DNA of 64,000 nucleotides. It comes from a virus. The number at the start of each line of letters is the position of its first letter. The first letter of the stretch is position 1. The DNA lies in IMG/VR virus record IMGVR_UViG_3300048837_000984, positions 32,001-96,000 of that record; one strand, given 5' to 3'. The position numbers and the translations under genes are program-made. Below the pieces are notes generated by a model, which searched no databases, had not been told where the DNA came from, and saw only the letters and a list, made by a program, of their open reading frames with translations. Shown piece by piece: positions 1 to 64,000 of this stretch.

Positions 1-509
1 GTAATGGCAGCATCGAGAACCAGCGGTCCACCGCTGTAACCGAAGATCTTCCAGAGAACGTCGTAGTCACGGTCAGAGAGGCCGCGCTGGATAGCTGCCC
101 CAATCACGTTATTGCAGACCCAGTCCGGCGCTTCTAGTCGGTCAGCGACGTTGAAGAAACACTTCTCATACCACCGAATCGTCTCGGTCGAGATACAGGT
201 TCTGGCGGAAATTCTCTCTACCGGCTCGCCAGTCAACAACCGAGCCTCCAGGACCCAACGCGTCTTATACCGATCGTCGTTGCGAATACTGTGTGCCTGA
301 GCCAAGCCTGGATAGGCCTCAAGCAGGTTCTCCAACGCACGCTCGGTCTGCGACTGGTTGTAACGAGCCTGATAGCGCCGGAGAAGCATAACGAACGGAT
401 CTTCGCCGTTATGCTTCCCGTACTTACCGCCGGTGAGGAGCCACGCAGCCCGCTCCCACCTCCAATCTGGGGGCCGAAGCGGGCTGTCTTTGTGTAGATG
501 CAAAGACAT
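1..509 (-). CDS. Hypothetical phage protein, partial (runs off window start)
   Basis: Translated by hand: MSLHLHKDSPLRPPDWRWERAAWLL..., open to position 1; TGATG overlap with the upstream gene; absent from the track. Confidence 0.7.
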   Translation of the reverse strand, partial: MSLHLHKDSPLRPPDWRWERAAWLLTGGKYGKHNGEDPFVMLLRRYQARYNQSQTERALENLLEAYPGLAQAHSIRNDDRYKTRWVLEARLLTGEPVERISARTCISTETIRWYEKCFFNVADRLEAPDWVCNNVIGAAIQRGLSDRDYDVLWKIFGYSGGPLVLDAAI

Positions 510-994
510 CAGCTAAAGGTCTCAAAGGTTACAGAAGCGTCCCAGGTCGATGCATCCGCAGAGTTGTTCGGGATGATGACCAGATACAGATAACGTTCAT
601 TCACGGTAAGAGACGCCTGATCCATGTTGATGAATGGGTGCCCGTCGCTACCGCTGGCCGAATCCTGGGAACGCCAATCTACAGCGTTTCCCGACGTGGC
701 CGTCTGCTTGGCAATGACTCGGAACAACCCAACGTCGACAGCTGCAGCCGCGTTGTAGGCAGCTTCAGCCTCAGAACCGTCTCCGTAGGGTGTAGAGGAA
801 GCCAGGACCTCGACGTCGAAGCCGGCATTTGTGCCAGAAGCCTGCTTCACATAAACGCGATGCAGACGCCCTTCCGAGTAAGCCGGCAGCTTGGTGACCT
901 TGCGCTTGGCCGTACCAATCGTGATAGCAGCCTTGGCCTTGGCCGGGGCCTGGGCGTCGTCTGTGTACAGGATTGAATGAATTCTGTTCGCCAC
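509..994 (-). CDS. Hypothetical protein (161 aa), possibly virion
   Basis: GGAG SD upstream, coupled to neighbours, natural composition. Confidence 0.75.
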   Translation of the reverse strand: MANRIHSILYTDDAQAPAKAKAAITIGTAKRKVTKLPAYSEGRLHRVYVKQASGTNAGFDVEVLASSTPYGDGSEAEAAYNAAAAVDVGLFRVIAKQTATSGNAVDWRSQDSASGSDGHPFINMDQASLTVNERYLYLVIIPNNSADASTWDASVTFETFS

Positions 995-1005
995 TTAACG
1001 CTCCT

Positions 1006-3375
1006 TTAGTTGGCCGTGTCACCAAGGTCAATGTCCATGCCCTCATCTGGGAACGGCTCGACCGACTTGCGCTTCAGCGCCAGGACAATGTCTCCGACCG
1101 CCTCGAAAGCATTGCGGAGGCTGTCTTCCAGCTCTGGCATATCTTGCTTACCGTACCGATCCTCAAAGGCTTCACCATGCCAGTAGAACAGGAACAGTAC
1201 GCGCCCGAGGCGATCCAGACCCTTCATCATGTCGCCGAGAAACCGGTCGATCATGTTTTCCTGACGGACGACACCCAACAGAGAACCCAGCATGGCAGTG
1301 TCAAACACTTCACGCTGACCACTATTTGCGGCCTGCTGGGCAATTTCCATCGAGCGTCGATCAGGTCCACGCGGGTCGTAGATGTTTCTGTCCGTGTTGG
1401 CTGCCATCAGGTCTGGGACAGGTAGCTGGAATTCCGAGTGAAGAACAGACGGATAGCCGTTCGTCGTCATGATGTCGCCACCTGAGTACGGCTCTGGGAA
1501 GCTAGGCGCTCCCGGCGTGTACTTGGCCAGGTCACCGATAGGCTCAGCGTACTTGACGCGGAATTCCGCAACCTTGGTGTACGACTTCTCGGCTGTCTTC
1601 AACAGGAGATCAGCGGCCTCTTTCCGGAAGCCGTGATCACGAACCAAGGAGATCATTGCTTCCTTGCGCGTTTGCTGGTCCTGATCGTTGACAGAAACCA
1701 TTCGACCGTTGGAGAAGATCTTAAGCGCCGAAGTCTCGGCCAGGAGAGCCATCTGGACGTCCTCAATGCGCCCAGGTCGGATTGGCTCCCGCTTCTCGTC
1801 ATCCGATTCAGGGCTGACACGGATCAGTCGGAAATTGTCTGGAACGAACAGGTCAGTCCCATGCGCTCGCATGGCCGACCCGGGCCGCTTGTTCAGGACA
1901 ATGCGGCTGTCACAGCTGCAGCACGAGTCTACTGGGTCAAGTCTTTCCCGCGGCGGCTGGCTCAGCCACTCGGGCGACCGGTCTTGGGCGTAGTCGTCAA
2001 ACCAGACGTCATAGGACTCGCTGCGGCCATTCGCTTCGTCACCTGGATACTCGTCGTGGACCTTGAACGGCGCAGACCCTTCGCCGTTGGGACTGAGGAG
2101 GATCCACTTACCGTCGTGCGGAAGGCTCTGGGCTTCCTGGCCGTTATCTTCCAGCCACTTGCGGAAGACTTCCTTGCTGCTTTGACCCTTGGTCCAGACG
2201 TTGGCTGGGTGCGTGTTCAGGAACGCACGAGAGCCGTCAGCCCGGATGACCGTGCAGAACTGATGTCGACCGGCACTACTGTACGGTGCCATAACGACCA
2301 GGCACCGCTCGAAGTTGCCTGGGCGAGTCAAGACCTCGTACAGACCGGTCTCGATCGGATTTTGCATCTCCGCAGGTTCGATGACGTTGTAGGCGTGCGT
2401 CACTTCTTCTTTGAAGCGGTCATCCTTGACTAGAACCTCTTCCCTGAGAAGCTCTTCGCGCTCCGTAGCGTCCAGCTCGTTGAGAGCTGCGCCAGACTTG
2501 TACAGGTCATAGATCCGCAGACGCGGCTTTGGTCCGGTTGGCTTGACCGGATCGTCGGCTAGGATGCTAGCCTTCTTCTCGACTTTATTTTTAAGTGCCC
2601 GATCGAGAAGTCCCGGGTAGAACTCGTCGATGGCCTTGAACACTGACGGGTACTGGCTGGCAACCTTCTCCAGGATGTACTTCACCGTCGGGGCACCGGT
2701 TTCAAGAACAAAATCAGCAAAGCCAGCGACCTTGCTGAACTTCTTGTCCGTCGCTGGATCCGTAGTGGCAAAGTAAGCCAGCGACGGGAGGATTTCCAGA
2801 GACCACTTGGCGACGGCTGATGCAAACTTGTACGGCGAACGGGCCAGCTGGTAGAAGTGTGGAGCCTGCACGCCCAGTTGGGACAGGTTCCGGTCGGTGG
2901 TCTCACCCAGGACACTGGGCTTGCGGCCAAGCAAGTAGTTGAGCCAGTTCTCCTTCAGCGGGATGAAAGCGTCCTGGTTCTTGATGTATAGCAGCTCGTG
3001 ACCCTTCAGGTCGCCGTTCAGGAAGAACACCGGAACATACAACCACTGGGAGCCGATCTTGAAGCCGAAGACACCAACCGCTTTGGTGTTGTCCTGGTTC
3101 TTCTCAATCAACTGGAAGCCGACCATGAAGTCGAGAAGCTTGGGAGCCTTGTCACGAATGTAAGCGTTAGCAAGATTAGCAAACGCTGTTTCAAACGGCA
3201 TGTCCTGGTCGCCACCGAGTTCGGCGAGCTTGACGCGTCGGTTGCCGAGGGACAGGTTACGACAAACCTGGAGCCAGTGCGAAGCGGACTTGCGCCACCA
3301 ATCAGGCGAAGTACCGGACGCACTGTTGTTCCAGTTTTTGAACCTTACCGCCTGGCTGGCTGCTTTGGTAATCAT
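1006..3375 (-). CDS. Large hypothetical phage protein (789 aa), putative virion protein with K-x-A motifs
   Basis: Long ORF; EKKAS, KFASA, KVAGF, KVAEF motifs; no family recognised. Confidence 0.8.
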   Translation of the reverse strand: MITKAASQAVRFKNWNNSASGTSPDWWRKSASHWLQVCRNLSLGNRRVKLAELGGDQDMPFETAFANLANAYIRDKAPKLLDFMVGFQLIEKNQDNTKAVGVFGFKIGSQWLYVPVFFLNGDLKGHELLYIKNQDAFIPLKENWLNYLLGRKPSVLGETTDRNLSQLGVQAPHFYQLARSPYKFASAVAKWSLEILPSLAYFATTDPATDKKFSKVAGFADFVLETGAPTVKYILEKVASQYPSVFKAIDEFYPGLLDRALKNKVEKKASILADDPVKPTGPKPRLRIYDLYKSGAALNELDATEREELLREEVLVKDDRFKEEVTHAYNVIEPAEMQNPIETGLYEVLTRPGNFERCLVVMAPYSSAGRHQFCTVIRADGSRAFLNTHPANVWTKGQSSKEVFRKWLEDNGQEAQSLPHDGKWILLSPNGEGSAPFKVHDEYPGDEANGRSESYDVWFDDYAQDRSPEWLSQPPRERLDPVDSCCSCDSRIVLNKRPGSAMRAHGTDLFVPDNFRLIRVSPESDDEKREPIRPGRIEDVQMALLAETSALKIFSNGRMVSVNDQDQQTRKEAMISLVRDHGFRKEAADLLLKTAEKSYTKVAEFRVKYAEPIGDLAKYTPGAPSFPEPYSGGDIMTTNGYPSVLHSEFQLPVPDLMAANTDRNIYDPRGPDRRSMEIAQQAANSGQREVFDTAMLGSLLGVVRQENMIDRFLGDMMKGLDRLGRVLFLFYWHGEAFEDRYGKQDMPELEDSLRNAFEAVGDIVLALKRKSVEPFPDEGMDIDLGDTAN

Positions 3376-3441
3376 GGTCCATCCATGGACTTAGGTTGAC
3401 TGAGACGGTTTACTCTATGGTAACCATCCTCTGGTTCAAAG

Positions 3442-6400
3442 TCACTCGCCTTCAAGGTCCGCTAGAACGGAGTCTTGCTTGGGCTTCTTTGGTGGAAGTT
3501 CCAAAGACTTGACCTTCTTGGGGTCGTATCCTTGAGTCAGACCCTCGCGACCAAAGTTTTCGGCTCTGGCCAGGGCTGGGACATAGCTGGTACCCAGTTC
3601 GTTGGACTTATCGCCGCGGTGAACGCCCTTGAGTAGGTTCTTCTGTAAGTAGCTACCCAGGAACCGAGTCATCCAATCGGGGTCATGCGTCAAGTTTTCC
3701 ATACCTCGAACCATCTCAGCACGGAATGGTGGTTCGTCTCGGTGGACTGCGATGTTATTGACGCCGAACTTCTGTAGCTGCTTGACAGTGCTGGGTCGAA
3801 TCGGCGTGCCAATCGTGTAGTGCAGGGTCGGCTTTTCCAGATACATACCTACAGCCTTCTTGGGGTCCATGATTGTGTACCCCTCACGCGGCCGGTAATC
3901 GTGTTCTAGGCGGCTGTACTGGACAACGTCGTCAGGCAAGTAGTCTTCCATTTCGTCCGACATACGGACGTGGTCGATGAGGCCGCGAGCGATAAGCTCA
4001 ACGTTCCTGCGATGCGCTGGAATTCCAGATTCCTTGTAGGCGTCCATGAAGGCGTTAACGAAGTAACGGCGACCCTCGCCGATGCCCTTGTACTGGACAA
4101 TCTCTGCGGGGTTAGGAATACCTTCACTAATGACGTCACCGGCTTCGACCTCGTCACCTGGCTTGACCTTTAGGTTGTAGCCGGTCGCAACGTAATGGTC
4201 CTGGTTATCAATCGTGATGTAGTGGCCACCTTGTGGGGCTTCACGAATGCCTGTAACCTTTCCGTCCAGTTTGGCGTGTGCGGCACCGCCCTTGAAGGTC
4301 TTTGGAACTTGGACAAGTTGGTTGACCAGCTTGAAACCGCTAACACCTTTAGCCGCGCCGGCGACACCACCTGAGTGTTTGGAGCTGTTCGAGACAATTA
4401 AACCGTTAGCTAGCACGAACAGATGGTCAGGATGGTCAACTTCAATGTCGTAGGTTGCCAGACAGCCAACTGGCTCTTGCGAACGGCGATAGTATTTACT
4501 GCAGTCCGTGTCGAGACGTGGTTTCCAGTCGGCTACAATCCGTTCCGCCGTATGTTTCTTCACCCCGTACAGAGGGATACAGTCAAGGAACTTCAAAACC
4601 TCCGGACGCCTCGTGATCGTGAGCGAGTGTAGCAAACGCTTTCGACTAGACCCCGTCGAGTGAATACGGCCAGCGTGAATCGCGAACCGTATACGTAGAA
4701 GATCGCGTAATTGCTCGACCATCCGCAGAGAAGTTGAGCCAAACTGAATATGCAGAGCTGCTGTGTCACGCGTAGAGGAGGCCGCATACAGAGAACCGTC
4801 CGTGACGTATAGCCCGGCGATTAACTGTTGTACCGACGTTTGGTCCCAGCCCCAGACTTCCTCAGGGATCACCTTATCGTGTGCGTACTTGCCGTGCATC
4901 TGGTAGAACTTTAGCTTAATCAAAGCTGGGTTACGATCGCCAGGCAGCATACGCCCTGTGGCCTTATCCTGTTTCACTGTGTCGCGGACCTGGCTAATAC
5001 GCCAGTACCCCTTCTGCCCGGCAAGAAGCTTGGCCTTGAGACCGAGTGATTGTAGGTATGGCTGAATATCTTCAATCAGCGAAGGATCGAAGCAAGACAG
5101 ATGCACGCCATGAACCGACTCAGTATAACAGCCGTCGCCCAGAAGCAACCCCAGCAGAAGCGCGTACGGTTCTGCCGAACCGCCGGTAAAGGATACCGCT
5201 GTCGTCATTTCTGCGCCATAACCGACACACTTCTCCGCCACTGGCAAGACGTCGCAAATCTTCCGCTCGTGCGGCAGGCTCCAGTAGCGGGCTGTAGCTA
5301 ACAGCTTGTGGTCTGGTGTTGACACCAGCTCGATAAATTCTCGCGTGGAAGCGACTCTGAACAGTGTCCGGACGCAGTCGCGCGGGCCGTTATTGAAGGT
5401 CCGTAAAACGCGAACCGGAAAAGTGCAACCACTACGGTCGGCACCTAGGACTTCTTCTCCGACGTTGATTGCTTCAATTGGCCGGACGCTCCAGTCCGCC
5501 ATCCTGACCAATGTTCCTTCAGCCAGGCATAGCTGGCTTTGACTGAGCGGTTCGCCAAGGGCATTTGCAGCAGCTATGCCAACAAAGTCCCCGACAGGTG
5601 GAATGTCTCCCTTTTCTCGAACACCGAGATCTCGCCCGTAGACGCCACCCTCGGGCGGGCCACCAGTCAACGGGCTGCGGACCAGAATGTCGTCAATGCC
5701 CTTAGACTTTAGGTCAGTGATGATCTTGGGGTTGAGAACAGTATTGCGCGGATAACCGCCGGTTGAAACAGCCAGCAGGGCACCCACATTGTCTGGGTCA
5801 TCGGTACTGGTTGGCAAGCCGACAGGTGTATCGGGCTCTCCATCACCGTCCCGGTCAAGCGCCGTAACTACAAGTCGGTGCGCGACTTGCGTCATCTGCT
5901 TGCTGTTCGACACGATCGCCCCATTAGCGAGCACGAACAAATGGTCAGGATGTGCTACCTCGATATCGAATGTACGTTCTACGCCAACGTAGGTCGAATC
6001 GACGAAACGCGCAAGAGAGTCAGCAAGCACAGCTGAGTAACTTCCATCCAGGTCACCCAGCTTAGCCATTTCCGGTTGGGAACAACTGTCCTTAGTGGTC
6101 AGGATCTTGTGGTCTACAGTAGCTGCAATCCCGATTAGCTCTGTGCTGGCTCCGCTACAGCGGAAGCTAAACTTGTGAACGTCGCGAGGACCGTTGTCAA
6201 AAACCGCAGACACTGGTACCGGAAAAGTGTTGCCGGCCTTGTCTGCTCCGAGGACAACGTCACCGGGTGCGATTTCCTCAATAGGCTTGCAGCTGAAGTC
6301 ACCCATACGAACTGACGTACCTTCAGCCAGACAAAAGAATCCCGCATCCTGGGTACTGTTAGAGACGGTCAGAAAGTTTTCCAGCACGAACATGTGGTCG

Positions 6401-7380
6401 GTATGATCGACTTCAAGGTCGAAGGTCTGGATCTCACCGATGGGATCGGAACCGACGAACCGCACTAGCGGTTTATCTGGCGAGTCCGCCAGAACAGCGG
6501 AGTATCGATAGTCCAGGTCGCCAAGAGCAACCATCTCTGGCTTGGCGCAACCGTCTGCCAGGGCAAGGATCTTGTGATCTTCCGTGGCATGAACCGTGAT
6601 CTCGTCTTCGAATCGGAAGCAACGGCACTTGCGGAGACCGTTGTCAAACTTGGCGACAACGGTAACGAACCCAGTGTTGCCGTTCATGTCCGCGCCAAGG
6701 ATCTTGTCCCCGGGTTTGACCAGGCAGATAGGGATGCTGAAGTAGTCCTTCAGAAACACCTTCTCATATGCAGCCAGGCAAAACTTGGTATCGACGACAC
6801 CTTTGCGAGCGCCGAACGATCCTGCAAAGTACTCGGCCGGCGACAGGCCTTCCGAGTAGCTCTTCAAAACTGGAATGGGTATAGGTCGGTTGTGGTGGTC
6901 CACGTACAGAAGGTCGCCTGCACGCAGAGAGCGCAAATTTGTCTTGTTACCGCGGGCTCCAGACAGGACCTGGTGCGCAAGCGGATTTCTCTCCAGGAGG
7001 CTCTCGTCGTAGACTCGGTTCTGGAGCGACTCCCCTTCCGACATCAGAAGGTCGACAACTTTCTGCTCTTTTTCTGTGTCAGAAAGGTCCGACCGATAGA
7101 TGTTGCCGATTTCCTTCTGCAACTTCATCTGAGCGGCCTTGGCAGCGATCGACCTTTTAAGGTGCTTGAGGCCAAACGAATTGCCACCAGTCGCATAAGA
7201 AACCTGAGAACCGATCTTGCTCAAGTCAAATACGATTTGCCGGTACTTGTCTGGATGCTTGGTTGCAACTTCCTGGAGAAGATCCTGAATGCCCTTCTTG
7301 TCAAGAATACGGTCGTACCTGCGCAAGTCAGGCGGAAGAACCTGGTTGACCAGCAGCTGTCCGACCGTAGTCTTGAGCAT
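3442..7380 (-). CDS. rpoC: DNA-directed RNA polymerase beta' C-terminal subunit with three inteins
   Basis: TTVGQLLVN, SGARGN, EGLSPAEYFAGSFGARKGVVDT (bridge helix), AAANALGEPLSQ...SSKHSGG (trigger loop), GEGRRYFVN, HRRNVELI. Confidence 0.92.
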   Translation of the reverse strand: MLKTTVGQLLVNQVLPPDLRRYDRILDKKGIQDLLQEVATKHPDKYRQIVFDLSKIGSQVSYATGGNSFGLKHLKRSIAAKAAQMKLQKEIGNIYRSDLSDTEKEQKVVDLLMSEGESLQNRVYDESLLERNPLAHQVLSGARGNKTNLRSLRAGDLLYVDHHNRPIPIPVLKSYSEGLSPAEYFAGSFGARKGVVDTKFCLAAYEKVFLKDYFSIPICLVKPGDKILGADMNGNTGFVTVVAKFDNGLRKCRCFRFEDEITVHATEDHKILALADGCAKPEMVALGDLDYRYSAVLADSPDKPLVRFVGSDPIGEIQTFDLEVDHTDHMFVLENFLTVSNSTQDAGFFCLAEGTSVRMGDFSCKPIEEIAPGDVVLGADKAGNTFPVPVSAVFDNGPRDVHKFSFRCSGASTELIGIAATVDHKILTTKDSCSQPEMAKLGDLDGSYSAVLADSLARFVDSTYVGVERTFDIEVAHPDHLFVLANGAIVSNSKQMTQVAHRLVVTALDRDGDGEPDTPVGLPTSTDDPDNVGALLAVSTGGYPRNTVLNPKIITDLKSKGIDDILVRSPLTGGPPEGGVYGRDLGVREKGDIPPVGDFVGIAAANALGEPLSQSQLCLAEGTLVRMADWSVRPIEAINVGEEVLGADRSGCTFPVRVLRTFNNGPRDCVRTLFRVASTREFIELVSTPDHKLLATARYWSLPHERKICDVLPVAEKCVGYGAEMTTAVSFTGGSAEPYALLLGLLLGDGCYTESVHGVHLSCFDPSLIEDIQPYLQSLGLKAKLLAGQKGYWRISQVRDTVKQDKATGRMLPGDRNPALIKLKFYQMHGKYAHDKVIPEEVWGWDQTSVQQLIAGLYVTDGSLYAASSTRDTAALHIQFGSTSLRMVEQLRDLLRIRFAIHAGRIHSTGSSRKRLLHSLTITRRPEVLKFLDCIPLYGVKKHTAERIVADWKPRLDTDCSKYYRRSQEPVGCLATYDIEVDHPDHLFVLANGLIVSNSSKHSGGVAGAAKGVSGFKLVNQLVQVPKTFKGGAAHAKLDGKVTGIREAPQGGHYITIDNQDHYVATGYNLKVKPGDEVEAGDVISEGIPNPAEIVQYKGIGEGRRYFVNAFMDAYKESGIPAHRRNVELIARGLIDHVRMSDEMEDYLPDDVVQYSRLEHDYRPREGYTIMDPKKAVGMYLEKPTLHYTIGTPIRPSTVKQLQKFGVNNIAVHRDEPPFRAEMVRGMENLTHDPDWMTRFLGSYLQKNLLKGVHRGDKSNELGTSYVPALARAENFGREGLTQGYDPKKVKSLELPPKKPKQDSVLADLEGE
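4387..5529 (-). mobile_element. Intein (381 aa) with LAGLIDADG homing endonuclease, in the trigger loop
   Basis: CLAEGT...TPDHK...LLGLLLGDG...AGLYVTDGS...TYDIEVDHPDHLFVLANGLIVSN/S. Confidence 0.9.
5905..6333 (-). mobile_element. Mini-intein (143 aa), bridge helix site 2
   Basis: CLAEGT...TVDHK...TFDIEVAHPDHLFVLANGAIVSN/S. Confidence 0.9.
6358..6780 (-). mobile_element. Mini-intein (141 aa), bridge helix site 1
   Basis: CLAAYE...TEDHK...TFDLEVDHTDHMFVLENFLTVSN/S; 8-aa extein STQDAGFF separates it from the next intein. Confidence 0.9.
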
Positions 7381-7383
7381 TTC

Positions 7384-7626
7384 TCATTCCCTGTTCAGGT
7401 CCATGCGGTCGATGACGACGGTGTCGGCAATACCGCACATCTTCAGTTGAGCCAGGAAGTCCTTGTCGAGAGCGTGACTGGCTCGAATGTGTTCCCGGCC
7501 GTTGACTCGATCTTTTTGGTAAGTAATTGCAAAGGCGACTGGGTTACCCATGTCGTCTCGCACAAGCACACGGGTGGCCTCGACGACCAGTGGTTCGCCG
7601 AGGCCATTGTGAATCTCAAGCTTCAT
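7384..7626 (-). CDS. Hypothetical protein (80 aa)
   Basis: Tightly packed between neighbours, natural composition. Confidence 0.75.
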   Translation of the reverse strand: MKLEIHNGLGEPLVVEATRVLVRDDMGNPVAFAITYQKDRVNGREHIRASHALDKDFLAQLKMCGIADTVVIDRMDLNRE

Positions 7627-7629
7627 GGA

Positions 7630-8418
7630 TTACGCCTTTTTGCGCCGGAGCATCAAAGCCACTGCGGCTGCCTTGGACATAATTTTTTTGTGATCCACTG
7701 GCGTCCCAATATTGGCCGCTGCCGCCTTTTCTCCGCCTCCACCGACGTCCCCACCAGGAGGCGTCGGGAAGGCGCCCTGAATGGGGCTGATGGGCGGAAT
7801 AGCGCTCTGGACTTGAGAAGCCCCTGGAGTCACGTCAGAACCACCGGACTCAGCCGTGGCTGGGGCTCCAGTCATCGGGTCGCGGTTAGGACCGTCGAGA
7901 ATGTCCATAGGCAGCTCGATGTTCTGCATTCGCAGGAAGTGCAGGAACATCTTCTTCAGCTGGAAGACGTCCGTGGCAATGGTGTTGATGTCTGGCTTGG
8001 GAGCCTTACCGCCCTTGCCGCCTCCCTGCGGGAGAAGGCCAGCAGCAGACAACTCGTCGCGGATCGCGCTACGGATGTCTCCACCGCCTCCGCCGCCACC
8101 TGCGGCTGGGTCGGGCGGGGGAGGTGGCGGAGGCGGCATCCCACCCATCATGGCTGGATCCATTGGCGGCATGCCCATCATCGAAGGATCCATCGGTGGT
8201 GCCCCGCCAGGAGGCATCCCACCCATCATGGCCGGATCCATGGGAGGAGCTCCACCAGGAGGCATAACCATCATTGAGGGATCCATCGGTGGTGCCCCAC
8301 CGGGCGGCATCCCGCCCATGGCCGCTGGATCGGCCGGCATAGCGCCACCAGGAGCGGGCACGAATGCTCGCTTCTGTCGTGCTTTAGCCATTTTGACCAG
8401 ATCTAAGTTGAGACCCAT
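7630..8418 (-). CDS. Pro/Met/Gly-rich low-complexity protein (262 aa)
   Basis: GGMPPGGAPPMDPxMM repeats; GGAG/AAGG SD. Confidence 0.8.
   Translation of the reverse strand: MGLNLDLVKMAKARQKRAFVPAPGGAMPADPAAMGGMPPGGAPPMDPSMMVMPPGGAPPMDPAMMGGMPPGGAPPMDPSMMGMPPMDPAMMGGMPPPPPPPPDPAAGGGGGGGDIRSAIRDELSAAGLLPQGGGKGGKAPKPDINTIATDVFQLKKMFLHFLRMQNIELPMDILDGPNRDPMTGAPATAESGGSDVTPGASQVQSAIPPISPIQGAFPTPPGGDVGGGGEKAAAANIGTPVDHKKIMSKAAAVALMLRRKKA
8080..8320 (-). repeat. Coding tandem repeat (GGMPPGGAPPMDPxMM, about 4 degenerate copies) plus poly-Pro and poly-Gly
   Basis: Repeated gatccatcggtggtgcccc and ggcatcccacccatcatggc units. Confidence 0.85.
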
Positions 8419-8484
8419 CTTGCCCTTCCTTGGCTAGGAGACTCCGCTAGTGCGCTGTACGTCTGATTGTACAGCCAAGTGGCG

Positions 8485-11400
8485 TTAATGTTCCAGCACC
8501 GAAACCTGCTGGTCGATGTCGACGTTGTTGTTGTAGAACGCGCGGATGGCGTCCTTGACGGAAGCAAAAGTCTTTTGACTCTTCTGATTGTCAACCTGAG
8601 CGGTCGCAGCCCACAGACCGCCAACGTATTCCTGGCTCGGTTTGTAGGTGTCAGCCTTGAAGGTCCGGACAGAAAACAGGTTACGACTCGGCATCATCTT
8701 GGCAACCGCCTCGTCACGAGCTTCGTCAGTTGCCGGGACGTAGTAGTTGGAGGTGTTGGATAGAATGACACCGTCCGCCGCCATAAACGTTTCCGGACCC
8801 GGAACAGTCAGGTCGTAGCCGATCTCGACCTGACCTGTCTTCTCAAAGCTCTCGACTGGATCCCAAGTAATGTAGGTGTTCGCCACTACAGTACGCCAGG
8901 TATCCCATTCCGGATGGTCAACCTTACCGCCGGGAATGAACTCGACGATCTTCTCTGCGGCCAACCGAGTGATGTGGCCGGAACTCTTTGCGTCGTGAAA
9001 AGCCGAGTACATCCCGCCGTGACCCGGCAGCCAGGTCTTCCGTTCCTTATTCGGTTTCGGAATCGCCTTGCAGATGAGGTCAGCTATCGCGGTCGGAACA
9101 GGGACGACGTCGTGACGAGCAAGCGGTCCTGACATCTCTACAGGAGCCGATTCCAGCGCAGCTAGCTTGTTCGGATGGACCATGCCACGACCGCCCCACT
9201 GGTGAATGTCGTAGTTAGACGGCGACCAGACCCAGCACGGATTGCCTGCCGGGGTCTTGGAGTTCGTGATACGTCCTCGAATGCCAAGCGACAGCGCCAG
9301 TAGAGATACCTCTTGCGTCAAGCGGAGGCTAGTACTGGTTACATTAGCCATCAGTTGTGGCTTCTTCTTGGCTTTGGAAACCGAGATACTACCGTCGGTG
9401 TCCATAATGCCCGCGAACAGTCCCAGACGAAACTCCCTAGGAGCTTTCAAGAACCACACGGGCAGGTGCTTATACTGCGACTTTTGTCCGATCAACTCAG
9501 CAAGCATGCGTGCCAGGTGGGTGCTATTCCAAGTATGCCACTGGCTCTCTCCGTAGGATGTCTTCGACTCAGTTCGCAGACAAGCCGGTCTCTTGTCCGA
9601 AAACAGTCTGCCGATGATCTGGTCGACCTTGTCGACAATCGGCTGGGTAATGCCAGACAGAACGAACGCCTTGCGTTCCTCCGGTACCCAACCGTCTCCA
9701 GCAGCGCAACCGACAAGATAGCCAAGATCTTCGTTGATCGAAATGTTGTCGAACATTCCGAACTCTCTATTTGACGCGGCGTTGGCATAACCGACCGTTG
9801 CCAGACTGGTTACCGTTGGTTCTGGTCGAGATGCTTCCGGCATCTCGACAACACGCGGAACAAGGACTCGCGCCTCAACCGCTGCTGCCGGTCGAAACCT
9901 CTTGAGCTCGAGCGTCCCTGCCGCCACACCGTACACGGCTCGGGGGTCGTCGTCAGTAAAGATCTGTCGGCCAGATCGAAGATTGACGATTTCCACCGGA
10001 CAGCCGTGATGCTTAGACCAGCGTGAGACCTGAGTCCAGGTTAGCTGTCCGTCAGGTCCGTGCGACAGAACCTTGATGCCTTCAGGAACACGATACCACT
10101 CAATTCGACCAAACTGCCCCTTAGTCTCTTCGATCTGTTCCAGATGCGGGAAGTCCTCCAGGTTGAAAACATAGAGGTCGTCGTTGTTGTCCAGGGTTGG
10201 CAGACGCAGACCAGCTGAAAACGGCATTCGATGCTCCGCTAGATTGGATTGGTCGTTTACTACAATCCAGTCTATATTATTCAGGCAGGTCCTGTCAATA
10301 GAGGCAAAAACGATTCCAATCTGTTGATCTCCATCGAAGTCCATGCCGTAAGAGCCTACAATCGTGGGATTAACCTGCAACACATTGCTCTTCGTCAGCT
10401 TCGGCCAGAACGCCATCTCGCCGTAGCGGTGAAGCACTGGAGCCCGAGTTACGACCACAGGCCGAGAGTCGATCTCACTTAGCAAGGCCTTACGAGCAAT
10501 CTCGTCCCGGTTCTTGACGTACTGCAGGGCATTCACCCGGGAAACACCGTTCATAACCAGTCGGCGGATCACGAACGGGGTGTAGACAGCCCATGCTCGG
10601 TCTTCTGGCAGGCCAACCTCGTCCATGTTCAGGTCAGGGTTTGGTGCTACCACCGCTCGGCCAACCAGGTCCATGTTGGCGCCAAGAAGCTTGTACTGCA
10701 CAGTGCTATACTTCGGCGACGACCCAAAGACCTGCTGTAGCACGCCCTTGATCTTCTTCTCCTGGTTCTTGGGGGATATAGGGTCTCCAATACCAGTTAC
10801 ACCCTTGATAGCGTTGTAAAGCGTTACGCGCTCTTCGGCTGTGTCCGCAACCTGACCCTTGATGGCGTTCAGGTTCTCGTTGGCGTCCCAGGCCTCCTTG
10901 TACAGGTAGTTCACGTCCGACACCAGCTGACCGCCGGTTCCCTGCATGATGGAAACTGGGCGGAACATGGGCGGAAGAACTGGCAGCTTGTTGATCATCC
11001 ACTCGGACGGGTGGACTCCGGTCTTCTTGGCTGCCGCCAGGTAATTGAGTCGCTTAACCGCATCGCTCCGCAAGGTCTTCTTACCCGACCGAATGTCTTC
11101 CCGGGCCTGGGTAATGCCCTGGTCCAGGTTGATGGCCTTCAGTGCGTTGTAAATGGCTTCTGGGCCGGTTGTATCGCCAAGCTTCTCCTGACCGCCAAGA
11201 ACAGCTTCGAACTTCTTCTGGGTCAACCCCAGGAGTTTGCGGATGGGTTCCTCCATGACTGGAGAAGGCATCATCTCGTGGAGCTTGATATAACTCCAGC
11301 GGTTACCGCCATGTGAGCCGGTCAGGGTCGGGTCGAACAGACCGCCCTTGATTGGCTTCATGCCGTCCTTCCAGTCAACGGTTTCCACGTTCTGGAGCTC

Positions 11401-14400
11401 ACGGCCCTCCGCCATGGAGTCAACATCTTTGTCAGTGAGGGCCATCAAGTTGAGATGGCTACCATCACGCTGAACGTTGATACCGGAAGCCTTGAGGCTG
11501 TTGATGAACTTTTCGTAGACCTGTGGAGCCTTGGGAGTGGCCGGGCGGAAACCGCTCATGAACGAGGACCAGTACTCCTGGTTCTTCTGTCCACGAATCA
11601 GCTTTGCGTCCCGAAGGACCTCCGTTGCGCCAGAAGAGAGCAGGGCGTTGCAATCCATAAGCGCGAGTCGTTTACTGTTTGATACGAGAGTCCGGCCGGC
11701 ACAATAGTTGTGCGTCTTCTCCACAGTGAAGTCGTAGACGTTGGTCTCGACGACGTTCTTTTCTGGTACGTACGCTTTGATTTCTTTGATACGCAAAGGA
11801 ACCAACCCCAGCCGGGCATCTTTGTCGATCGGTATCACGGACTGGTTCTCTTGAATAGTCCGTACGGATTCAGCGAGGAATTTTTTGCTTGCTGGAATCA
11901 CTGACCACGGCACCCAGCGGGCGATTTCTTTGATCAATTGTCGGCATAACGCAGCCGATAGACACAAAGCCCCAACAGCGTTTACGGTGCAGGGTTCTTC
12001 ATATCGCCGAGACAGCCAGGTCGCTAGTTTCTTAGCCTCTTCTCGCGTAAATCCGTTTGTTGCGATGTTGCCCGTATAGTTAACGCATCCTTCTTTCTTG
12101 GCCCGGTTCGCTATGGACCCGTCGTCAAGAACCCAGACCGCGACACTCAAGCCTGATAGTTTTTCTAACCACGCGTCCGTAACTGTTTTCTTGCGCTTAA
12201 TTCCAGAGCAACAAGTTTCTGCCAGAGGTTCGAATATATGCCTCGAGCACAGAGACACAACAGAAGAAGCAGAAGACCTGACAATCTCACCACGAATACT
12301 GCAAGGTTGAATCCGAGACGGCCTATCGTAGATGCCGGCACCTAAGCTGGATAGGATTTCGTATTTCCATCGAAGGTATGCGTTTTGCTGAATACAGTGC
12401 TCAAATGTAAACGCACTTACGGATACAGATGAGTCACCGAGCATCGAACCATACATAAGCTCCCACTGGTGTTTAGTGGGTACCAACCCAGCTGTAGCCA
12501 GGTAGTCGCCGGTACGAAGCTCACCTATCGACACCTTCTCACCGGAAGGTCGGAATACTTCGTGATTTTTAGTCACGTGCATAGCCCGACCGTCGGATGT
12601 CTTCACGGTGACGAGGGCGGCTATATTGCAGCGACGAACAAACCAGTCTACGACTCGCCCGTAAGTCCACTCATTCTTTTCGAAGTCGTATGTCTTAACT
12701 TTGACGTTGAGTCTTTTTTCGCAAATCTTACTGATGCGAACAGGACCGTCAGTTGTTGCAATCAGCTGGCGTGGAGCGAAGCACTGTCCACCTTCACCGC
12801 CGCCTTTAGCTGGCATGCCCTCCGCGTTGTAACTGCCGAGACCGCGGCCTTGAGTTTTCGATTCACTGGTGTGATGAAGTTTGAGAATGAACTGGGATCC
12901 GGTAAGGATATCCTTGATATGGCGACCACTGACAGGATCGATCAGCGTCTCGGTATCTCGAATACCGTACTTCTCAGCTTCCTTCTGTGCGTAATCCGTC
13001 CAGTCCTGGACGTCTTCACTCCAGTCGAGAACCTTGTAAGGTTTGCCGGTTTTCGCAGCAACCTTCCCAAGAATGGTCTCAATAATCTGGCTGGGGTTAC
13101 CGCGAGAGATGACGCCCAGGGGGTTCAGAAGGATTTCCATAGCTTCGCCGGCTTCGTTGTGTGGCATCTCACCGTCTGGCACAACAGCCGCAACGATACC
13201 CTTACCGCCAAACCGATTGGCCAGCTTATCACCAACAACCAGCGGCGCGTAAGCCTTGACGGCTACGGTAATGCCCTTGGCTGTCTTGGCCACGTCTGTA
13301 ACAACACCCTCGTTGTGATGGTCCCAGACCACCGAACTATCTGAAAAGGATCCGCCGTGCGATGAGTGGACTTGTCGGTGCGAGACGTCGCGCTGCCGCG
13401 CCATGAGAATCAACGGGTCGCCTTCTTTGACGACAGTACCCGGCTTGATGACACCATCGTCGTCGATCTGGTCAAGAAGTCGACGTTCGTACTTGGTTGG
13501 GAAGATACTGACGAAGTTGTTCTTTCCTTTCTTGCTGCTCTTGTCGAACTCGACACCACTCTGGTACATGTTCTCGCTACTTAATTTTTTAGCAGCCGAC
13601 TCACTGACCACGATCGCGTCTTCGTAGTTCTGCCCACGGAAGCTGATGTAGCCAACCTTCAGGTTCTTACCGAGAGCTACCGTGCCGTTCTCGTCCGTGT
13701 TGTTGGAGCGGGCCAGGAGTTGCCCAGGTCGAACCGGGTCTCCTTCCTTGACAAGCGGAGTGCTGTGGGCAAAGGTCTTTCTGGCGTACGGGAAGTTGTT
13801 GTACAGGTCGTACGTCTTGGTCTCGCCGTCCTCGTACTGGACAGTGATCGAGTCGTTATCGGCTGCTCGGACGCGACCTAACTTGTCAGCGGCGCGGACA
13901 GCCCCAAGGTACTGTCCGTAGTGCTCCTCAAAGCTGGTGTTCGGTTTGCCGGGCATACCCGATTGAACCAGCGGCGCTTCCGGATCCCGAAGCGGTAGAG
14001 CCTGGGTCAAGAAGCGGCTACCCATAGCCACGCGCTGGCCCTTGCTCGATCCCTTGAGTGGGATCATGTTTGCCAAGGGACTAAACGCATTTTCAAAATG
14101 GGGCATGACCAGCTGAACGCTCTCACGCGGCACCATCTTGGTCTGGCCGTTGACCATGGCCACGACGTGTTCCTTGCCACTCCCCATTTCGTTGGGGAAG
14201 GCGATGACGAAGTCGCTAACTTCTTGAGGCGATCGCCAAATCTCTTCACCATTCGGAGTCAAGAACTTGGCGTAGACCTTGTTGTCGGAGCCCTTGCGTG
14301 TGCTAAAGGCCAGGCGGCTGTCGACACCTGCTTTCAAGGATTCCGGGGTACGGATCGTGTCGATGTAACCCAGCTGAGACGGATGGACTGAACGAGCCTC

Positions 14401-16017
14401 ATCTGGGATTGAATCCATGGAATTACCGGACCAGTGACACTTACCGTTTCGTCGGACATAAAGCAAACCACCCGGTACGCTGGCGCAATAGACCTTGGCG
14501 TTATAGTCTTCGATAAAGAACGGATTGCTCTCTGTCGTTCTGGCGACAAGAGCCGTCTCTTTGCCATCTTGACTCACCAAGGCGGTAAACGTGTTGCCGT
14601 GAACCTCTTGCGCCTCTCGAAACATATAACTGCCGGAGGGCTCGAACGACCCGTATACCCGGTGACAGGGCGTAACCAGGTAATCTACCCGGTCGGTCGA
14701 CACTCCGAACATAGGTCCGCGGTAATCGTTTACGTGTAGCGCTGAAGCTTCCTCAAAAACTAGCTCACCGTTAACGTGACAAGCGAACCTTGTGTCTGCG
14801 GTTACTTCCGTCCAGGAAACCCAACCTTTATCGGTAAGAACATCTGTGTCGGCTGAATAGCAGGGAATACCTCCAACACCCATTCGGCTGACCCGGGTCT
14901 GCTGGTCCAGGATCTCAGCCGTGTTGATCTCTTCCAGACCTTGAGCCAATCCGCTGTCGTAGATGGCCGAATTGACCTGCTTGGTTAAAGCATTCGGCTG
15001 GATTGCGTCCAGATTGTTCTTGTACGTGGCTTTCCACAGAAGCTGGTTAAGGGCGTTTCCGGCTCGACTGACTCTCTCAGCAAACAGGTCTTCTGGGCCA
15101 AGAAAGTTCTGGAAAGCCAGATGGTCACGGTCGTCAGGGTCGGCCTGTGCTCTGGAGACGTCCAGTAGCTTCCGGGTCGCTGCCAGAGCGACGGTCTTGT
15201 CCAGGTTACGGTACTTCTGGCCCAGTGTTCGCGAAGTAACCTCTGGGTCAAACTCCATCTTTTGCATGGCAGCCGCGATGGCTTGTTGCTTTTCCTGGAA
15301 GCTGGCTTTGGGGTTGCCTCGCTTGACCAGCCTGGCGTAAATCTTGTCGATGACCTTGGGGTCGTCCTTGAGCGCATTTGCAGCGTACAGATCCTGACCC
15401 CAGGCCTCCTTCATCTCCTTGTCGGTCACACCCAGTGCGCGCATGACCGGAACCAGCGGCATGTGCGACTGGTCAATGTTGATCTTGAAAATACCCGTCT
15501 CCGGATCCAGGAAGTAGCGGTGTGACAGGCCCTTGCCCGGCATGACGTTGAAGTGTGACTCGACTTCACCGTTTTCCTTGACGCGAGTAAAGACGCCAGG
15601 CCGCAACCGCATCTGGTTGATAAGCGCGTATTCGGTGCCGTTCATGATGAACGTGCCCCGAGGCGTAAGGAACGGAACCTGGGCTACGGTAGACTTCTTC
15701 TCAGCTACCGGATTGCCGGCCGGATCCGTTAACCGCCAGGTACCACGAATACGCCGACTCAAGGTGGTACCAGAAAGGATGGCTTCCTTCTGCTTCTTGA
15801 GCGGATACTCTTCCGGGTCTTCGTAGTTCAAGTCGGCCAGACTCAGCTGGTACCTGGAGTTGGAAACCGGCTTTAGGCTACGAAACGAGTTCAGGACATT
15901 GTCGTAGATCGCGCGGCGAGTGGCGGTCACGTCTGTGAAGTCTCTCATGGTCAACGGTTTGACCGGAGAGAGGACTTCCTTGTCCTTGTCCTTGTCGTCA
16001 TCCAGGACGCTGATCAC
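8485..16017 (-). CDS. rpoB: RNA polymerase beta subunit fused to beta' N-terminal part (through the catalytic DFDGD), with three inteins
   Basis: beta motifs GTFIMNG, RSVHPS, GQNYEDAIVVSE, GDKLANRFGGKG, LNPLGVISR, GGQ//SKRLALMD; then beta' motifs KPIKGGLFD, LPVLPPMFRP, GRAVVAPNPDL, TRAPVLHR, DFDGD, PSQEYVGG. Confidence 0.93.
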   Translation of the reverse strand: MISVLDDDKDKDKEVLSPVKPLTMRDFTDVTATRRAIYDNVLNSFRSLKPVSNSRYQLSLADLNYEDPEEYPLKKQKEAILSGTTLSRRIRGTWRLTDPAGNPVAEKKSTVAQVPFLTPRGTFIMNGTEYALINQMRLRPGVFTRVKENGEVESHFNVMPGKGLSHRYFLDPETGIFKINIDQSHMPLVPVMRALGVTDKEMKEAWGQDLYAANALKDDPKVIDKIYARLVKRGNPKASFQEKQQAIAAAMQKMEFDPEVTSRTLGQKYRNLDKTVALAATRKLLDVSRAQADPDDRDHLAFQNFLGPEDLFAERVSRAGNALNQLLWKATYKNNLDAIQPNALTKQVNSAIYDSGLAQGLEEINTAEILDQQTRVSRMGVGGIPCYSADTDVLTDKGWVSWTEVTADTRFACHVNGELVFEEASALHVNDYRGPMFGVSTDRVDYLVTPCHRVYGSFEPSGSYMFREAQEVHGNTFTALVSQDGKETALVARTTESNPFFIEDYNAKVYCASVPGGLLYVRRNGKCHWSGNSMDSIPDEARSVHPSQLGYIDTIRTPESLKAGVDSRLAFSTRKGSDNKVYAKFLTPNGEEIWRSPQEVSDFVIAFPNEMGSGKEHVVAMVNGQTKMVPRESVQLVMPHFENAFSPLANMIPLKGSSKGQRVAMGSRFLTQALPLRDPEAPLVQSGMPGKPNTSFEEHYGQYLGAVRAADKLGRVRAADNDSITVQYEDGETKTYDLYNNFPYARKTFAHSTPLVKEGDPVRPGQLLARSNNTDENGTVALGKNLKVGYISFRGQNYEDAIVVSESAAKKLSSENMYQSGVEFDKSSKKGKNNFVSIFPTKYERRLLDQIDDDGVIKPGTVVKEGDPLILMARQRDVSHRQVHSSHGGSFSDSSVVWDHHNEGVVTDVAKTAKGITVAVKAYAPLVVGDKLANRFGGKGIVAAVVPDGEMPHNEAGEAMEILLNPLGVISRGNPSQIIETILGKVAAKTGKPYKVLDWSEDVQDWTDYAQKEAEKYGIRDTETLIDPVSGRHIKDILTGSQFILKLHHTSESKTQGRGLGSYNAEGMPAKGGGEGGQCFAPRQLIATTDGPVRISKICEKRLNVKVKTYDFEKNEWTYGRVVDWFVRRCNIAALVTVKTSDGRAMHVTKNHEVFRPSGEKVSIGELRTGDYLATAGLVPTKHQWELMYGSMLGDSSVSVSAFTFEHCIQQNAYLRWKYEILSSLGAGIYDRPSRIQPCSIRGEIVRSSASSVVSLCSRHIFEPLAETCCSGIKRKKTVTDAWLEKLSGLSVAVWVLDDGSIANRAKKEGCVNYTGNIATNGFTREEAKKLATWLSRRYEEPCTVNAVGALCLSAALCRQLIKEIARWVPWSVIPASKKFLAESVRTIQENQSVIPIDKDARLGLVPLRIKEIKAYVPEKNVVETNVYDFTVEKTHNYCAGRTLVSNSKRLALMDCNALLSSGATEVLRDAKLIRGQKNQEYWSSFMSGFRPATPKAPQVYEKFINSLKASGINVQRDGSHLNLMALTDKDVDSMAEGRELQNVETVDWKDGMKPIKGGLFDPTLTGSHGGNRWSYIKLHEMMPSPVMEEPIRKLLGLTQKKFEAVLGGQEKLGDTTGPEAIYNALKAINLDQGITQAREDIRSGKKTLRSDAVKRLNYLAAAKKTGVHPSEWMINKLPVLPPMFRPVSIMQGTGGQLVSDVNYLYKEAWDANENLNAIKGQVADTAEERVTLYNAIKGVTGIGDPISPKNQEKKIKGVLQQVFGSSPKYSTVQYKLLGANMDLVGRAVVAPNPDLNMDEVGLPEDRAWAVYTPFVIRRLVMNGVSRVNALQYVKNRDEIARKALLSEIDSRPVVVTRAPVLHRYGEMAFWPKLTKSNVLQVNPTIVGSYGMDFDGDQQIGIVFASIDRTCLNNIDWIVVNDQSNLAEHRMPFSAGLRLPTLDNNDDLYVFNLEDFPHLEQIEETKGQFGRIEWYRVPEGIKVLSHGPDGQLTWTQVSRWSKHHGCPVEIVNLRSGRQIFTDDDPRAVYGVAAGTLELKRFRPAAAVEARVLVPRVVEMPEASRPEPTVTSLATVGYANAASNREFGMFDNISINEDLGYLVGCAAGDGWVPEERKAFVLSGITQPIVDKVDQIIGRLFSDKRPACLRTESKTSYGESQWHTWNSTHLARMLAELIGQKSQYKHLPVWFLKAPREFRLGLFAGIMDTDGSISVSKAKKKPQLMANVTSTSLRLTQEVSLLALSLGIRGRITNSKTPAGNPCWVWSPSNYDIHQWGGRGMVHPNKLAALESAPVEMSGPLARHDVVPVPTAIADLICKAIPKPNKERKTWLPGHGGMYSAFHDAKSSGHITRLAAEKIVEFIPGGKVDHPEWDTWRTVVANTYITWDPVESFEKTGQVEIGYDLTVPGPETFMAADGVILSNTSNYYVPATDEARDEAVAKMMPSRNLFSVRTFKADTYKPSQEYVGGLWAATAQVDNQKSQKTFASVKDAIRAFYNNNVDIDQQVSVLEH
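8755..10326 (-). mobile_element. Atypical intein (~524 aa) with LAGLIDADG endonuclease, inserted directly after DFDGD
   Basis: Ends GYDLTVPGPETFMAADGVILSN/T; LGYLVGCAAGDG and FAGIMDTDGS; extein rejoins as DFDGD-TSNYYVP; N-terminal junction inferred. Confidence 0.8.
11677..12783 (-). mobile_element. Intein (369 aa) with LAGLIDADG-type endonuclease in beta GGQ-R motif
   Basis: CFAPRQ...TKNHE...YGSMLGDS...WVLDDGS...VYDFTVEKTHNYCAGRTLVSN/S. Confidence 0.9.
14422..14862 (-). mobile_element. Mini-intein (147 aa) in beta
   Basis: CYSADTDVLT...TPCHR...VYCASVPGGLLYVRRNGKCHWSGN/S. Confidence 0.9.
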
Positions 16018-16027
16018 AGGTCACCCC

Positions 16028-17335
16028 TTAGCTGAGCTCTTCTGCCTCTTCCTCGTCGTCTCTGTCGAGCTTCTTGGGCGAGATGTAAATCTCGGGCGGG
16101 TTCTGCAGAGCGCGAGACTGAGCTCGAATAGCCAAAGCCTTCTCAATGTTTCTGTCCGGAGCCTGTCCGCGAGTGTGATGGTACATGCCGCCAGCAGCCA
16201 GGGCAGCCAGCAGGCCAGCAATGGTCAAGTAAGATCCGGTACCGAAGCCAAGAACGTCTCGGGCGTCCGGTAACCCGAACAGGGCCTTCTTTTCCATTTC
16301 GTCGAAACAGGCATCCAGGACCTTGGAGTTGGCTGCCTTGTCGTACATGCTCTGGAGCTCTTCATCGAACTCCTCCTTGGCCTGGTCGAGCTCACCCTTG
16401 CGGTCGACTTTCTCCCGCTTTTTGGAGAGCCAGTTAGCAAGGGCGCTGCCACCGAGGTAGCCACCACCGAGAGCCGCGGTTGCCGCGGGCAGGAACCACC
16501 ACTTGGAAGCCTGTTCCCAGGTCGGTGCCAGGTCACCTTCCGGCCTCATGTCTGGGAGTTCAAACGACGGAATATAGCTTTTAAGCTTTTCCCAGTCGAT
16601 GAGAGGCGCAACAGGATCGCCATCTCCACCAACCTTAGCCATAGCGTACTTGCCGCGTTTCTTCTTCTTTTTCCGCTCCGGAAAGGCGAGGTCTACCGCG
16701 GTAACCGTCTCACGTGGTTCCGGTGATGCGAAGACATTATTTTTAAGTAGGTGCCAGAGAGCGCCGCCAGCCAATCCCGCACCGCCAAAAGCAAGACCGT
16801 ATTGCAGGACCTTGCTCAGTGCTGCTCGGTTTGACTCGTCGTCAGCCTTCTGGCTGAGCGGGACGTACTCAGACGTGTCGACGGGAGCTGGGCTTTTCGA
16901 CGGCGACGTGAGAGAACTCCACGTGTTCTGGAGCGAACCCAGCATCCTCGCTCCGATTGGGTTTGGTGGAGCTTCAGTCTTGGGAGCTTCAGTCTTGGGA
17001 GCTTCAGTCTTGGGAGCTTCAGTCTTGGGAGCTTCAGTCTGGTTGTATATACGCCCGACCGTCCCTCCTGTCGGAAACGTCGGCTTTACGGGTTCGGAGT
17101 CCTTTTTGGACCCGGGGTTATTTGAGGGCGTATGCCGAACAATATGGACGAGCTCCGACAGGGGCGGACCCGTTGGCGTCGGACGTGAGTCGCTACGCGG
17201 TTTTTTTACGAGATCGACGAGCGTGCTCTGCGGGATTCCAGATCCTGGCGGAGCGTCGGGGTCTTTGGGTTGTGACAACCACCACCACAGGCCCGGCCCA
17301 GGTGCAGCTAGTTTCTCTGTCAACTTACTGGCCAT
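16028..17335 (-). CDS. Putative virion protein with glycine-rich hydrophobic helices and TEAPK repeats
   Basis: Start moved to MASKL; three Gly-zipper-like segments; EKLAA, AKVGG, DKAAN, EKKAL motifs. Confidence 0.8.
   Translation of the reverse strand: MASKLTEKLAAPGPGLWWWLSQPKDPDAPPGSGIPQSTLVDLVKKPRSDSRPTPTGPPLSELVHIVRHTPSNNPGSKKDSEPVKPTFPTGGTVGRIYNQTEAPKTEAPKTEAPKTEAPKTEAPPNPIGARMLGSLQNTWSSLTSPSKSPAPVDTSEYVPLSQKADDESNRAALSKVLQYGLAFGGAGLAGGALWHLLKNNVFASPEPRETVTAVDLAFPERKKKKKRGKYAMAKVGGDGDPVAPLIDWEKLKSYIPSFELPDMRPEGDLAPTWEQASKWWFLPAATAALGGGYLGGSALANWLSKKREKVDRKGELDQAKEEFDEELQSMYDKAANSKVLDACFDEMEKKALFGLPDARDVLGFGTGSYLTIAGLLAALAAGGMYHHTRGQAPDRNIEKALAIRAQSRALQNPPEIYISPKKLDRDDEEEAEELS
16968..17040 (-). 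repeat. 15-bp tandem repeat x5 encoding TEAPK
   Basis: (tg)ggagcttcagtct x5 with period 15. Confidence 0.95.
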
Positions 17336-17699
17336 CTTGAAGTCCCCTGTTCGCATGTGCTTCGGGCGTCAACTGCCCGTATGGTTGAGCCCACTCCACA
17401 TAGACAAACCGAATCCGGCCCGTGGTCTCGTCCTTGGTATGTTCCCGGTGCTGGATCTGGAACCACTGGTTGACCGCACGATCCATCACGTACTGGTAGT
17501 ACTTCTTATCCTCTTCGTCAGCCAGGTCGAACTCGTGGAACTTGAAGTCCCAGTGGACCTCGACCTTGTCCATGATCTCGTCGCCAGCCAGAATCGGTGC
17601 GGACTGCCCTCGGAAGGGGATGCCTCCAAGAGCCTTGGACCAGAACAGGTGACCCAGATGATCGTCGGACTGCTCGCCGAAGTACTTCATCAGGCTCAT
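17325..17699 (-). CDS. Hypothetical protein (124 aa)
   Basis: AGG SD, packed in operon. Confidence 0.8.
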   Translation of the reverse strand: MSLMKYFGEQSDDHLGHLFWSKALGGIPFRGQSAPILAGDEIMDKVEVHWDFKFHEFDLADEEDKKYYQYVMDRAVNQWFQIQHREHTKDETTGRIRFVYVEWAQPYGQLTPEAHANRGLQDGQ

Positions 17700-17703
17700 T
17701 TTC

Positions 17704-18027
17704 TTACCTCGATCGGATCATCTTCAGTTTCTTTTGCTGCCGAGCCAGATCGGTGAGGCGCTTGTACTCAGCGATCAGCTCTTGCTTCTTAACTGTATCA
17801 ACGTCGATCGGCTGTTCTTGCGCCTTGGCCGCAACATGACCGGCTCCCGCACCAAGGGCGAGTGGCAGGCCGATACCCGCGGCTAGAAGAATTCCAGCCG
17901 TGGTTGGGGAAAGGATGGAGAAGGCCAGCTTCTCAATTCTCTGGTTGACCTGCTCTTCGTTGAGACCTTCGTCGGCACAACGAAGAAGAAAACCGACCTT
18001 GAAGGCTTCTCGTTTCGAGAGCATCAC
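17704..18027 (-). CDS. Small glycine-zipper membrane/virion protein (107 aa)
   Basis: EKLAF followed by ILLAAGIGLPLALGAGAG; GTGA overlap. Confidence 0.8.
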   Translation of the reverse strand: MMLSKREAFKVGFLLRCADEGLNEEQVNQRIEKLAFSILSPTTAGILLAAGIGLPLALGAGAGHVAAKAQEQPIDVDTVKKQELIAEYKRLTDLARQQKKLKMIRSR

Positions 18028-18452
18028 TTGTCTCCTCGTCGCTCTTCTTCCGTCCGGAAGAACGGCAGTCCGTCCGGGCCGAGAATCTTGGGTATTTCCT
18101 TGTGTGCTTCGTCGTAGCGTGTCTCAACGCAGGGGCTGAAGTTACTTTGGAAGGTCTTTGTCCGCTTGTGTCGGATCATGTCTGCAACAGCCTTCGGGTC
18201 GTCCGGTCGACCTTGTTTCTGGGCGTGTCTACAGGACTCAACCGCATGCTCGACAAAGTCCTGGTGTTCGTTGCGCTCATCTGAGTACCGGAGTCGGCCG
18301 ATCGAGTCGTTGATGGCCTTTGCCCGGAGCAGGAACTCGCGAACCATCACTACGTCGAACTCACCAGTCTTGACGTCTTCGATGCAGATCATCCCGCTTT
18401 CAGCCCAGAAGCGGAGGTCTCGAAAACGGTAGCTCTTGCCTTCTGCCGCCAT
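18024..18452 (-). CDS. Hypothetical protein (142 aa)
   Basis: AGGAG SD before MAAEGK. Confidence 0.8.
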   Translation of the reverse strand: MAAEGKSYRFRDLRFWAESGMICIEDVKTGEFDVVMVREFLLRAKAINDSIGRLRYSDERNEHQDFVEHAVESCRHAQKQGRPDDPKAVADMIRHKRTKTFQSNFSPCVETRYDEAHKEIPKILGPDGLPFFRTEEERRGDK

Positions 18453-18492
18453 GTTATTTCTCCTTGTAGCCAGCCCCATGATACTCGATCCT

Positions 18493-18535
18493 GATAGCTA
18501 AAGAAAAGTCCCGATACAGGTTATGTATCGGGACT
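18493..18535 (-). terminator. Hairpin + T-tract with tail TTTAGCTATC
   Basis: 12-bp stem AGTCCCGATACA/TGTATCGGGACT followed by TTTCTTT. Confidence 0.7.
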
Positions 18536-18546
18536 GTCTGTTCCTA

Positions 18547-18586
18547 ATGGCTAAAAAAACGGGCCGGTCGATCCTCGACCCGTTTT
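18547..18586 (-). terminator. Hairpin + T-tract with tail TTTAGCCAT
   Basis: AAAACGGG/CCCGTTTT stem with an inner hairpin, directly after the 18595 stop. Confidence 0.6.
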
Positions 18587-18594
18587 CTGCCGCC

Positions 18595-18795
18595 TTATTC
18601 CGAGGCGGCGATTACTACTGGCTGCCCCTTTCTCAGGTCAACCAGTAGTAAGCGAACGATGCGAGGCTTGGCCTCGTCCGCCCGTCGAGACACCACTCCG
18701 GCGTAACCGGAGCAGTGTTCTCGGTCCTCCAACTCGACGCGAGGCTGGAGGCCGCACTGTCCGCAGTGAACGCACGTGTTGCACATATGCAACAC
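18595..18795 (-). CDS. Small Cys-rich protein (66 aa)
   Basis: AAGGAG SD, TTG start, CxxCxxCxxC. Confidence 0.6.
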   Translation of the reverse strand: MLHMCNTCVHCGQCGLQPRVELEDREHCSGYAGVVSRRADEAKPRIVRLLLVDLRKGQPVVIAASE

Positions 18796-18851
18796 TCCTT
18801 GTTCAGGGTTAAGGGGATCTCAATCTATAATGCCCCCAAAACCCCGGAAAT

Positions 18852-18965
18852 TTAGTCCTCTTCACCGCGCACGGTAAAGAGAAACTCCTTGATCGCCCAG
18901 GTAATCAAGGAGACAGCGGTCACGATATACACCGCCTGTCCGGCGGTGTAGAGAAGATCCAACAT
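18852..18965 (-). CDS. 37-aa single-pass membrane protein
   Basis: GGAGG SD; MLDLLYTAGQAVYIVTAVSLITWAIKEFLFTVRGEED; below track cutoff. Confidence 0.65.
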   Translation of the reverse strand: MLDLLYTAGQAVYIVTAVSLITWAIKEFLFTVRGEED

Positions 18966-19030
18966 GGCGACCTCCAGGGTAAAACAACCTCAACACATAT
19001 TGCCACGCTTGTGGCAACTATTCAGGTCGC

Positions 19031-20164
19031 TTACTTCCCGAAGGCCATGGGCACGACGTTGGTCAGGATGCCTGCCCAGGTTCCTGCCTGTTGAAGCGAC
19101 TTTTGTGTATCTGGTTGCAAACCCGCAAGGGCTCCCAAGGTCCTGCCGACGATGGCTCCAGAAAGGTAGCCAGAGCCCATACCCAGACCGATCCGGGCCA
19201 CGTCCATTGGACTGACAAAGTTGGTACCGCCGCGAAGGGCTGAAGCCGACTCAAGCAGTCCGGTTGTAGCCGCGCGAATGGGAAGCGGCGTCTGCTGGTC
19301 CTGCCATACCGTCTGGCCAAACTGGTTCTTCGGGATGGTCGGCATGCTGTCGATAGCAAAGGCACCACCAACAGAGAAGGCAATCTTCTTAAAGACTCTC
19401 GGGACAACGACCTCGGGGAGACGATCCTGAATGCTCTGGATAAGGTCTCGAGCCGATGCCGGAGCTTTGAACTCTTCCTCCTCTTTCGGTTCTTCGTTGT
19501 TCTCTTCACCCAAATCCTGCGGTCTTACAGGCCAGTTGTCGATCCAGGCTTGCCAGCCAGGCTTGTCTGGGTTGTTGCGGTGCGAGGTTGCACCCCACCA
19601 CAACCCAGGAGCAGCGCCAAGACCGCCGCCAGCCAGGGCCGCGACCAGACTGAGTCGACCTGGCTTCAGATGCTTTTCACCGAGGAGTTTCTCGGCCAGC
19701 CAACCGCCACCGTAGCCAAGGCCAGCTCCCAGTAAGCCACCGGTCAAGGTCGCAGCCAGGGGAGTGGGACCACCCAGGTACTTGTTGATGGAACTGGGCA
19801 TGAAGTTGGCCAGAGAAGCCGCAGTCTCGGTGACAGGGTCAGCCTTCTTGACCAGGATCCACGGTTCCTCTTCCCAGGTCTCGGGAAGTTCACCAGAGGG
19901 TGCAACGACAACCTCAGTCAGGTTGCAGTTGGCCAGCTTGTCCTGCCATTCGGTGATGTTGACATCGTCGCCGTGGACCTGGATGAACAGCTCGTTACGG
20001 TCAGGGTTCCAGTGGGCTTCCTTAAGGCTGTCAGCACCGCGCAGGGCCTCACGCAACGACGGGACGAAGTCGCCCGCTGCTTTCAGGAAAGAAATCAGCT
20101 TGTCTGGAACCTGCTGCCAGTCTTCCAGCTTTCGTTGCTCAACCAGACGACTTAGAAGGTTCAT
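19031..20164 (-). CDS. Putative virion protein with glycine-zipper helices
   Basis: Start moved to MNLLSR, downstream of a hairpin; GGLLGAGLGYGGG, GMGSGYLSG; KKAD, KKIAF motifs. Confidence 0.8.
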   Translation of the reverse strand: MNLLSRLVEQRKLEDWQQVPDKLISFLKAAGDFVPSLREALRGADSLKEAHWNPDRNELFIQVHGDDVNITEWQDKLANCNLTEVVVAPSGELPETWEEEPWILVKKADPVTETAASLANFMPSSINKYLGGPTPLAATLTGGLLGAGLGYGGGWLAEKLLGEKHLKPGRLSLVAALAGGGLGAAPGLWWGATSHRNNPDKPGWQAWIDNWPVRPQDLGEENNEEPKEEEEFKAPASARDLIQSIQDRLPEVVVPRVFKKIAFSVGGAFAIDSMPTIPKNQFGQTVWQDQQTPLPIRAATTGLLESASALRGGTNFVSPMDVARIGLGMGSGYLSGAIVGRTLGALAGLQPDTQKSLQQAGTWAGILTNVVPMAFGK

Positions 20165-20173
20165 AGTCTTCTC

Positions 20174-20208
20174 GATAGCTAAAAATTGGACCGGCATACA
20201 CCGGTCCA
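20174..20208 (-). terminator. Hairpin + T-tract with tail TTTAGCTATC
   Basis: TGGACCGG/CCGGTCCA stem followed by ATTTTTAGCTATC. Confidence 0.6.
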
Positions 20209-20271
20209 GAGATCGCCAACCCCTGAACTCTGTGGGAGTTCATTGTATATTGTCTCACATTTGCCGATAAT

Positions 20272-22389
20272 TTAGTCGGACTCCTGTTCGAGACGCCAGC
20301 GTCGCTCCTCTTCCAGTTCTTTCTTCTGGCGATTATTCCACCAGCTACGCAGAGCCATTGCTGCCGCAGCGGCACCGCCGACGCCCAGAGCACCGAGACC
20401 CCACTGAGTTGGACCCCATTTGGTTACGTCGAACATAGAAGGCGCGTTCTCTTCGGCTTTTTGCTTGGCCCTTATTTCTAGCGATCGTTTGCGCTCGGCG
20501 GTCTCTTCTATCCGCGATCTATCGTTGAGTGCCTCCTGATGCTCTCTGTCCGCCCTGTCAACTTCTTGTTTAGCCAGCCTCGCCGCTTCCTGGGCGTCTG
20601 CCGCCCGCTGGGCGTCTACTTCGCGTTGGTCCCGGAAAGCCTGTTCAAACGGCCACACAGCGCTTGTCCAAGGCTCGTCCTTTGGCGGAGCTACATCTGG
20701 CCTGTACTTGTGCCACTCCGACTCCAGGGGCGGTTCTCGAAAAGTTGGTTTTGGTGCAAACGTGTTGAGATCCTCTTGGGGAATATTTTCGAATCTCAAG
20801 AAGCCATAACGGTTGGGTGGGTTAGGCAGTTCGGCTGCCCTTCCCCGCAATTTGTACCGCCCAGCCCAATCAATCTCGTAAAGCTTCGTAAATGCGTGTG
20901 GTAGATAGAGCTTCTGTAGGCCCTTGGCCAGCGGCAGCGAAGCCACCGACTTTATCGGACTGCCGTACGTTTTTTCTACCTCGGCCAGGAATCCCGGCTG
21001 CTCGCTCGATGAGTCGCCAACAACGCTCTTGACTGCGTCCAGCAGGGGTTGCTGGTTTTCTTTCCGTTTATTGCGTAAGAACGTCTCAAGTTCTTCTTGT
21101 TTCTCGTTAACATCTCTAGTCCGGTAGTCCCGCTTGTCGACGTAACGATGGCTGCTGAAAGGAATATAAGGGTTCTTCGCCCACTGGCCGAGTGGCGTTA
21201 AATTTCTAGCCCACTGACGCAGGTTTAGAAGGTTCTGCCGCACTTGTTTCGAGTGAGTCAGTCTGGTCTCAAAATCTATCTTTCCCGACAGTCGTTCCAT
21301 GAGGCTTGGCGGCAGGTCTAGCGGGGAGTCCGGCCAATACGAAGCGGAGCCGCCGCCCTGGGCGAAGTGATACTTATCCAGCTCGGGCTCCGCTTCCGCC
21401 TCGGCGGTTGGAATGCGTGGCTTACTTGGCGGTTTTCTTGACCAGAAAAAGGCCTGCTTTTCCTCTTGCTCCACTTCCTTATACATCTTTCTGAGTTGTG
21501 CCTCTGTTCTTGGTCCAGCCGGCACGGGGGTTATTTGAGCCTCCTTCTTCCGAAGAGAGACAGAGTCGGGCAGCTTCTTCTTCGGAATGTGGATCCGGAA
21601 CCTGGTCGGCCTGTGCGTAAGGCCAACCTCGCGACCTTCCTGAGAGTCGATATCGAACTCTTCCAGCTTCATTCTCAAGAGCTTCTGCAAAAGAGAATGC
21701 TTCTCTCCATAGTTGCCCCGGTCCGATTCCTTCTTGGCTCGAATGAGATCGTCAAGAACAGAGCCCTGTTTCGGCACCCTGAGTACTCCTTGTACAGGCG
21801 TGACCGCCGGATCATAAGCAGGTGTAGTTGTGTCAACAGCTCGCGTGGCGTCTCGTTGCATAGCCTTGGGGAAGTTTTTGGCGATCTCCTGTGGCACAGG
21901 TAGCTTCGCCCCAGGTGACTTCATGCGCAGAAAATAAGTGCTCCCGTCGCCATAGGTGGGCAGCGGCTCTGGCTTTGGTCCCAGGCCCAGCCGGTGAAGG
22001 ATGTGACGAAGCGGTTGCTTGGCCATATCTGTCGCGGCACTTAAAGAATAAGTCGGCCTGGCCTCAATACTCGGCTGCTTGATGAACTTCTGTAAAGACT
22101 TCCACCCGGCGGGGGTGTAGTTCATGGGGAGATCGGTACCAGTCCAACCGCCGGGCAACCGCTTCAGGATCTCGCCAGTAAACTTGTTGTTCAGGTTTAG
22201 TTTCTGAAGAGACGGGTGGATATAGCGGTAGGAAAATGAGGGCGTGCCGCTAGGTCCCCCTGGCTTCAGGTTGGCGTATCCGACCAGCTTGTCCTTCATG
22301 AACAGGCCAAAGCCGTTGCCACCTTGCATTGGGCGGACACTGAACCGCTGACGGAAACTGATGGCGTCCTTGTCCATAGCTTCACTCAC
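20272..22389 (-). CDS. Modular putative virion protein (705 aa) with C-terminal hydrophobic helix
   Basis: KKEAQ, EKQAF motifs; coiled-coil; WGLGALGVGGAAAAAMAL. Confidence 0.8.
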   Translation of the reverse strand: MSEAMDKDAISFRQRFSVRPMQGGNGFGLFMKDKLVGYANLKPGGPSGTPSFSYRYIHPSLQKLNLNNKFTGEILKRLPGGWTGTDLPMNYTPAGWKSLQKFIKQPSIEARPTYSLSAATDMAKQPLRHILHRLGLGPKPEPLPTYGDGSTYFLRMKSPGAKLPVPQEIAKNFPKAMQRDATRAVDTTTPAYDPAVTPVQGVLRVPKQGSVLDDLIRAKKESDRGNYGEKHSLLQKLLRMKLEEFDIDSQEGREVGLTHRPTRFRIHIPKKKLPDSVSLRKKEAQITPVPAGPRTEAQLRKMYKEVEQEEKQAFFWSRKPPSKPRIPTAEAEAEPELDKYHFAQGGGSASYWPDSPLDLPPSLMERLSGKIDFETRLTHSKQVRQNLLNLRQWARNLTPLGQWAKNPYIPFSSHRYVDKRDYRTRDVNEKQEELETFLRNKRKENQQPLLDAVKSVVGDSSSEQPGFLAEVEKTYGSPIKSVASLPLAKGLQKLYLPHAFTKLYEIDWAGRYKLRGRAAELPNPPNRYGFLRFENIPQEDLNTFAPKPTFREPPLESEWHKYRPDVAPPKDEPWTSAVWPFEQAFRDQREVDAQRAADAQEAARLAKQEVDRADREHQEALNDRSRIEETAERKRSLEIRAKQKAEENAPSMFDVTKWGPTQWGLGALGVGGAAAAAMALRSWWNNRQKKELEEERRWRLEQESD

Positions 22390-25300
22390 TTGGTTGGCGG
22401 CGTTGGCTGAAACTCGTTAACTCGTTTTTGTCTAGCCTGTCCGATCTCGTTCGCGTGCGGTTGCAGCGACGGCGGCAACTTCAACTGGTTGACAGGCCCA
22501 GCACCAAGCTGATCCATCGGGACGGCGCCAAAGCCCTGAGCAGCCAGCGACGTAAACGGCGTGCTCGGCTGCGCTTCCTGGAGCGTGTCCGAGATACGCT
22601 GGATCCAGTCCGTCTGGCCAGCGTGTGCCATCTGACCCTGTAGTCGGCCCTCAAAGTCAGCATCCGAGGTTGCCGCATCACCGGCCCTGAGGATATCCGG
22701 CCGGTGGGCAGAGAGCAAACCGATGGTGTTCCTGTACGGCTTAAACCGCGGGTCCGACTGGATCGTCTGGTCCAGATTCGTCAGCGAAGTGTGCGCTAGC
22801 TCGCTCAGACCGTTCGGCCCGAGCTGTCGAGCGACGTCTGGGTGAGCCTGCGCCAATTGTGCAGCCAGATTCTGGACAAGGTCCTTCCTGGATCCCGTCA
22901 GAGCGTCGTGCGGCAGTGAAGTCAGCATCTTCGACATGGACTGGATAAGGGGAGCGATTACCTGAGCCTGTTGTGGACCGACGATGCCCGCCGCAGACAG
23001 TGTGGGAATCATGCCCTGACCCAGGTAGTTCTGCATCACCGGCATAACCTCGACTTCGCGCTGTGAATTCCGCACGATATCGGTCAGGCCGTTCTTGTAG
23101 ACGTACTCCTGGTTAACCTGCTGCGATCGGAACTGGTTCCAGGCCGCTCCCGGAGATACGCCCGACTGCTGCAAAAGCGCAACCCACTGTTGCGCGTTTA
23201 CCGTACCCAGGGAAGTTCCGTCTGGCATCACTGGTTTGCCAGCCCGGATGTTGTCCGCGATCTGGGCTGCCGGAGTACCGGGCCGAATGAGGCCGGCGTC
23301 TTCCAAGGCCAATGTTGCACCCATGATGTTGGCCATGGGACTGTTCGACGCAGAAGTTCTCAGTCTCTGGTCGAGGTCGACCGCATCGTCCATCGTTAAG
23401 CCGTTGAAGCCTTGTCGTCCGGCAAACTGTCCGAAAGCACGACCAAAAGCCGCGGCGCCCGGAGCCGTTCTGGACGCAAAGAGCCTCGGCAGTCCCGCTG
23501 ACTGGGCCACGTCTCCCCCATGTCCAATCAGCGAGAACAGCCTCGGCAGCCCACCAGGGGTGGATTTGGCCAGGTTGTGCAGCTGCCGAACCTGCTGCGA
23601 CACCTGCTGCGGATCCAGATTGGACAGCTGCCCCTGGGTCAACTTCTCCAGGATGTCCATCCCTTCCCCGGCAGAGAAGGCCAGCTTGATCGGACCTTTA
23701 CCTTTGCGCAGACAAGTGCGGCAGAACAACCAACCCTTCTTGTCCTTGTAAATGTGTTCCTTCTTCAGGGCCTTGTCGCAGTGCGGGCAAATGTGATGCT
23801 CGTTGCCTTCATCGTCACAGCCCATCTCCGCTTGGGTGTGAACAGCACCCTGTTTGGGCATGTGTTCAGCCATCATATCCCTCGCAGCCGCAAATGGTTG
23901 CGACAACGAAGACAGCCGGTCTGCGGTCTGCTCTGGCGACATGGGTGTCTGGGAAGACAACAGACCTCGATCACTGGCGTTGGAATAGATGTCGCTCATC
24001 TGCGAAGCAGAAAACCCGGAAGTGTCCGCACGGTTGGCGTTTGGTCCGTACAGCCTGGAGAAGATTCTCTTGGCAGTACTCGTAGCGTCATCTGCGGATA
24101 TCCCTCGCTGACCGGTGATTGGATCTCGGAGCGTCTTGGCTGTACGGAAGACCTGGCTGCCAAGGCTCGCCGCGGACCCACGCCAGCCGTGCAGGCGGTC
24201 CCACAGCTGCGGCGCGAACATCCGAATGTATGGAGCGATGGTCGAGATGTCACCGGAGGCTGAATCAATAGCCCGCTGCATCTCTGGGTTCTTGTCCGGA
24301 TTGGAACCGGCTAACCGAGCCAGACCAGATAGCATGCGCCGATACGTACCTCGGTCTTCTGACATGGCTCCGGTGGTAGCCTGCCAGTCGCCAGTGTAGG
24401 TACGCATGTTGCTCAGGCGATCCGAAACGTTACCGGCGCCTGGGGCATACAGGAGGCCGTGTTGAGCTGCCCAGTTGTTGATGAATGGGTTGACAATCAT
24501 CTGCTGCAGGACAGGCAGGAAGCTGCCGAACTGATCGACCATGGCAGCCTTTTCCAGCGAGTCTTTCGTCCCGAATGGCGGCGCCCCAGAAGTACTCTCT
24601 CCGAAGTAGGGCTTGTCCTTATAGGTGAAGTAGAAGCTGTCACCAAGAGTCTTGGGCAGGTCGTGGTAGTTAACCGTAACTTCGTCACCAGCCTGGATGG
24701 CTTTCTTGGCTATCAAGGCGACCGTGTCGTCCGGGTTCTTGCGGATGTCTGCGTTTGGCTCATCGGAATGGTTACAGTAACGGGCTTCGTCCGTTTCGTC
24801 GTAGCAGTCTAGATGGAACTGACCTTCCTTGGGAACCAGGCAGACCGGAACAATGACGTCGTCTGGACTAAATTTTTTAGTCGCAAAGATGCCCTTGCCG
24901 TCTATCTCAGATGGTTTGATCTCGACTCCTGGGCCTTCGTCCGAAGCCTTCTTGGTATCGTTGGCCTGGAGGACGCCCTTGCGTCGGACGGCGATCGTAA
25001 TGTGGAAGTCGAACTTGTTGTTGTTTGGTCTGGCCGACAAGCCGTAGCTCTTGCGCAACTTCTCCAGTTCCGGCGAAGTCACCTCAATGAACCAGCACTT
25101 ACTGATGTTTTCCCAACCGGAAGGGTTGGTGGACCGGACCGGCCCAGTAGTGTAGCGGAACGTGTGGCCCCGCTCGGAAATCTTGGACGGACCACCAATG
25201 GCCTCAACTTCGTCCGGGCGCATGACCGTAATGTGTGCGTTGAAGGCGCCGCCATTGTAGCCGGGAGGTAGTTCAATACCGGGGACGTGTAGTGCGTCAA

Positions 25301-25559
25301 AAGCACCGCGAGCAACGGCGTTGGGGACGCTGAGAAGGCACCAACCGTCTGCGGACATGTAAAGCCGCCCGGCCATGTCGTAGCTCAGGTCGGCCGCTAC
25401 TTTCTTGTGCGCTGGCTTAACGGTAAGCTTCGCCTCGCTCGCCTTATACAGTGGATCCCAATGAATTACGAACGGCTCTTCTTGGCGAGAAACCGGCGTG
25501 TCGACGGCGATGCCGTCCAGGATGCTCTGAGACCGGTTGTTTTCAGCCATCTTTCCCAT
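22386..25559 (-). CDS. Polyprotein (1057 aa): 2H phosphoesterase + SET domain + helical region with Zn finger
   Basis: AHITV and FHITI (2H); GKGIFA...RYCNHSDEPNA...GDEVTVNY (SET); CPHC...CRTC. Confidence 0.85.
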   Translation of the reverse strand: MGKMAENNRSQSILDGIAVDTPVSRQEEPFVIHWDPLYKASEAKLTVKPAHKKVAADLSYDMAGRLYMSADGWCLLSVPNAVARGAFDALHVPGIELPPGYNGGAFNAHITVMRPDEVEAIGGPSKISERGHTFRYTTGPVRSTNPSGWENISKCWFIEVTSPELEKLRKSYGLSARPNNNKFDFHITIAVRRKGVLQANDTKKASDEGPGVEIKPSEIDGKGIFATKKFSPDDVIVPVCLVPKEGQFHLDCYDETDEARYCNHSDEPNADIRKNPDDTVALIAKKAIQAGDEVTVNYHDLPKTLGDSFYFTYKDKPYFGESTSGAPPFGTKDSLEKAAMVDQFGSFLPVLQQMIVNPFINNWAAQHGLLYAPGAGNVSDRLSNMRTYTGDWQATTGAMSEDRGTYRRMLSGLARLAGSNPDKNPEMQRAIDSASGDISTIAPYIRMFAPQLWDRLHGWRGSAASLGSQVFRTAKTLRDPITGQRGISADDATSTAKRIFSRLYGPNANRADTSGFSASQMSDIYSNASDRGLLSSQTPMSPEQTADRLSSLSQPFAAARDMMAEHMPKQGAVHTQAEMGCDDEGNEHHICPHCDKALKKEHIYKDKKGWLFCRTCLRKGKGPIKLAFSAGEGMDILEKLTQGQLSNLDPQQVSQQVRQLHNLAKSTPGGLPRLFSLIGHGGDVAQSAGLPRLFASRTAPGAAAFGRAFGQFAGRQGFNGLTMDDAVDLDQRLRTSASNSPMANIMGATLALEDAGLIRPGTPAAQIADNIRAGKPVMPDGTSLGTVNAQQWVALLQQSGVSPGAAWNQFRSQQVNQEYVYKNGLTDIVRNSQREVEVMPVMQNYLGQGMIPTLSAAGIVGPQQAQVIAPLIQSMSKMLTSLPHDALTGSRKDLVQNLAAQLAQAHPDVARQLGPNGLSELAHTSLTNLDQTIQSDPRFKPYRNTIGLLSAHRPDILRAGDAATSDADFEGRLQGQMAHAGQTDWIQRISDTLQEAQPSTPFTSLAAQGFGAVPMDQLGAGPVNQLKLPPSLQPHANEIGQARQKRVNEFQPTPPTK

Positions 25560-25571
25560 CCGTGGGTAAGT

Positions 25572-25714
25572 TGCGAGTTCCGCTGACTTTCCCGGAGCTG
25601 TTCACCGTGCCTCGCTGCCGCTCTGCGAAGACGGGCATCTGCCCAGCGTGTCGAATCATTCAACTACACCAGCCAGTTAACGGTAAACGTCGCTATAAGC
25701 CAGCGGAACTCGCA
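25572..25714 (-). ncRNA. Candidate structured RNA or 5' leader
   Basis: Perfect 14-bp closing stem TGCGAGTTCCGCTG/CAGCGGAACTCGCA enclosing small inner hairpins, intergenic. Confidence 0.4.
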
Positions 25715-25750
25715 GTGCATGTATTCTAGCAGAACCGACTTAGAAAGGAT

Positions 25751-25783
25751 GATAGCTAAAAAAGAGACCCGGTTAGGGGTCTC
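25751..25783 (-). terminator. Hairpin + T-tract with tail TTTAGCTATC
   Basis: GAGACCC/GGGTCTC stem followed by TTTTTT, after the 25790 stop. Confidence 0.7.
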
Positions 25784-25789
25784 AGATTG

Positions 25790-26533
25790 TTACTGCAGTG
25801 GCCCGCCGGACGGTCCCAGCAGGGGCTTAGCCGGCAGGCCGTCCGGCGGTGGCCCGGATGGCGGCGGAAGCCTCTTCAGCTTCCGGTCCAGCTCAAACTG
25901 AGCCAGAACCAGATCGACCACATCTGTGGTCACCGCCCGGACGACCTCCTCGGAGCGCAGGGCCGTAGTGAGGTCCTGCGCTGCCAGCTCTCTCTCACTT
26001 TCGTCAAGCGCCGAAAAGCGCTTGACGCGCTCGCGAACCGTTGCAGGGTAATCCTGCAACTTTCCGAGGGCGACGATCTTCTTGACCATCGCCTTCTCGG
26101 CGTCCTGCCGAGCCAGCCCCGTCAGTAGTTCCTCTGTCTTGCTGATCTCGAAAGACCAGCTCGACAGATTTCTAACAGTCAGGTTGTCAAACTGCCCCGG
26201 AACCTCGGGAATTTCGAGCTTCTGCCGGCGAGCCTCTAGCTCTTTGGCGAAAGCCTTCCGACCGGCGGCGTCGAGCCGCGCCACACGCTCGACATGCGGC
26301 CGGATCTCGGTCGGGCTGAATTCCTGTAGTAGCCCCTCAGCGGCGAGATCCGATGTAACCTCGTCGATAAGATCATCCGACGACGTTATTGTCGCGGCAA
26401 TCGAAGCCACGTGATGTTCGACCGTCAACGACGGTCGAATTACGATCTGGGTGCCCACGTACTGGGTACCCAGCCAGAAGCCACCAAACACCGCGACGGT
26501 GGCCACTGTCAGAATCTTTAAAAAAGTACTCAT
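25790..26533 (-). CDS. Membrane-anchored or exported protein (247 aa)
   Basis: N-terminal hydrophobic segment, GGGAG SD. Confidence 0.8.
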   Translation of the reverse strand: MSTFLKILTVATVAVFGGFWLGTQYVGTQIVIRPSLTVEHHVASIAATITSSDDLIDEVTSDLAAEGLLQEFSPTEIRPHVERVARLDAAGRKAFAKELEARRQKLEIPEVPGQFDNLTVRNLSSWSFEISKTEELLTGLARQDAEKAMVKKIVALGKLQDYPATVRERVKRFSALDESERELAAQDLTTALRSEEVVRAVTTDVVDLVLAQFELDRKLKRLPPPSGPPPDGLPAKPLLGPSGGPLQ

Positions 26534-26597
26534 CTCCCGACTCCCTCTTGTTTGGGGGGTTAAAGTGATCTCACCCTCTATTGACCCGGAAATGACC

Positions 26598-26809
26598 TTA
26601 ATTTAGGGCGGAAAGTTGGCCCAGAAGTGACTGCACCGCAAATGCGCTGAAGACCAAAGACACAGCCGAGCGCTCTCTCGATATCGCCGCCACATACCTC
26701 GGACAGAGGTGGTGGCGCCAAAGCGACGATTCAACCAAGCCCGGTGCAGATAGTAATACTCGGTGTCGACGCCGTTGGTAGGCCAACGTCTTACAATCGC
26801 GGCCGGCAT
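26598..26809 (-). CDS. Hypothetical protein (68 aa)
   Basis: Abuts upstream stop (TAAATG). Confidence 0.5.
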
Positions 26810-27166
26810 TCATTTATCCTCAACGAAACCGAACTTGGACATAAACAGCCGCAATTCCGGAGACAGGTCGCAAATCAGGTCTAGTAGCGCGAAAGGAGGC
26901 AGTATCCGCTCGGCCTTCTGTTGGGCAGATAGCTGCGGATCGCCAGCAACGGCTAACTCGGCAAGGACTAGCTTGCCAACCTCAGAGTCGTAAGGATATC
27001 GCCAGACAAAGCAATCACCGCTCTGCGTTGGCTGGAAGTCTACAACGATGTGGTTGGTCGCTTTCTCGTCTTGGACAAATAAATAGGTCGCGTCTACGTG
27101 AGAAGTAGACAGTCTTGCTGGGGCGATACTCCGCCACCGCTGTAAATGCTTAGACTGGATCGGCAC
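26810..27166 (-). CDS. Hypothetical protein (118 aa)
   Basis: Natural composition, in tandem. Confidence 0.65.
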   Translation of the reverse strand: MPIQSKHLQRWRSIAPARLSTSHVDATYLFVQDEKATNHIVVDFQPTQSGDCFVWRYPYDSEVGKLVLAELAVAGDPQLSAQQKAERILPPFALLDLICDLSPELRLFMSKFGFVEDK

Positions 27167-27210
27167 CAGAATCCTCCGAGAACTTGGGGCCAGACTTTTC
27201 TGTTCTCACT

Positions 27211-27537
27211 TCAAGTCCGCCACTGGTATTTCTTCTGCAGTTCCTCGGCCTTGTCAGGGTCAGCGATTGTTGCTCTGCGGGCCTGCAACTCTTCGACCGT
27301 CCCACCCAACTGCTCCCAGATAAAGTTGAGGCAGCAGATGACAGCGTCGCTGGTGAGGCTACAGAAGACACAGTCATCAATCAAGCCGAGAAGCGGATCC
27401 TTGACTTCGTCGTTAGCTTTACCAAGAAACTCTCTGAGACGATCCTTTACCTGGGGGTCAACTTCCCGGTCGTTCCCACCGCAGATCAGATTGAACAGTT
27501 GGTCACGAGATTCAATGGAGAAAACCTCATCGCTCAT
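27211..27537 (-). CDS. Hypothetical protein (108 aa), first ordinary gene downstream of the mini-gene array
   Basis: ATGA overlap with the last array member; acidic, unlike array peptides. Confidence 0.75.
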   Translation of the reverse strand: MSDEVFSIESRDQLFNLICGGNDREVDPQVKDRLREFLGKANDEVKDPLLGLIDDCVFCSLTSDAVICCLNFIWEQLGGTVEELQARRATIADPDKAEELQKKYQWRT

Positions 27538-27767
27538 CTGTAGTACCTCTGAAGTAACCTGGAGCCACGAGGACGACCAGCAAGGATAGGCCCCTGGCAG
27601 AAAAGGTAGCCATGTCGAAGCCAGGCATGCGAGTTTCCCATTTGTCTTGCCCGGTTAAGATAGGCCGCGAGGCCCGCAGAATACCGTCTATAGACAAAAA
27701 CAGAACCGTTGCGGAGTAAGTGTCGATAATGTCCTACGCCATGAAGAAGTGCAGCTACGCACAGCAT
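27534..27767 (-). CDS. AxL mini-protein 65
   Basis: MLCVAALL; GAGG SD. Confidence 0.6.
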   Translation of the reverse strand: MLCVAALLHGVGHYRHLLRNGSVFVYRRYSAGLAAYLNRARQMGNSHAWLRHGYLFCQGPILAGRPRGSRLLQRYYR

Positions 27768-27771
27768 TGAA

Positions 27772-27990
27772 TCAACCTCGCTGATGTAGGTGAGACCGAC
27801 TACGCCAGAGTAGCCGTGCTTCTTGCCCGATAAGCTGGTGCGGCGACCGGATCTTGCAGCTCGACAGACGGGAAAGAGTAGCGCGCCGATGCCACGGCCA
27901 TGCGCCACCTCCAGAAGCTAGACAGGCAGCAGCCAGGCAGAAAACAAATGCTGTTGGCTCACCGTGATAAAGGTTTGCGGCATAGCTCAA
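27772..27990 (-). CDS. AxL mini-protein 64
   Basis: MSYAANL; overlap. Confidence 0.65.
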   Translation of the reverse strand: MSYAANLYHGEPTAFVFCLAAACLASGGGAWPWHRRATLSRLSSCKIRSPHQLIGQEARLLWRSRSHLHQRG

Positions 27991-28241
27991 TCTTCTTTCC
28001 TTCCTGGTGAAAGCCAGGCCTGAGAAAGGCCTTGGTGCGTGGCGACACGATTGTACCCATGACCTTGGCGGAGTCCACTATCCGAAGCAATGAACCGCAA
28101 ACCCGAAAACAGTCGCAAGTTAGCTGCGCATTGCAGCACCTGAATTCCGTAGACCTCACGCGGTAAGACTGTGTTGGCATGCCAGCGCGACCAGCCGTAC
28201 CTAAAGTTGGTATAACTTGTAAGTGCCGCTCGACAGTTCAA
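27987..28241 (-). CDS. AxL mini-protein 63
   Basis: MNCRAAL (TTG); AGGAG SD; ends AWLSPGRKED. Confidence 0.65.
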   Translation of the reverse strand: MNCRAALTSYTNFRYGWSRWHANTVLPREVYGIQVLQCAANLRLFSGLRFIASDSGLRQGHGYNRVATHQGLSQAWLSPGRKED

Positions 28242-28477
28242 TTCCATCTCCTTTGACAAAGCTTCGCGCAGTCACACGACATGGCCGCGGACGCATACAC
28301 TGAGGACCTTTTGCCAGTCCGAAGCCAGCAACACTGGTCGTAAGTCTTGTCGCACGCAGGCGTGAAAAAGGCCTGCGATAGCCAGCCCCACCACGAACGG
28401 GACGGCAGTAGGCGGGCTGACGTAGACTTGAAATATACTTCGGATTGATGTCGACACAGGGACGCCCGACTGAGCAT
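28238..28477 (-). CDS. AxL mini-protein 62
   Basis: MLSRASL; overlap. Confidence 0.65.
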   Translation of the reverse strand: MLSRASLCRHQSEVYFKSTSARLLPSRSWWGWLSQAFFTPACDKTYDQCCWLRTGKRSSVYASAAMSCDCAKLCQRRWN

Positions 28478-28686
28478 TATCTTTCTCCCGGACTAAGACC
28501 AGCTCGCCCGGTAGGACCGAAAGCCTGACTAAAGGCGTTCGCGTCTTCGCCCGCTCCGAGCCACCCGTAGGGGTAAAAGTTGCCGACCATCGCTCTGATA
28601 AGGAAATAAGGAAGACCATTCCGAATTGTCGCGAAAGAGAACCAGTTGTAGCCGGGACAGTGGTGCAATATCGCACTCCAGCTCAT
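28477..28686 (-). CDS. AxL mini-protein 61
   Basis: MSWSAIL; ends AGLSPGER. Confidence 0.65.
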   Translation of the reverse strand: MSWSAILHHCPGYNWFSFATIRNGLPYFLIRAMVGNFYPYGWLGAGEDANAFSQAFGPTGRAGLSPGER

Positions 28687-28943
28687 GCGTATCTCCCTGG
28701 TGAAAGTAAAGCCCGGCGACTTTGCATGTAGGCACCGGCCATAGGTATTGCAAGTTTACCGCGCATGCGGAGCCGACTACCTGAAATGGAAAACCGTACG
28801 TACGGGTGCTGAAGAATAACGGCTTCCTGTGGAAACCACGAAGTGGACTTAGTGACGTAGACCTTGGCCGTCGCTAGATCTAGACGAATTCGCCCAGGTT
28901 CCCTCGGACAATGCCATAAGGCCGCTGTGCTCCTTGGCCTCAT
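28683..28943 (-). CDS. AxL mini-protein 60
   Basis: MRPRSTAAL; ends ALLSPGRYA. Confidence 0.65.
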   Translation of the reverse strand: MRPRSTAALWHCPREPGRIRLDLATAKVYVTKSTSWFPQEAVILQHPYVRFSISGSRLRMRGKLAIPMAGAYMQSRRALLSPGRYA

Positions 28944-29191
28944 CTTTTCCTCCCGGGTCGGAGAAGAGCTCGTGAAGTGCGAAACATGGCCGCGCCCGAT
29001 GACGAATCTCCCGACCACAGCCAGGGTAGCTGGCCGACTCGGATACCTGTCGGTTCGTAACACAAGTAAGCCTGGAAACATTCGACATCAAAGAAGAGAT
29101 CGATTGGTCCGGTCATTACAGCTGCATAACCGCAACCAAAATACCAGTTATCGGCATCTCTCGACATTCGCAACGTAGCTGAGGAATACAA
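28940..29191 (-). CDS. AxL mini-protein 59
   Basis: MYSSATL (TTG); GGAGG SD; ends ALLRPGRKR. Confidence 0.65.
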   Translation of the reverse strand: MYSSATLRMSRDADNWYFGCGYAAVMTGPIDLFFDVECFQAYLCYEPTGIRVGQLPWLWSGDSSSGAAMFRTSRALLRPGRKR

Positions 29192-29192
29192 C

Positions 29193-29411
29193 TTACACCT
29201 CCCACCGTTGCTGACTCAGTGCGGCTTGACATTTCCCGAGGCGGAAAGCACCCGCCCACGCCGTTGGACCTTGGCCTAGAAGACTTCGGCAGAACCGGTG
29301 AAGAACGGCACCTGGTTGCCAACGGAACCGGGTGCTAGGAATCATTGCCGCGAATCTGACGTGATAGACGTATAGGCTGTAACAGTAGCGGATAGCTGCT
29401 CGACATCTCAT
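29193..29411 (-). CDS. AxL mini-protein 58
   Basis: MRCRAAI. Confidence 0.65.
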   Translation of the reverse strand: MRCRAAIRYCYSLYVYHVRFAAMIPSTRFRWQPGAVLHRFCRSLLGQGPTAWAGAFRLGKCQAALSQQRWEV

Positions 29412-29416
29412 TTCGT

Positions 29417-29635
29417 TCAGTCCTGACCAAGATAGGCGCTGATGTTCCAACCGAGCCAGGCACGGTTGGGTACGCGGCTGAAATACTCAGCGCCACCAAA
29501 CAAGATTGCATCAGACAGGCCTTGAAGCGACGGACGAGCTCGCGGTGGATGTCTACCCTGGCGCAGACTCGCACGAAACCGCGAGCAATAGTAAGAGCGA
29601 CCTGAATGAACTCTCAAGAAAGCACGGTCATTCAC
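29417..29635 (-). CDS. AxL mini-protein 57
   Basis: MNDRAFL (GTG); GTGA overlap. Confidence 0.65.
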   Translation of the reverse strand: MNDRAFLRVHSGRSYYCSRFRASLRQGRHPPRARPSLQGLSDAILFGGAEYFSRVPNRAWLGWNISAYLGQD

Positions 29636-29874
29636 GCAAACCACCTCCAAGGACCCAGGGTCGCATCGCTTCGCCCACAAAGACTTGCCACCAAAAAGAT
29701 CGAAACGACTCGGCCAGGATCTTTTGCGTGTAGCAAGCGAGCACCGCCAAATGACCCAGCCGTACAGGCTCTGGCGAATAGCGCCAAGCGACCGGACCCG
29801 GCGATGGTCGCATTGTAGGTACAAAGGTGCCATGCCGTGCGGTTCCGACAACAGAGAATAGCTCTACACGGCAT
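29632..29874 (-). CDS. AxL mini-protein 56
   Basis: MPCRAIL. Confidence 0.65.
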   Translation of the reverse strand: MPCRAILCCRNRTAWHLCTYNATIAGSGRLALFARACTAGSFGGARLLHAKDPGRVVSIFLVASLCGRSDATLGPWRWFA

Positions 29875-29875
29875 A

Positions 29876-30100
29876 TCACGGTCTCCCAGCTGAAAGCCAA
29901 GCACCACTAACCAGGCTCAGGTAGGCTTGAGGTTCATCCCAGTCGACATGCGGAAGCCCGGCCCGGCTGTTCTCTGCCCAACCCAACCAGGCCCGGCAGC
30001 ACCAGAGTTGGCCAGTCGTAAACCCCAGTACAGCCGTATACCGAGTGTGACCGTTCCGTGAGGTAGTTGTAGGGTAGTGGATCTTTGCGTCGCACGACAA
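29876..30100 (-). CDS. AxL mini-protein 55
   Basis: MSCDAKI (TTG); GGAGGAG SD. Confidence 0.65.
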   Translation of the reverse strand: MSCDAKIHYPTTTSRNGHTRYTAVLGFTTGQLWCCRAWLGWAENSRAGLPHVDWDEPQAYLSLVSGAWLSAGRP

Positions 30101-30101
30101 G

Positions 30102-30347
30102 CTAGTACTCCTCCTCGTGTTGGAACAGACCGGGCTTAAGGACCGCTCGGTCAAGTGTAGAAAGTGGCGCAGAGTCGTAACCATGCCCGCCGTGGGTGGC
30201 ACTGGCGGTGAGATGCCCGTTGAGTCGGGCTGGTATCCCCCATTGCCATCTCCAGGTAGGACCAGACGCAGGTTCAGTCAGGCAGGCCCACGAGAACGGA
30301 TAGTACGTCCCGAAGAGGGAACCAGATAGACTCGCTTTACAGTACAT
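30102..30347 (-). CDS. AxL mini-protein 54
   Basis: MYCKASL. Confidence 0.65.
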   Translation of the reverse strand: MYCKASLSGSLFGTYYPFSWACLTEPASGPTWRWQWGIPARLNGHLTASATHGGHGYDSAPLSTLDRAVLKPGLFQHEEEY

Positions 30348-30588
30348 CTGAGTCTTCGTCTCCTGGCGGGAACTGGTGAAGACAGGCACCGAGCCTGGCG
30401 TCTAGAGAAGCGCCCGTATTCTGAAAGTCCGTAGGAAAGAGGATAGCCCCTCTGTCAGCAAAGTACCTGGCCGCAAGTGATGCCGAGGTGCCGCAGAACC
30501 CGCAACCGCACGTGTTCATCGCCGCTCGGTCACGGGTCTGTGGGTAGTCATCAAGACTGCGAAATGTTATACCAGCTGTGCTGTTCAT
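30337..30588 (-). CDS. AxL mini-protein 53
   Basis: MNSTAGI; ATGA overlap. Confidence 0.65.
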   Translation of the reverse strand: MNSTAGITFRSLDDYPQTRDRAAMNTCGCGFCGTSASLAARYFADRGAILFPTDFQNTGASLDARLGACLHQFPPGDEDSDVL

Positions 30589-30800
30589 TGGTGCCTCAGA
30601 ATAGCGCCATACCTGCCTGAAAGGTACGGCCGATCAGTGATTGCGAGCGAAGCAGAACAGGAAAGCCCGCGGACTCGACCGAAGGTTAACCACGCTTGAC
30701 AACCCCAGTACAAGCCTCGTACAAGACCAAGCACTGCGGTGAACCGAGTACGGTAGTAACAGCGTGCTCGTTGGTAGTTAAGCGAAGCTCGGTTGTTCAT
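30585..30800 (-). CDS. AxL mini-protein 52
   Basis: MNNRASL; ends GAILRHQ. Confidence 0.65.
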   Translation of the reverse strand: MNNRASLNYQRARCYYRTRFTAVLGLVRGLYWGCQAWLTFGRVRGLSCSASLAITDRPYLSGRYGAILRHQ

Positions 30801-30810
30801 CTTCAATACC

Positions 30811-31014
30811 TCATTGATGTCGAAGGATAGCCCAACAATTGTACAATGCAACCGCACCGGAATAGCGGGCTAGAATCGCATTCGCTTTATCGCGTAGAAC
30901 CGCCTGGTGATGGTAACTCGCCGGACGGCTGCCCACCATCAAATAGGCGCTTACAGCTGAGACGTATATACTTGTTTGCGGAAAAAAGACAAAAAGGTTT
31001 GCTCGGCTTCCCAT
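30811..31014 (-). CDS. AxL mini-protein 51
   Basis: MGSRANL; ends WAILRHQ. Confidence 0.65.
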   Translation of the reverse strand: MGSRANLFVFFPQTSIYVSAVSAYLMVGSRPASYHHQAVLRDKANAILARYSGAVALYNCWAILRHQ

Positions 31015-31017
31015 TGG

Positions 31018-31233
31018 TCACCAGTGGTAGAGGATAGCTCCGACATCGCAAGAACCCAGACGCGCATTTTTGTTGTATCGGTACTGATATCCAAGAAGGT
31101 ACCCGCCACACCTGTCACTAAGAAACGGAGTGACGCCGTATCTGTCTCCAGCCGAGTACGTCAGACAAGCCCAGGAAAACGCATAGAATGGGTTGTAGAA
31201 TCGATAACAAGTCAGACCTGCTCGGCAACTCAT
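31018..31233 (-). CDS. AxL mini-protein 50
   Basis: MSCRAGL; ATGA overlap. Confidence 0.65.
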   Translation of the reverse strand: MSCRAGLTCYRFYNPFYAFSWACLTYSAGDRYGVTPFLSDRCGGYLLGYQYRYNKNARLGSCDVGAILYHW

Positions 31234-31460
31234 TCGCCATCTCCGTGCCTGAGAAAAGTTCGGTGTAACCGAAACAGAGCCGCGCCACCGCAGCAAGAAC
31301 CAGCATAGGCACCGGAACGCTTGTGCGTAGTATTCGGTCTAAGACCGGCTCGGGTCCCACAACAACCGCAGTTACAACTCGCACTGAGAGCCGCTCGTCT
31401 TCGAAACCGTTCGGCGCCGTTGCGGGCCGTGACAACCAGCGTCGCGGAACAGCTAATCAT
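31230..31460 (-). CDS. AxL mini-protein 49
   Basis: MISCSATL; AGGAG SD. Confidence 0.65.
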   Translation of the reverse strand: MISCSATLVVTARNGAERFRRRAALSASCNCGCCGTRAGLRPNTTHKRSGAYAGSCCGGAALFRLHRTFLRHGDGE

Positions 31461-31471
31461 CGTTTCTCCTG

Positions 31472-31693
31472 TCAGACGTTCGAGAAAGGCCCACCAGGTA
31501 TTTGCCACCGGAACGGACCGGTCTTGAGTGTACATCGACAATGCTGGTCAAGGACTGCGTTGGCATATCTGCGGTAGTGTGCGAACGCTCGCCTGTCAAG
31601 GATACACAGCGCTGACCCATCGAGATAGGCCTTGGCGGGAAACCCGAAGAAAACTGGGTTACGTGGACTGGTTATGATAGCCGCTGTAAACAA
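31472..31693 (-). CDS. AxL mini-protein 48
   Basis: MFTAAII (TTG); AGGAG SD. Confidence 0.6.
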   Translation of the reverse strand: MFTAAIITSPRNPVFFGFPAKAYLDGSALCILDRRAFAHYRRYANAVLDQHCRCTLKTGPFRWQIPGGPFSNV

Positions 31694-31703
31694 GAAGCGT
31701 CTC

Positions 31704-31907
31704 CTAGTGTTCAAGGTCTGCAACCGACCGGTTGCGAATTAACGCAGCGGAACTTTGTGAATAGTAATTGCCTGGATACAGAGCACACCGGTTGCTCCAC
31801 CCAAGGACCGCAGAAGCCAACTTCCGGTCAAGAAAAGCTCGAGCACTCACCCGTAAACGAAAGATACGCCAAGTGATTAAAACGTTTCCATGGATAGCGC
31901 GAAACAC
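31704..31907 (-). CDS. AxL mini-protein 47
   Basis: MFRAIH (GTG); AGGAG SD. Confidence 0.6.
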   Translation of the reverse strand: MFRAIHGNVLITWRIFRLRVSARAFLDRKLASAVLGWSNRCALYPGNYYSQSSAALIRNRSVADLEH

Positions 31908-31929
31908 AGGTATCTCCTTTATCACGATC

Positions 31930-32154
31930 TCAAAACCACGGGAAAAGCTCAGCGCCTTCGAGTAGGACGTCTAGCGACCATATCTCTGCGTGACACAGCC
32001 AGTAAGGACCCTGGTACAACCGGGCAGCTTCTTGACGACCTATATAGGCAGCGAAATCTCCGTGAAATAAGAAAGCCGCGCCGCACCTTTTCAAGCTGGC
32101 TGAAAACAATCGCGCGGAAAACACGCCACCTGAAGAAAGAATCGCGCCTTTCAT
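31930..32154 (-). CDS. AxL mini-protein 46
   Basis: MKGAIL; GGAGG SD. Confidence 0.7.
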   Translation of the reverse strand: MKGAILSSGGVFSARLFSASLKRCGAAFLFHGDFAAYIGRQEAARLYQGPYWLCHAEIWSLDVLLEGAELFPWF

Positions 32155-32186
32155 GATTCCTCCGTGTGTGCCGGCATAGCTGCTCC

Positions 32187-32381
32187 CTAAAAAAGGTACG
32201 CATACCGGGAGTATCCGAGAACAGCTCCAGTAGAAAAAAAGCTGGGGGAGTCAAGCCTGGCAGCAGGCGGGTTTCGGTTAGTTATGGATCCGGACCGGTC
32301 ATTGAGCACAGCTCTGTCTTGACGAACAACAATTCTCAGGTCGGCGAATCGCGCATACGGAAAGGTCAAGGAAGCTGGCAT
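32187..32381 (-). CDS. AxL mini-protein 45
   Basis: MPASL. Confidence 0.65.
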   Translation of the reverse strand: MPASLTFPYARFADLRIVVRQDRAVLNDRSGSITNRNPPAARLDSPSFFSTGAVLGYSRYAYLF

Positions 32382-32384
32382 GTT

Positions 32385-32561
32385 TTACCCCTGCAGTAAA
32401 CGGGCTCTGCGGCCCTTGCGCAAGTCAGCGTCGGCCAAACCTTTCAACATTGCGTCGCTATACCACAGACACCAGGCCCAGCCGTGATAAGACAACCAGG
32501 CTCGAGAAGATAGCCATAGAGTGTTTGACCCGGGTACACAGACAACCAGGTATGCACTCAT
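32385..32561 (-). CDS. AxL mini-protein 44
   Basis: MSAYL; ATGA overlap. Confidence 0.65.
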   Translation of the reverse strand: MSAYLVVCVPGSNTLWLSSRAWLSYHGWAWCLWYSDAMLKGLADADLRKGRRARLLQG

Positions 32562-32737
32562 CTTCGCCTCCATTGACAGAGATGGGCTTGAAAGAGAAAG
32601 TCCAGCGACGCTCGCTCAGACGGCCACTCACCGAAAAATAGCCGGGCCTCCTGTCCGGACAGTGAGGAAGCCCGCCAACAAAAGCTTAGCTCGGCAAAAG
32701 AGCAGAACTGTCGATTGATCCTAAGGACTGCACTCAT
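32558..32737 (-). CDS. AxL mini-protein 43
   Basis: MSAVL...AHLCQWRRR; not in track. Confidence 0.65.
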   Translation of the reverse strand: MSAVLRINRQFCSFAELSFCWRASSLSGQEARLFFGEWPSERASLDFLFQAHLCQWRRR

Positions 32738-32913
32738 CTATGTGCTCCCGGCATGAGGTAGGCAGCTGAGATTTCTGAAAGACCGGCTCTAGCGTAGACT
32801 TGTCTGTGCCCACACCAAATCCAGGCGCGGCAGTCAAACAGGTGCGCGTAGCCCCGTCCAAGCAGGGAAGCGACGGAGTATCTAAAGTGACCGATTCTCA
32901 GTGTCGCTCGCAT
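32734..32913 (-). CDS. AxL mini-protein 42
   Basis: MRATL; TAATG overlap. Confidence 0.65.
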   Translation of the reverse strand: MRATLRIGHFRYSVASLLGRGYAHLFDCRAWIWCGHRQVYARAGLSEISAAYLMPGAHR

Positions 32914-33092
32914 TAGCGATTTCCTTGCTGTAGATAGGCCTGGGACAGCCACATAAGATGCGCCCGCGAAAAAAATTGATTGGGACCGAACCAGAGGTAC
33001 GGTACACAAAGCCGAGCATGTGCATGGTACCGCCCCCGCAAAAGTGGTCGGTCGGCCGCTGAGAATGGACTCACACGAAGTGTTGCACCCAT
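32913..33092 (-). CDS. AxL mini-protein 41
   Basis: MGATL; TAATG overlap. Confidence 0.65.
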   Translation of the reverse strand: MGATLRVSPFSAADRPLLRGRYHAHARLCVPYLWFGPNQFFSRAHLMWLSQAYLQQGNR

Positions 33093-33274
33093 TAGAACCT
33101 CCACTGGTGAAGAAACGCAGTAAAACCGCTCGACGTCTTTGCAAAACAGGTGAGCTGGCTACTGCGCCTACCAAACCGCAGCCACGGGCCGGACCAGTTC
33201 GAAAGGGTTGCACAAAATTCGTCTCGGTGACACGCCTCGGCCGCGTAACGTCGTCCGAAACAGAGAAAAGCCAT
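33092..33274 (-). CDS. AxL mini-protein 40
   Basis: MAFLCFG...AFLHQWRF. Confidence 0.7.
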   Translation of the reverse strand: MAFLCFGRRYAAEACHRDEFCATLSNWSGPWLRFGRRSSQLTCFAKTSSGFTAFLHQWRF

Positions 33275-33289
33275 CTAGCCACCTACTCC

Positions 33290-33457
33290 TTAAGAAAGAT
33301 GCGCACGATAAGAGTGCGAAGCCTCGGCATCGCAGCAGCACCGGATAGGTCCGTACCAGAGCCAGCCTCGGTCCCACCAAGGCATAAGTGCGCCACAAAA
33401 AGAACTGAGTCTGGCCTGAAACTGGTACCGGACGCCTGGCTTGAGTATTGCTTTCAT
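33290..33457 (-). CDS. AxL mini-protein 39
   Basis: MKAIL; ATGA overlap. Confidence 0.65.
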   Translation of the reverse strand: MKAILKPGVRYQFQARLSSFCGALMPWWDRGWLWYGPIRCCCDAEASHSYRAHLS

Positions 33458-33636
33458 CCGAACCTCCACTGGTGAAGGAAGGCGTCGCACTCCAAGCCGA
33501 GCACGGCGCGACAATATACGTGGCGAGTACGCGAACACAGGAAAGCGCCACTCAAGTCACGCAACGCCGCGTCGTTGAATCCGTCATGAGAAGCTTCGGC
33601 GAGATAGTTGTTTGGGCCAAAGAACAGAAACGCCAT
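33454..33636 (-). CDS. AxL mini-protein 38
   Basis: MAFLFFG...AFLHQWRFG. Confidence 0.7.
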   Translation of the reverse strand: MAFLFFGPNNYLAEASHDGFNDAALRDLSGAFLCSRTRHVYCRAVLGLECDAFLHQWRFG

Positions 33637-33658
33637 CGTTAGCTCCAGTTCTCTTGGT

Positions 33659-33862
33659 TTAGGTGGGAATGAAGGCAGCCCGTCGGTACCTCTGCTGCCG
33701 CATAACCGCGCTGTATCTTTTCTTCACCAGAGCGCGCTGACAAAGCTCGAAGCTGCCCGAAGATAGCCAGGCAAAACCGTTGCGCTGGGCAAAGGCATGC
33801 GCCTGGAAATTGAGATAGGCCCTCCCAAGAGGGCCAGCCACATTGCATAGATACGCGGACAT
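33659..33862 (-). CDS. AxL mini-protein 37
   Basis: MSAYL; GGAGG SD. Confidence 0.7.
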   Translation of the reverse strand: MSAYLCNVAGPLGRAYLNFQAHAFAQRNGFAWLSSGSFELCQRALVKKRYSAVMRQQRYRRAAFIPT

Positions 33863-33864
33863 AC

Positions 33865-34056
33865 CTATAACCTCCCGCGAACAAGTCTCGCAGCGCGGTT
33901 ACCACGCAAGATGCTACCACGCATGACGACACGGAACGAAACCCACGCAGCTGGGGTTCTTAGCCCCAGTCTGGCAGCGTAGTCGAGACCGATGTGAGCC
34001 CGAGCACGAAACGACGGAAAACCGGAGCGCCAGTAAACGAGAAAGGCGTTATCCAC
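33865..34056 (-). CDS. AxL mini-protein 36
   Basis: MDNAFL (GTG). Confidence 0.6.
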   Translation of the reverse strand: MDNAFLVYWRSGFPSFRARAHIGLDYAARLGLRTPAAWVSFRVVMRGSILRGNRAARLVRGRL

Positions 34057-34264
34057 AATAGGACCCCCACTGTAACAAGTATGGGATGGCCGTGTGACCA
34101 ACCCAGGCCCGTGAGAGATGGATACGCCCGGACTGGAGCCAGGCAGACCTGTGTTGGTCCAGCCTGGCTCCGCAGCCCTGGTAGTAGCTTGAACCGAGAA
34201 CCGCGTGGTGCTGGGAAGAGATGTCCCAGTCGCTGTTGAAGATCGTTAAGACAGCTCCGTGCAT
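34049..34264 (-). CDS. AxL mini-protein 35
   Basis: MHGAVL. Confidence 0.65.
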   Translation of the reverse strand: MHGAVLTIFNSDWDISSQHHAVLGSSYYQGCGARLDQHRSAWLQSGRIHLSRAWVGHTAIPYLLQWGSYCG

Positions 34265-34470
34265 AAAGTCATCCCCTGGTCAAGAAGTGCGACTGCCGAG
34301 TCGCCCAGATACGCTGCATAGAGCAGCCACGGGTATGCGCCGCACATGAAGGCCACACTGTCCCCATCGTGGAGGGCGCGGCAACAACCACCGAGGACGG
34401 CACCAGAGCCTTCCATGTCGTAGCGAAAAACGCCAGCGTAGCCGGAATAAGAAATAATGGCACCGGACAT
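34246..34470 (-). CDS. AxL mini-protein 34
   Basis: MSGAII; TGATG overlap. Confidence 0.65.
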   Translation of the reverse strand: MSGAIISYSGYAGVFRYDMEGSGAVLGGCCRALHDGDSVAFMCGAYPWLLYAAYLGDSAVALLDQGMTLCTELS

Positions 34471-34682
34471 CAGAACAGCCTCCGCCTATGCCGAAGAATC
34501 GCCTGAGAGGCGTAGTTAGATATCGCTTGGCAACTAGGCAAGCCATACTTACCCGACCCAAGGAAGGCCTTGTTTCTGTACAGCGTTGTGTAGCGGCTGC
34601 GTGACAAACAAGCCCACGCCGAACGGTCATGAAACAGGAACGGGTAGTTGAACCTCTGATAGACAAGAAAAGCCCGACGCAT
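34470..34682 (-). CDS. AxL mini-protein 33
   Basis: MRRAFL. Confidence 0.65.
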   Translation of the reverse strand: MRRAFLVYQRFNYPFLFHDRSAWACLSRSRYTTLYRNKAFLGSGKYGLPSCQAISNYASQAILRHRRRLF

Positions 34683-34684
34683 TG

Positions 34685-34897
34685 TTAGTACCTCACCAGG
34701 AAAGCGCCCGGCCTTTTGTCGTCCAGGTTAGCTGCGGCGACTCTTTTTACCCAGCCGAAAGACATAACACAGCCGTGGACGTACCACAACCTGTTGAGGG
34801 AAGCTCCGACAATGGTAAGATTTGAAAGGACCGGTCGACTAGGTCCGTAAATAATCAGGCCAGTAAAACCGAGACTTGCAGTATTGTTTCTAACCAA
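34685..34897 (-). CDS. AxL mini-protein 32
   Basis: MVRNNTASL. Confidence 0.6.
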   Translation of the reverse strand: MVRNNTASLGFTGLIIYGPSRPVLSNLTIVGASLNRLWYVHGCVMSFGWVKRVAAANLDDKRPGAFLVRY

Positions 34898-35102
34898 GCC
34901 TGGCTCCAGGAAAGGTGTTTAGGGCTGCGCGAGACATGTAGCCGACTTTCCCCACCGGTCGGCGAATGTTGGCCTTTGCATCAACCCACGTGGGTCGTAG
35001 CGCAGCCTCAGTATTGACAGTGCGCGTCATGGCACGACTGCGATCAAAGTAGCGTGACCAGTTGAAGTAGCTTTGCCAAAGGTTGGCACAACACAATCCC
35101 AT
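34890..35102 (-). CDS. AxL mini-protein 31
   Basis: MGLCCANL; AGGAG SD. Confidence 0.65.
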   Translation of the reverse strand: MGLCCANLWQSYFNWSRYFDRSRAMTRTVNTEAALRPTWVDAKANIRRPVGKVGYMSRAALNTFPGARLG

Positions 35103-35110
35103 GGACTCTC

Positions 35111-35305
35111 CTAGAAACGGAGGTTTGCGCAGGAAATATCAAACAGGGCGGCACCGTAGACGGAGTAGAGACCCTGGAACAGGCTGCTACTTAGCTGGAG
35201 GTGACCCTGGTGCAAACCTGCCAAGTCACAATACCGTCGAAGAATGGCGGAACTACAGATTCTACGTAAGGTGCCTGGGTAGTAAATGATTGCTGAGTGA
35301 CTCAT
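35111..35305 (-). CDS. AxL mini-protein 30
   Basis: MSHSAII; ATGA overlap. Confidence 0.65.
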   Translation of the reverse strand: MSHSAIIYYPGTLRRICSSAILRRYCDLAGLHQGHLQLSSSLFQGLYSVYGAALFDISCANLRF

Positions 35306-35520
35306 CTAGGACAGATCCTCGCGCTTACAATCCACAAACCGTTAAGTCCGGTTGTGAATTTTGGAACATGGATGGCGCTGTTTACGGCCGGACCCTGGTA
35401 CAGGATCGCTCTCCTGAGACCGGGCCACGGCGTACGGGAATGGCGGTACAGCCGAGCGTCACAGCTCAGCTGCGTGTAATTCCCCCATCGGACTTCTCTG
35501 GTCAGGTAGGCTTTACTCAT
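35302..35520 (-). CDS. AxL mini-protein 29
   Basis: MSKAYL. Confidence 0.65.
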   Translation of the reverse strand: MSKAYLTREVRWGNYTQLSCDARLYRHSRTPWPGLRRAILYQGPAVNSAIHVPKFTTGLNGLWIVSARICPR

Positions 35521-35522
35521 TT

Positions 35523-35591
35523 TCACCCCAGGTTTGTGCGAGCCTGCCTTACTAAGTAAGAAACTCGCACAGCCAAGTACGCGTTGTTCAT
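35523..35591 (-). CDS. AxL mini-protein 28 (22 aa, truncated)
   Basis: MNNAYL; ATGA overlap. Confidence 0.5.
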   Translation of the reverse strand: MNNAYLAVRVSYLVRQARTNLG

Positions 35592-35764
35592 TGTTGTCTG
35601 AGTTTCGCCTCATGTGAGTAGCGCGGAAAAACGCCCGTTATTGACCTAATAGCGCCACGCCGTCCGGCCGAAAGGAAACTTCGACACAATTGCCAGTGAA
35701 AGGCTGCGCCGAAACCACTCAGAAAGGCTCGCGAGTACGGAATATATCGCAACGTTGCAGCCAC
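35588..35764 (-). CDS. AxL mini-protein 27
   Basis: MAATL (GTG); AGGAG SD; not in track. Confidence 0.65.
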   Translation of the reverse strand: MAATLRYIPYSRAFLSGFGAAFHWQLCRSFLSAGRRGAIRSITGVFPRYSHEAKLRQQ

Positions 35765-35778
35765 AGAAACTCCTACTG

Positions 35779-43008: not shown

Positions 43009-43487
43009 GGTGCGACGCCGAACATTATCCGGATCTGGTCACAGCCCCAATCCCAGCAGGCCCGAGCCAGATACTCTTCGTGAACCGTGTCCGGTATCTC
43101 TCGGTGATAGGCTACACCTTCAGCTTGCTCAGACCGGATGTAACCAACCAGGTACCGCAGAATGTCTTCGGGTACCTCAGACCGGTCTACGGGGATAAGA
43201 TGACTCGTCCACGTAAACCAGCCATCGCAACAAGGTGCCCGGTCCGTGATGCGCAGCGTGTCCCGGGTAACCTTGCCGCCGATGATGCACGAGGCGTAGA
43301 CCTTCATCCAGGCCTGCAGCTCGAAACCGGTACTTGCGTGCCATACCTTGGGGTTGGATATGACCCGCAGCCTCTCGGCTTGATCTTCTTCGTTATGGTC
43401 CAGCAGCCAGTCCCGGAAGACAGCTGCTGTCGCGATCGTTTCTTTCCTGGCGATCAGGTCTTCCACAAACACCTTCCTCGCGTCCAT
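42996..43487 (-). CDS. TIGR02996-like N-terminal domain protein
   Basis: FVEDLIARKETIATAAVFRDWLLDHNEEDQAERLR; start corrected. Confidence 0.7.
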   Translation of the reverse strand: MDARKVFVEDLIARKETIATAAVFRDWLLDHNEEDQAERLRVISNPKVWHASTGFELQAWMKVYASCIIGGKVTRDTLRITDRAPCCDGWFTWTSHLIPVDRSEVPEDILRYLVGYIRSEQAEGVAYHREIPDTVHEEYLARACWDWGCDQIRIMFGVAPLKN

Positions 43488-43795
43488 TAAGACCTCACAA
43501 TCCCGCCTTTGCACCAGATGCACGTCTCCCATTGCGCTTCCTTGTTCATGGCTCTGCCGCTGCCGCGACAGACTCGACAGGTTTGAATCGTTGCGACTGT
43601 GTTGTCTTGCTCGTCGCAGATCTCTACAACATGACCACCCACCGTCTGTCGTAAGGCTTCTGCAAACGCATCGCGATAGGTGTAAGATCCCGGCAGCCAC
43701 CAGAAACCGGAACCGAGCACGATCTTCACACGGAAATTGTCCGGGCTACCGCTTGATTCTGGTCCCGGTTGGTTCGACTTGGTTGGGTCCGACAC
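43487..43795 (-). CDS. Hypothetical protein with C-terminal CxxCxGxG finger
   Basis: CRVCRGSG...CIWCKGG. Confidence 0.7.
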   Translation of the reverse strand: MSDPTKSNQPGPESSGSPDNFRVKIVLGSGFWWLPGSYTYRDAFAEALRQTVGGHVVEICDEQDNTVATIQTCRVCRGSGRAMNKEAQWETCIWCKGGIVRS

Positions 43796-43799
43796 GTCT

Positions 43800-44036
43800 T
43801 TATCCTTTCTTCCTCGCTAGCTTAACTAGCTCGAGACCGTCAACCTTGTTGAGCTTAACCAGCTGTGCCAGGAGCGCCGCCATGCACTTCGGACACAGAT
43901 CCAGGCGTTCGTAGTCCGGTTCAGCAGGTCCGCCAGCTGGACAGGCGCTGTGCCCAACACAGACCTGGAGCCAGCACTCTGCTGGTATCTCCTTGGCCTG
44001 ACATCTGTCGCAATCCATAACTTCTCTGCGTGCCAC
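43800..44036 (-). CDS. Small Cys-rich protein (78 aa)
   Basis: CDRC...CPKC; GGAGG SD. Confidence 0.75.
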   Translation of the reverse strand: MARREVMDCDRCQAKEIPAECWLQVCVGHSACPAGGPAEPDYERLDLCPKCMAALLAQLVKLNKVDGLELVKLARKKG

Positions 44037-44048
44037 AGCTATCCTCCG

Positions 44049-44501
44049 TTAATCGAGACGCTCCAGCTGTTCTTTTGCTATCTGCATTCGGTTTGAGAAG
44101 ATCGCGTCTGCGTCTTCCTCAGAATCGTCCTGCTGGGCCTCATCCCAGGCTGCAACGGCCTCGCTGGCGATGTAATAGGCCAGCAAATCTCCCTCGTTCG
44201 GCGGCGGGACGATTAGATCCGCGGTGACACCGATATATTCCATGAAACCGCCTTCGTAGCGGGCAGACACGCTGTGCAGCCACCGCCACTTAGGTTCCAG
44301 CTCATCTCGACACGACAGGCACGGTGAGCCAGGTTCGCCAACGCATTCCCACCTGGTGCTGCAGACCGGACAGATCTCGTATCCACCGCACTCGTTACAG
44401 CAGGTGACGCGACCTCGACCCGGCCAGACCCACGCCCTTTCAAGCTCTTCTGGCGTTACACAGCGTTTGTCGCAGTATGCGCACTGAACTTCTGTCTCCA
44501 C
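44049..44501 (-). CDS. Cys-rich Zn-finger protein
   Basis: Multiple CxxC; AAGGAG SD before GTG. Confidence 0.7.
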   Translation of the reverse strand: METEVQCAYCDKRCVTPEELERAWVWPGRGRVTCCNECGGYEICPVCSTRWECVGEPGSPCLSCRDELEPKWRWLHSVSARYEGGFMEYIGVTADLIVPPPNEGDLLAYYIASEAVAAWDEAQQDDSEEDADAIFSNRMQIAKEQLERLD

Positions 44502-44503
44502 AA

Positions 44504-45097
44504 TTAGCTCCTTCCAAGAACGAGGTCCAGAGCCCAGCACCCCCGCAGATGTGGACCTGGACTCCGCAAGTGTTCCAGAACACCTGGCAACTTTCTATTC
44601 TCCGTCAGCCCGGCGTCTTCCAGGGCGTCAGACAGAACCAACAAACACTCGTTGTCGAGCGTGCCGTCAAGCTTGTGTCCACCGTACGCCGCAGCAGCAA
44701 TAGCCTGGACTGCGGGGGTTAAACACTCTTTGGGGATTATCACACTCTGGTAAGGGTTACACACGACCTCTCGAATGTTTTGGCAGACGATATGTCTAGC
44801 CCACGGTTCGGCGGCATGTGAGGCCGCGGCTAACGGTTCCCCGTAGATATGCCACACGGTCTCTGACCGCTCATCTTTCTTGTGGCCGGCATCTACCCAG
44901 GCGTCGAATTTAGCCATGCTGACAACGTAACTTTGAAGCCATTTTTCCGATCTACCGCGACAGACGACAGAGAAAAAGTTGGCGCGTGCGACCAGGTAAA
45001 GTTTCCGACCACTTGCCGGGGTCACAGCTTGTTCGCTGGTCGCCGTAGCCAACAGAGTCCTCGGGTCCGACACGTTCCACCAGGCTTCCGAAGTCAT
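44504..45097 (-). CDS. Family A protein (no Zn insert)
   Basis: MTSEAWW...IREVVCNPY...LLVLSDALEDAG...HLRSPGPHLRGCWALDL. Confidence 0.8.
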   Translation of the reverse strand: MTSEAWWNVSDPRTLLATATSEQAVTPASGRKLYLVARANFFSVVCRGRSEKWLQSYVVSMAKFDAWVDAGHKKDERSETVWHIYGEPLAAASHAAEPWARHIVCQNIREVVCNPYQSVIIPKECLTPAVQAIAAAAYGGHKLDGTLDNECLLVLSDALEDAGLTENRKLPGVLEHLRSPGPHLRGCWALDLVLGRS

Positions 45098-45111
45098 ACG
45101 CACCCTCCGGT

Positions 45112-45486
45112 TCAAACGCGCAGATCTGCCAGGAATGCGGCCGGTTTGCTGACCATGTGGTTGAAGAGGTCCAGGAAGGCCAGGGTTCTGGTCGGATAAG
45201 CCCGACTAGTCCAGGTACTGGACAGGTTGCACGTATCGACAGGAACGAGGCTCTTCTTCACTGAAGCAGACTTCGACGCGTGTGTGTCCCACCGAAAATC
45301 GAGGTACGATTTCCGCGGCCAACGCTTGAACCTGTGGCACCAGCGACAGGCATCCGCATAGAGAGGTTCGTTGTAGTCGAGCCACAGGTCAGCCCAGACG
45401 AGGAGGTCGTCTTTGTGTGTGATGACAAAGTTTAGCGGCGATCGCGACCTAAACACGACCGTGCCCATGTTAAATGCTTCAGCCAT
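45112..45486 (-). CDS. Divergent TIGR02996-like protein
   Basis: DDLLVWADLWLDYNEPLYADACRW. Confidence 0.6.
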   Translation of the reverse strand: MAEAFNMGTVVFRSRSPLNFVITHKDDLLVWADLWLDYNEPLYADACRWCHRFKRWPRKSYLDFRWDTHASKSASVKKSLVPVDTCNLSSTWTSRAYPTRTLAFLDLFNHMVSKPAAFLADLRV

Positions 45487-46225
45487 TGGCGTTCTCCAGG
45501 TTACGAAGGAGTTGAAGTGCCCAGCAGCCGTCAAAGTGAGTCTTGCCGTTACGTAAGTGAGCCAGAATCGGGTGGGTAAGGTGTCCCTCACCGTTGCAAT
45601 TGTCGCACGCGACTTCAGTGATAAATTGCCCAGGAGTTACCGGGACTCTGGGATCGTTTCCCTTCCCACGACAAACCCAGCACAGGTACTCCGTGGGGAG
45701 ACCGAACTCTTCCAGGGAGTCGGACAGGACCATCAGGGCGTCTGCGGGTAGCCTTGGATCAGTTTGCTTGCTGATTTCCTGGTAAATGCTCTCCGCAAGT
45801 TCGGTACTGCGCTTTGGGAACTGCTCCGGAACAAACATACCAGACAATCCCAAGCAGTTACATGCTCGATAGTCAGCGTGCCTGTCACAGCAGCCAAACA
45901 TAGTTGCCCGGGACTGGATGACTTCGGCTGCCTCTCGGCCATTACGGCTCCGAAGTGCGTACGGGTAAGGAGGTGCGTAAACATCCCGGATGGCCGCAGC
46001 TAGAGATGCACGGGGTATGGTGAAAACGTCACAACCGCCATCATAGTAGTCAGCGACGATGCTGACGTCTTTCTGGTTGTATTCTTCAATGTACGAGACG
46101 TTAACAAGAATGAACCCTCCGAACAGGGCTCGAGCCAATCCGCTCTTGTCCCGAAACGGGCTGCGGTTGATGCAGTTGAATAGAAATACAGCGTCATCAA
46201 TCGTCTCCCACTCAAGTGCCGTCAC
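45479..46225 (-). CDS. Family A protein with Zn-finger inserts
   Basis: MTALEW...IRDVYAPP...LMVLSDSLEEFG...HLRNGKTHFDGCWALQL. Confidence 0.8.
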   Translation of the reverse strand: MTALEWETIDDAVFLFNCINRSPFRDKSGLARALFGGFILVNVSYIEEYNQKDVSIVADYYDGGCDVFTIPRASLAAAIRDVYAPPYPYALRSRNGREAAEVIQSRATMFGCCDRHADYRACNCLGLSGMFVPEQFPKRSTELAESIYQEISKQTDPRLPADALMVLSDSLEEFGLPTEYLCWVCRGKGNDPRVPVTPGQFITEVACDNCNGEGHLTHPILAHLRNGKTHFDGCWALQLLRNLENANG

Positions 46226-46679
46226 AGCCACCCTCCCTTCTCGCCCATTGAATAGCTAAAGACGAAGCGTATTCGAGGGCCTCGTCCATCGAGGCAAAGG
46301 CGGGGGCTTCTTGGAGAGAACGACCGCTCGGAATCTGGACAACGGGTTCGAAATGCGCCGGAAGGTCTTCAGGCCCTGCAAGAAACCGGTTAGAGGACAG
46401 GGCATCCACATAGAAGAACCATAGGTATCCTTTTCGTGTAGCCGACCAGGCTGGCTCTCGGTCTGAAAACCTTACACGGAGAAGCGGGTACTCCTGGACC
46501 AGGTCGGGTCCTATTGCCATCCACTCTGCTAACGTACCGACCCAGGCACCAGAGACAGCAAACTCAGGTAGCTCGACACCACTGTCTTCACAAAGACCCA
46601 GCCACGCAAAGCGCGCAGCTGGGTCTCCAGAATAGTGGCAGTCAAGCAGGGACTTAGTTAGTTCCGCGCTTGGGGCCAT
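46212..46679 (-). CDS. TIGR02996-related subfamily B protein
   Basis: LLDCHYSGDPAARFAWLGLCEDSG...EWMAIGPDLV...FSDREP...AIQWAR. Confidence 0.75.
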   Translation of the reverse strand: MAPSAELTKSLLDCHYSGDPAARFAWLGLCEDSGVELPEFAVSGAWVGTLAEWMAIGPDLVQEYPLLRVRFSDREPAWSATRKGYLWFFYVDALSSNRFLAGPEDLPAHFEPVVQIPSGRSLQEAPAFASMDEALEYASSLAIQWARREGGCDGT

Positions 46680-46938
46680 CTTCTTTCCTCTCCAGGTTAG
46701 CCTTCCGCCAGCCCCTCATCCAGGCCGACCTCGGCGTCTCTCGGTCGCTGTAACTGAATTGAAACGGGCACACCTCGGGAGGAGCACCTTCGAGGCCGGC
46801 TTCATAGCCCTGATTGAATGCCTCCTCTACCCATTGTTGATGTCCGCTAGAGCAAACCAAGGCAATAGGAACCACAATCAGGGTCAGGACGACACACACA
46901 ACTAAGAGGATCCAGAGAACTTCACGGAGATCGGACAT
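46654..46938 (-). CDS. Membrane-anchored Rmf-like (ribosome modulation factor-like) protein
   Basis: TM helix then AFNQGYEAG...CPF...RSAWMRGWRKA. Confidence 0.6.
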   Translation of the reverse strand: MSDLREVLWILLVVCVVLTLIVVPIALVCSSGHQQWVEEAFNQGYEAGLEGAPPEVCPFQFSYSDRETPRSAWMRGWRKANLERKEDGPKRGTN

Positions 46939-46949
46939 AATTTTTAAGT
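46935..46949 (-). promoter_or_regulatory. 15-bp motif variant ACTTAAAAATTATGT
   Basis: One mismatch; includes the ATG of 46938. Confidence 0.6.
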
Positions 46950-47150
46950 ACCTTCCTGTTTCTTGGATTGGTAACCGGGCCAGTCCTTGTAACCCTGCCC
47001 AGGCTTCTTACCTTCCGTCCAGAAATGACCGCACGCCTGACAGACGTAAGCAGGTCGCCCATCGTAACCGGAAGTGTTAGTAATACCCCAGCAACGACAG
47101 ATCCCGCAGACGCGCCGTCGTTTAGGTTTCTTCTTGTGGTGCTTCGACAT
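46944..47150 (-). CDS. Basic Zn-ribbon protein (68 aa)
   Basis: CGIC...CQAC. Confidence 0.7.
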   Translation of the reverse strand: MSKHHKKKPKRRRVCGICRCWGITNTSGYDGRPAYVCQACGHFWTEGKKPGQGYKDWPGYQSKKQEGT

Positions 47151-47176
47151 TCTCCTTCCCGAGTTCCTTTCTGCTA

Positions 47177-47755
47177 TTAGACCGCCTCGAAACGAAGCAT
47201 CATCTCGCTGGCCATGGCTTCTGGGTTGGAAAGGATGTCCGCATCGTCCGTTTCCAGCTCGGCGTCACTCGCCCGCAGCCGGTCATGAACCTCAGGACGC
47301 GTGTGCCTGGCCCAGCGGATGAGAAATTCTTTATCCGCCTGGTCGTCGTTGCCGAAGGCTTTCTTGGTCGCGTAATTCCACACATTACCCTTCTGCGGGA
47401 TGTAGCCCCGGAACGTCTTGCCGTCCTTGTCCATGTAGATCGGGAAGTAGAGAGGGAACTCCCAGTCGCCACCCGCCAGGCAACCGATGTAGCTGAAACA
47501 GGTGAGCGGCAGTCTTGTCCAGAACTTTCGATAGCCCAGGAAGCCATCCGCCCGGCCCAGGTTCTCGTCCAGGTGGCTGTAGAAAAAGTTCTCGAACGAG
47601 AACGACACCTTTGAGATGTCCGCCATGAACTTCGGTCCCAGCCGGTCAAACTCGTAAGGGTTGACGCCATCTGGAAACTTGGCGTGAAAGGTCTCCCAGA
47701 GCTGCTCCGGGCTGACACGCGTGTGGTTAGCTGCCTTGCGTCGATTCTTGTTCAC
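47177..47755 (-). CDS. Hypothetical protein (192 aa)
   Basis: GCLAGGDWEFP...FRGYIP...GNVWN; natural composition. Confidence 0.8.
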   Translation of the reverse strand: MNKNRRKAANHTRVSPEQLWETFHAKFPDGVNPYEFDRLGPKFMADISKVSFSFENFFYSHLDENLGRADGFLGYRKFWTRLPLTCFSYIGCLAGGDWEFPLYFPIYMDKDGKTFRGYIPQKGNVWNYATKKAFGNDDQADKEFLIRWARHTRPEVHDRLRASDAELETDDADILSNPEAMASEMMLRFEAV

Positions 47756-47760
47756 TGTGG

Positions 47761-48204
47761 TTATTTCCTTTGTCTTCTGGCCCAGATGATAGCCCTTTTG
47801 GAAGCGTCCTCAAAGGCAGCGTCCCGGGTGTCGTAGTAATGAAAGAGGCCTGGGAACGCCGTATCTTCGAAAAACTCTTCAGGTAAGTCGTCCGCTTCGG
47901 AGAGGCCGAGATACCCACCAAACCACAGGTAGTGGTTTTCTCGTATACTTGGTTCCTTGTCTGTGAACCGAACCGTAACGATAGCCAGCTGACGTACCAG
48001 GTCTGGACCTTCGCTAAGCCAATCGGACAAGCTGCCAGACCAGACGCCGCGCCTTCCGACGTGCCCGGGATCGATGCTGTTGTCCTCGCAGAAGTCCAGC
48101 CAGGCGTTCCTGGCCGCTTCGTCGCCCGCATAGTGTGCGTCGAGTAACGCAGCGATCATTTCCTCGGTGAATGTCGTGCCTGACGCCGGAGGGTCTGTAC
48201 TCAC
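47761..48204 (-). CDS. TIGR02996-related subfamily B protein
   Basis: LLDAHYAGDEAARNAWLDFCEDN...DWLSEGPDLV...FTDKEP...RAIIWAR. Confidence 0.8.
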   Translation of the reverse strand: MSTDPPASGTTFTEEMIAALLDAHYAGDEAARNAWLDFCEDNSIDPGHVGRRGVWSGSLSDWLSEGPDLVRQLAIVTVRFTDKEPSIRENHYLWFGGYLGLSEADDLPEEFFEDTAFPGLFHYYDTRDAAFEDASKRAIIWARRQRK

Positions 48205-48207
48205 TTT

Positions 48208-48330
48208 TTAGCCTTTACCTTTCTCGTCTCGGAGCTGAATGCATAGCAGGATGTAATCCTCCCACCACTTACCGTAGTGGCGAGGATACTTGCGGATGAT
48301 CTCCAGGGCCTCTTCAAGCGTCACAGCCAT
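48208..48330 (-). CDS. 40-aa hypothetical protein
   Basis: AAGGA SD; MAVTLEEALEIIRKYP; below track cutoff. Confidence 0.55.
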   Translation of the reverse strand: MAVTLEEALEIIRKYPRHYGKWWEDYILLCIQLRDEKGKG

Positions 48331-48772
48331 GTTCCTTCTTGCTTTCCTCGACAGCCCAGTTCAGGGCATTTTGATTGATGATTTTCGAAACCTCAGAAAA
48401 ACGTTTCACCCCATTGCGATAAGTCCTGGATGTACGACCGCAGATAGACTCTGCCGGCGGAAACCACAGCGGGATGTAAATCGCTGCGTCCCCTGAGTCG
48501 CATCTGATGGAGATAAGCGGGTTTGAAAAGGTACCCGCTGAGAAGCACACCAGGTCGCGCAGCTTGAGCTCCCGGATCGGTTGGAGGCGTAACAGGTCTG
48601 GTCCCTCTGCAAGCCAGCGGTCGGCTGTCGTCGAAGCCCGGATAAAAACCTCGGGAAAGTTCTCGTCCTCCCCTAACTCCTCTTGTCGCCAGTCGTTAAA
48701 CATAGCGACCAGGAATGGAATGTCCTTCTCGTCGCAGGTGCGTATCCTTTCAACCCATTCTCGTCTGGTCAT
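48314..48772 (-). CDS. TIGR02996-related protein
   Basis: FLVAMFNDWRQEELG...RWLAEGPDLLRLQPI...ALNWA. Confidence 0.7.
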   Translation of the reverse strand: MTRREWVERIRTCDEKDIPFLVAMFNDWRQEELGEDENFPEVFIRASTTADRWLAEGPDLLRLQPIRELKLRDLVCFSAGTFSNPLISIRCDSGDAAIYIPLWFPPAESICGRTSRTYRNGVKRFSEVSKIINQNALNWAVEESKKEHGCDA

Positions 48773-48899
48773 GCCGATTCCGCTCTAATGAGTAGTGTTT
48801 TGACAGCTTCAGCAACGCCACGGACAGGGCTGCGTGGGCGGCGTCGGCGGTGGGGTTGGCGATGATGTCGTCGAGCAGTCCGGCCTCGGTGTTGGTCAT
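48750..48899 (-). CDS. Truncated TIGR02996-like ORF (49 aa)
   Basis: MTNTEAGLLDDIIANPTAD; ATGA overlap. Confidence 0.5.
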   Translation of the reverse strand: MTNTEAGLLDDIIANPTADAAHAALSVALLKLSKHYSLERNRHDQTRMG

Positions 48900-49150
48900 G
48901 GGGTAAGTACCTCGACAGTCAAATCGCGACGCAGAATGTTGAGCCCCGTTCGTGGCGTGTAGCAATCATTCTTGCTCCACCCGTACTCACGCTGCGACGG
49001 TGGAATAATCCATTCCGTGACGGTGATGCAATCGGGGGCAAGGTGGCACACACCAATCACCGACACGACCGACCGCCAATGGTGCCGGTGGTCAGGACGG
49101 TACACGTCCCCCTCCTTCAACTGATCCGCCCGCTTGGTCGTCGTGGTCAC
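48896..49150 (-). CDS. Hypothetical protein (84 aa)
   Basis: RADQLKEGDV; GGAGGGAG SD. Confidence 0.7.
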   Translation of the reverse strand: MTTTTKRADQLKEGDVYRPDHRHHWRSVVSVIGVCHLAPDCITVTEWIIPPSQREYGWSKNDCYTPRTGLNILRRDLTVEVLTP

Positions 49151-49154
49151 GGTG

Positions 49155-49931
49155 TCACTCCCTCCCCGTCAGCAGGTCGATTGCCCAGCATCCCCGGTAG
49201 TGCGGCCCCTCGGATCGCAGGTGGGCGAGCAGGGGGTGTGGTTGCCTTGCTTCAGCAAGCAGTTTGCTCTTTTCGTTGATGTTTCTTGCGTACCCTCTTG
49301 CAGCAGAATCGCTGTAACACCCCGACGCAATAAGGTGCAGGGTCTTGATGTCACGCTCCAATTCGGCGACATTTCCAGCCTGTGCAGGCAACCCCGCATC
49401 AATCAGCGCGTCACTCAGCACCAGCAGCCTGTCCGGGTCTAGGGTACCGTCCTCGCAGCGTTCCTGGTACGCGGCTTCGGCGAGGGACCGCACGAGGGGT
49501 GTGAGGACGGGTGAGGGTCCGTGTCCGGTGCCGCGGCATACCGCACAAGGTAACCATTGCAGACCCATGCCGTCAGGGGAAAGCTTCCCGTGAACGGGCG
49601 AGTCCTTGCACATTGGGCACTTCTCCCCCGCCGGCAGCGTAACCAGACGGAATGGATTGCCGACGATATCTCGAAGAATGTGTACAAATGCTGGGATAAA
49701 TTTCTGGTTCGGTTTATCCCGTACACATCCCGTCAGGTGCATTAAATCAGCCTCGGCTTTATGCAGCTGGCAAAAACCTAGCGCCCAGACTGCGTCCCTT
49801 ATCTGGTGCAACTTCTGCGCACTGGGTTTTGGCGGGCCTATCTGGTGACCGCCTGCGTATTGTTGTGGGCCTGTGAGAAAGTCTAGCATTAAGACGGGAT
49901 CACTACTTGCCAGCCATTCAGCCTCGGTCAT
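49155..49931 (-). CDS. Family A protein with Zn-finger insert
   Basis: MTEAEWL...LRDIVGNPFR...LLVLSDALIDAG...HLRSEGPHYRGCWAIDLL. Confidence 0.85.
   Translation of the reverse strand: MTEAEWLASSDPVLMLDFLTGPQQYAGGHQIGPPKPSAQKLHQIRDAVWALGFCQLHKAEADLMHLTGCVRDKPNQKFIPAFVHILRDIVGNPFRLVTLPAGEKCPMCKDSPVHGKLSPDGMGLQWLPCAVCRGTGHGPSPVLTPLVRSLAEAAYQERCEDGTLDPDRLLVLSDALIDAGLPAQAGNVAELERDIKTLHLIASGCYSDSAARGYARNINEKSKLLAEARQPHPLLAHLRSEGPHYRGCWAIDLLTGRE
49174..49487. repeat. Two identical blocks (65 bp at 49174-49238; 101 bp at 49387-49487) shared with the 52726 gene
   Basis: Identical to 52745-52809 and 52925-53025 by direct comparison. Confidence 0.9.
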
Positions 49932-50106
49932 CTTGGTTACCTCGAGAAGCGTCCACGAGAATCTCAACAATCGCCAGAAGCTCGTAAACAGCCCAACTGA
50001 TGCCCAGGGTTATGAAGAAAGAGTCCACGCCATAGTGACGGAAGACGTAGAACAAGATCCACGCAAACAGGCAGCCGACGATGAAGCCCTTACGAAAAAG
50101 GTACAT
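49918..50106 (-). CDS. Small membrane protein (62 aa)
   Basis: Two hydrophobic segments. Confidence 0.65.
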   Translation of the reverse strand: MYLFRKGFIVGCLFAWILFYVFRHYGVDSFFITLGISWAVYELLAIVEILVDASRGNQDDRG

Positions 50107-50117
50107 GGGAAAGCTCC

Positions 50118-50146
50118 AAGGCCTACCCGATCTGGGTAGGCCTTTT
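50118..50146 (+). terminator. Intergenic hairpin, T-tract on plus strand
   Basis: AAGGCCTACCC/GGGTAGGCCTT followed by TT. Confidence 0.5.
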
Positions 50147-50157
50147 GTTACTGAGGG

Positions 50158-50781
50158 TTACTTGGGAAGGGAAACCAGAACGTGGCCAGTTTCGGCCAGG
50201 CCTTTCAGCGCTAACCGCCGCTCACCGACAAACAGCATAAAACCGAACCTGTCTTCAAACCTTTGGTACAGCGGGGCTGACTCGATAGTTGTCCCGTCAG
50301 CCAGGCGCAGGGTTAGGACTGAAAGGATTGGGACCTTCTTCGGGTCCAGGAGATCTTCCCGGGTCAAGACTGTCGGGGACTTGCGGAGTCTGGTAATGGT
50401 GGTAGTTGCGTGTACGTAGCTTGTCGACCGATATGCCGAAAGAGCTGCGTGACCACCTTTGAAAACGATATACGTCGATTCGACACGAAGGACTTCGCCC
50501 TCGTAAGAGTCGCAAAAGTCTGTGCCATGGTGTTCGATCCGGACGCGTACAAAGTCACCCGGTTGGACCTGGTCCAGAGTGATAACTTCCCCCTCTTCCG
50601 CAGGCTTGCCTGTCAGGGCGCGATTTAGGTCAGCCATTGCTTCTTCCTTCGTCGCGTACCTGCGGTAGAATTCGCATAGCTGACCGCCCTCGAGCCGGTC
50701 AAAGACATCTTCCGGGATCGCCTCAGGTCGTGTGGGCGAGCCTCCCCGAACCCAGCAGTTGAAAAATGGATCGTAATGCAC
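50158..50781 (-). CDS. Hypothetical protein (207 aa)
   Basis: N-terminus resembles the C-terminal part of 51209..51844 (PEDVFDRL...YATKEEAMADLNRAL). Confidence 0.75.
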   Translation of the reverse strand: MHYDPFFNCWVRGGSPTRPEAIPEDVFDRLEGGQLCEFYRRYATKEEAMADLNRALTGKPAEEGEVITLDQVQPGDFVRVRIEHHGTDFCDSYEGEVLRVESTYIVFKGGHAALSAYRSTSYVHATTTITRLRKSPTVLTREDLLDPKKVPILSVLTLRLADGTTIESAPLYQRFEDRFGFMLFVGERRLALKGLAETGHVLVSLPK

Positions 50782-50792
50782 AAGCGCTCCTC

Positions 50793-50807
50793 ACTTAATT
50801 TTTTAGT
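50793..50807 (-). promoter_or_regulatory. 15-bp motif variant ACTAAAAAATTAAGT
   Basis: One mismatch; directly followed by GAGGAG SD. Confidence 0.65.
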
Positions 50808-51222
50808 CGTCAGCGTACGGATCCGCGTTGATCGAGTAGGTATCGTACTTCACGATATTGGTAACTTCCAGATAGAACGTACAGCCGCAGTGCTCGCAGT
50901 CCGTTACGTAGCGGCGGTCGCTGACAAAGCCATAAACGTTCGGGTCAAACTCGTGCCCGCAGAACGGGCATATCGCCTCAGAACTGTCAAAGGAAGCCTG
51001 GTACTTCAGAACCAGGTGCTGCGCCGGAGTCTCGGAAAAGCACTTCCTGCAGAGCCCAGTACGGCACTGGGTTTGGTGGTCCGCCACGTTGACGTAGTGG
51101 ACGGCCTTATAGCACTTCTTGCAGCGAGGAAAGTCATCGGACGCTTTCGAGAACAGAACCCAGTACATTATCGCGATGGCTGCAGCCAGAGGGACCCACA
51201 GCGCAATTTCAGACATCGTCAA
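50803..51222 (-). CDS. Membrane-anchored multi-CxxC protein
   Basis: TM helix, four CxxC pairs. Confidence 0.75.
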   Translation of the reverse strand: MTMSEIALWVPLAAAIAIMYWVLFSKASDDFPRCKKCYKAVHYVNVADHQTQCRTGLCRKCFSETPAQHLVLKYQASFDSSEAICPFCGHEFDPNVYGFVSDRRYVTDCEHCGCTFYLEVTNIVKYDTYSINADPYADD

Positions 51223-51844
51223 CTTTAGTCCTCCTAGCCAGGGTTAGCAGTGCCCGCGATAGAGCAGCATCGGCATCCTGCCTGGTGTAGTAATCCTTTG
51301 AATAGACAGCCGCTTCGAAGAAGCCGTCTAGCTCGCGCCAGACTCGCATAGGAAGGTCATTTGGATCCACCGGTTCCTCACCGATCTGTGAGTTGTAGAC
51401 ACACCGCCACCAGGTGAAGATGGTGGCCAAGGCGTCATCGGTTGTATTGCTGCCGTCCTCAGTGTAAGCTTCGGCAGATCTGTCTGTCACCACAACCCGC
51501 TTGACTGGCTGCTTGTGCGCCATCCATGGCAAATACTCCAGTAAAACATCCAACGGCGCGTGGACCTCCTCAATAAAGCCTTTCCTGAACACCAGCCGCT
51601 CAGGTACAAACCTCCGACTTGGCGCGCATTCCGCGACGATCGCCAGGACTTCCCCGTACTGGGGGACAGTAAGCCTTGTTTTTAGCAATTGCCCAGAGCC
51701 ATCTGTCTCGATTGTGTCCTCGAGACGGATGATCTCGGCACGGGCTGTAAAGCCATTCTCTTCCAGCCAATCAGAGTAAACCAGGCGATGAACGTCATCG
51801 TCAGGCTCTTCGAGGATCTTTTCCAGAAAACCTTCATGGTTCAT
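51209..51844 (-). CDS. TIGR02996 (repeat-companion) domain protein
   Basis: FLEKILEEPDDDVHRLVYSDWLEENGFTARAEIIRL. Confidence 0.85.
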   Translation of the reverse strand: MNHEGFLEKILEEPDDDVHRLVYSDWLEENGFTARAEIIRLEDTIETDGSGQLLKTRLTVPQYGEVLAIVAECAPSRRFVPERLVFRKGFIEEVHAPLDVLLEYLPWMAHKQPVKRVVVTDRSAEAYTEDGSNTTDDALATIFTWWRCVYNSQIGEEPVDPNDLPMRVWRELDGFFEAAVYSKDYYTRQDADAALSRALLTLARRTKVDDV

Positions 51845-51847
51845 TCT

Positions 51848-52510
51848 TTACACCAGTCCGGCTGCCAGGTCGACAGCCCAGCAGCCTTGATAATGAGGTC
51901 CCGCTGACCGTAAATGGGCGAGAGCCGGGGGGAGTTGGCGTCCCGTACGGTTACACGCTTTGCACGGCTCGACTGTGTACCCGTGAGATGTCTGTGTCCT
52001 GCTTGTCAAAGCTCCTTTGCACTTCTTGCACTCAACCTCTGACAGTCCGGCCTCTTCTAGCGCATCCGACATGATCAACAACCGCTCTCGGTCCAGAAAC
52101 CCGTATTTATTGCGATTGTCGAAAGCTGCCTGAGCCAGACTGACCACTTGCCCAGTCAGAGCCTCTGGAGGCAAAACAACCGGATCCGATGGGTCGATGA
52201 AAATGTCTCGAAGGATCTGGGGTTGATTTTCTCTTTGTGGCTCTGTGTTGTGGATACGAATCGCCTCGTACAGCGTTTCGAGCACATCGTGGAGCTGCGT
52301 GTAACTGAATAAGTGCCCCTTCCAGTGCTTGCCGCGACCGTGTACGTTCCAGAAGTTGAACTCGATCGCGTTTATCGCCAGCCGCAGCTTCCGGTCGCTG
52401 GGCCGCTGCACCTTCAACGCTTCGTGTCCCGCCGGGTACGCATTACGTCGCGTCAGCAGGTCCAGCATCGCCACCGGGTCTGTGCCGACGCTCCATTCCG
52501 CTTCTGTCAC
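51848..52510 (-). CDS. Family A protein with Zn-finger insert
   Basis: MTEAEW...RKLRL...LRDIFIDP...LLIMSDALEEAG...HLRSAGPHYQGCWAVDL. Confidence 0.8.
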   Translation of the reverse strand: MTEAEWSVGTDPVAMLDLLTRRNAYPAGHEALKVQRPSDRKLRLAINAIEFNFWNVHGRGKHWKGHLFSYTQLHDVLETLYEAIRIHNTEPQRENQPQILRDIFIDPSDPVVLPPEALTGQVVSLAQAAFDNRNKYGFLDRERLLIMSDALEEAGLSEVECKKCKGALTSRTQTSHGYTVEPCKACNRTGRQLPPALAHLRSAGPHYQGCWAVDLAAGLV

Positions 52511-52722
52511 CCCCTCACCTCCTGCCTCCCTGTCCCACGGCATTCCCAGCATGGCACAAGCTCAACTGTTGGGCACCCGTTCCACCAGTCAGCCTTGCCT
52601 CCTGTCTCGTCACAGCCAAAGATAAAGCACCGGCAGACGTACCGCACCTTTCGCCCCAGGCAGTGGGGGCAGTCCAGGCGACTTCGCTCCGGTGCCGGGC
52701 TGTTGGCTTTTGGCTTGTCCAC
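52507..52722 (-). CDS. Small Cys-rich protein (71 aa)
   Basis: CPHC...CWECRGTG; GGAGG SD. Confidence 0.7.
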   Translation of the reverse strand: MDKPKANSPAPERSRLDCPHCLGRKVRYVCRCFIFGCDETGGKADWWNGCPTVELVPCWECRGTGRQEVRG

Positions 52723-52725
52723 GGC

Positions 52726-53496
52726 TCACCTCCTCTCCGTCAGTAGGTCGATTGCCCAGCATCCCCGGTAGTGCGGCCCCTCGGATCGCAGGTGGGCGAG
52801 CAGGGGGTGCGGCAACTGCAGCCGTCCGCCACACTCATCGCACAATTTCGTCCGCGACGCAGGCACCTTCCTGTTTCCGCCAAGGCTCCCAGTGCCACCG
52901 CACCGGCAGCATGTCTCGTCGGTCGGCAACCCCGCATCAATCAGCGCGTCACTCAGCACCAGCAGCCTGTCCGGGTCTAGGGTACCGTCCTCGCAGCGTT
53001 CCTGGTACGCGGCTTCGGCGAGGGAGAGGACGAGGGGCGTGAGGACAGGGGAGGGTCCGTGCCCGGTGCCGTGGCAGGTGTCGCAGTTACGCGAGTCGGG
53101 CGGAACATCCCTTTGCTGGTAATACCGGAGGATGACCTTGCCGAAGCCCTTGCACTTCCCGCACACCTCCCCCACCGGCAGCGTGACCGGGCGGAAGGGG
53201 TTGCCGAGCACCTCACGGACAGCATCAGCGACCGTGCCCGCGTCTGTGTCCAGGGCGAAGTGGTAGTCGTCGTAATCGCCCTTGCTGCCTTCCCACTGGA
53301 CGTTGGCCGTCAGCCTGCGTCCGCCAGGAGAACTGGTCCACCGAATCCCGCGAATATTGGTAAAGTCCTCGTTGCGCAGCATTGCGTACCCGACCAGCAG
53401 CAATTTCCGTTCGCTGGGCTTGTACTGAGGTGTGTGAACGACGAAAGACATCATCGCCACCGGGTCCGTACTCGCCAGCCATTCCTGCTCTGTCAC
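52726..53496 (-). CDS. Family A protein with two Zn-finger inserts
   Basis: MTEQEWL...VREVLGNPFRP...LLVLSDALIDAG...HLRSEGPHYRGCWAIDLL. Confidence 0.85.
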   Translation of the reverse strand: MTEQEWLASTDPVAMMSFVVHTPQYKPSERKLLLVGYAMLRNEDFTNIRGIRWTSSPGGRRLTANVQWEGSKGDYDDYHFALDTDAGTVADAVREVLGNPFRPVTLPVGEVCGKCKGFGKVILRYYQQRDVPPDSRNCDTCHGTGHGPSPVLTPLVLSLAEAAYQERCEDGTLDPDRLLVLSDALIDAGLPTDETCCRCGGTGSLGGNRKVPASRTKLCDECGGRLQLPHPLLAHLRSEGPHYRGCWAIDLLTERR

Positions 53497-53500
53497 AATC

Positions 53501-53665
53501 TCACCTCCTGTCCCCTGGTGTAGTCCAGTCGTGCAGCCACTCACCGAAAGAATCCACAGAGCGAATGGTTCCGAACAAGCTGATAAAGCGGCACACCTGC
53601 ATTACCGGGTGGGCAATCAGGTTGTGTATTGCCCACCAAAATTCTCGATGCAGAAATTCCGTCAC
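53501..53665 (-). CDS. Hypothetical protein (54 aa)
   Basis: WWAIHNLIAHP...WLHDWT; GTGA overlap. Confidence 0.65.
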   Translation of the reverse strand: MTEFLHREFWWAIHNLIAHPVMQVCRFISLFGTIRSVDSFGEWLHDWTTPGDRR

Positions 53666-54114
53666 CCCCTCACCTCCTGCCTTTGTCCCTGTCCCCTCGC
53701 CCACCGGATCGCCCGGCGGGATGCGTCGTCGATGGCGTCCTGGCGGGTGTCGTAGGGATACCAGTCCCGTTTGCGAAACCACGCTGCCGGTAAGGCGTAT
53801 GGGAGTTCTAAGTGCTGGTAAGCAAACCAGGAATACTTGCCCGCCAATTCCTCTCGAATCCAGTCCGCATGTTCGTCGTCATACTCCGGCTCCCGATCCG
53901 ACAACTCCACCCGCTCCAGTGCCACCCTCCGCACCAGCCCCGGACCCACCTCCAGCCAGTCAGCCAGCGTCCCCCGCCAGACGCCGGTGATGCCCACCTC
54001 GGTGAGCCTCACGCCGTTGTCCTCGCACCAGCCCAGCCAGGCGAACCGGGCTACGGGGTCGCCCTGGTAGTGGGCGTCGAGCAGGGCGGTTTCCAGGTCG
54101 GTGGTTGGTGTCAT
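53662..54114 (-). CDS. TIGR02996-related subfamily B protein
   Basis: LLDAHYQGDPVARFAWLGWCEDNG...DWLEVGPGLV...SDREP...RAIRWAR. Confidence 0.8.
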   Translation of the reverse strand: MTPTTDLETALLDAHYQGDPVARFAWLGWCEDNGVRLTEVGITGVWRGTLADWLEVGPGLVRRVALERVELSDREPEYDDEHADWIREELAGKYSWFAYQHLELPYALPAAWFRKRDWYPYDTRQDAIDDASRRAIRWARGQGQRQEVRG

Positions 54115-54194
54115 CCTCTCCCCTCCCTCCCCACCGTGCCGGTTAGCCGGTCGCGGCTAAACCTCCCGCGACACCCGGCGCGGCGGGGGTGGTT

Positions 54195-55022
54195 TCACTG
54201 GCCTTGTTTCTTTGCCGCCTCAAGTATCACGTTTAGGTCTGCGGCACTGATCTCCTGAGACGACGGACGCAGGGCCAGAGGCAGCCCCTCCCCGTACAAC
54301 TCTGCCCACCTCGCCAACGCCGCATCGACCATCTCGCCGAGCGAGGCGGGACTGTCCTCGGTGCCGATGCCGACGTGGTTCGGCTTGTCGCTGTCAATCG
54401 GCTTGTTCCACACGACCACCACTTCCCGCTTGTTCGTCGCCGGGTGGCAGATGTCGATCAACTCCAGCATCTCGGCGTCCTGGCAGCCTTCGACGCTGAC
54501 GACTGCCGTGCGGAATCCTTCGCGCTGCTGCACCCACGCCCGCAGCCGGGACAGGGCGGATTCCTCGGACTGCTCGCGGAGTCGGGCGTTCTCGGCACGC
54601 AGGCGGTCCAGTTCCGCCTTCATCCCCTCGAACGCGCCCCATGCGTACCCGCACAGCCACACGTCATGCGGGCAGTGTTCCGGCTCTGCCGATTCCGGCA
54701 AGCCGTCCTTCGCGGCCTGATAGCCCGCGTTGAATTCATCGATCTCCTCAGCGTACTCACGACGAGACTGGGCAAGTTCTGCCTCTACCGCCTGGCACCG
54801 CCTGATCCAGTACGGCAGGGCTTCGCGGGACTCACAGATAAAGCAGGCGTTGTAAACCATCTGCTCGACGGAATGCTCTTTGCAATCCATGTTGGCGATG
54901 ATTGGTCCGTAGCCCCGTTCGTCTTCCGGCTCTCGGACTGAGTACCCGCTGACGGATTCCCACGGTCCCGGCGTTGCCGCATTGCACAACTCCAGGTCCT
55001 TCTCGGTGTCTCGCTCGCTCAT
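54195..55022 (-). CDS. Modular protein: N-terminal phage domain + Rmf-like segment + family D C-terminal domain
   Basis: NAATPGPWE; FNAGYQAA...WLCGYAWG; GEMVDAALARW. Confidence 0.7.
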   Translation of the reverse strand: MSERDTEKDLELCNAATPGPWESVSGYSVREPEDERGYGPIIANMDCKEHSVEQMVYNACFICESREALPYWIRRCQAVEAELAQSRREYAEEIDEFNAGYQAAKDGLPESAEPEHCPHDVWLCGYAWGAFEGMKAELDRLRAENARLREQSEESALSRLRAWVQQREGFRTAVVSVEGCQDAEMLELIDICHPATNKREVVVVWNKPIDSDKPNHVGIGTEDSPASLGEMVDAALARWAELYGEGLPLALRPSSQEISAADLNVILEAAKKQGQ

Positions 55023-55477
55023 CCCTGTGTCTCCTCCGTGTAAATCGCCTTGATGTTGTCGAGGGCGACTTCGGCAGTGTCGAATGGGCTCGCACCAAGG
55101 AAAACATTCACGCCGTTAGCAGAGCGTGTCACAAAGTGGAACGTGCCGTGAATAACGCCACCGTTGTTCTGGACCAGTTCCACCTTCGTCCCGATCGCCG
55201 TCTTCAGGATCAGGTCTTCCTTGCTGACCTCCACTCGCCTGGGTGGCCGGTGGAGGAGGAGAATCGTGACTGAACTGCGACCAGTAGTGACCGCATCGAT
55301 GGGTCTGTTGAGATTTGCGCCGGTGTCGAAAATAATTGAGTTGAACCAGAGGCAGTCTACCACGCCCTCGTCAATCTCCTTGTAGCCGCTGGGCCAGACC
55401 CGGGTAATCCGGACCGTGTCACCCTTGAGGACCTCATTCGGTGCAATAGGCTTGCCGCCGTTACATGCGTCAGTCAT
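55019..55477 (-). CDS. Hypothetical protein, paralog of 55853..56263
   Basis: VLKGDTVRIT...ILLHRPPRRVEVSKEDL. Confidence 0.7.
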   Translation of the reverse strand: MTDACNGGKPIAPNEVLKGDTVRITRVWPSGYKEIDEGVVDCLWFNSIIFDTGANLNRPIDAVTTGRSSVTILLLHRPPRRVEVSKEDLILKTAIGTKVELVQNNGGVIHGTFHFVTRSANGVNVFLGASPFDTAEVALDNIKAIYTEETQG

Positions 55478-55856
55478 TGTCTTCATCCTTAGAAGGGGTT
55501 TCGAACAGGAAAACAGTGTCCTGGTTAGGGGCTGAAAGCATCCACTCAGCCAACTCGCTATCCGCGACAAAGAGACGTAAGACCACCTCGTCGGTGAGAC
55601 GCCATTCCAGAGCCACCTCGGCAGAGGGTTCCCAGAAATAGATGTCGTCAGGGTACCGCATCTTCTGAAGTCGCGGGAGGAGAGTCCGAACCAGGTCCTT
55701 CTGGAACTCGGTAAAGTCACCCTGCGAATCCAGGTCGGCGATCGTCGTCAAGATGGTCCCCCACCTCACGTCCTGCTCGCCGACCTGGAGTTGCTCGATC
55801 GTCTTATGTATTCGCCCGGGACGCATAAAGCGTAGGCCCTCAAAAAGTACTATCAC
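55470..55856 (-). CDS. Hypothetical protein (128 aa)
   Basis: Packed ORF with overlaps. Confidence 0.7.
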   Translation of the reverse strand: MIVLFEGLRFMRPGRIHKTIEQLQVGEQDVRWGTILTTIADLDSQGDFTEFQKDLVRTLLPRLQKMRYPDDIYFWEPSAEVALEWRLTDEVVLRLFVADSELAEWMLSAPNQDTVFLFETPSKDEDND

Positions 55857-56263
55857 TCTTCAATCCAGAGCTTCTCGACATCGTCCAGGGAACACTCCGT
55901 TAATGATGCAAAATCGAACATCCAGGACTTGCTGCTGCGCCAGACAATGCCGAAGATCCCGGTAATGTCGACCGTTTTGTCCTTGAACCGAACGACCAGG
56001 GTAGCCCCCGACTGGACGTTGTAGATCAGCTCCTCTTTCGTGATCTCGCGTCGCTTCTTTGCCCGGTGGAGGAGGATAATCTTCGTACCAGAATCAACCG
56101 GGACCCATTGCTTCTGGTAGCTGTACTTGAGCCAGACGCCCCCGGGCCTGACGCCGACCAAAGTACCGGTCTCGGTCCTTGTGTACTCCCCGTCGAAGTA
56201 TGTGTTGGTGACCTGGATCTTGTCGTTGACCTGAAGCTCTCCGACCTTGACTTCCTTACTCAT
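55853..56263 (-). CDS. Hypothetical protein (136 aa)
   Basis: LQVNDKIQVT...ILLHRAKKRREITKEEL; AGGAG SD. Confidence 0.75.
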   Translation of the reverse strand: MSKEVKVGELQVNDKIQVTNTYFDGEYTRTETGTLVGVRPGGVWLKYSYQKQWVPVDSGTKIILLHRAKKRREITKEELIYNVQSGATLVVRFKDKTVDITGIFGIVWRSSKSWMFDFASLTECSLDDVEKLWIEE

Positions 56264-56283
56264 TGCCGTCTCCTTGTGGTGGT

Positions 56284-56490
56284 TTACGAGCTGAAACGCA
56301 ACGCCACAGTCTGCTTCCGGAGTCGCCGATGTCTTACGGCTTCCTCTCCATTAAACTTGAACCGGCACCGCATCCCGTACACCGCCGCATACGACAGAAA
56401 CTGACCGGGAGCCTCTCGCTGAAGACGCTGGTTTCGCTTCAGCGCCTTTCTTGCCTTGAGGAGTTCCTCATCACTCTTCTTTTTAGCCAT
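56284..56490 (-). CDS. Basic hypothetical protein (68 aa)
   Basis: TGATG overlap. Confidence 0.65.
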   Translation of the reverse strand: MAKKKSDEELLKARKALKRNQRLQREAPGQFLSYAAVYGMRCRFKFNGEEAVRHRRLRKQTVALRFSS

Positions 56491-56744
56491 CAGACAGCCT
56501 CGTGACCCTGGTCGTTGTTCGCGCGGATTGCGTCGGCGATCTCTTTCTGGTTGTTATCCCAGTACTCACTGGCAGCTAAGAGATCATCGAACGTGAGAAA
56601 CGGAAAATAGTCTGGACCCATGACGTCTGTGAAATACACGTCATGGGTCCACAGCTCTGCCAGTTGCCACACGGCAACCCGGGTATCCCGGATACAGGCT
56701 TCCCCGCCCATCACTCCAGGAGTCTTCTTGATTAGACTACTCAT
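56490..56744 (-). CDS. DUF433-like protein
   Basis: IKKTPGVMGGEACIRDTRVAV...LTFDDLLAASEY. Confidence 0.75.
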   Translation of the reverse strand: MSSLIKKTPGVMGGEACIRDTRVAVWQLAELWTHDVYFTDVMGPDYFPFLTFDDLLAASEYWDNNQKEIADAIRANNDQGHEAV

Positions 56745-56770
56745 CCTAACCCTTCCACTTCTTTTAGCTG

Positions 56771-57142
56771 TCAAGCGGTACCCGGATACCGTTGCTCCCA
56801 CTCCCGCAACGCCGCGTCGACCAGCTGACCGAACGTCGGCGGGTTCTCCGGGGAACCCACAACCGTGATGTTCTCGTCTTCAGCGTCCAGGCCCACAAAG
56901 ATGCTCAAGACCCGGTTATTGGCATCCGTGCCGATGATGTGGAGGAGCTGGTCGTCCAGGCTGTAGTAGCGACCGCTCTGGGCACTCTTCCACTCCCGCA
57001 GGCGAGCGTGGGCTGTAACCTCGAGTCGGTCTTGCAGATGTTGCTTGAGCCAGTAAGACAGAGCCTCAGCCATGAAGTCGAAGGCGTCGTTCTTCTCTTC
57101 GAACGTACCCAGCTTGTCCAGGTCTTCCTGTGCATTACGCAT
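56771..57142 (-). CDS. Family D protein
   Basis: RLREW...GSPENPPTFGQLVDAALREW. Confidence 0.7.
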   Translation of the reverse strand: MRNAQEDLDKLGTFEEKNDAFDFMAEALSYWLKQHLQDRLEVTAHARLREWKSAQSGRYYSLDDQLLHIIGTDANNRVLSIFVGLDAEDENITVVGSPENPPTFGQLVDAALREWEQRYPGTA

Positions 57143-57702
57143 TACTCAGTCTCTTTAGGTTTGATAGGTGGCTGAAGCCTACATGGCTCCAGCTTTTCAC
57201 CTAGAAGAAATCGCTTTGTACGGTCGACCGCCCAGTGCCAACAGGCGTGAGCCAGCGCGTCCTGGGGGCTTGGGATCGAGGTTTCCGTGCCCGAGCTGGC
57301 ACGGATTTGCGCTGAATCGTCACCGGCGTAAAAGGTTTCCAACCGCCAGTTTGGCAGGAACTGCAGTACCTCGAGCGGCACTTCGGAATCGTCGTCTTCT
57401 ATGTCGTCGGCAGTGAAACTCCACCAGTAGCCGCGATAGGTGAGACGATCTTCAATGTACAGAGAGTCTTCATCCACAACACCTAGGACAACCGCATCCA
57501 TATGGTTGGCTAGCCAGTCCTCTATCGGGAACTCTAGCCGGTTGTGGGTCATTGTCAGCCAGGTCTGTAGCTGGTTGATCTGGTCTACCTGGTCAGGATA
57601 GTTCTCAACCAGGTAGTCATGGAAAACCGCAATGGTGGCCTGGGTGTCTTTCCGTGCTAGCAGAGACTCGACGAACGAGACCACCAGTGGGTCATCTTTC
57701 AT
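57142..57702 (-). CDS. TIGR02996-related subfamily C protein
   Basis: FVESLLARKDTQATIAVFHDYLVENY...DRLTY...WW...VPLEVL...ACWHWA. Confidence 0.75.
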   Translation of the reverse strand: MKDDPLVVSFVESLLARKDTQATIAVFHDYLVENYPDQVDQINQLQTWLTMTHNRLEFPIEDWLANHMDAVVLGVVDEDSLYIEDRLTYRGYWWSFTADDIEDDDSEVPLEVLQFLPNWRLETFYAGDDSAQIRASSGTETSIPSPQDALAHACWHWAVDRTKRFLLGEKLEPCRLQPPIKPKETE

Positions 57703-57941
57703 ACGTAGTCCTCTGGTTTGGCCAACCTGGCTGAGACAGTCCGGCCGTTACGGTTGTCGATAACCAGCAACGCGATTCGCAGGATTTTTGCGCCCGTGAG
57801 TGTCGAATTTACCCACCGGGCGACACGTCGGATGGCGACAGTCATCCCGTCAGGACAGCCAAACACGTTCAAGGACAGACTTTTCTTCATTTCCTCGTGC
57901 AGGTAAAGAATCTCAGCCCGCAGGTGGGTATTACATTTCAT
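57699..57941 (-). CDS. Hypothetical protein (80 aa)
   Basis: AAGGA SD; ATGA overlap. Confidence 0.6.
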   Translation of the reverse strand: MKCNTHLRAEILYLHEEMKKSLSLNVFGCPDGMTVAIRRVARWVNSTLTGAKILRIALLVIDNRNGRTVSARLAKPEDYV

Positions 57942-57965
57942 ACTGGGTTCCTTTCTGCAGAGTGA

Positions 57966-58487
57966 TCAGTCTTCGATCTCGAAAAACTCCCTGAAACTGT
58001 GAACCGCCCAATGCCAGCACGCCTTGTTCAGGTCTTTCAGTGCCAACGCAAGCGAGTACGGATACGGTGGCTCAGCCTTAAAGTAAGATCCGCTGAAATT
58101 GGAAAGGTCTCGCAGCTGCCAACCCACGAGGAAATTCAGGATCTTCAGGGGAACGTGCGACCGGTCGTCTTCGAGTGACGGGTCTAGAAAGCTCCACCAG
58201 CCGGCACCGTAAGGAATCCGGTCCGTAATAACTAGCGTTTTCTCTGACAGGCCCGCATAAAGCACCACAGCTTCCTTGTGGAAGTTCAGCCACTCCTCCA
58301 AGGTAAAGAGCTTCTGTTCGTCTCGCTTGCTCAACAGATAGGGCACGCTCTCCAGGAACAGTGCCTGGCTTACAGCCTTTGGGTAGTTCTCCAGCAAGTA
58401 GTCGCGAAAGATGGCTGCAGTTGTCAGGGTCTCTTTGTGGGCGATAAGGTCGTCTACGAAAGCCTTAACCACGGGGTCATGACTCAA
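57966..58487 (-). CDS. TIGR02996-related subfamily C protein
   Basis: TTG start MSHDPVVKAFVDDLIAHKE; paralog of 57142..57702 and 42996..43487. Confidence 0.75.
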   Translation of the reverse strand: MSHDPVVKAFVDDLIAHKETLTTAAIFRDYLLENYPKAVSQALFLESVPYLLSKRDEQKLFTLEEWLNFHKEAVVLYAGLSEKTLVITDRIPYGAGWWSFLDPSLEDDRSHVPLKILNFLVGWQLRDLSNFSGSYFKAEPPYPYSLALALKDLNKACWHWAVHSFREFFEIED

Positions 58488-58924
58488 GCTTCTTCTCCCA
58501 TTCTTCCAGGGCATCGCCCACCAAATGAGTCAAAGCCTCCACAGGGTTGTCTGAAGCGCCCAGGGAAGGACCCCGGACGATAACATCGTTCTGCTTGTCG
58601 TAGAGCTCCAGAAGTGCGTAACCGGTAGTGGTAGCGTCTGACAGGCAAAAGCCTCCCGCGGCATTGTCATGCTTCCAGGCGGCTAATCGCAGGACCGGGC
58701 TTTGACCCGCTGCGTCAGCCAGATCCGCATTCAGCTTTACCAGGCGCCAGTTGTCCTTGCGGAGCTCGTCGATTCGGGCTCGAAGCTCTTCGTTCAGTTC
58801 GGTTAGACAAAGGTAGCGGTTCTCAACCCAGGAGTCGACCCAGCGCAGAATCCCACCAGCCAGCCAGCCCGATGGCCAGGGCCATAGCTGCCGTGGCCAG
58901 CAACATGTAAACGATATCCATCAT
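58477..58924 (-). pseudogene. Family D membrane-anchored gene frameshifted at (GCTG)3
   Basis: Removing one GCTG unit (58857-58868) gives a 147-aa ORF: TM, coiled coil, ...LVGDALEEWEKKLES. Confidence 0.65.
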
Positions 58925-59235
58925 TCAACCGTCTCCTTGCGAATGTACTTGCGAACGATCTCATCGAACGTTAGCTCTCGCTCGTTGAGTCCGGCCCGGT
59001 TGCCAGAAATGACATCCAGGGCCGTCCAGCCGTCCACTGTCGAAGATCCGAACTTTTCTACCCGCTCAAGGCGCTCGTCGAGCTTTGCGAAGCCTTCCTC
59101 GCCGTACTTGGACTTGTAGTACTCCTTGAACTCCTCAAGCGACATGCCGTAGGTAACCGGAGCGTCCACGATTGTGGACCACTCCAGGTAGTAGGGTACG
59201 CCGTCATCAACAATCTTAACAATGTATCTGGGCAT
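58921..59235 (-). CDS. Hypothetical protein (104 aa)
   Basis: YYLEWSTIVDAPVTYG...NRAG; GGAG SD. Confidence 0.8.
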   Translation of the reverse strand: MPRYIVKIVDDGVPYYLEWSTIVDAPVTYGMSLEEFKEYYKSKYGEEGFAKLDERLERVEKFGSSTVDGWTALDVISGNRAGLNERELTFDEIVRKYIRKETVE

Positions 59236-59237
59236 GA

Positions 59238-59669
59238 TTACTCCTTCGGTCTCTTATGGGGTCGGGCCGTAAAATAGGCCCACAGTATAGCCGTCCGACT
59301 TAGCCAGGCGTTTGCCGCTCTTACGCTAGAAAATTCTTTGCACGCGGAATTGAGAAGATACGGCGGAAGGTGGATTGTTGTCCTACAGCTTGCGTTGTTG
59401 CAACAATACCAACGACAGATTCCGGGCTCGATAAGGTTTACTCTTCTTTCCTGGAAAACCACACGAACTATTGGCATAGCCAGAACCAAGGTCGGACCTT
59501 CGATGTGCCACAATGCCGTGGTCGTTCTGGTAACTATTCTGTCAGCGTTGTCCGGTAAGCTCAGGCCGTGATCCGTGTGGTAGTCCAGCCAGGCTAGCCG
59601 GGCAACTGGGTTGTTGTTGACATAGAAGTCGTGGAGCATCTCGTCCAGGATGTCGCTGTGGTCGGTCAA
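59238..59669 (-). CDS. TIGR02996-related subfamily B protein
   Basis: MLHDFYVNNNPVARLAWLDYHTDHG...AWLSRTAILWA. Confidence 0.75.
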   Translation of the reverse strand: MTDHSDILDEMLHDFYVNNNPVARLAWLDYHTDHGLSLPDNADRIVTRTTTALWHIEGPTLVLAMPIVRVVFQERRVNLIEPGICRWYCCNNASCRTTIHLPPYLLNSACKEFSSVRAANAWLSRTAILWAYFTARPHKRPKE

Positions 59670-59671
59670 CT

Positions 59672-60124
59672 CTAGGCCTCCAACTTAATTTTTAAGTCCG
59701 GACGTGCTTGGCTGTATGCCCACAGGATAGCCGTCCGACTCAGCCAGGCTTTCGCAGCATCCTTGGTCGGGAAACTCTTACTACTGCCTGCCGGGAGCCA
59801 GGCTGACGAGATATGGTAAGAGCAGGAACAGCTGTTAAAGGATCTACATCCGTGCCAGTAATACCTGGAGTCAGTAGGAGCGTTTTGGAGCGGCTCGAGA
59901 TCCCGAAACGTGACCACCAGCAACGGGCATTTCAGGACCTCGAGACGACCAGAATTCACCCATCTCCTGATGTCGCGAGTGATGCTTCTGCACTGCGCGC
60001 TTTTGTCTAGCTCGATGCCGTGGTCGATGTGGTAGTCCAGCCAGGCCTGCCCAGCCACTGGGTTTTCATTGACATAGAAGTCATAGAGCATGTCATCCAG
60101 CATCTTCTGGTGTTGTAGGTCCAT
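59672..60124 (-). CDS. TIGR02996-related subfamily B protein
   Basis: MLYDFYVNENPVAGQAWLDYHIDHG...AWLSRTAILWA; close paralog of its neighbour. Confidence 0.75.
   Translation of the reverse strand: MDLQHQKMLDDMLYDFYVNENPVAGQAWLDYHIDHGIELDKSAQCRSITRDIRRWVNSGRLEVLKCPLLVVTFRDLEPLQNAPTDSRYYWHGCRSFNSCSCSYHISSAWLPAGSSKSFPTKDAAKAWLSRTAILWAYSQARPDLKIKLEA
59683..59697 (-). promoter_or_regulatory. 15-bp palindromic motif ACTTAAAAATTAAGT
   Basis: Exact copy in the last codons of 59672..60124, followed by GGAGG. Confidence 0.7.
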
Positions 60125-60608
60125 GGGATCCTTTCGATGGAAGTACTTGATTGGTCAGATACTTGCGAGGCGTGGGCGGATACATCTCTAGCAGGTGGAC
60201 AGGTTGATTGCGATAAAACCTGAGGTAGAAAGCAAGAGCGCCAGAGATATCGAGAAAGCTGTAATAAGGTACCTTGCTAGTCAAGTAAAAAGTTGAGTGA
60301 AACGTGGCTCGGGCGTATCTGTAATCCGTGTCGCTCTCAAAAGGTGTCGACCCGGGCCAGTAGTGGAACCAGTAGTCTTTGTGGGGTGGCCAGACCCACC
60401 AAATGCAGCCACTGTTAACACCCGCCAACTGAGGAGTGCGCACAAACGGCCAATGGTTGTGGTCGTACAGGAACCGCCAGGCTGCCGCAGTGATGTTATC
60501 GCCCTGATCTTCGCAGAAGTCTGACGCAACAAGAACCGTTGTCCAGTCAGGCTCACCTTCTTCAGAGGTCGCAGCGACCACAGCCTGGAACATGTCGTCG
60601 GCGGTCAT
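60093..60608 (-). CDS. TIGR02996-like protein
   Basis: MFQAVVAA...PDWTTVLVASDFCEDQG...AAAWR. Confidence 0.7.
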   Translation of the reverse strand: MTADDMFQAVVAATSEEGEPDWTTVLVASDFCEDQGDNITAAAWRFLYDHNHWPFVRTPQLAGVNSGCIWWVWPPHKDYWFHYWPGSTPFESDTDYRYARATFHSTFYLTSKVPYYSFLDISGALAFYLRFYRNQPVHLLEMYPPTPRKYLTNQVLPSKGSHGPTTPEDAG

Positions 60609-60647
60609 TGTGCCTCCGCTTGCCTATAGGTGCGATCTCTCACTGAC

Positions 60648-61286
60648 CTACTCCCGTCTGCTGAGAACCCTTTTGCACTCGCCCTGGTAATCGCTTGTTA
60701 AGTCTGTAACCCTTCCAACCCACTCATCCGAACAGGCATGCGCTGGCAAGATTACCCTGTCCCCGACCTTGACCGGAAGGTCTGTGTCGTAGGCATACTT
60801 GCCGTTGACGGTAATGCGTTTCTCGTAAGCTGGCGGGCGACCTACCTTTCTGGCCCAGCGGATAGCCCGCATGCTGGCGCTTTTTTTAGCCCTCTCATGC
60901 GAAGCGTAGACGGCTACGAAGCTCGTCTTCTGGAACGGCCACCACGCCATCGGCAAGAGGTTCTTGCTGTTACCGTAGCGGTAAGCCTCAAACGACTCGG
61001 TCAGGTAAACAGACCAGTGAAACGACAAGAACCCTGGCGTCGGCTGGGGTTCCCTGTCTGTGAACGTTACGGACGGTACCGGCTGCTCGTAAACAATCTG
61101 TGGACCCAGCTTCATCCACTCACTCAGGGTCACCTTGACCCCGTTCACGTAGGTCTTGTCTACAGGCAAGCTGTGCTCCTCTACGTAGTCCAGCCAGACG
61201 CTGCGTGAGAAGTCTATACGAATGCCACGATAGAAATCGTCCAGCATGGCCTGGGTAGTTGCCAGGTGTCTGGGATCTATGACCAT
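60648..61286 (-). CDS. TIGR02996-related subfamily B protein with extra C-terminal domain
   Basis: MLDDFY...VWLDYVEEH...EWMKLGPQIV...FTDREP...RAIRWAR. Confidence 0.75.
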   Translation of the reverse strand: MVIDPRHLATTQAMLDDFYRGIRIDFSRSVWLDYVEEHSLPVDKTYVNGVKVTLSEWMKLGPQIVYEQPVPSVTFTDREPQPTPGFLSFHWSVYLTESFEAYRYGNSKNLLPMAWWPFQKTSFVAVYASHERAKKSASMRAIRWARKVGRPPAYEKRITVNGKYAYDTDLPVKVGDRVILPAHACSDEWVGRVTDLTSDYQGECKRVLSRRE

Positions 61287-61301
61287 TCTCCAGGTTCTCC
61301 T

Positions 61302-61316
61302 ACTTAATTTTTAAGT
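61302..61316 (-). promoter_or_regulatory. 15-bp palindromic motif ACTTAAAAATTAAGT
   Basis: Exact copy followed by AGGAG. Confidence 0.7.
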
Positions 61317-61321
61317 CCGAA

Positions 61322-61349
61322 CGGGGGGTGGGGATAACCCCACCCCCCG
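61322..61349. terminator. Strong GC hairpin just upstream of the 15-bp motif
   Basis: CGGGGGGTGGGG-ATAA-CCCCACCCCCCG; no clear T-tract. Confidence 0.5.
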
Positions 61350-61363
61350 CCACGGACTCAATG

Positions 61364-61630
61364 TTAGTCGTAATCTTCGTCGACGTCAGCATCGTCGTCA
61401 TACTCTGCGGCATCGTCGAAGTCGATGTCGCACGTCATGATCACCATCTTGCCCCCAGGAACTCCAGGAGGCTGGTCCTCGACCATCATGCCGACCGGAT
61501 GCAGAATGACCGCTTCGTCATCCTCGACGATTTGTTCGGCTGACTCGTCCGTCAACATCAGGCTGAACGGCACCTCATCGGGCACGTTCGCCAGGAACTT
61601 CTTGATGTCACCCACCGTCATCGAAGCCAT
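61364..61630 (-). CDS. Acidic hypothetical protein (88 aa)
   Basis: MASMTVGDIKKFL; AAGG SD. Confidence 0.75.
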   Translation of the reverse strand: MASMTVGDIKKFLANVPDEVPFSLMLTDESAEQIVEDDEAVILHPVGMMVEDQPPGVPGGKMVIMTCDIDFDDAAEYDDDADVDEDYD

Positions 61631-61707
61631 GTTTTCACCCTTTAATCGTTGACAATCGACACTGAACACAGTAGAGTGGAGCTCCACTCTACTGTGTTCA
61701 ACCACTT

Positions 61708-62187
61708 TTACAGAGAATCAACAGGAAGCTTCTTAGCCTCCTCTGCCTTCTTTTCCGCAACAGCGTAGAAGGCCTCTGCGGCCTCGTACGCCTCGAAAAT
61801 CAGTGATTCGTGCCGCCGACCCTGGCTCTGTCCGCTGGCAAAGCCAGCCACAAAGATCTGCGAGGCCAGCTGGTTAATCGCCACCTGACGCTCGTGTGCT
61901 TGGTAGTTGGGCGGGGTTAGAAACCGGTGCATGCACGCGGCCGATTCTGCCTTCGTCATGGGCACGATCTCGTATTCACCGACATGTGTGGTATCAAATT
62001 GTCCGTCCCAGAACCGCGGGTCCGTGATAACCTTTTCAAGCCAGGGCAACATGGCCCGCCGAGCTTCTGGAAGTTGATCCGTCCGAAGACCTTTTGTGCC
62101 CGTCAGGTGTTCGATGTCCTTGACGATGTCTCTCGTGTCCGTGTGCAGCCGACCGGTCGTCAGGTTCCGGAGACGCTGAATGTCCAT
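61708..62187 (-). CDS. Hypothetical protein (159 aa)
   Basis: RLRNLTTGRLHT; AGGAG SD. Confidence 0.8.
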   Translation of the reverse strand: MDIQRLRNLTTGRLHTDTRDIVKDIEHLTGTKGLRTDQLPEARRAMLPWLEKVITDPRFWDGQFDTTHVGEYEIVPMTKAESAACMHRFLTPPNYQAHERQVAINQLASQIFVAGFASGQSQGRRHESLIFEAYEAAEAFYAVAEKKAEEAKKLPVDSL

Positions 62188-62200
62188 CTGGCTACTCCTT

Positions 62201-62215
62201 ACTTAATTTTTAAGT
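62201..62215 (-). promoter_or_regulatory. 15-bp palindromic motif ACTTAAAAATTAAGT
   Basis: Exact copy followed by AAGGAG. Confidence 0.7.
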
Positions 62216-62222
62216 GACTTCA

Positions 62223-62331
62223 ACGCTAAGGCCCCTAGAATCGCTTTTAACGAGTCTAGGGGCCTAAGACATCAAATCTATCTACCTACCTGATCGAAGG
62301 CCCGCAGAATCAATTCTAGGGGCCTTAGCGT
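62223..62331. repeat. Intergenic element with 19-bp perfect inverted repeats and two inner partial copies
   Basis: ACGCTAAGGCCCCTAGAAT at 62223-62241 and its reverse complement at 62313-62331. Confidence 0.8.
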
Positions 62332-62337
62332 CGATGC

Positions 62338-62556
62338 TCAGGGCAACAAAGGCGAAGCATCCGCAGAACCCTTCCGGATTGCCCCGATTCGGACCAGGGT
62401 CACGAACTCCCATTCCGTAAGCTTCTGACCGTTGCGAACTCGACCCTGGATCACGCGACGGCTACTTCCCGCCGCCGCAACAGCCGTCTCGTAAGTCTCG
62501 TAAGGCCCCCAAACGTATCGCTGGGGACCGGTACTGTCGACTACGTAAAACATCAC
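62338..62556 (-). CDS. Hypothetical protein (72 aa)
   Basis: GTGA overlap with the XRE gene. Confidence 0.65.
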   Translation of the reverse strand: MMFYVVDSTGPQRYVWGPYETYETAVAAAGSSRRVIQGRVRNGQKLTEWEFVTLVRIGAIRKGSADASPLLP

Positions 62557-63308
62557 TCTTCCCCGACCACGAGCTTGTTGACCGAGATGCCGAGGGCATT
62601 TGCGATCGGGACCAGCTTGGAAACGTGAAGCGATCGAAGCCCGAACTCAATCCGGCTCAGATCCGACGCACGAAGATCCACAGCCATGGCCAGCTCGAGC
62701 TGGGTCAGCCCAAGCATCTCCCGGTAGAACCGGATGCGATGCCCGATACCCATGCTTTCCGGACTTGCGTTATTGCTTCGCCCAGGCAATGGAGTCGGGT
62801 TCGCTTCCTGGAGAAACGTGTCCAGAGTGACGTTGAACAGCTGCGCGGCCTTGACCGCAGATGCCCAGGTAGGTCCGGATCGACCACATTCCAGCCGACT
62901 GTACTTGACCATGGAAAATCCGAGCTTGGCTGCGGTTTCGACCTGGGTCATCCGGGCCGTTAACCGCAGCTCTCGAAGCTTTGCCGAGAACCGGGCATTG
63001 ACGCCGAGATCCACCTCAGCCAGGCCTTTTCGCTTTCTACGTCGCTTTGCCGAGATCGACGTAACATCTTCCTCTGCCTTGACTTCCTGTTTGACAGACT
63101 CTTCCGTTTCCATGAGCTCTTTGGCTGAGATACCGAGAGCTGCGCACAGCCGTGTCGCCTCGTCAGGGCCGGGAAGGCAATAGCCGTACTCCCAGCGATA
63201 GATGGACCCTTTGCCGACCCGGGCTTCTGTTGCCAGACGGGTCTGACTCAGGCCAGACCGTGACCGGAGTTTTCGAAGTCTCTCTGCGAACTTTAGATGC
63301 GGTCTCAT
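62553..63308 (-). CDS. Transcriptional regulator with three tandem XRE (HTH_3) domains
   Basis: RLRKLRSRSGLSQTRLA; KLRELRLTARMTQVETA; RIRFYREMLGLTQLELA. Confidence 0.9.
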   Translation of the reverse strand: MRPHLKFAERLRKLRSRSGLSQTRLATEARVGKGSIYRWEYGYCLPGPDEATRLCAALGISAKELMETEESVKQEVKAEEDVTSISAKRRRKRKGLAEVDLGVNARFSAKLRELRLTARMTQVETAAKLGFSMVKYSRLECGRSGPTWASAVKAAQLFNVTLDTFLQEANPTPLPGRSNNASPESMGIGHRIRFYREMLGLTQLELAMAVDLRASDLSRIEFGLRSLHVSKLVPIANALGISVNKLVVGEE

Positions 63309-63760
63309 CCGTCCTCCCGTTCTCCCAGCGCCTTGCCGATCCGACGAGATCGACGAATTTGTTGCTCGGCAAGCCGGTTGGCTTGCAACTGTTGATTCAC
63401 TACGACCTGCTCTCGCAAGGAGAGCTCTTCCACCGGAGTGGACTTCAGATGGTCATCGGCCTTGCGATACTGTCGCAATGCCTTCTTCGTATGACTCTGC
63501 GGAAGATCCCGAATCTGTTCCGAGATCTCGGCGAGCTTGTAAGCTACGCCACGGACACACTTTAGGGAAATACCTCGCTCATCCTTGAGCCGCACTCTCA
63601 ACTTCGTGATGACATGGTTCCAGGAACCATGTCGACGTCGCATGCCCGCCAGTCGTTCGATGACGGTGTAGCGAACCAGCTTGCCGCGGTCAAGCGCCAG
63701 CGTGTACTGCCAGAGCGCCTCCACCGCTTTGGTGATTCTCTCACTCTTTGGGATAAGCAC
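63305..63760 (-). CDS. Hypothetical protein (151 aa)
   Basis: GTG start after GGAGG; the track's 5' extension crosses a terminator. Confidence 0.7.
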   Translation of the reverse strand: MLIPKSERITKAVEALWQYTLALDRGKLVRYTVIERLAGMRRRHGSWNHVITKLRVRLKDERGISLKCVRGVAYKLAEISEQIRDLPQSHTKKALRQYRKADDHLKSTPVEELSLREQVVVNQQLQANRLAEQQIRRSRRIGKALGEREDG

Positions 63761-63772
63761 CGATACCCTCCA

Positions 63773-63808
63773 CAAAAGAAACACCCATCCGCCGTCAGGA
63801 GGATGGGT
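63773..63808 (-). terminator. Rho-independent terminator
   Basis: ACCCATCC/GGATGGGT stem followed by GTTTCTTTT. Confidence 0.6.
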
Positions 63809-64000
63809 CCTTGCCTCGCCGCGCCGTACCGGACCGGACCTGGCCTTGCCCAACCCGGCCAAGAAAATACCCACGTGACCAGTTAAGGGAACGTGGGTCC
63901 GGACCATACCTCGCATCGCCAAGCCCCGCCTTGCCTTGCCCTGCCGCGCTACGTTAAACGCAGTCAGTAAAGGCCTTGCGGAAATACCCACTCGACAGTT

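Follow-up and report, generated by a model that had tools for sequence, protein, structure and literature searches.

A phage polyvalent protein joining 2H phosphoesterase and minimal SET domains to a carrier from a tail-module family, with K-x-A motifs in its linkers

Enzyme-bearing tape measures are well known, the PBCV-1 SET protein vSET is carried in the virion, and A/S/G-x-E is a motif of prohead processing. The closest described relatives of the protein analysed here are the polyvalent proteins of phages and conjugative elements described by Iyer, Burroughs, Anand, de Souza and Aravind (2017), which are probably packaged and injected and whose 2H domains have been discussed as counters to nucleotide signals (PMC5512222). 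Virion proteins that enter the cell include T7 gp15/gp16 and PhicrAss001 gp45-gp50 (PMC10172136), which are ejected ahead of the DNA, and ICP3 Gp15, an ejected virion protein that moonlights against CBASS (bioRxiv 2025.07.23.666291). The polyvalent class is known in outline; the arrangement described below is probably new.

The gene lies in a 194-kb phage genome, a complete record with terminal repeats at its ends. The phage is known from uncultured sequence alone. Coordinates refer to the window, the 64,000-nt stretch of this genome that was analysed. The gene and its surroundings are laid out as follows.

22386-25559, minus strand: whole open reading frame, ATG start, 1,057 aa; leader, 2H, SET and all-alpha carrier
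25392-25559, minus strand: N-terminal leader (residues 1-56), disordered (AF2 pLDDT ~32), ending in K53-V-A55-A-D
24963-25391, minus strand: 2H-SAK phosphoesterase domain (residues 57-199), from Pfam PF22547, AF2 and structural matches
24915-24962, minus strand: linker 1 (residues 200-215), low pLDDT, with T-K-K-A-S at nt 24945-24956
24639-24914, minus strand: minimal SET domain (residues 216-307), Pfam PF00856, with GKGIFA, RYCNHSDEPNA and GDEVTVNY
24531-24638, minus strand: linker 2 (residues 308-343), with L-E-K-A-A at its end (nt 24543-24554) and the first core helix directly after
23844-24530, minus strand: N-lobe of the carrier core (residues 344-572), all-alpha, AF2 pLDDT 83-97; conserved stretch 1 of the family
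23673-23843, minus strand: variable insert (residues 573-629), with a pair of zinc-ribbon-like hairpins (CPHC...CRTC) followed by G-P-I-K-L-A
22389-23672, minus strand: C-lobe of the carrier core (residues 630-1057), all-alpha, AF2 pLDDT mostly >90; conserved stretch 2 of the family
20272-22389, minus strand: downstream gene, 705 aa, translationally coupled to the 2H+SET gene by a GTGA overlap
25764-25783, minus strand: terminator-like hairpin, 5' (upstream) of the 2H+SET gene
20187-20208: twin of this hairpin, closing the unit formed by the 2H+SET gene and the 705-aa gene

All motifs listed in the original prediction are present in the translation: AHITV (residues 108-112), FHITI (185-189), GKGIFA (221-226), RYCNHSDEPNA (260-270) and GDEVTVNY (291-298) in the enzymatic domains, CPHC (591-594) and CRTC (613-616) in the finger, and KKVA (52-55), TKKA (202-205), EKAA (336-339) and IKLA (624-627) at the borders. 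In the product of the downstream gene, residues 201-278 form a module that is common to the C-terminus of a polyvalent protein from another phage (P0005). The gene downstream of a second homologue (P0002) was compared with the 705-aa neighbour and found to be unrelated. Searches of 50,697 cultured-phage records by tblastn yielded no match to the whole protein, and a search for related loci in IMG/VR with alignment A1 yielded no confirmed relative.

Judged by its domain composition, the protein belongs to the polyvalent class, since two unrelated effector domains, 2H and SET, are combined with a carrier in a single phage polypeptide. The homologues pair 2H-SAK with SNF2, NUDIX, InPase, kinase or SET, and the domains recombine in different orders. 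P0002 consists of SET and core, beginning 8 residues ahead of the linker-1 motif, while P0004 consists of 2H and core and P0003 of the core alone. At the syntenic locus of a 213-kb relative, a polyvalent protein with 2H, SET, InPase and SNF2 domains is encoded upstream of the same fused beta-beta' RNA polymerase. A 1,046-aa gene adjoining that of P0005 was examined as the carrier of that phage and ruled out. The protein shares with the published polyvalent proteins a 2H domain of the same Pfam family, several unrelated effectors, reshuffled domains and predicted co-travel with the DNA (PMC5512222). It differs from them in having a SET domain, of which there are 0 occurrences in that paper, and in being anchored not by MuF, a portal or a metallopeptidase but by a member of a 718-aa all-alpha tail-module family. 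In addition, processing here would use the short K-x-A motif instead of a built-in peptidase.

The 2H assignment is borne out by a match to Pfam 2H-SAK (PF22547) over residues 101-194, whose 45.8 bits (E 9e-12) exceed the curated cut-off of 27. Both HxT motifs, H109-I-T and H186-I-T (nt 25224-25238 and 24993-25007), are intact and are kept in every 2H homologue, P0004 excepted; by these motifs the domain is predicted to be catalytically intact. It is modelled with a pLDDT >90 (AF2, residues 57-199), and nearly every structural match to model residues 70-200 is a 2H enzyme, at middling Z scores of 4.0-7.2. Acb1 is the best of these (Z 7.2, with 109 residues superposed at an rmsd of 3.6). Like Acb1 from phage FBB1 (PDB 7T26/7T27), the domain has a compact 2H fold of ~140 aa with two HxT motifs; however, Acb1 is free-standing, and the domain here is part of a giant protein. 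The original prediction had cited Acb1 and named the degradation of immune second messengers as one example of a function. The resemblance does not single out Acb1, as LigT-like proteins, a CPDase and Usb1 are tied with it at Z 6.5-6.8 (1iuh 6.8, drCPDase 6.7, Usb1 6.5). Moreover, a phmmer comparison with PDB sequences returned no 2H chain at E<=1, hence no Acb1 sequence match. A role of the domain as an anti-CBASS enzyme may still be proposed by analogy.

The SET assignment was likewise upheld (Pfam PF00856, E 1.8e-10, with 41.6 bits where the curated cut-off is 22.4), and phrog_34170 covers residues 212-301. GKGIFA, RYCNHSDEPN and GDEVTVNY align to the catalytic motifs of ASH1L and SETD8, with NH..PN and the catalytic Tyr intact, and these motifs are kept in P0002, P0005 and P0007. 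The AF2 model of the domain is poor (pLDDT 30-70, shallow alignment), and it is its C-terminal half alone that matches SET structures (Z 3.5-4.9). On its sequence motifs, this minimal SET domain is predicted to be a lysine methyltransferase. It resembles PBCV-1 vSET (PDB 1N3J) in being a minimal SET of ~100 aa, devoid of pre-SET and post-SET zinc clusters and encoded by a large DNA virus, although the sequence match between the two is marginal (E 0.62). Unlike vSET, the domain must have a target other than histones, since these are absent from a bacterial host.

The remainder of the protein had been described as a Zn-finger/helical region. This label does not fit: the residual 718 aa are a compact, confidently folded module of a large, unnamed tail-module family. 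The CPHC...CRTC finger does exist and is zinc-ribbon-like, but it is confined to the variable insert between residues 573 and 629 (four short strands, pLDDT 49-69) and does not define the C-terminal two thirds. A CPHC...HxxC pattern is found in P0002 and P0003 and is absent from P0004; K-x-A follows the insert in all four proteins compared (4/4, by eye). The carrier model is two-lobed, compact and all-alpha (AF2 pLDDT 90.6, pTM 0.85), and 737 representative clusters match the family. Scans of the carrier against Pfam and PHROG gave no family, Pfam scans of 33 long members gave almost no extra domains in common, and a profile search for named members gave 'hypothetical protein' titles only. A typical member (P0031) had no tblastn match in the 50,697 cultured-phage records.

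Structure searches with the carrier, by Foldseek in PDB and BFVD and by VIA-align, produced nothing significant and no known fold. The best rows are a T7 core protein (E 0.044, TM 0.09) and helical fragments (Z<=6.8), with tape-measure and internal-virion proteins among the others (TM 0.1-0.28), and an Atlas search scored 0.78-0.81 only. The protein is comparable to the T7 and crassvirus ejection proteins (PMC10172136) as a large, folded, mostly alpha-helical polypeptide predicted to leave the virion with the DNA, but it lacks a significant fold match to them; the tail module of this phage is of the baseplate type, in contrast to podoviruses and crassviruses with their ejectosomes.

A role for the carrier in the virion is suggested by synteny in relatives. 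In four related phage contigs (L012, L013/L014, L017 and L018) the family keeps to one fixed position within the tail module: a small chaperone-like gene lies on one side and the baseplate genes on the other, with the baseplate wedge downstream. The wedge was the sole match when the neighbours of P0031 were scanned against PHROG. Within these otherwise collinear modules, family members range from 788 to 1,903 aa in length. The genome studied here has one carrier-family member only, the 2H+SET gene, which lies in the head/RNAP block. When this genome was searched for the C-terminal motif of the family, the sole match was a proline-rich ORF of 212 aa in the tail slot (E 1.2e-6), ~52 kb away from the 2H+SET gene. 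It appears that the family gene was split in this phage, leaving a C-terminal remnant in the tail slot while the core moved and became fused to 2H and SET.

The claim that K-x-A sites mark the domain borders held for their placement and not for their number. With 7 sites observed against 5.3 expected (p=0.27), K-x-A is not above chance in the protein as a whole. However, 6 of the 7 sites fall in linkers (P=0.004), and the folded parts contain 1 site against 3.0 expected. The linker set comprised the 165 residues that are disordered or linker in the AlphaFold model (1-56, 200-215, 308-343 and 573-629), and the P value was obtained by shuffling linker residues alone, a procedure that allows for the inflation of K-containing motifs by their 13% K content. 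Positions of the motif are conserved as well. In 17 of 18 2H homologues a K-x-A precedes the 2H domain by no more than 16 aa, and K-x-[AS] follows this domain in 13 of 19 aligned rows; the rows include P0002, which is without a 2H domain. The linker-2 site reads VKQA in P0002 and VKAA in P0003, and a K-x-A is found ahead of the first domain irrespective of which domain leads. Such conservation could reflect another function, for instance as a targeting or docking motif.

Across the genome, K-x-A is enriched 1.49-fold in the head-gene block (21.8-57.6 kb of the genome) as compared to 1.01 elsewhere. Scaffold-like proteins contain 10 sites against 2.4 expected and 13 against 2.7, and further single proteins of the block contain 16 against 5.5 and 12 against 4.2. 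The extended consensus is [F/L]-E-K-x-A-S, with E at -1 and S at +1. A short motif is therefore frequent beyond expectation in scaffold-like and internal proteins, and it lies near many N-termini of the head block. This recalls the internal and ejection proteins processed by the prohead proteases of T4 and of phiKZ-like giant phages such as SPN3US (PMC5694885, PMC10052503), where cargo is likewise encoded beside a multisubunit phage RNA polymerase. We regard K-x-A as a putative cleavage site. The parallel with the prohead paradigm (T4 gp21, phiKZ gp175) is incomplete: the motif here is K-x-A (E-K-x-A-S) rather than L/I-x-E or A/S/G-x-E, and no protease can be recognised as S77, cleavage being predicted from sequence. 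Comparison of the genome with Pfam S77, S78, S78_2 and ClpP revealed no prohead protease. An ORF of 1,118 aa that carries two inteins is the candidate; homologues of ~485 aa that lack the inteins are abundant. An Atlas language-model search gives a lead from it to S78 and S77 clusters (0.84); hhalign against HK97 gp4 was negative, and a comparison of the family profile with PDB sequences gave no support. In this family K246 and A248 are nearly invariant, right after a conserved N-terminal domain.

The tail synteny invites a different reading, in which the protein is a tape-measure-like occupant of the tail lumen that bears enzymes, is assembled with the tail, is ejected first and escapes the head protease, K-x-A being a linker or docking motif. 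The slot occupied in the four related contigs, next to the chaperone-like gene and the baseplate genes, is where a tape measure would lie, and the presence of a single family member in this genome fits the same role, as do weak BFVD and Atlas leads to tape-measure proteins. The only PF10145 signal of the genome falls inside this core as well, but it is weak (E 0.12, with 8.8 bits where the cut-off is 33.2). This gene itself is not in the chaperone-to-baseplate/hub slot; it lies in a K-x-A-rich head block, and its product lacks the C-terminal motif of the family, which stayed behind in the tail slot. The wide range of family lengths in collinear modules also speaks against a tape measure, and so does the compact globular fold (pTM 0.85) with no extended rod, even though a monomer model is compatible with an unfolded state in the tail. 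We consider this reading unlikely. A protein that is never packaged, acting in the cytoplasm as a single multi-enzyme chain with the helical module as a scaffold or regulatory domain, seems to us improbable too. It would agree with the position of the gene and its 705-aa partner in a unit of their own between two terminator-like hairpins, with neighbours that are unknown proteins and RNAP genes, none a recognisable head protein, and with an overall K-x-A count at chance; packaging, moreover, is something that we infer. Against it stand the tail-module location of the carrier family in relatives, the placement and conservation of K-x-A, and the precedent of a class made of injected proteins.

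As for the 2H domain, it might instead serve RNA repair by healing the 2',3'-cyclic phosphate termini of tRNAs that host anticodon nucleases have cleaved. The 2H-SAK family, the top Pfam hit, is named after 'Swiss Army Knife' RNA-repair proteins; some homologues carry NUDIX and P-loop kinase domains; and LigT-like proteins and CPDase are structurally as near as Acb1. However, a search of the 194-kb genome for RNA ligase (PF09414) and RtcB found neither, Iyer et al. (PMC5512222) note that 2H domains in polyvalent proteins never occur with RNA ligases, and the fusion to SET would be left unexplained. On balance, we hold this alternative to be quite improbable.

The interpretation that we favour, with somewhat more confidence than doubt, is that the gene product is a phage polyvalent protein made of virion-packaged enzymes, trimmed at K-x-A, co-delivered with the DNA and attached to a relocated carrier. 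The carrier would build the protein into the virion, and a phage maturation protease would then trim the linkers or cut them at K-x-A sites; the term 'polyprotein', used in the original prediction, is in this respect an interpretation rather than an observation. Delivery of the polyvalent effector by the virion is probable. Having entered the cell along with the DNA, the 2H enzyme would destroy a 2',3'-cyclic, 2'-5' or cyclic-oligonucleotide phosphodiester, be it an immune signal or an RNA end, and the SET enzyme would methylate a host protein. More tentatively, and with doubt outweighing confidence, one may envisage a whole clade of uncultured large phages with a K-x-A (E-K-x-A-S) maturation-protease code, which in this phage would dissect a chimeric cargo protein into separately injected enzymes, including the first phage-delivered SET lysine methyltransferase acting on a bacterial protein, with a carrier captured through the splitting and relocation of a tail gene.

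The analysis brings to light a large, confidently folded family of unknown fold (737 clusters, ~700 aa). If the favoured interpretation is correct, a SET methyltransferase would be an injected phage effector, in a setting where bacterial targets are almost unexplored, and the 2H enzyme would be delivered ahead of phage gene expression, an ideal timing against cyclic-nucleotide alarm signals. A K-x-A code would further allow virion cargo and its processing sites to be predicted from metagenomes alone. Together, these three elements would offer testable ways into the question of how hosts are disarmed by large uncultured phages on entry.

The target gene lies in a complete 193,694-bp virus record, of which the window covers positions 32001-96000, with direct terminal repeats at the record ends. 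All motifs named in the original prediction were found in the translated ORF:

22386-25559, minus strand: target ORF, ATG start, 1,057 aa
Residues 108-112 and 185-189: 2H motifs AHITV and FHITI
Residues 221-226, 260-270 and 291-298: SET motifs GKGIFA, RYCNHSDEPNA and GDEVTVNY
Residues 591-594 and 613-616: Cys motifs CPHC and CRTC
Residues 52-55, 202-205, 336-339 and 624-627: border K-x-A motifs KKVA, TKKA, EKAA and IKLA

Both enzyme domains originally proposed score above the Pfam cut-offs, 2H-SAK (PF22547) with E 9e-12 (45.8 bits vs 27) and SET (PF00856) with E 1.8e-10 (41.6 bits vs 22.4). Only two PHROGs families match, both of unknown function and spanning the same two domains. The SET motifs can be aligned residue for residue with those of ASH1L and SETD8, NH(S/C)xxPN and ELxxxY (phmmer, PDB sequences), and are kept in the homologues P0002, P0005 and P0007.

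The enzyme part was modelled with AlphaFold2 on a 19-sequence alignment. The 2H domain (residues 57-199) reached pLDDT >90, while the leader (residues 1-56) and linkers were disordered and the SET part was poorly modelled. Structural matches to the 2H domain (Foldseek and VIA-align) are almost exclusively 2H enzymes:

Phage FBB1 Acb1: Z 7.2, rmsd 3.6, 109 aligned
Thermus TT0787/LigT-like: Z 6.8
Deinococcus CPDase: Z 6.7
Human Usb1: Z 6.5
Burkholderia phage BCSR5 phosphodiesterase: Z 6.2
Penguinpox cGAMP phosphodiesterase: Z 6.1
MHV ns2: Z 6.0

Rows no more than one Z unit apart were counted as tied; the matches thus confirm the 2H fold but do not fix the clade, hence the substrate. The suggested likeness to Acb1 is not specific: Acb1 is the top row, tied with the LigT-like protein, CPDase and Usb1. 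A phmmer search of PDB sequences found zero 2H chains. Both HxT motifs are retained in every 2H homologue except P0004, from a 6.9-kb metagenome contig, whose 2H domain, though retained, is probably catalytically dead because Tyr replaces His in both motifs. A 2H enzyme in RNA repair would need an RNA ligase or RtcB, unless that of the host serves; neither RNA ligase (PF09414) nor RtcB was found in the target phage genome. The 2H domains of polyvalent proteins were proposed to act as RNases or to degrade 2'-5'/cyclic nucleotide signals, and were noted never to associate with RNA ligases (PMC5512222). We regard it as rather unlikely that the present domain targets cyclic-oligonucleotide immune signals.

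A word-index search yielded 20 homologous proteins. Only three share the C-terminal two thirds of the target: P0002 (SET, core and a C-terminal extension), P0003 (core alone) and P0004 (2H and core). In the others the common part is 2H alone or 2H and SET, and 2H is partnered with SNF2 helicase, NUDIX, InPase (PF18823), P-loop kinase and other domains, on contigs of up to 230 kb. Such domain shuffling is the signature of "polyvalent proteins" (Iyer et al. 2017, PMC5512222), and the target very probably belongs to this class. Packaging in the capsid and injection have been argued to be probable for the phage members (Iyer et al. 2017, PMC5512222; see also PMC7824862). SET domains are absent from that account; in the full-text literature, the terms "SET domain" and "polyvalent protein" were found together in a single, unrelated paper.

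The C-terminal 718 residues belong to a large family. With residues 340-1057 as query, an exhaustive phmmer search over representative clusters retrieved 737 clusters at E<=1e-3, 129 of them at E<=1e-30. Members measure 430-2,082 aa, with the core mostly near the N-terminus, and 33 long members contain almost no Pfam domains. The AlphaFold2 model (87 sequences; pLDDT 90.6, pTM 0.85) is compact, two-lobed and all-alpha, with an insert at the CPHC...CRTC region in which four short strands are modelled at low confidence. The predicted Zn-finger/helical region is rather a compact module of a large family. No significant match to the fold was found in PDB or BFVD; the best rows, all weak, were a T7 core protein, tape-measure proteins and internal virion proteins, and tape-measure clusters also figure among the weak Atlas leads (0.78-0.81). 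The zinc-ribbon insert, CPHC ... W-x-(F/H)-x-x-C ... KG-x-GP, is common to the target (residues 591-616; window 23712-23789, minus strand), P0002 and P0003, and may be a small mobile module. By eye, the homologue alignment shows a similar CPHC...W.H..C.DKGPF unit in the 2H-SAK/InPase polyvalent proteins P0011, P0012 and P0018.

The origin of the core can be traced to a tail module. In four independent contigs of related phages (L012, L013/L014, L017 and L018), a gene of the carrier family occupies the same slot of a collinear module (approximate lengths, in gene order):

Before the family gene: 210, 920 to 1030, 160 to 185, 870 to 890, 365 to 390 and 134 to 165 aa
Family gene: 788-1,903 aa
After the family gene: 150 to 210, 255 to 265, 550 to 595, 240 to 260, two of ~150, and 540 to 570 aa (the last a baseplate wedge subunit, phrog_6)

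In the target phage this is the tail module (genome 1-12 kb and 183-194 kb), individual genes sharing 31-49% identity (BLASTP). Only the family gene breaks the pattern: its sole homologue in the target phage is the target itself, ~52 kb away. The vacated slot holds another ORF:

Genome 1414-2052 (L001:1414-2052), minus strand, outside the window: 212-aa ORF rich in proline, arginine and glutamine

An HMM of the family's C-terminal motif (37 positions, roughly I-x-G-T-L-x-L-x-x-D-G-x-A) matches this ORF alone in the proteome (E 1.2e-6), within its last ~30 residues; the motif is not found in the target or its three close relatives. The slot ORF appears to be one half of a split gene, left behind in place. 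In the simplest reading, an ancestral tail-module gene would have split, its tail end staying in the slot, and the helical core would then have relocated and fused to 2H and SET. Alternatively, the core could be a paralogue gained from a phage resembling those that encode P0002 and P0003.

The original prediction placed K-x-A sites at domain borders. Over the whole protein the motif is at chance (7 observed vs 5.3 expected, p=0.27), but six of the seven sites fall in the 165 leader and linker residues defined by AlphaFold, a number reached in 0.4% of trials when these residues were shuffled among themselves; the folded parts have one site vs 3.0 expected. The placement is also conserved. K-x-A occurs within 16 residues before the 2H domain in 17 of 18 2H proteins (background for such windows, 0.11), the 18th having K-Q-G. 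P0002, which has no 2H, begins eight residues before a T-K-V-A-A-D equivalent to the target's 2H/SET linker, and P0003, with neither enzyme, retains R-V-K-A-A directly before the core. The motif is thus kept ahead of the first domain, whichever that is, as an N-terminal propeptide site would be.

Relative to composition, K-x-A is enriched 1.49-fold (98 vs 65.6) in genes at genome 21.8-57.6 kb and 1.01-fold in genes elsewhere; nine control patterns gave 0.84 to 1.25. Strongly enriched proteins include (L002 and L007 being stretches of this genome):

Genome 25233-28589 (L002:7233-10589), minus strand, outside the window: 1,118-aa candidate protease, 16 vs 5.5 expected
Genome 23929-25173 (L002:5929-7173): 414-aa scaffold-like protein, 10 vs 2.4
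Genome 170277-171473 (L007:12277-13473), plus strand: 398-aa protein beside the putative portal, 13 vs 2.7
789-aa protein, 12 vs 4.2

The 398- and 414-aa proteins show what would be expected of scaffold or inner-body proteins cut up in head maturation. In 68 sites from the seven most enriched proteins, the context is F/L at -2, E at -1 (4.6-fold) and S after the Ala (4.3-fold), and target sites 203 (K-K-A-S) and 337 (E-K-A-A) agree with it. Prohead-protease motifs of T4 and phiKZ-like phages show such patterns, although the motif itself differs.

No match to Pfam S77, S78, S78_2 or ClpP was found in the target phage genome. The 1,118-aa ORF carries two inteins (Hint/intein and LAGLIDADG domains) and has at least 291 intein-less metagenome homologues of ~485 aa, none of which matches a Pfam family. 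When aligned, these homologues show His, Ser, Asp and Cys columns that do not vary, and directly after the conserved N-terminal domain a K246-x-A248 that hardly varies. Since the nearest named Atlas clusters, Peptidase_S78 and Peptidase_S77, score only 0.84, and neither HK97 gp4 (hhalign) nor PDB sequences match the family profile, the reading of the ORF as a maturation protease with a fused K-x-A-rich tail stays a lead.

The target overlaps (GTGA), and is translationally coupled to, the gene downstream, and two terminator-like hairpins flank the pair:

25700-25790 and 20130-20215, minus strand: hairpins, each with adjoining motif
20272-22389, minus strand: 705-aa neighbour
21556-21789, minus strand: ~75-aa module, residues 201-278 of the neighbour
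Downstream, same strand: genes of unknown function (388, 151, 107, 124 and 442 aa); RNAP beta fused to the N-half of beta' (2,510 aa, bearing inteins); C-half of beta' (1,312 aa)
Further downstream: candidate protease, scaffold-like protein, major capsid protein

Both hairpins are followed by the same short motif, TTTTTAGCTATC ... C(C/T)TTCTAAGTCG, and TTTTTAGCT occurs only at these two sites within the window; it could serve the phage's own RNA polymerase as a promoter or regulatory site. A 213-kb relative (L010) encodes a syntenic 1,327-aa 2H-SAK, SET, InPase and SNF2 protein upstream of the same fused RNAP, along with homologues of the 388-, 107-, 124- and 442-aa genes. The C-terminal 79 residues of this protein match the ~75-aa module, perhaps a common element for docking or targeting. 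Internal in the 705-aa neighbour, the module ends in (G)-[IV]-T-H-K-P-T-x-F-[RK]-x-H; in the polyvalent proteins P0005, P0006 and P0007, and in P0023 of the carrier family, it stands at the very C-terminus.

The phage is of a lineage without close cultured representative. The large terminase (L007:7941-9800) is nearest to that of Salmonella phage Arash, a 181-kb phage described as an orphan myovirus, followed by three 187-kb Vibrio phages (27-28% identity in all). With the nearest at 27%, no relative's proteome can be borrowed.

The analysis establishes the domain identities, the modularity, the carrier's origin and a K-x-A placement that is both non-random and conserved; from these we infer packaging of the target in the virion, its cleavage, its delivery and its substrates. 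Precedents are an ejected, folded alpha-helical phage cargo (PMC10172136) and a phage ejection protein that blocks CBASS (bioRxiv 2025.07.23.666291). Delivery in the virion is slightly favoured, and cleavage at one or more K-x-A sites is about as likely as not. The target represents a truly new architecture in a class already described.
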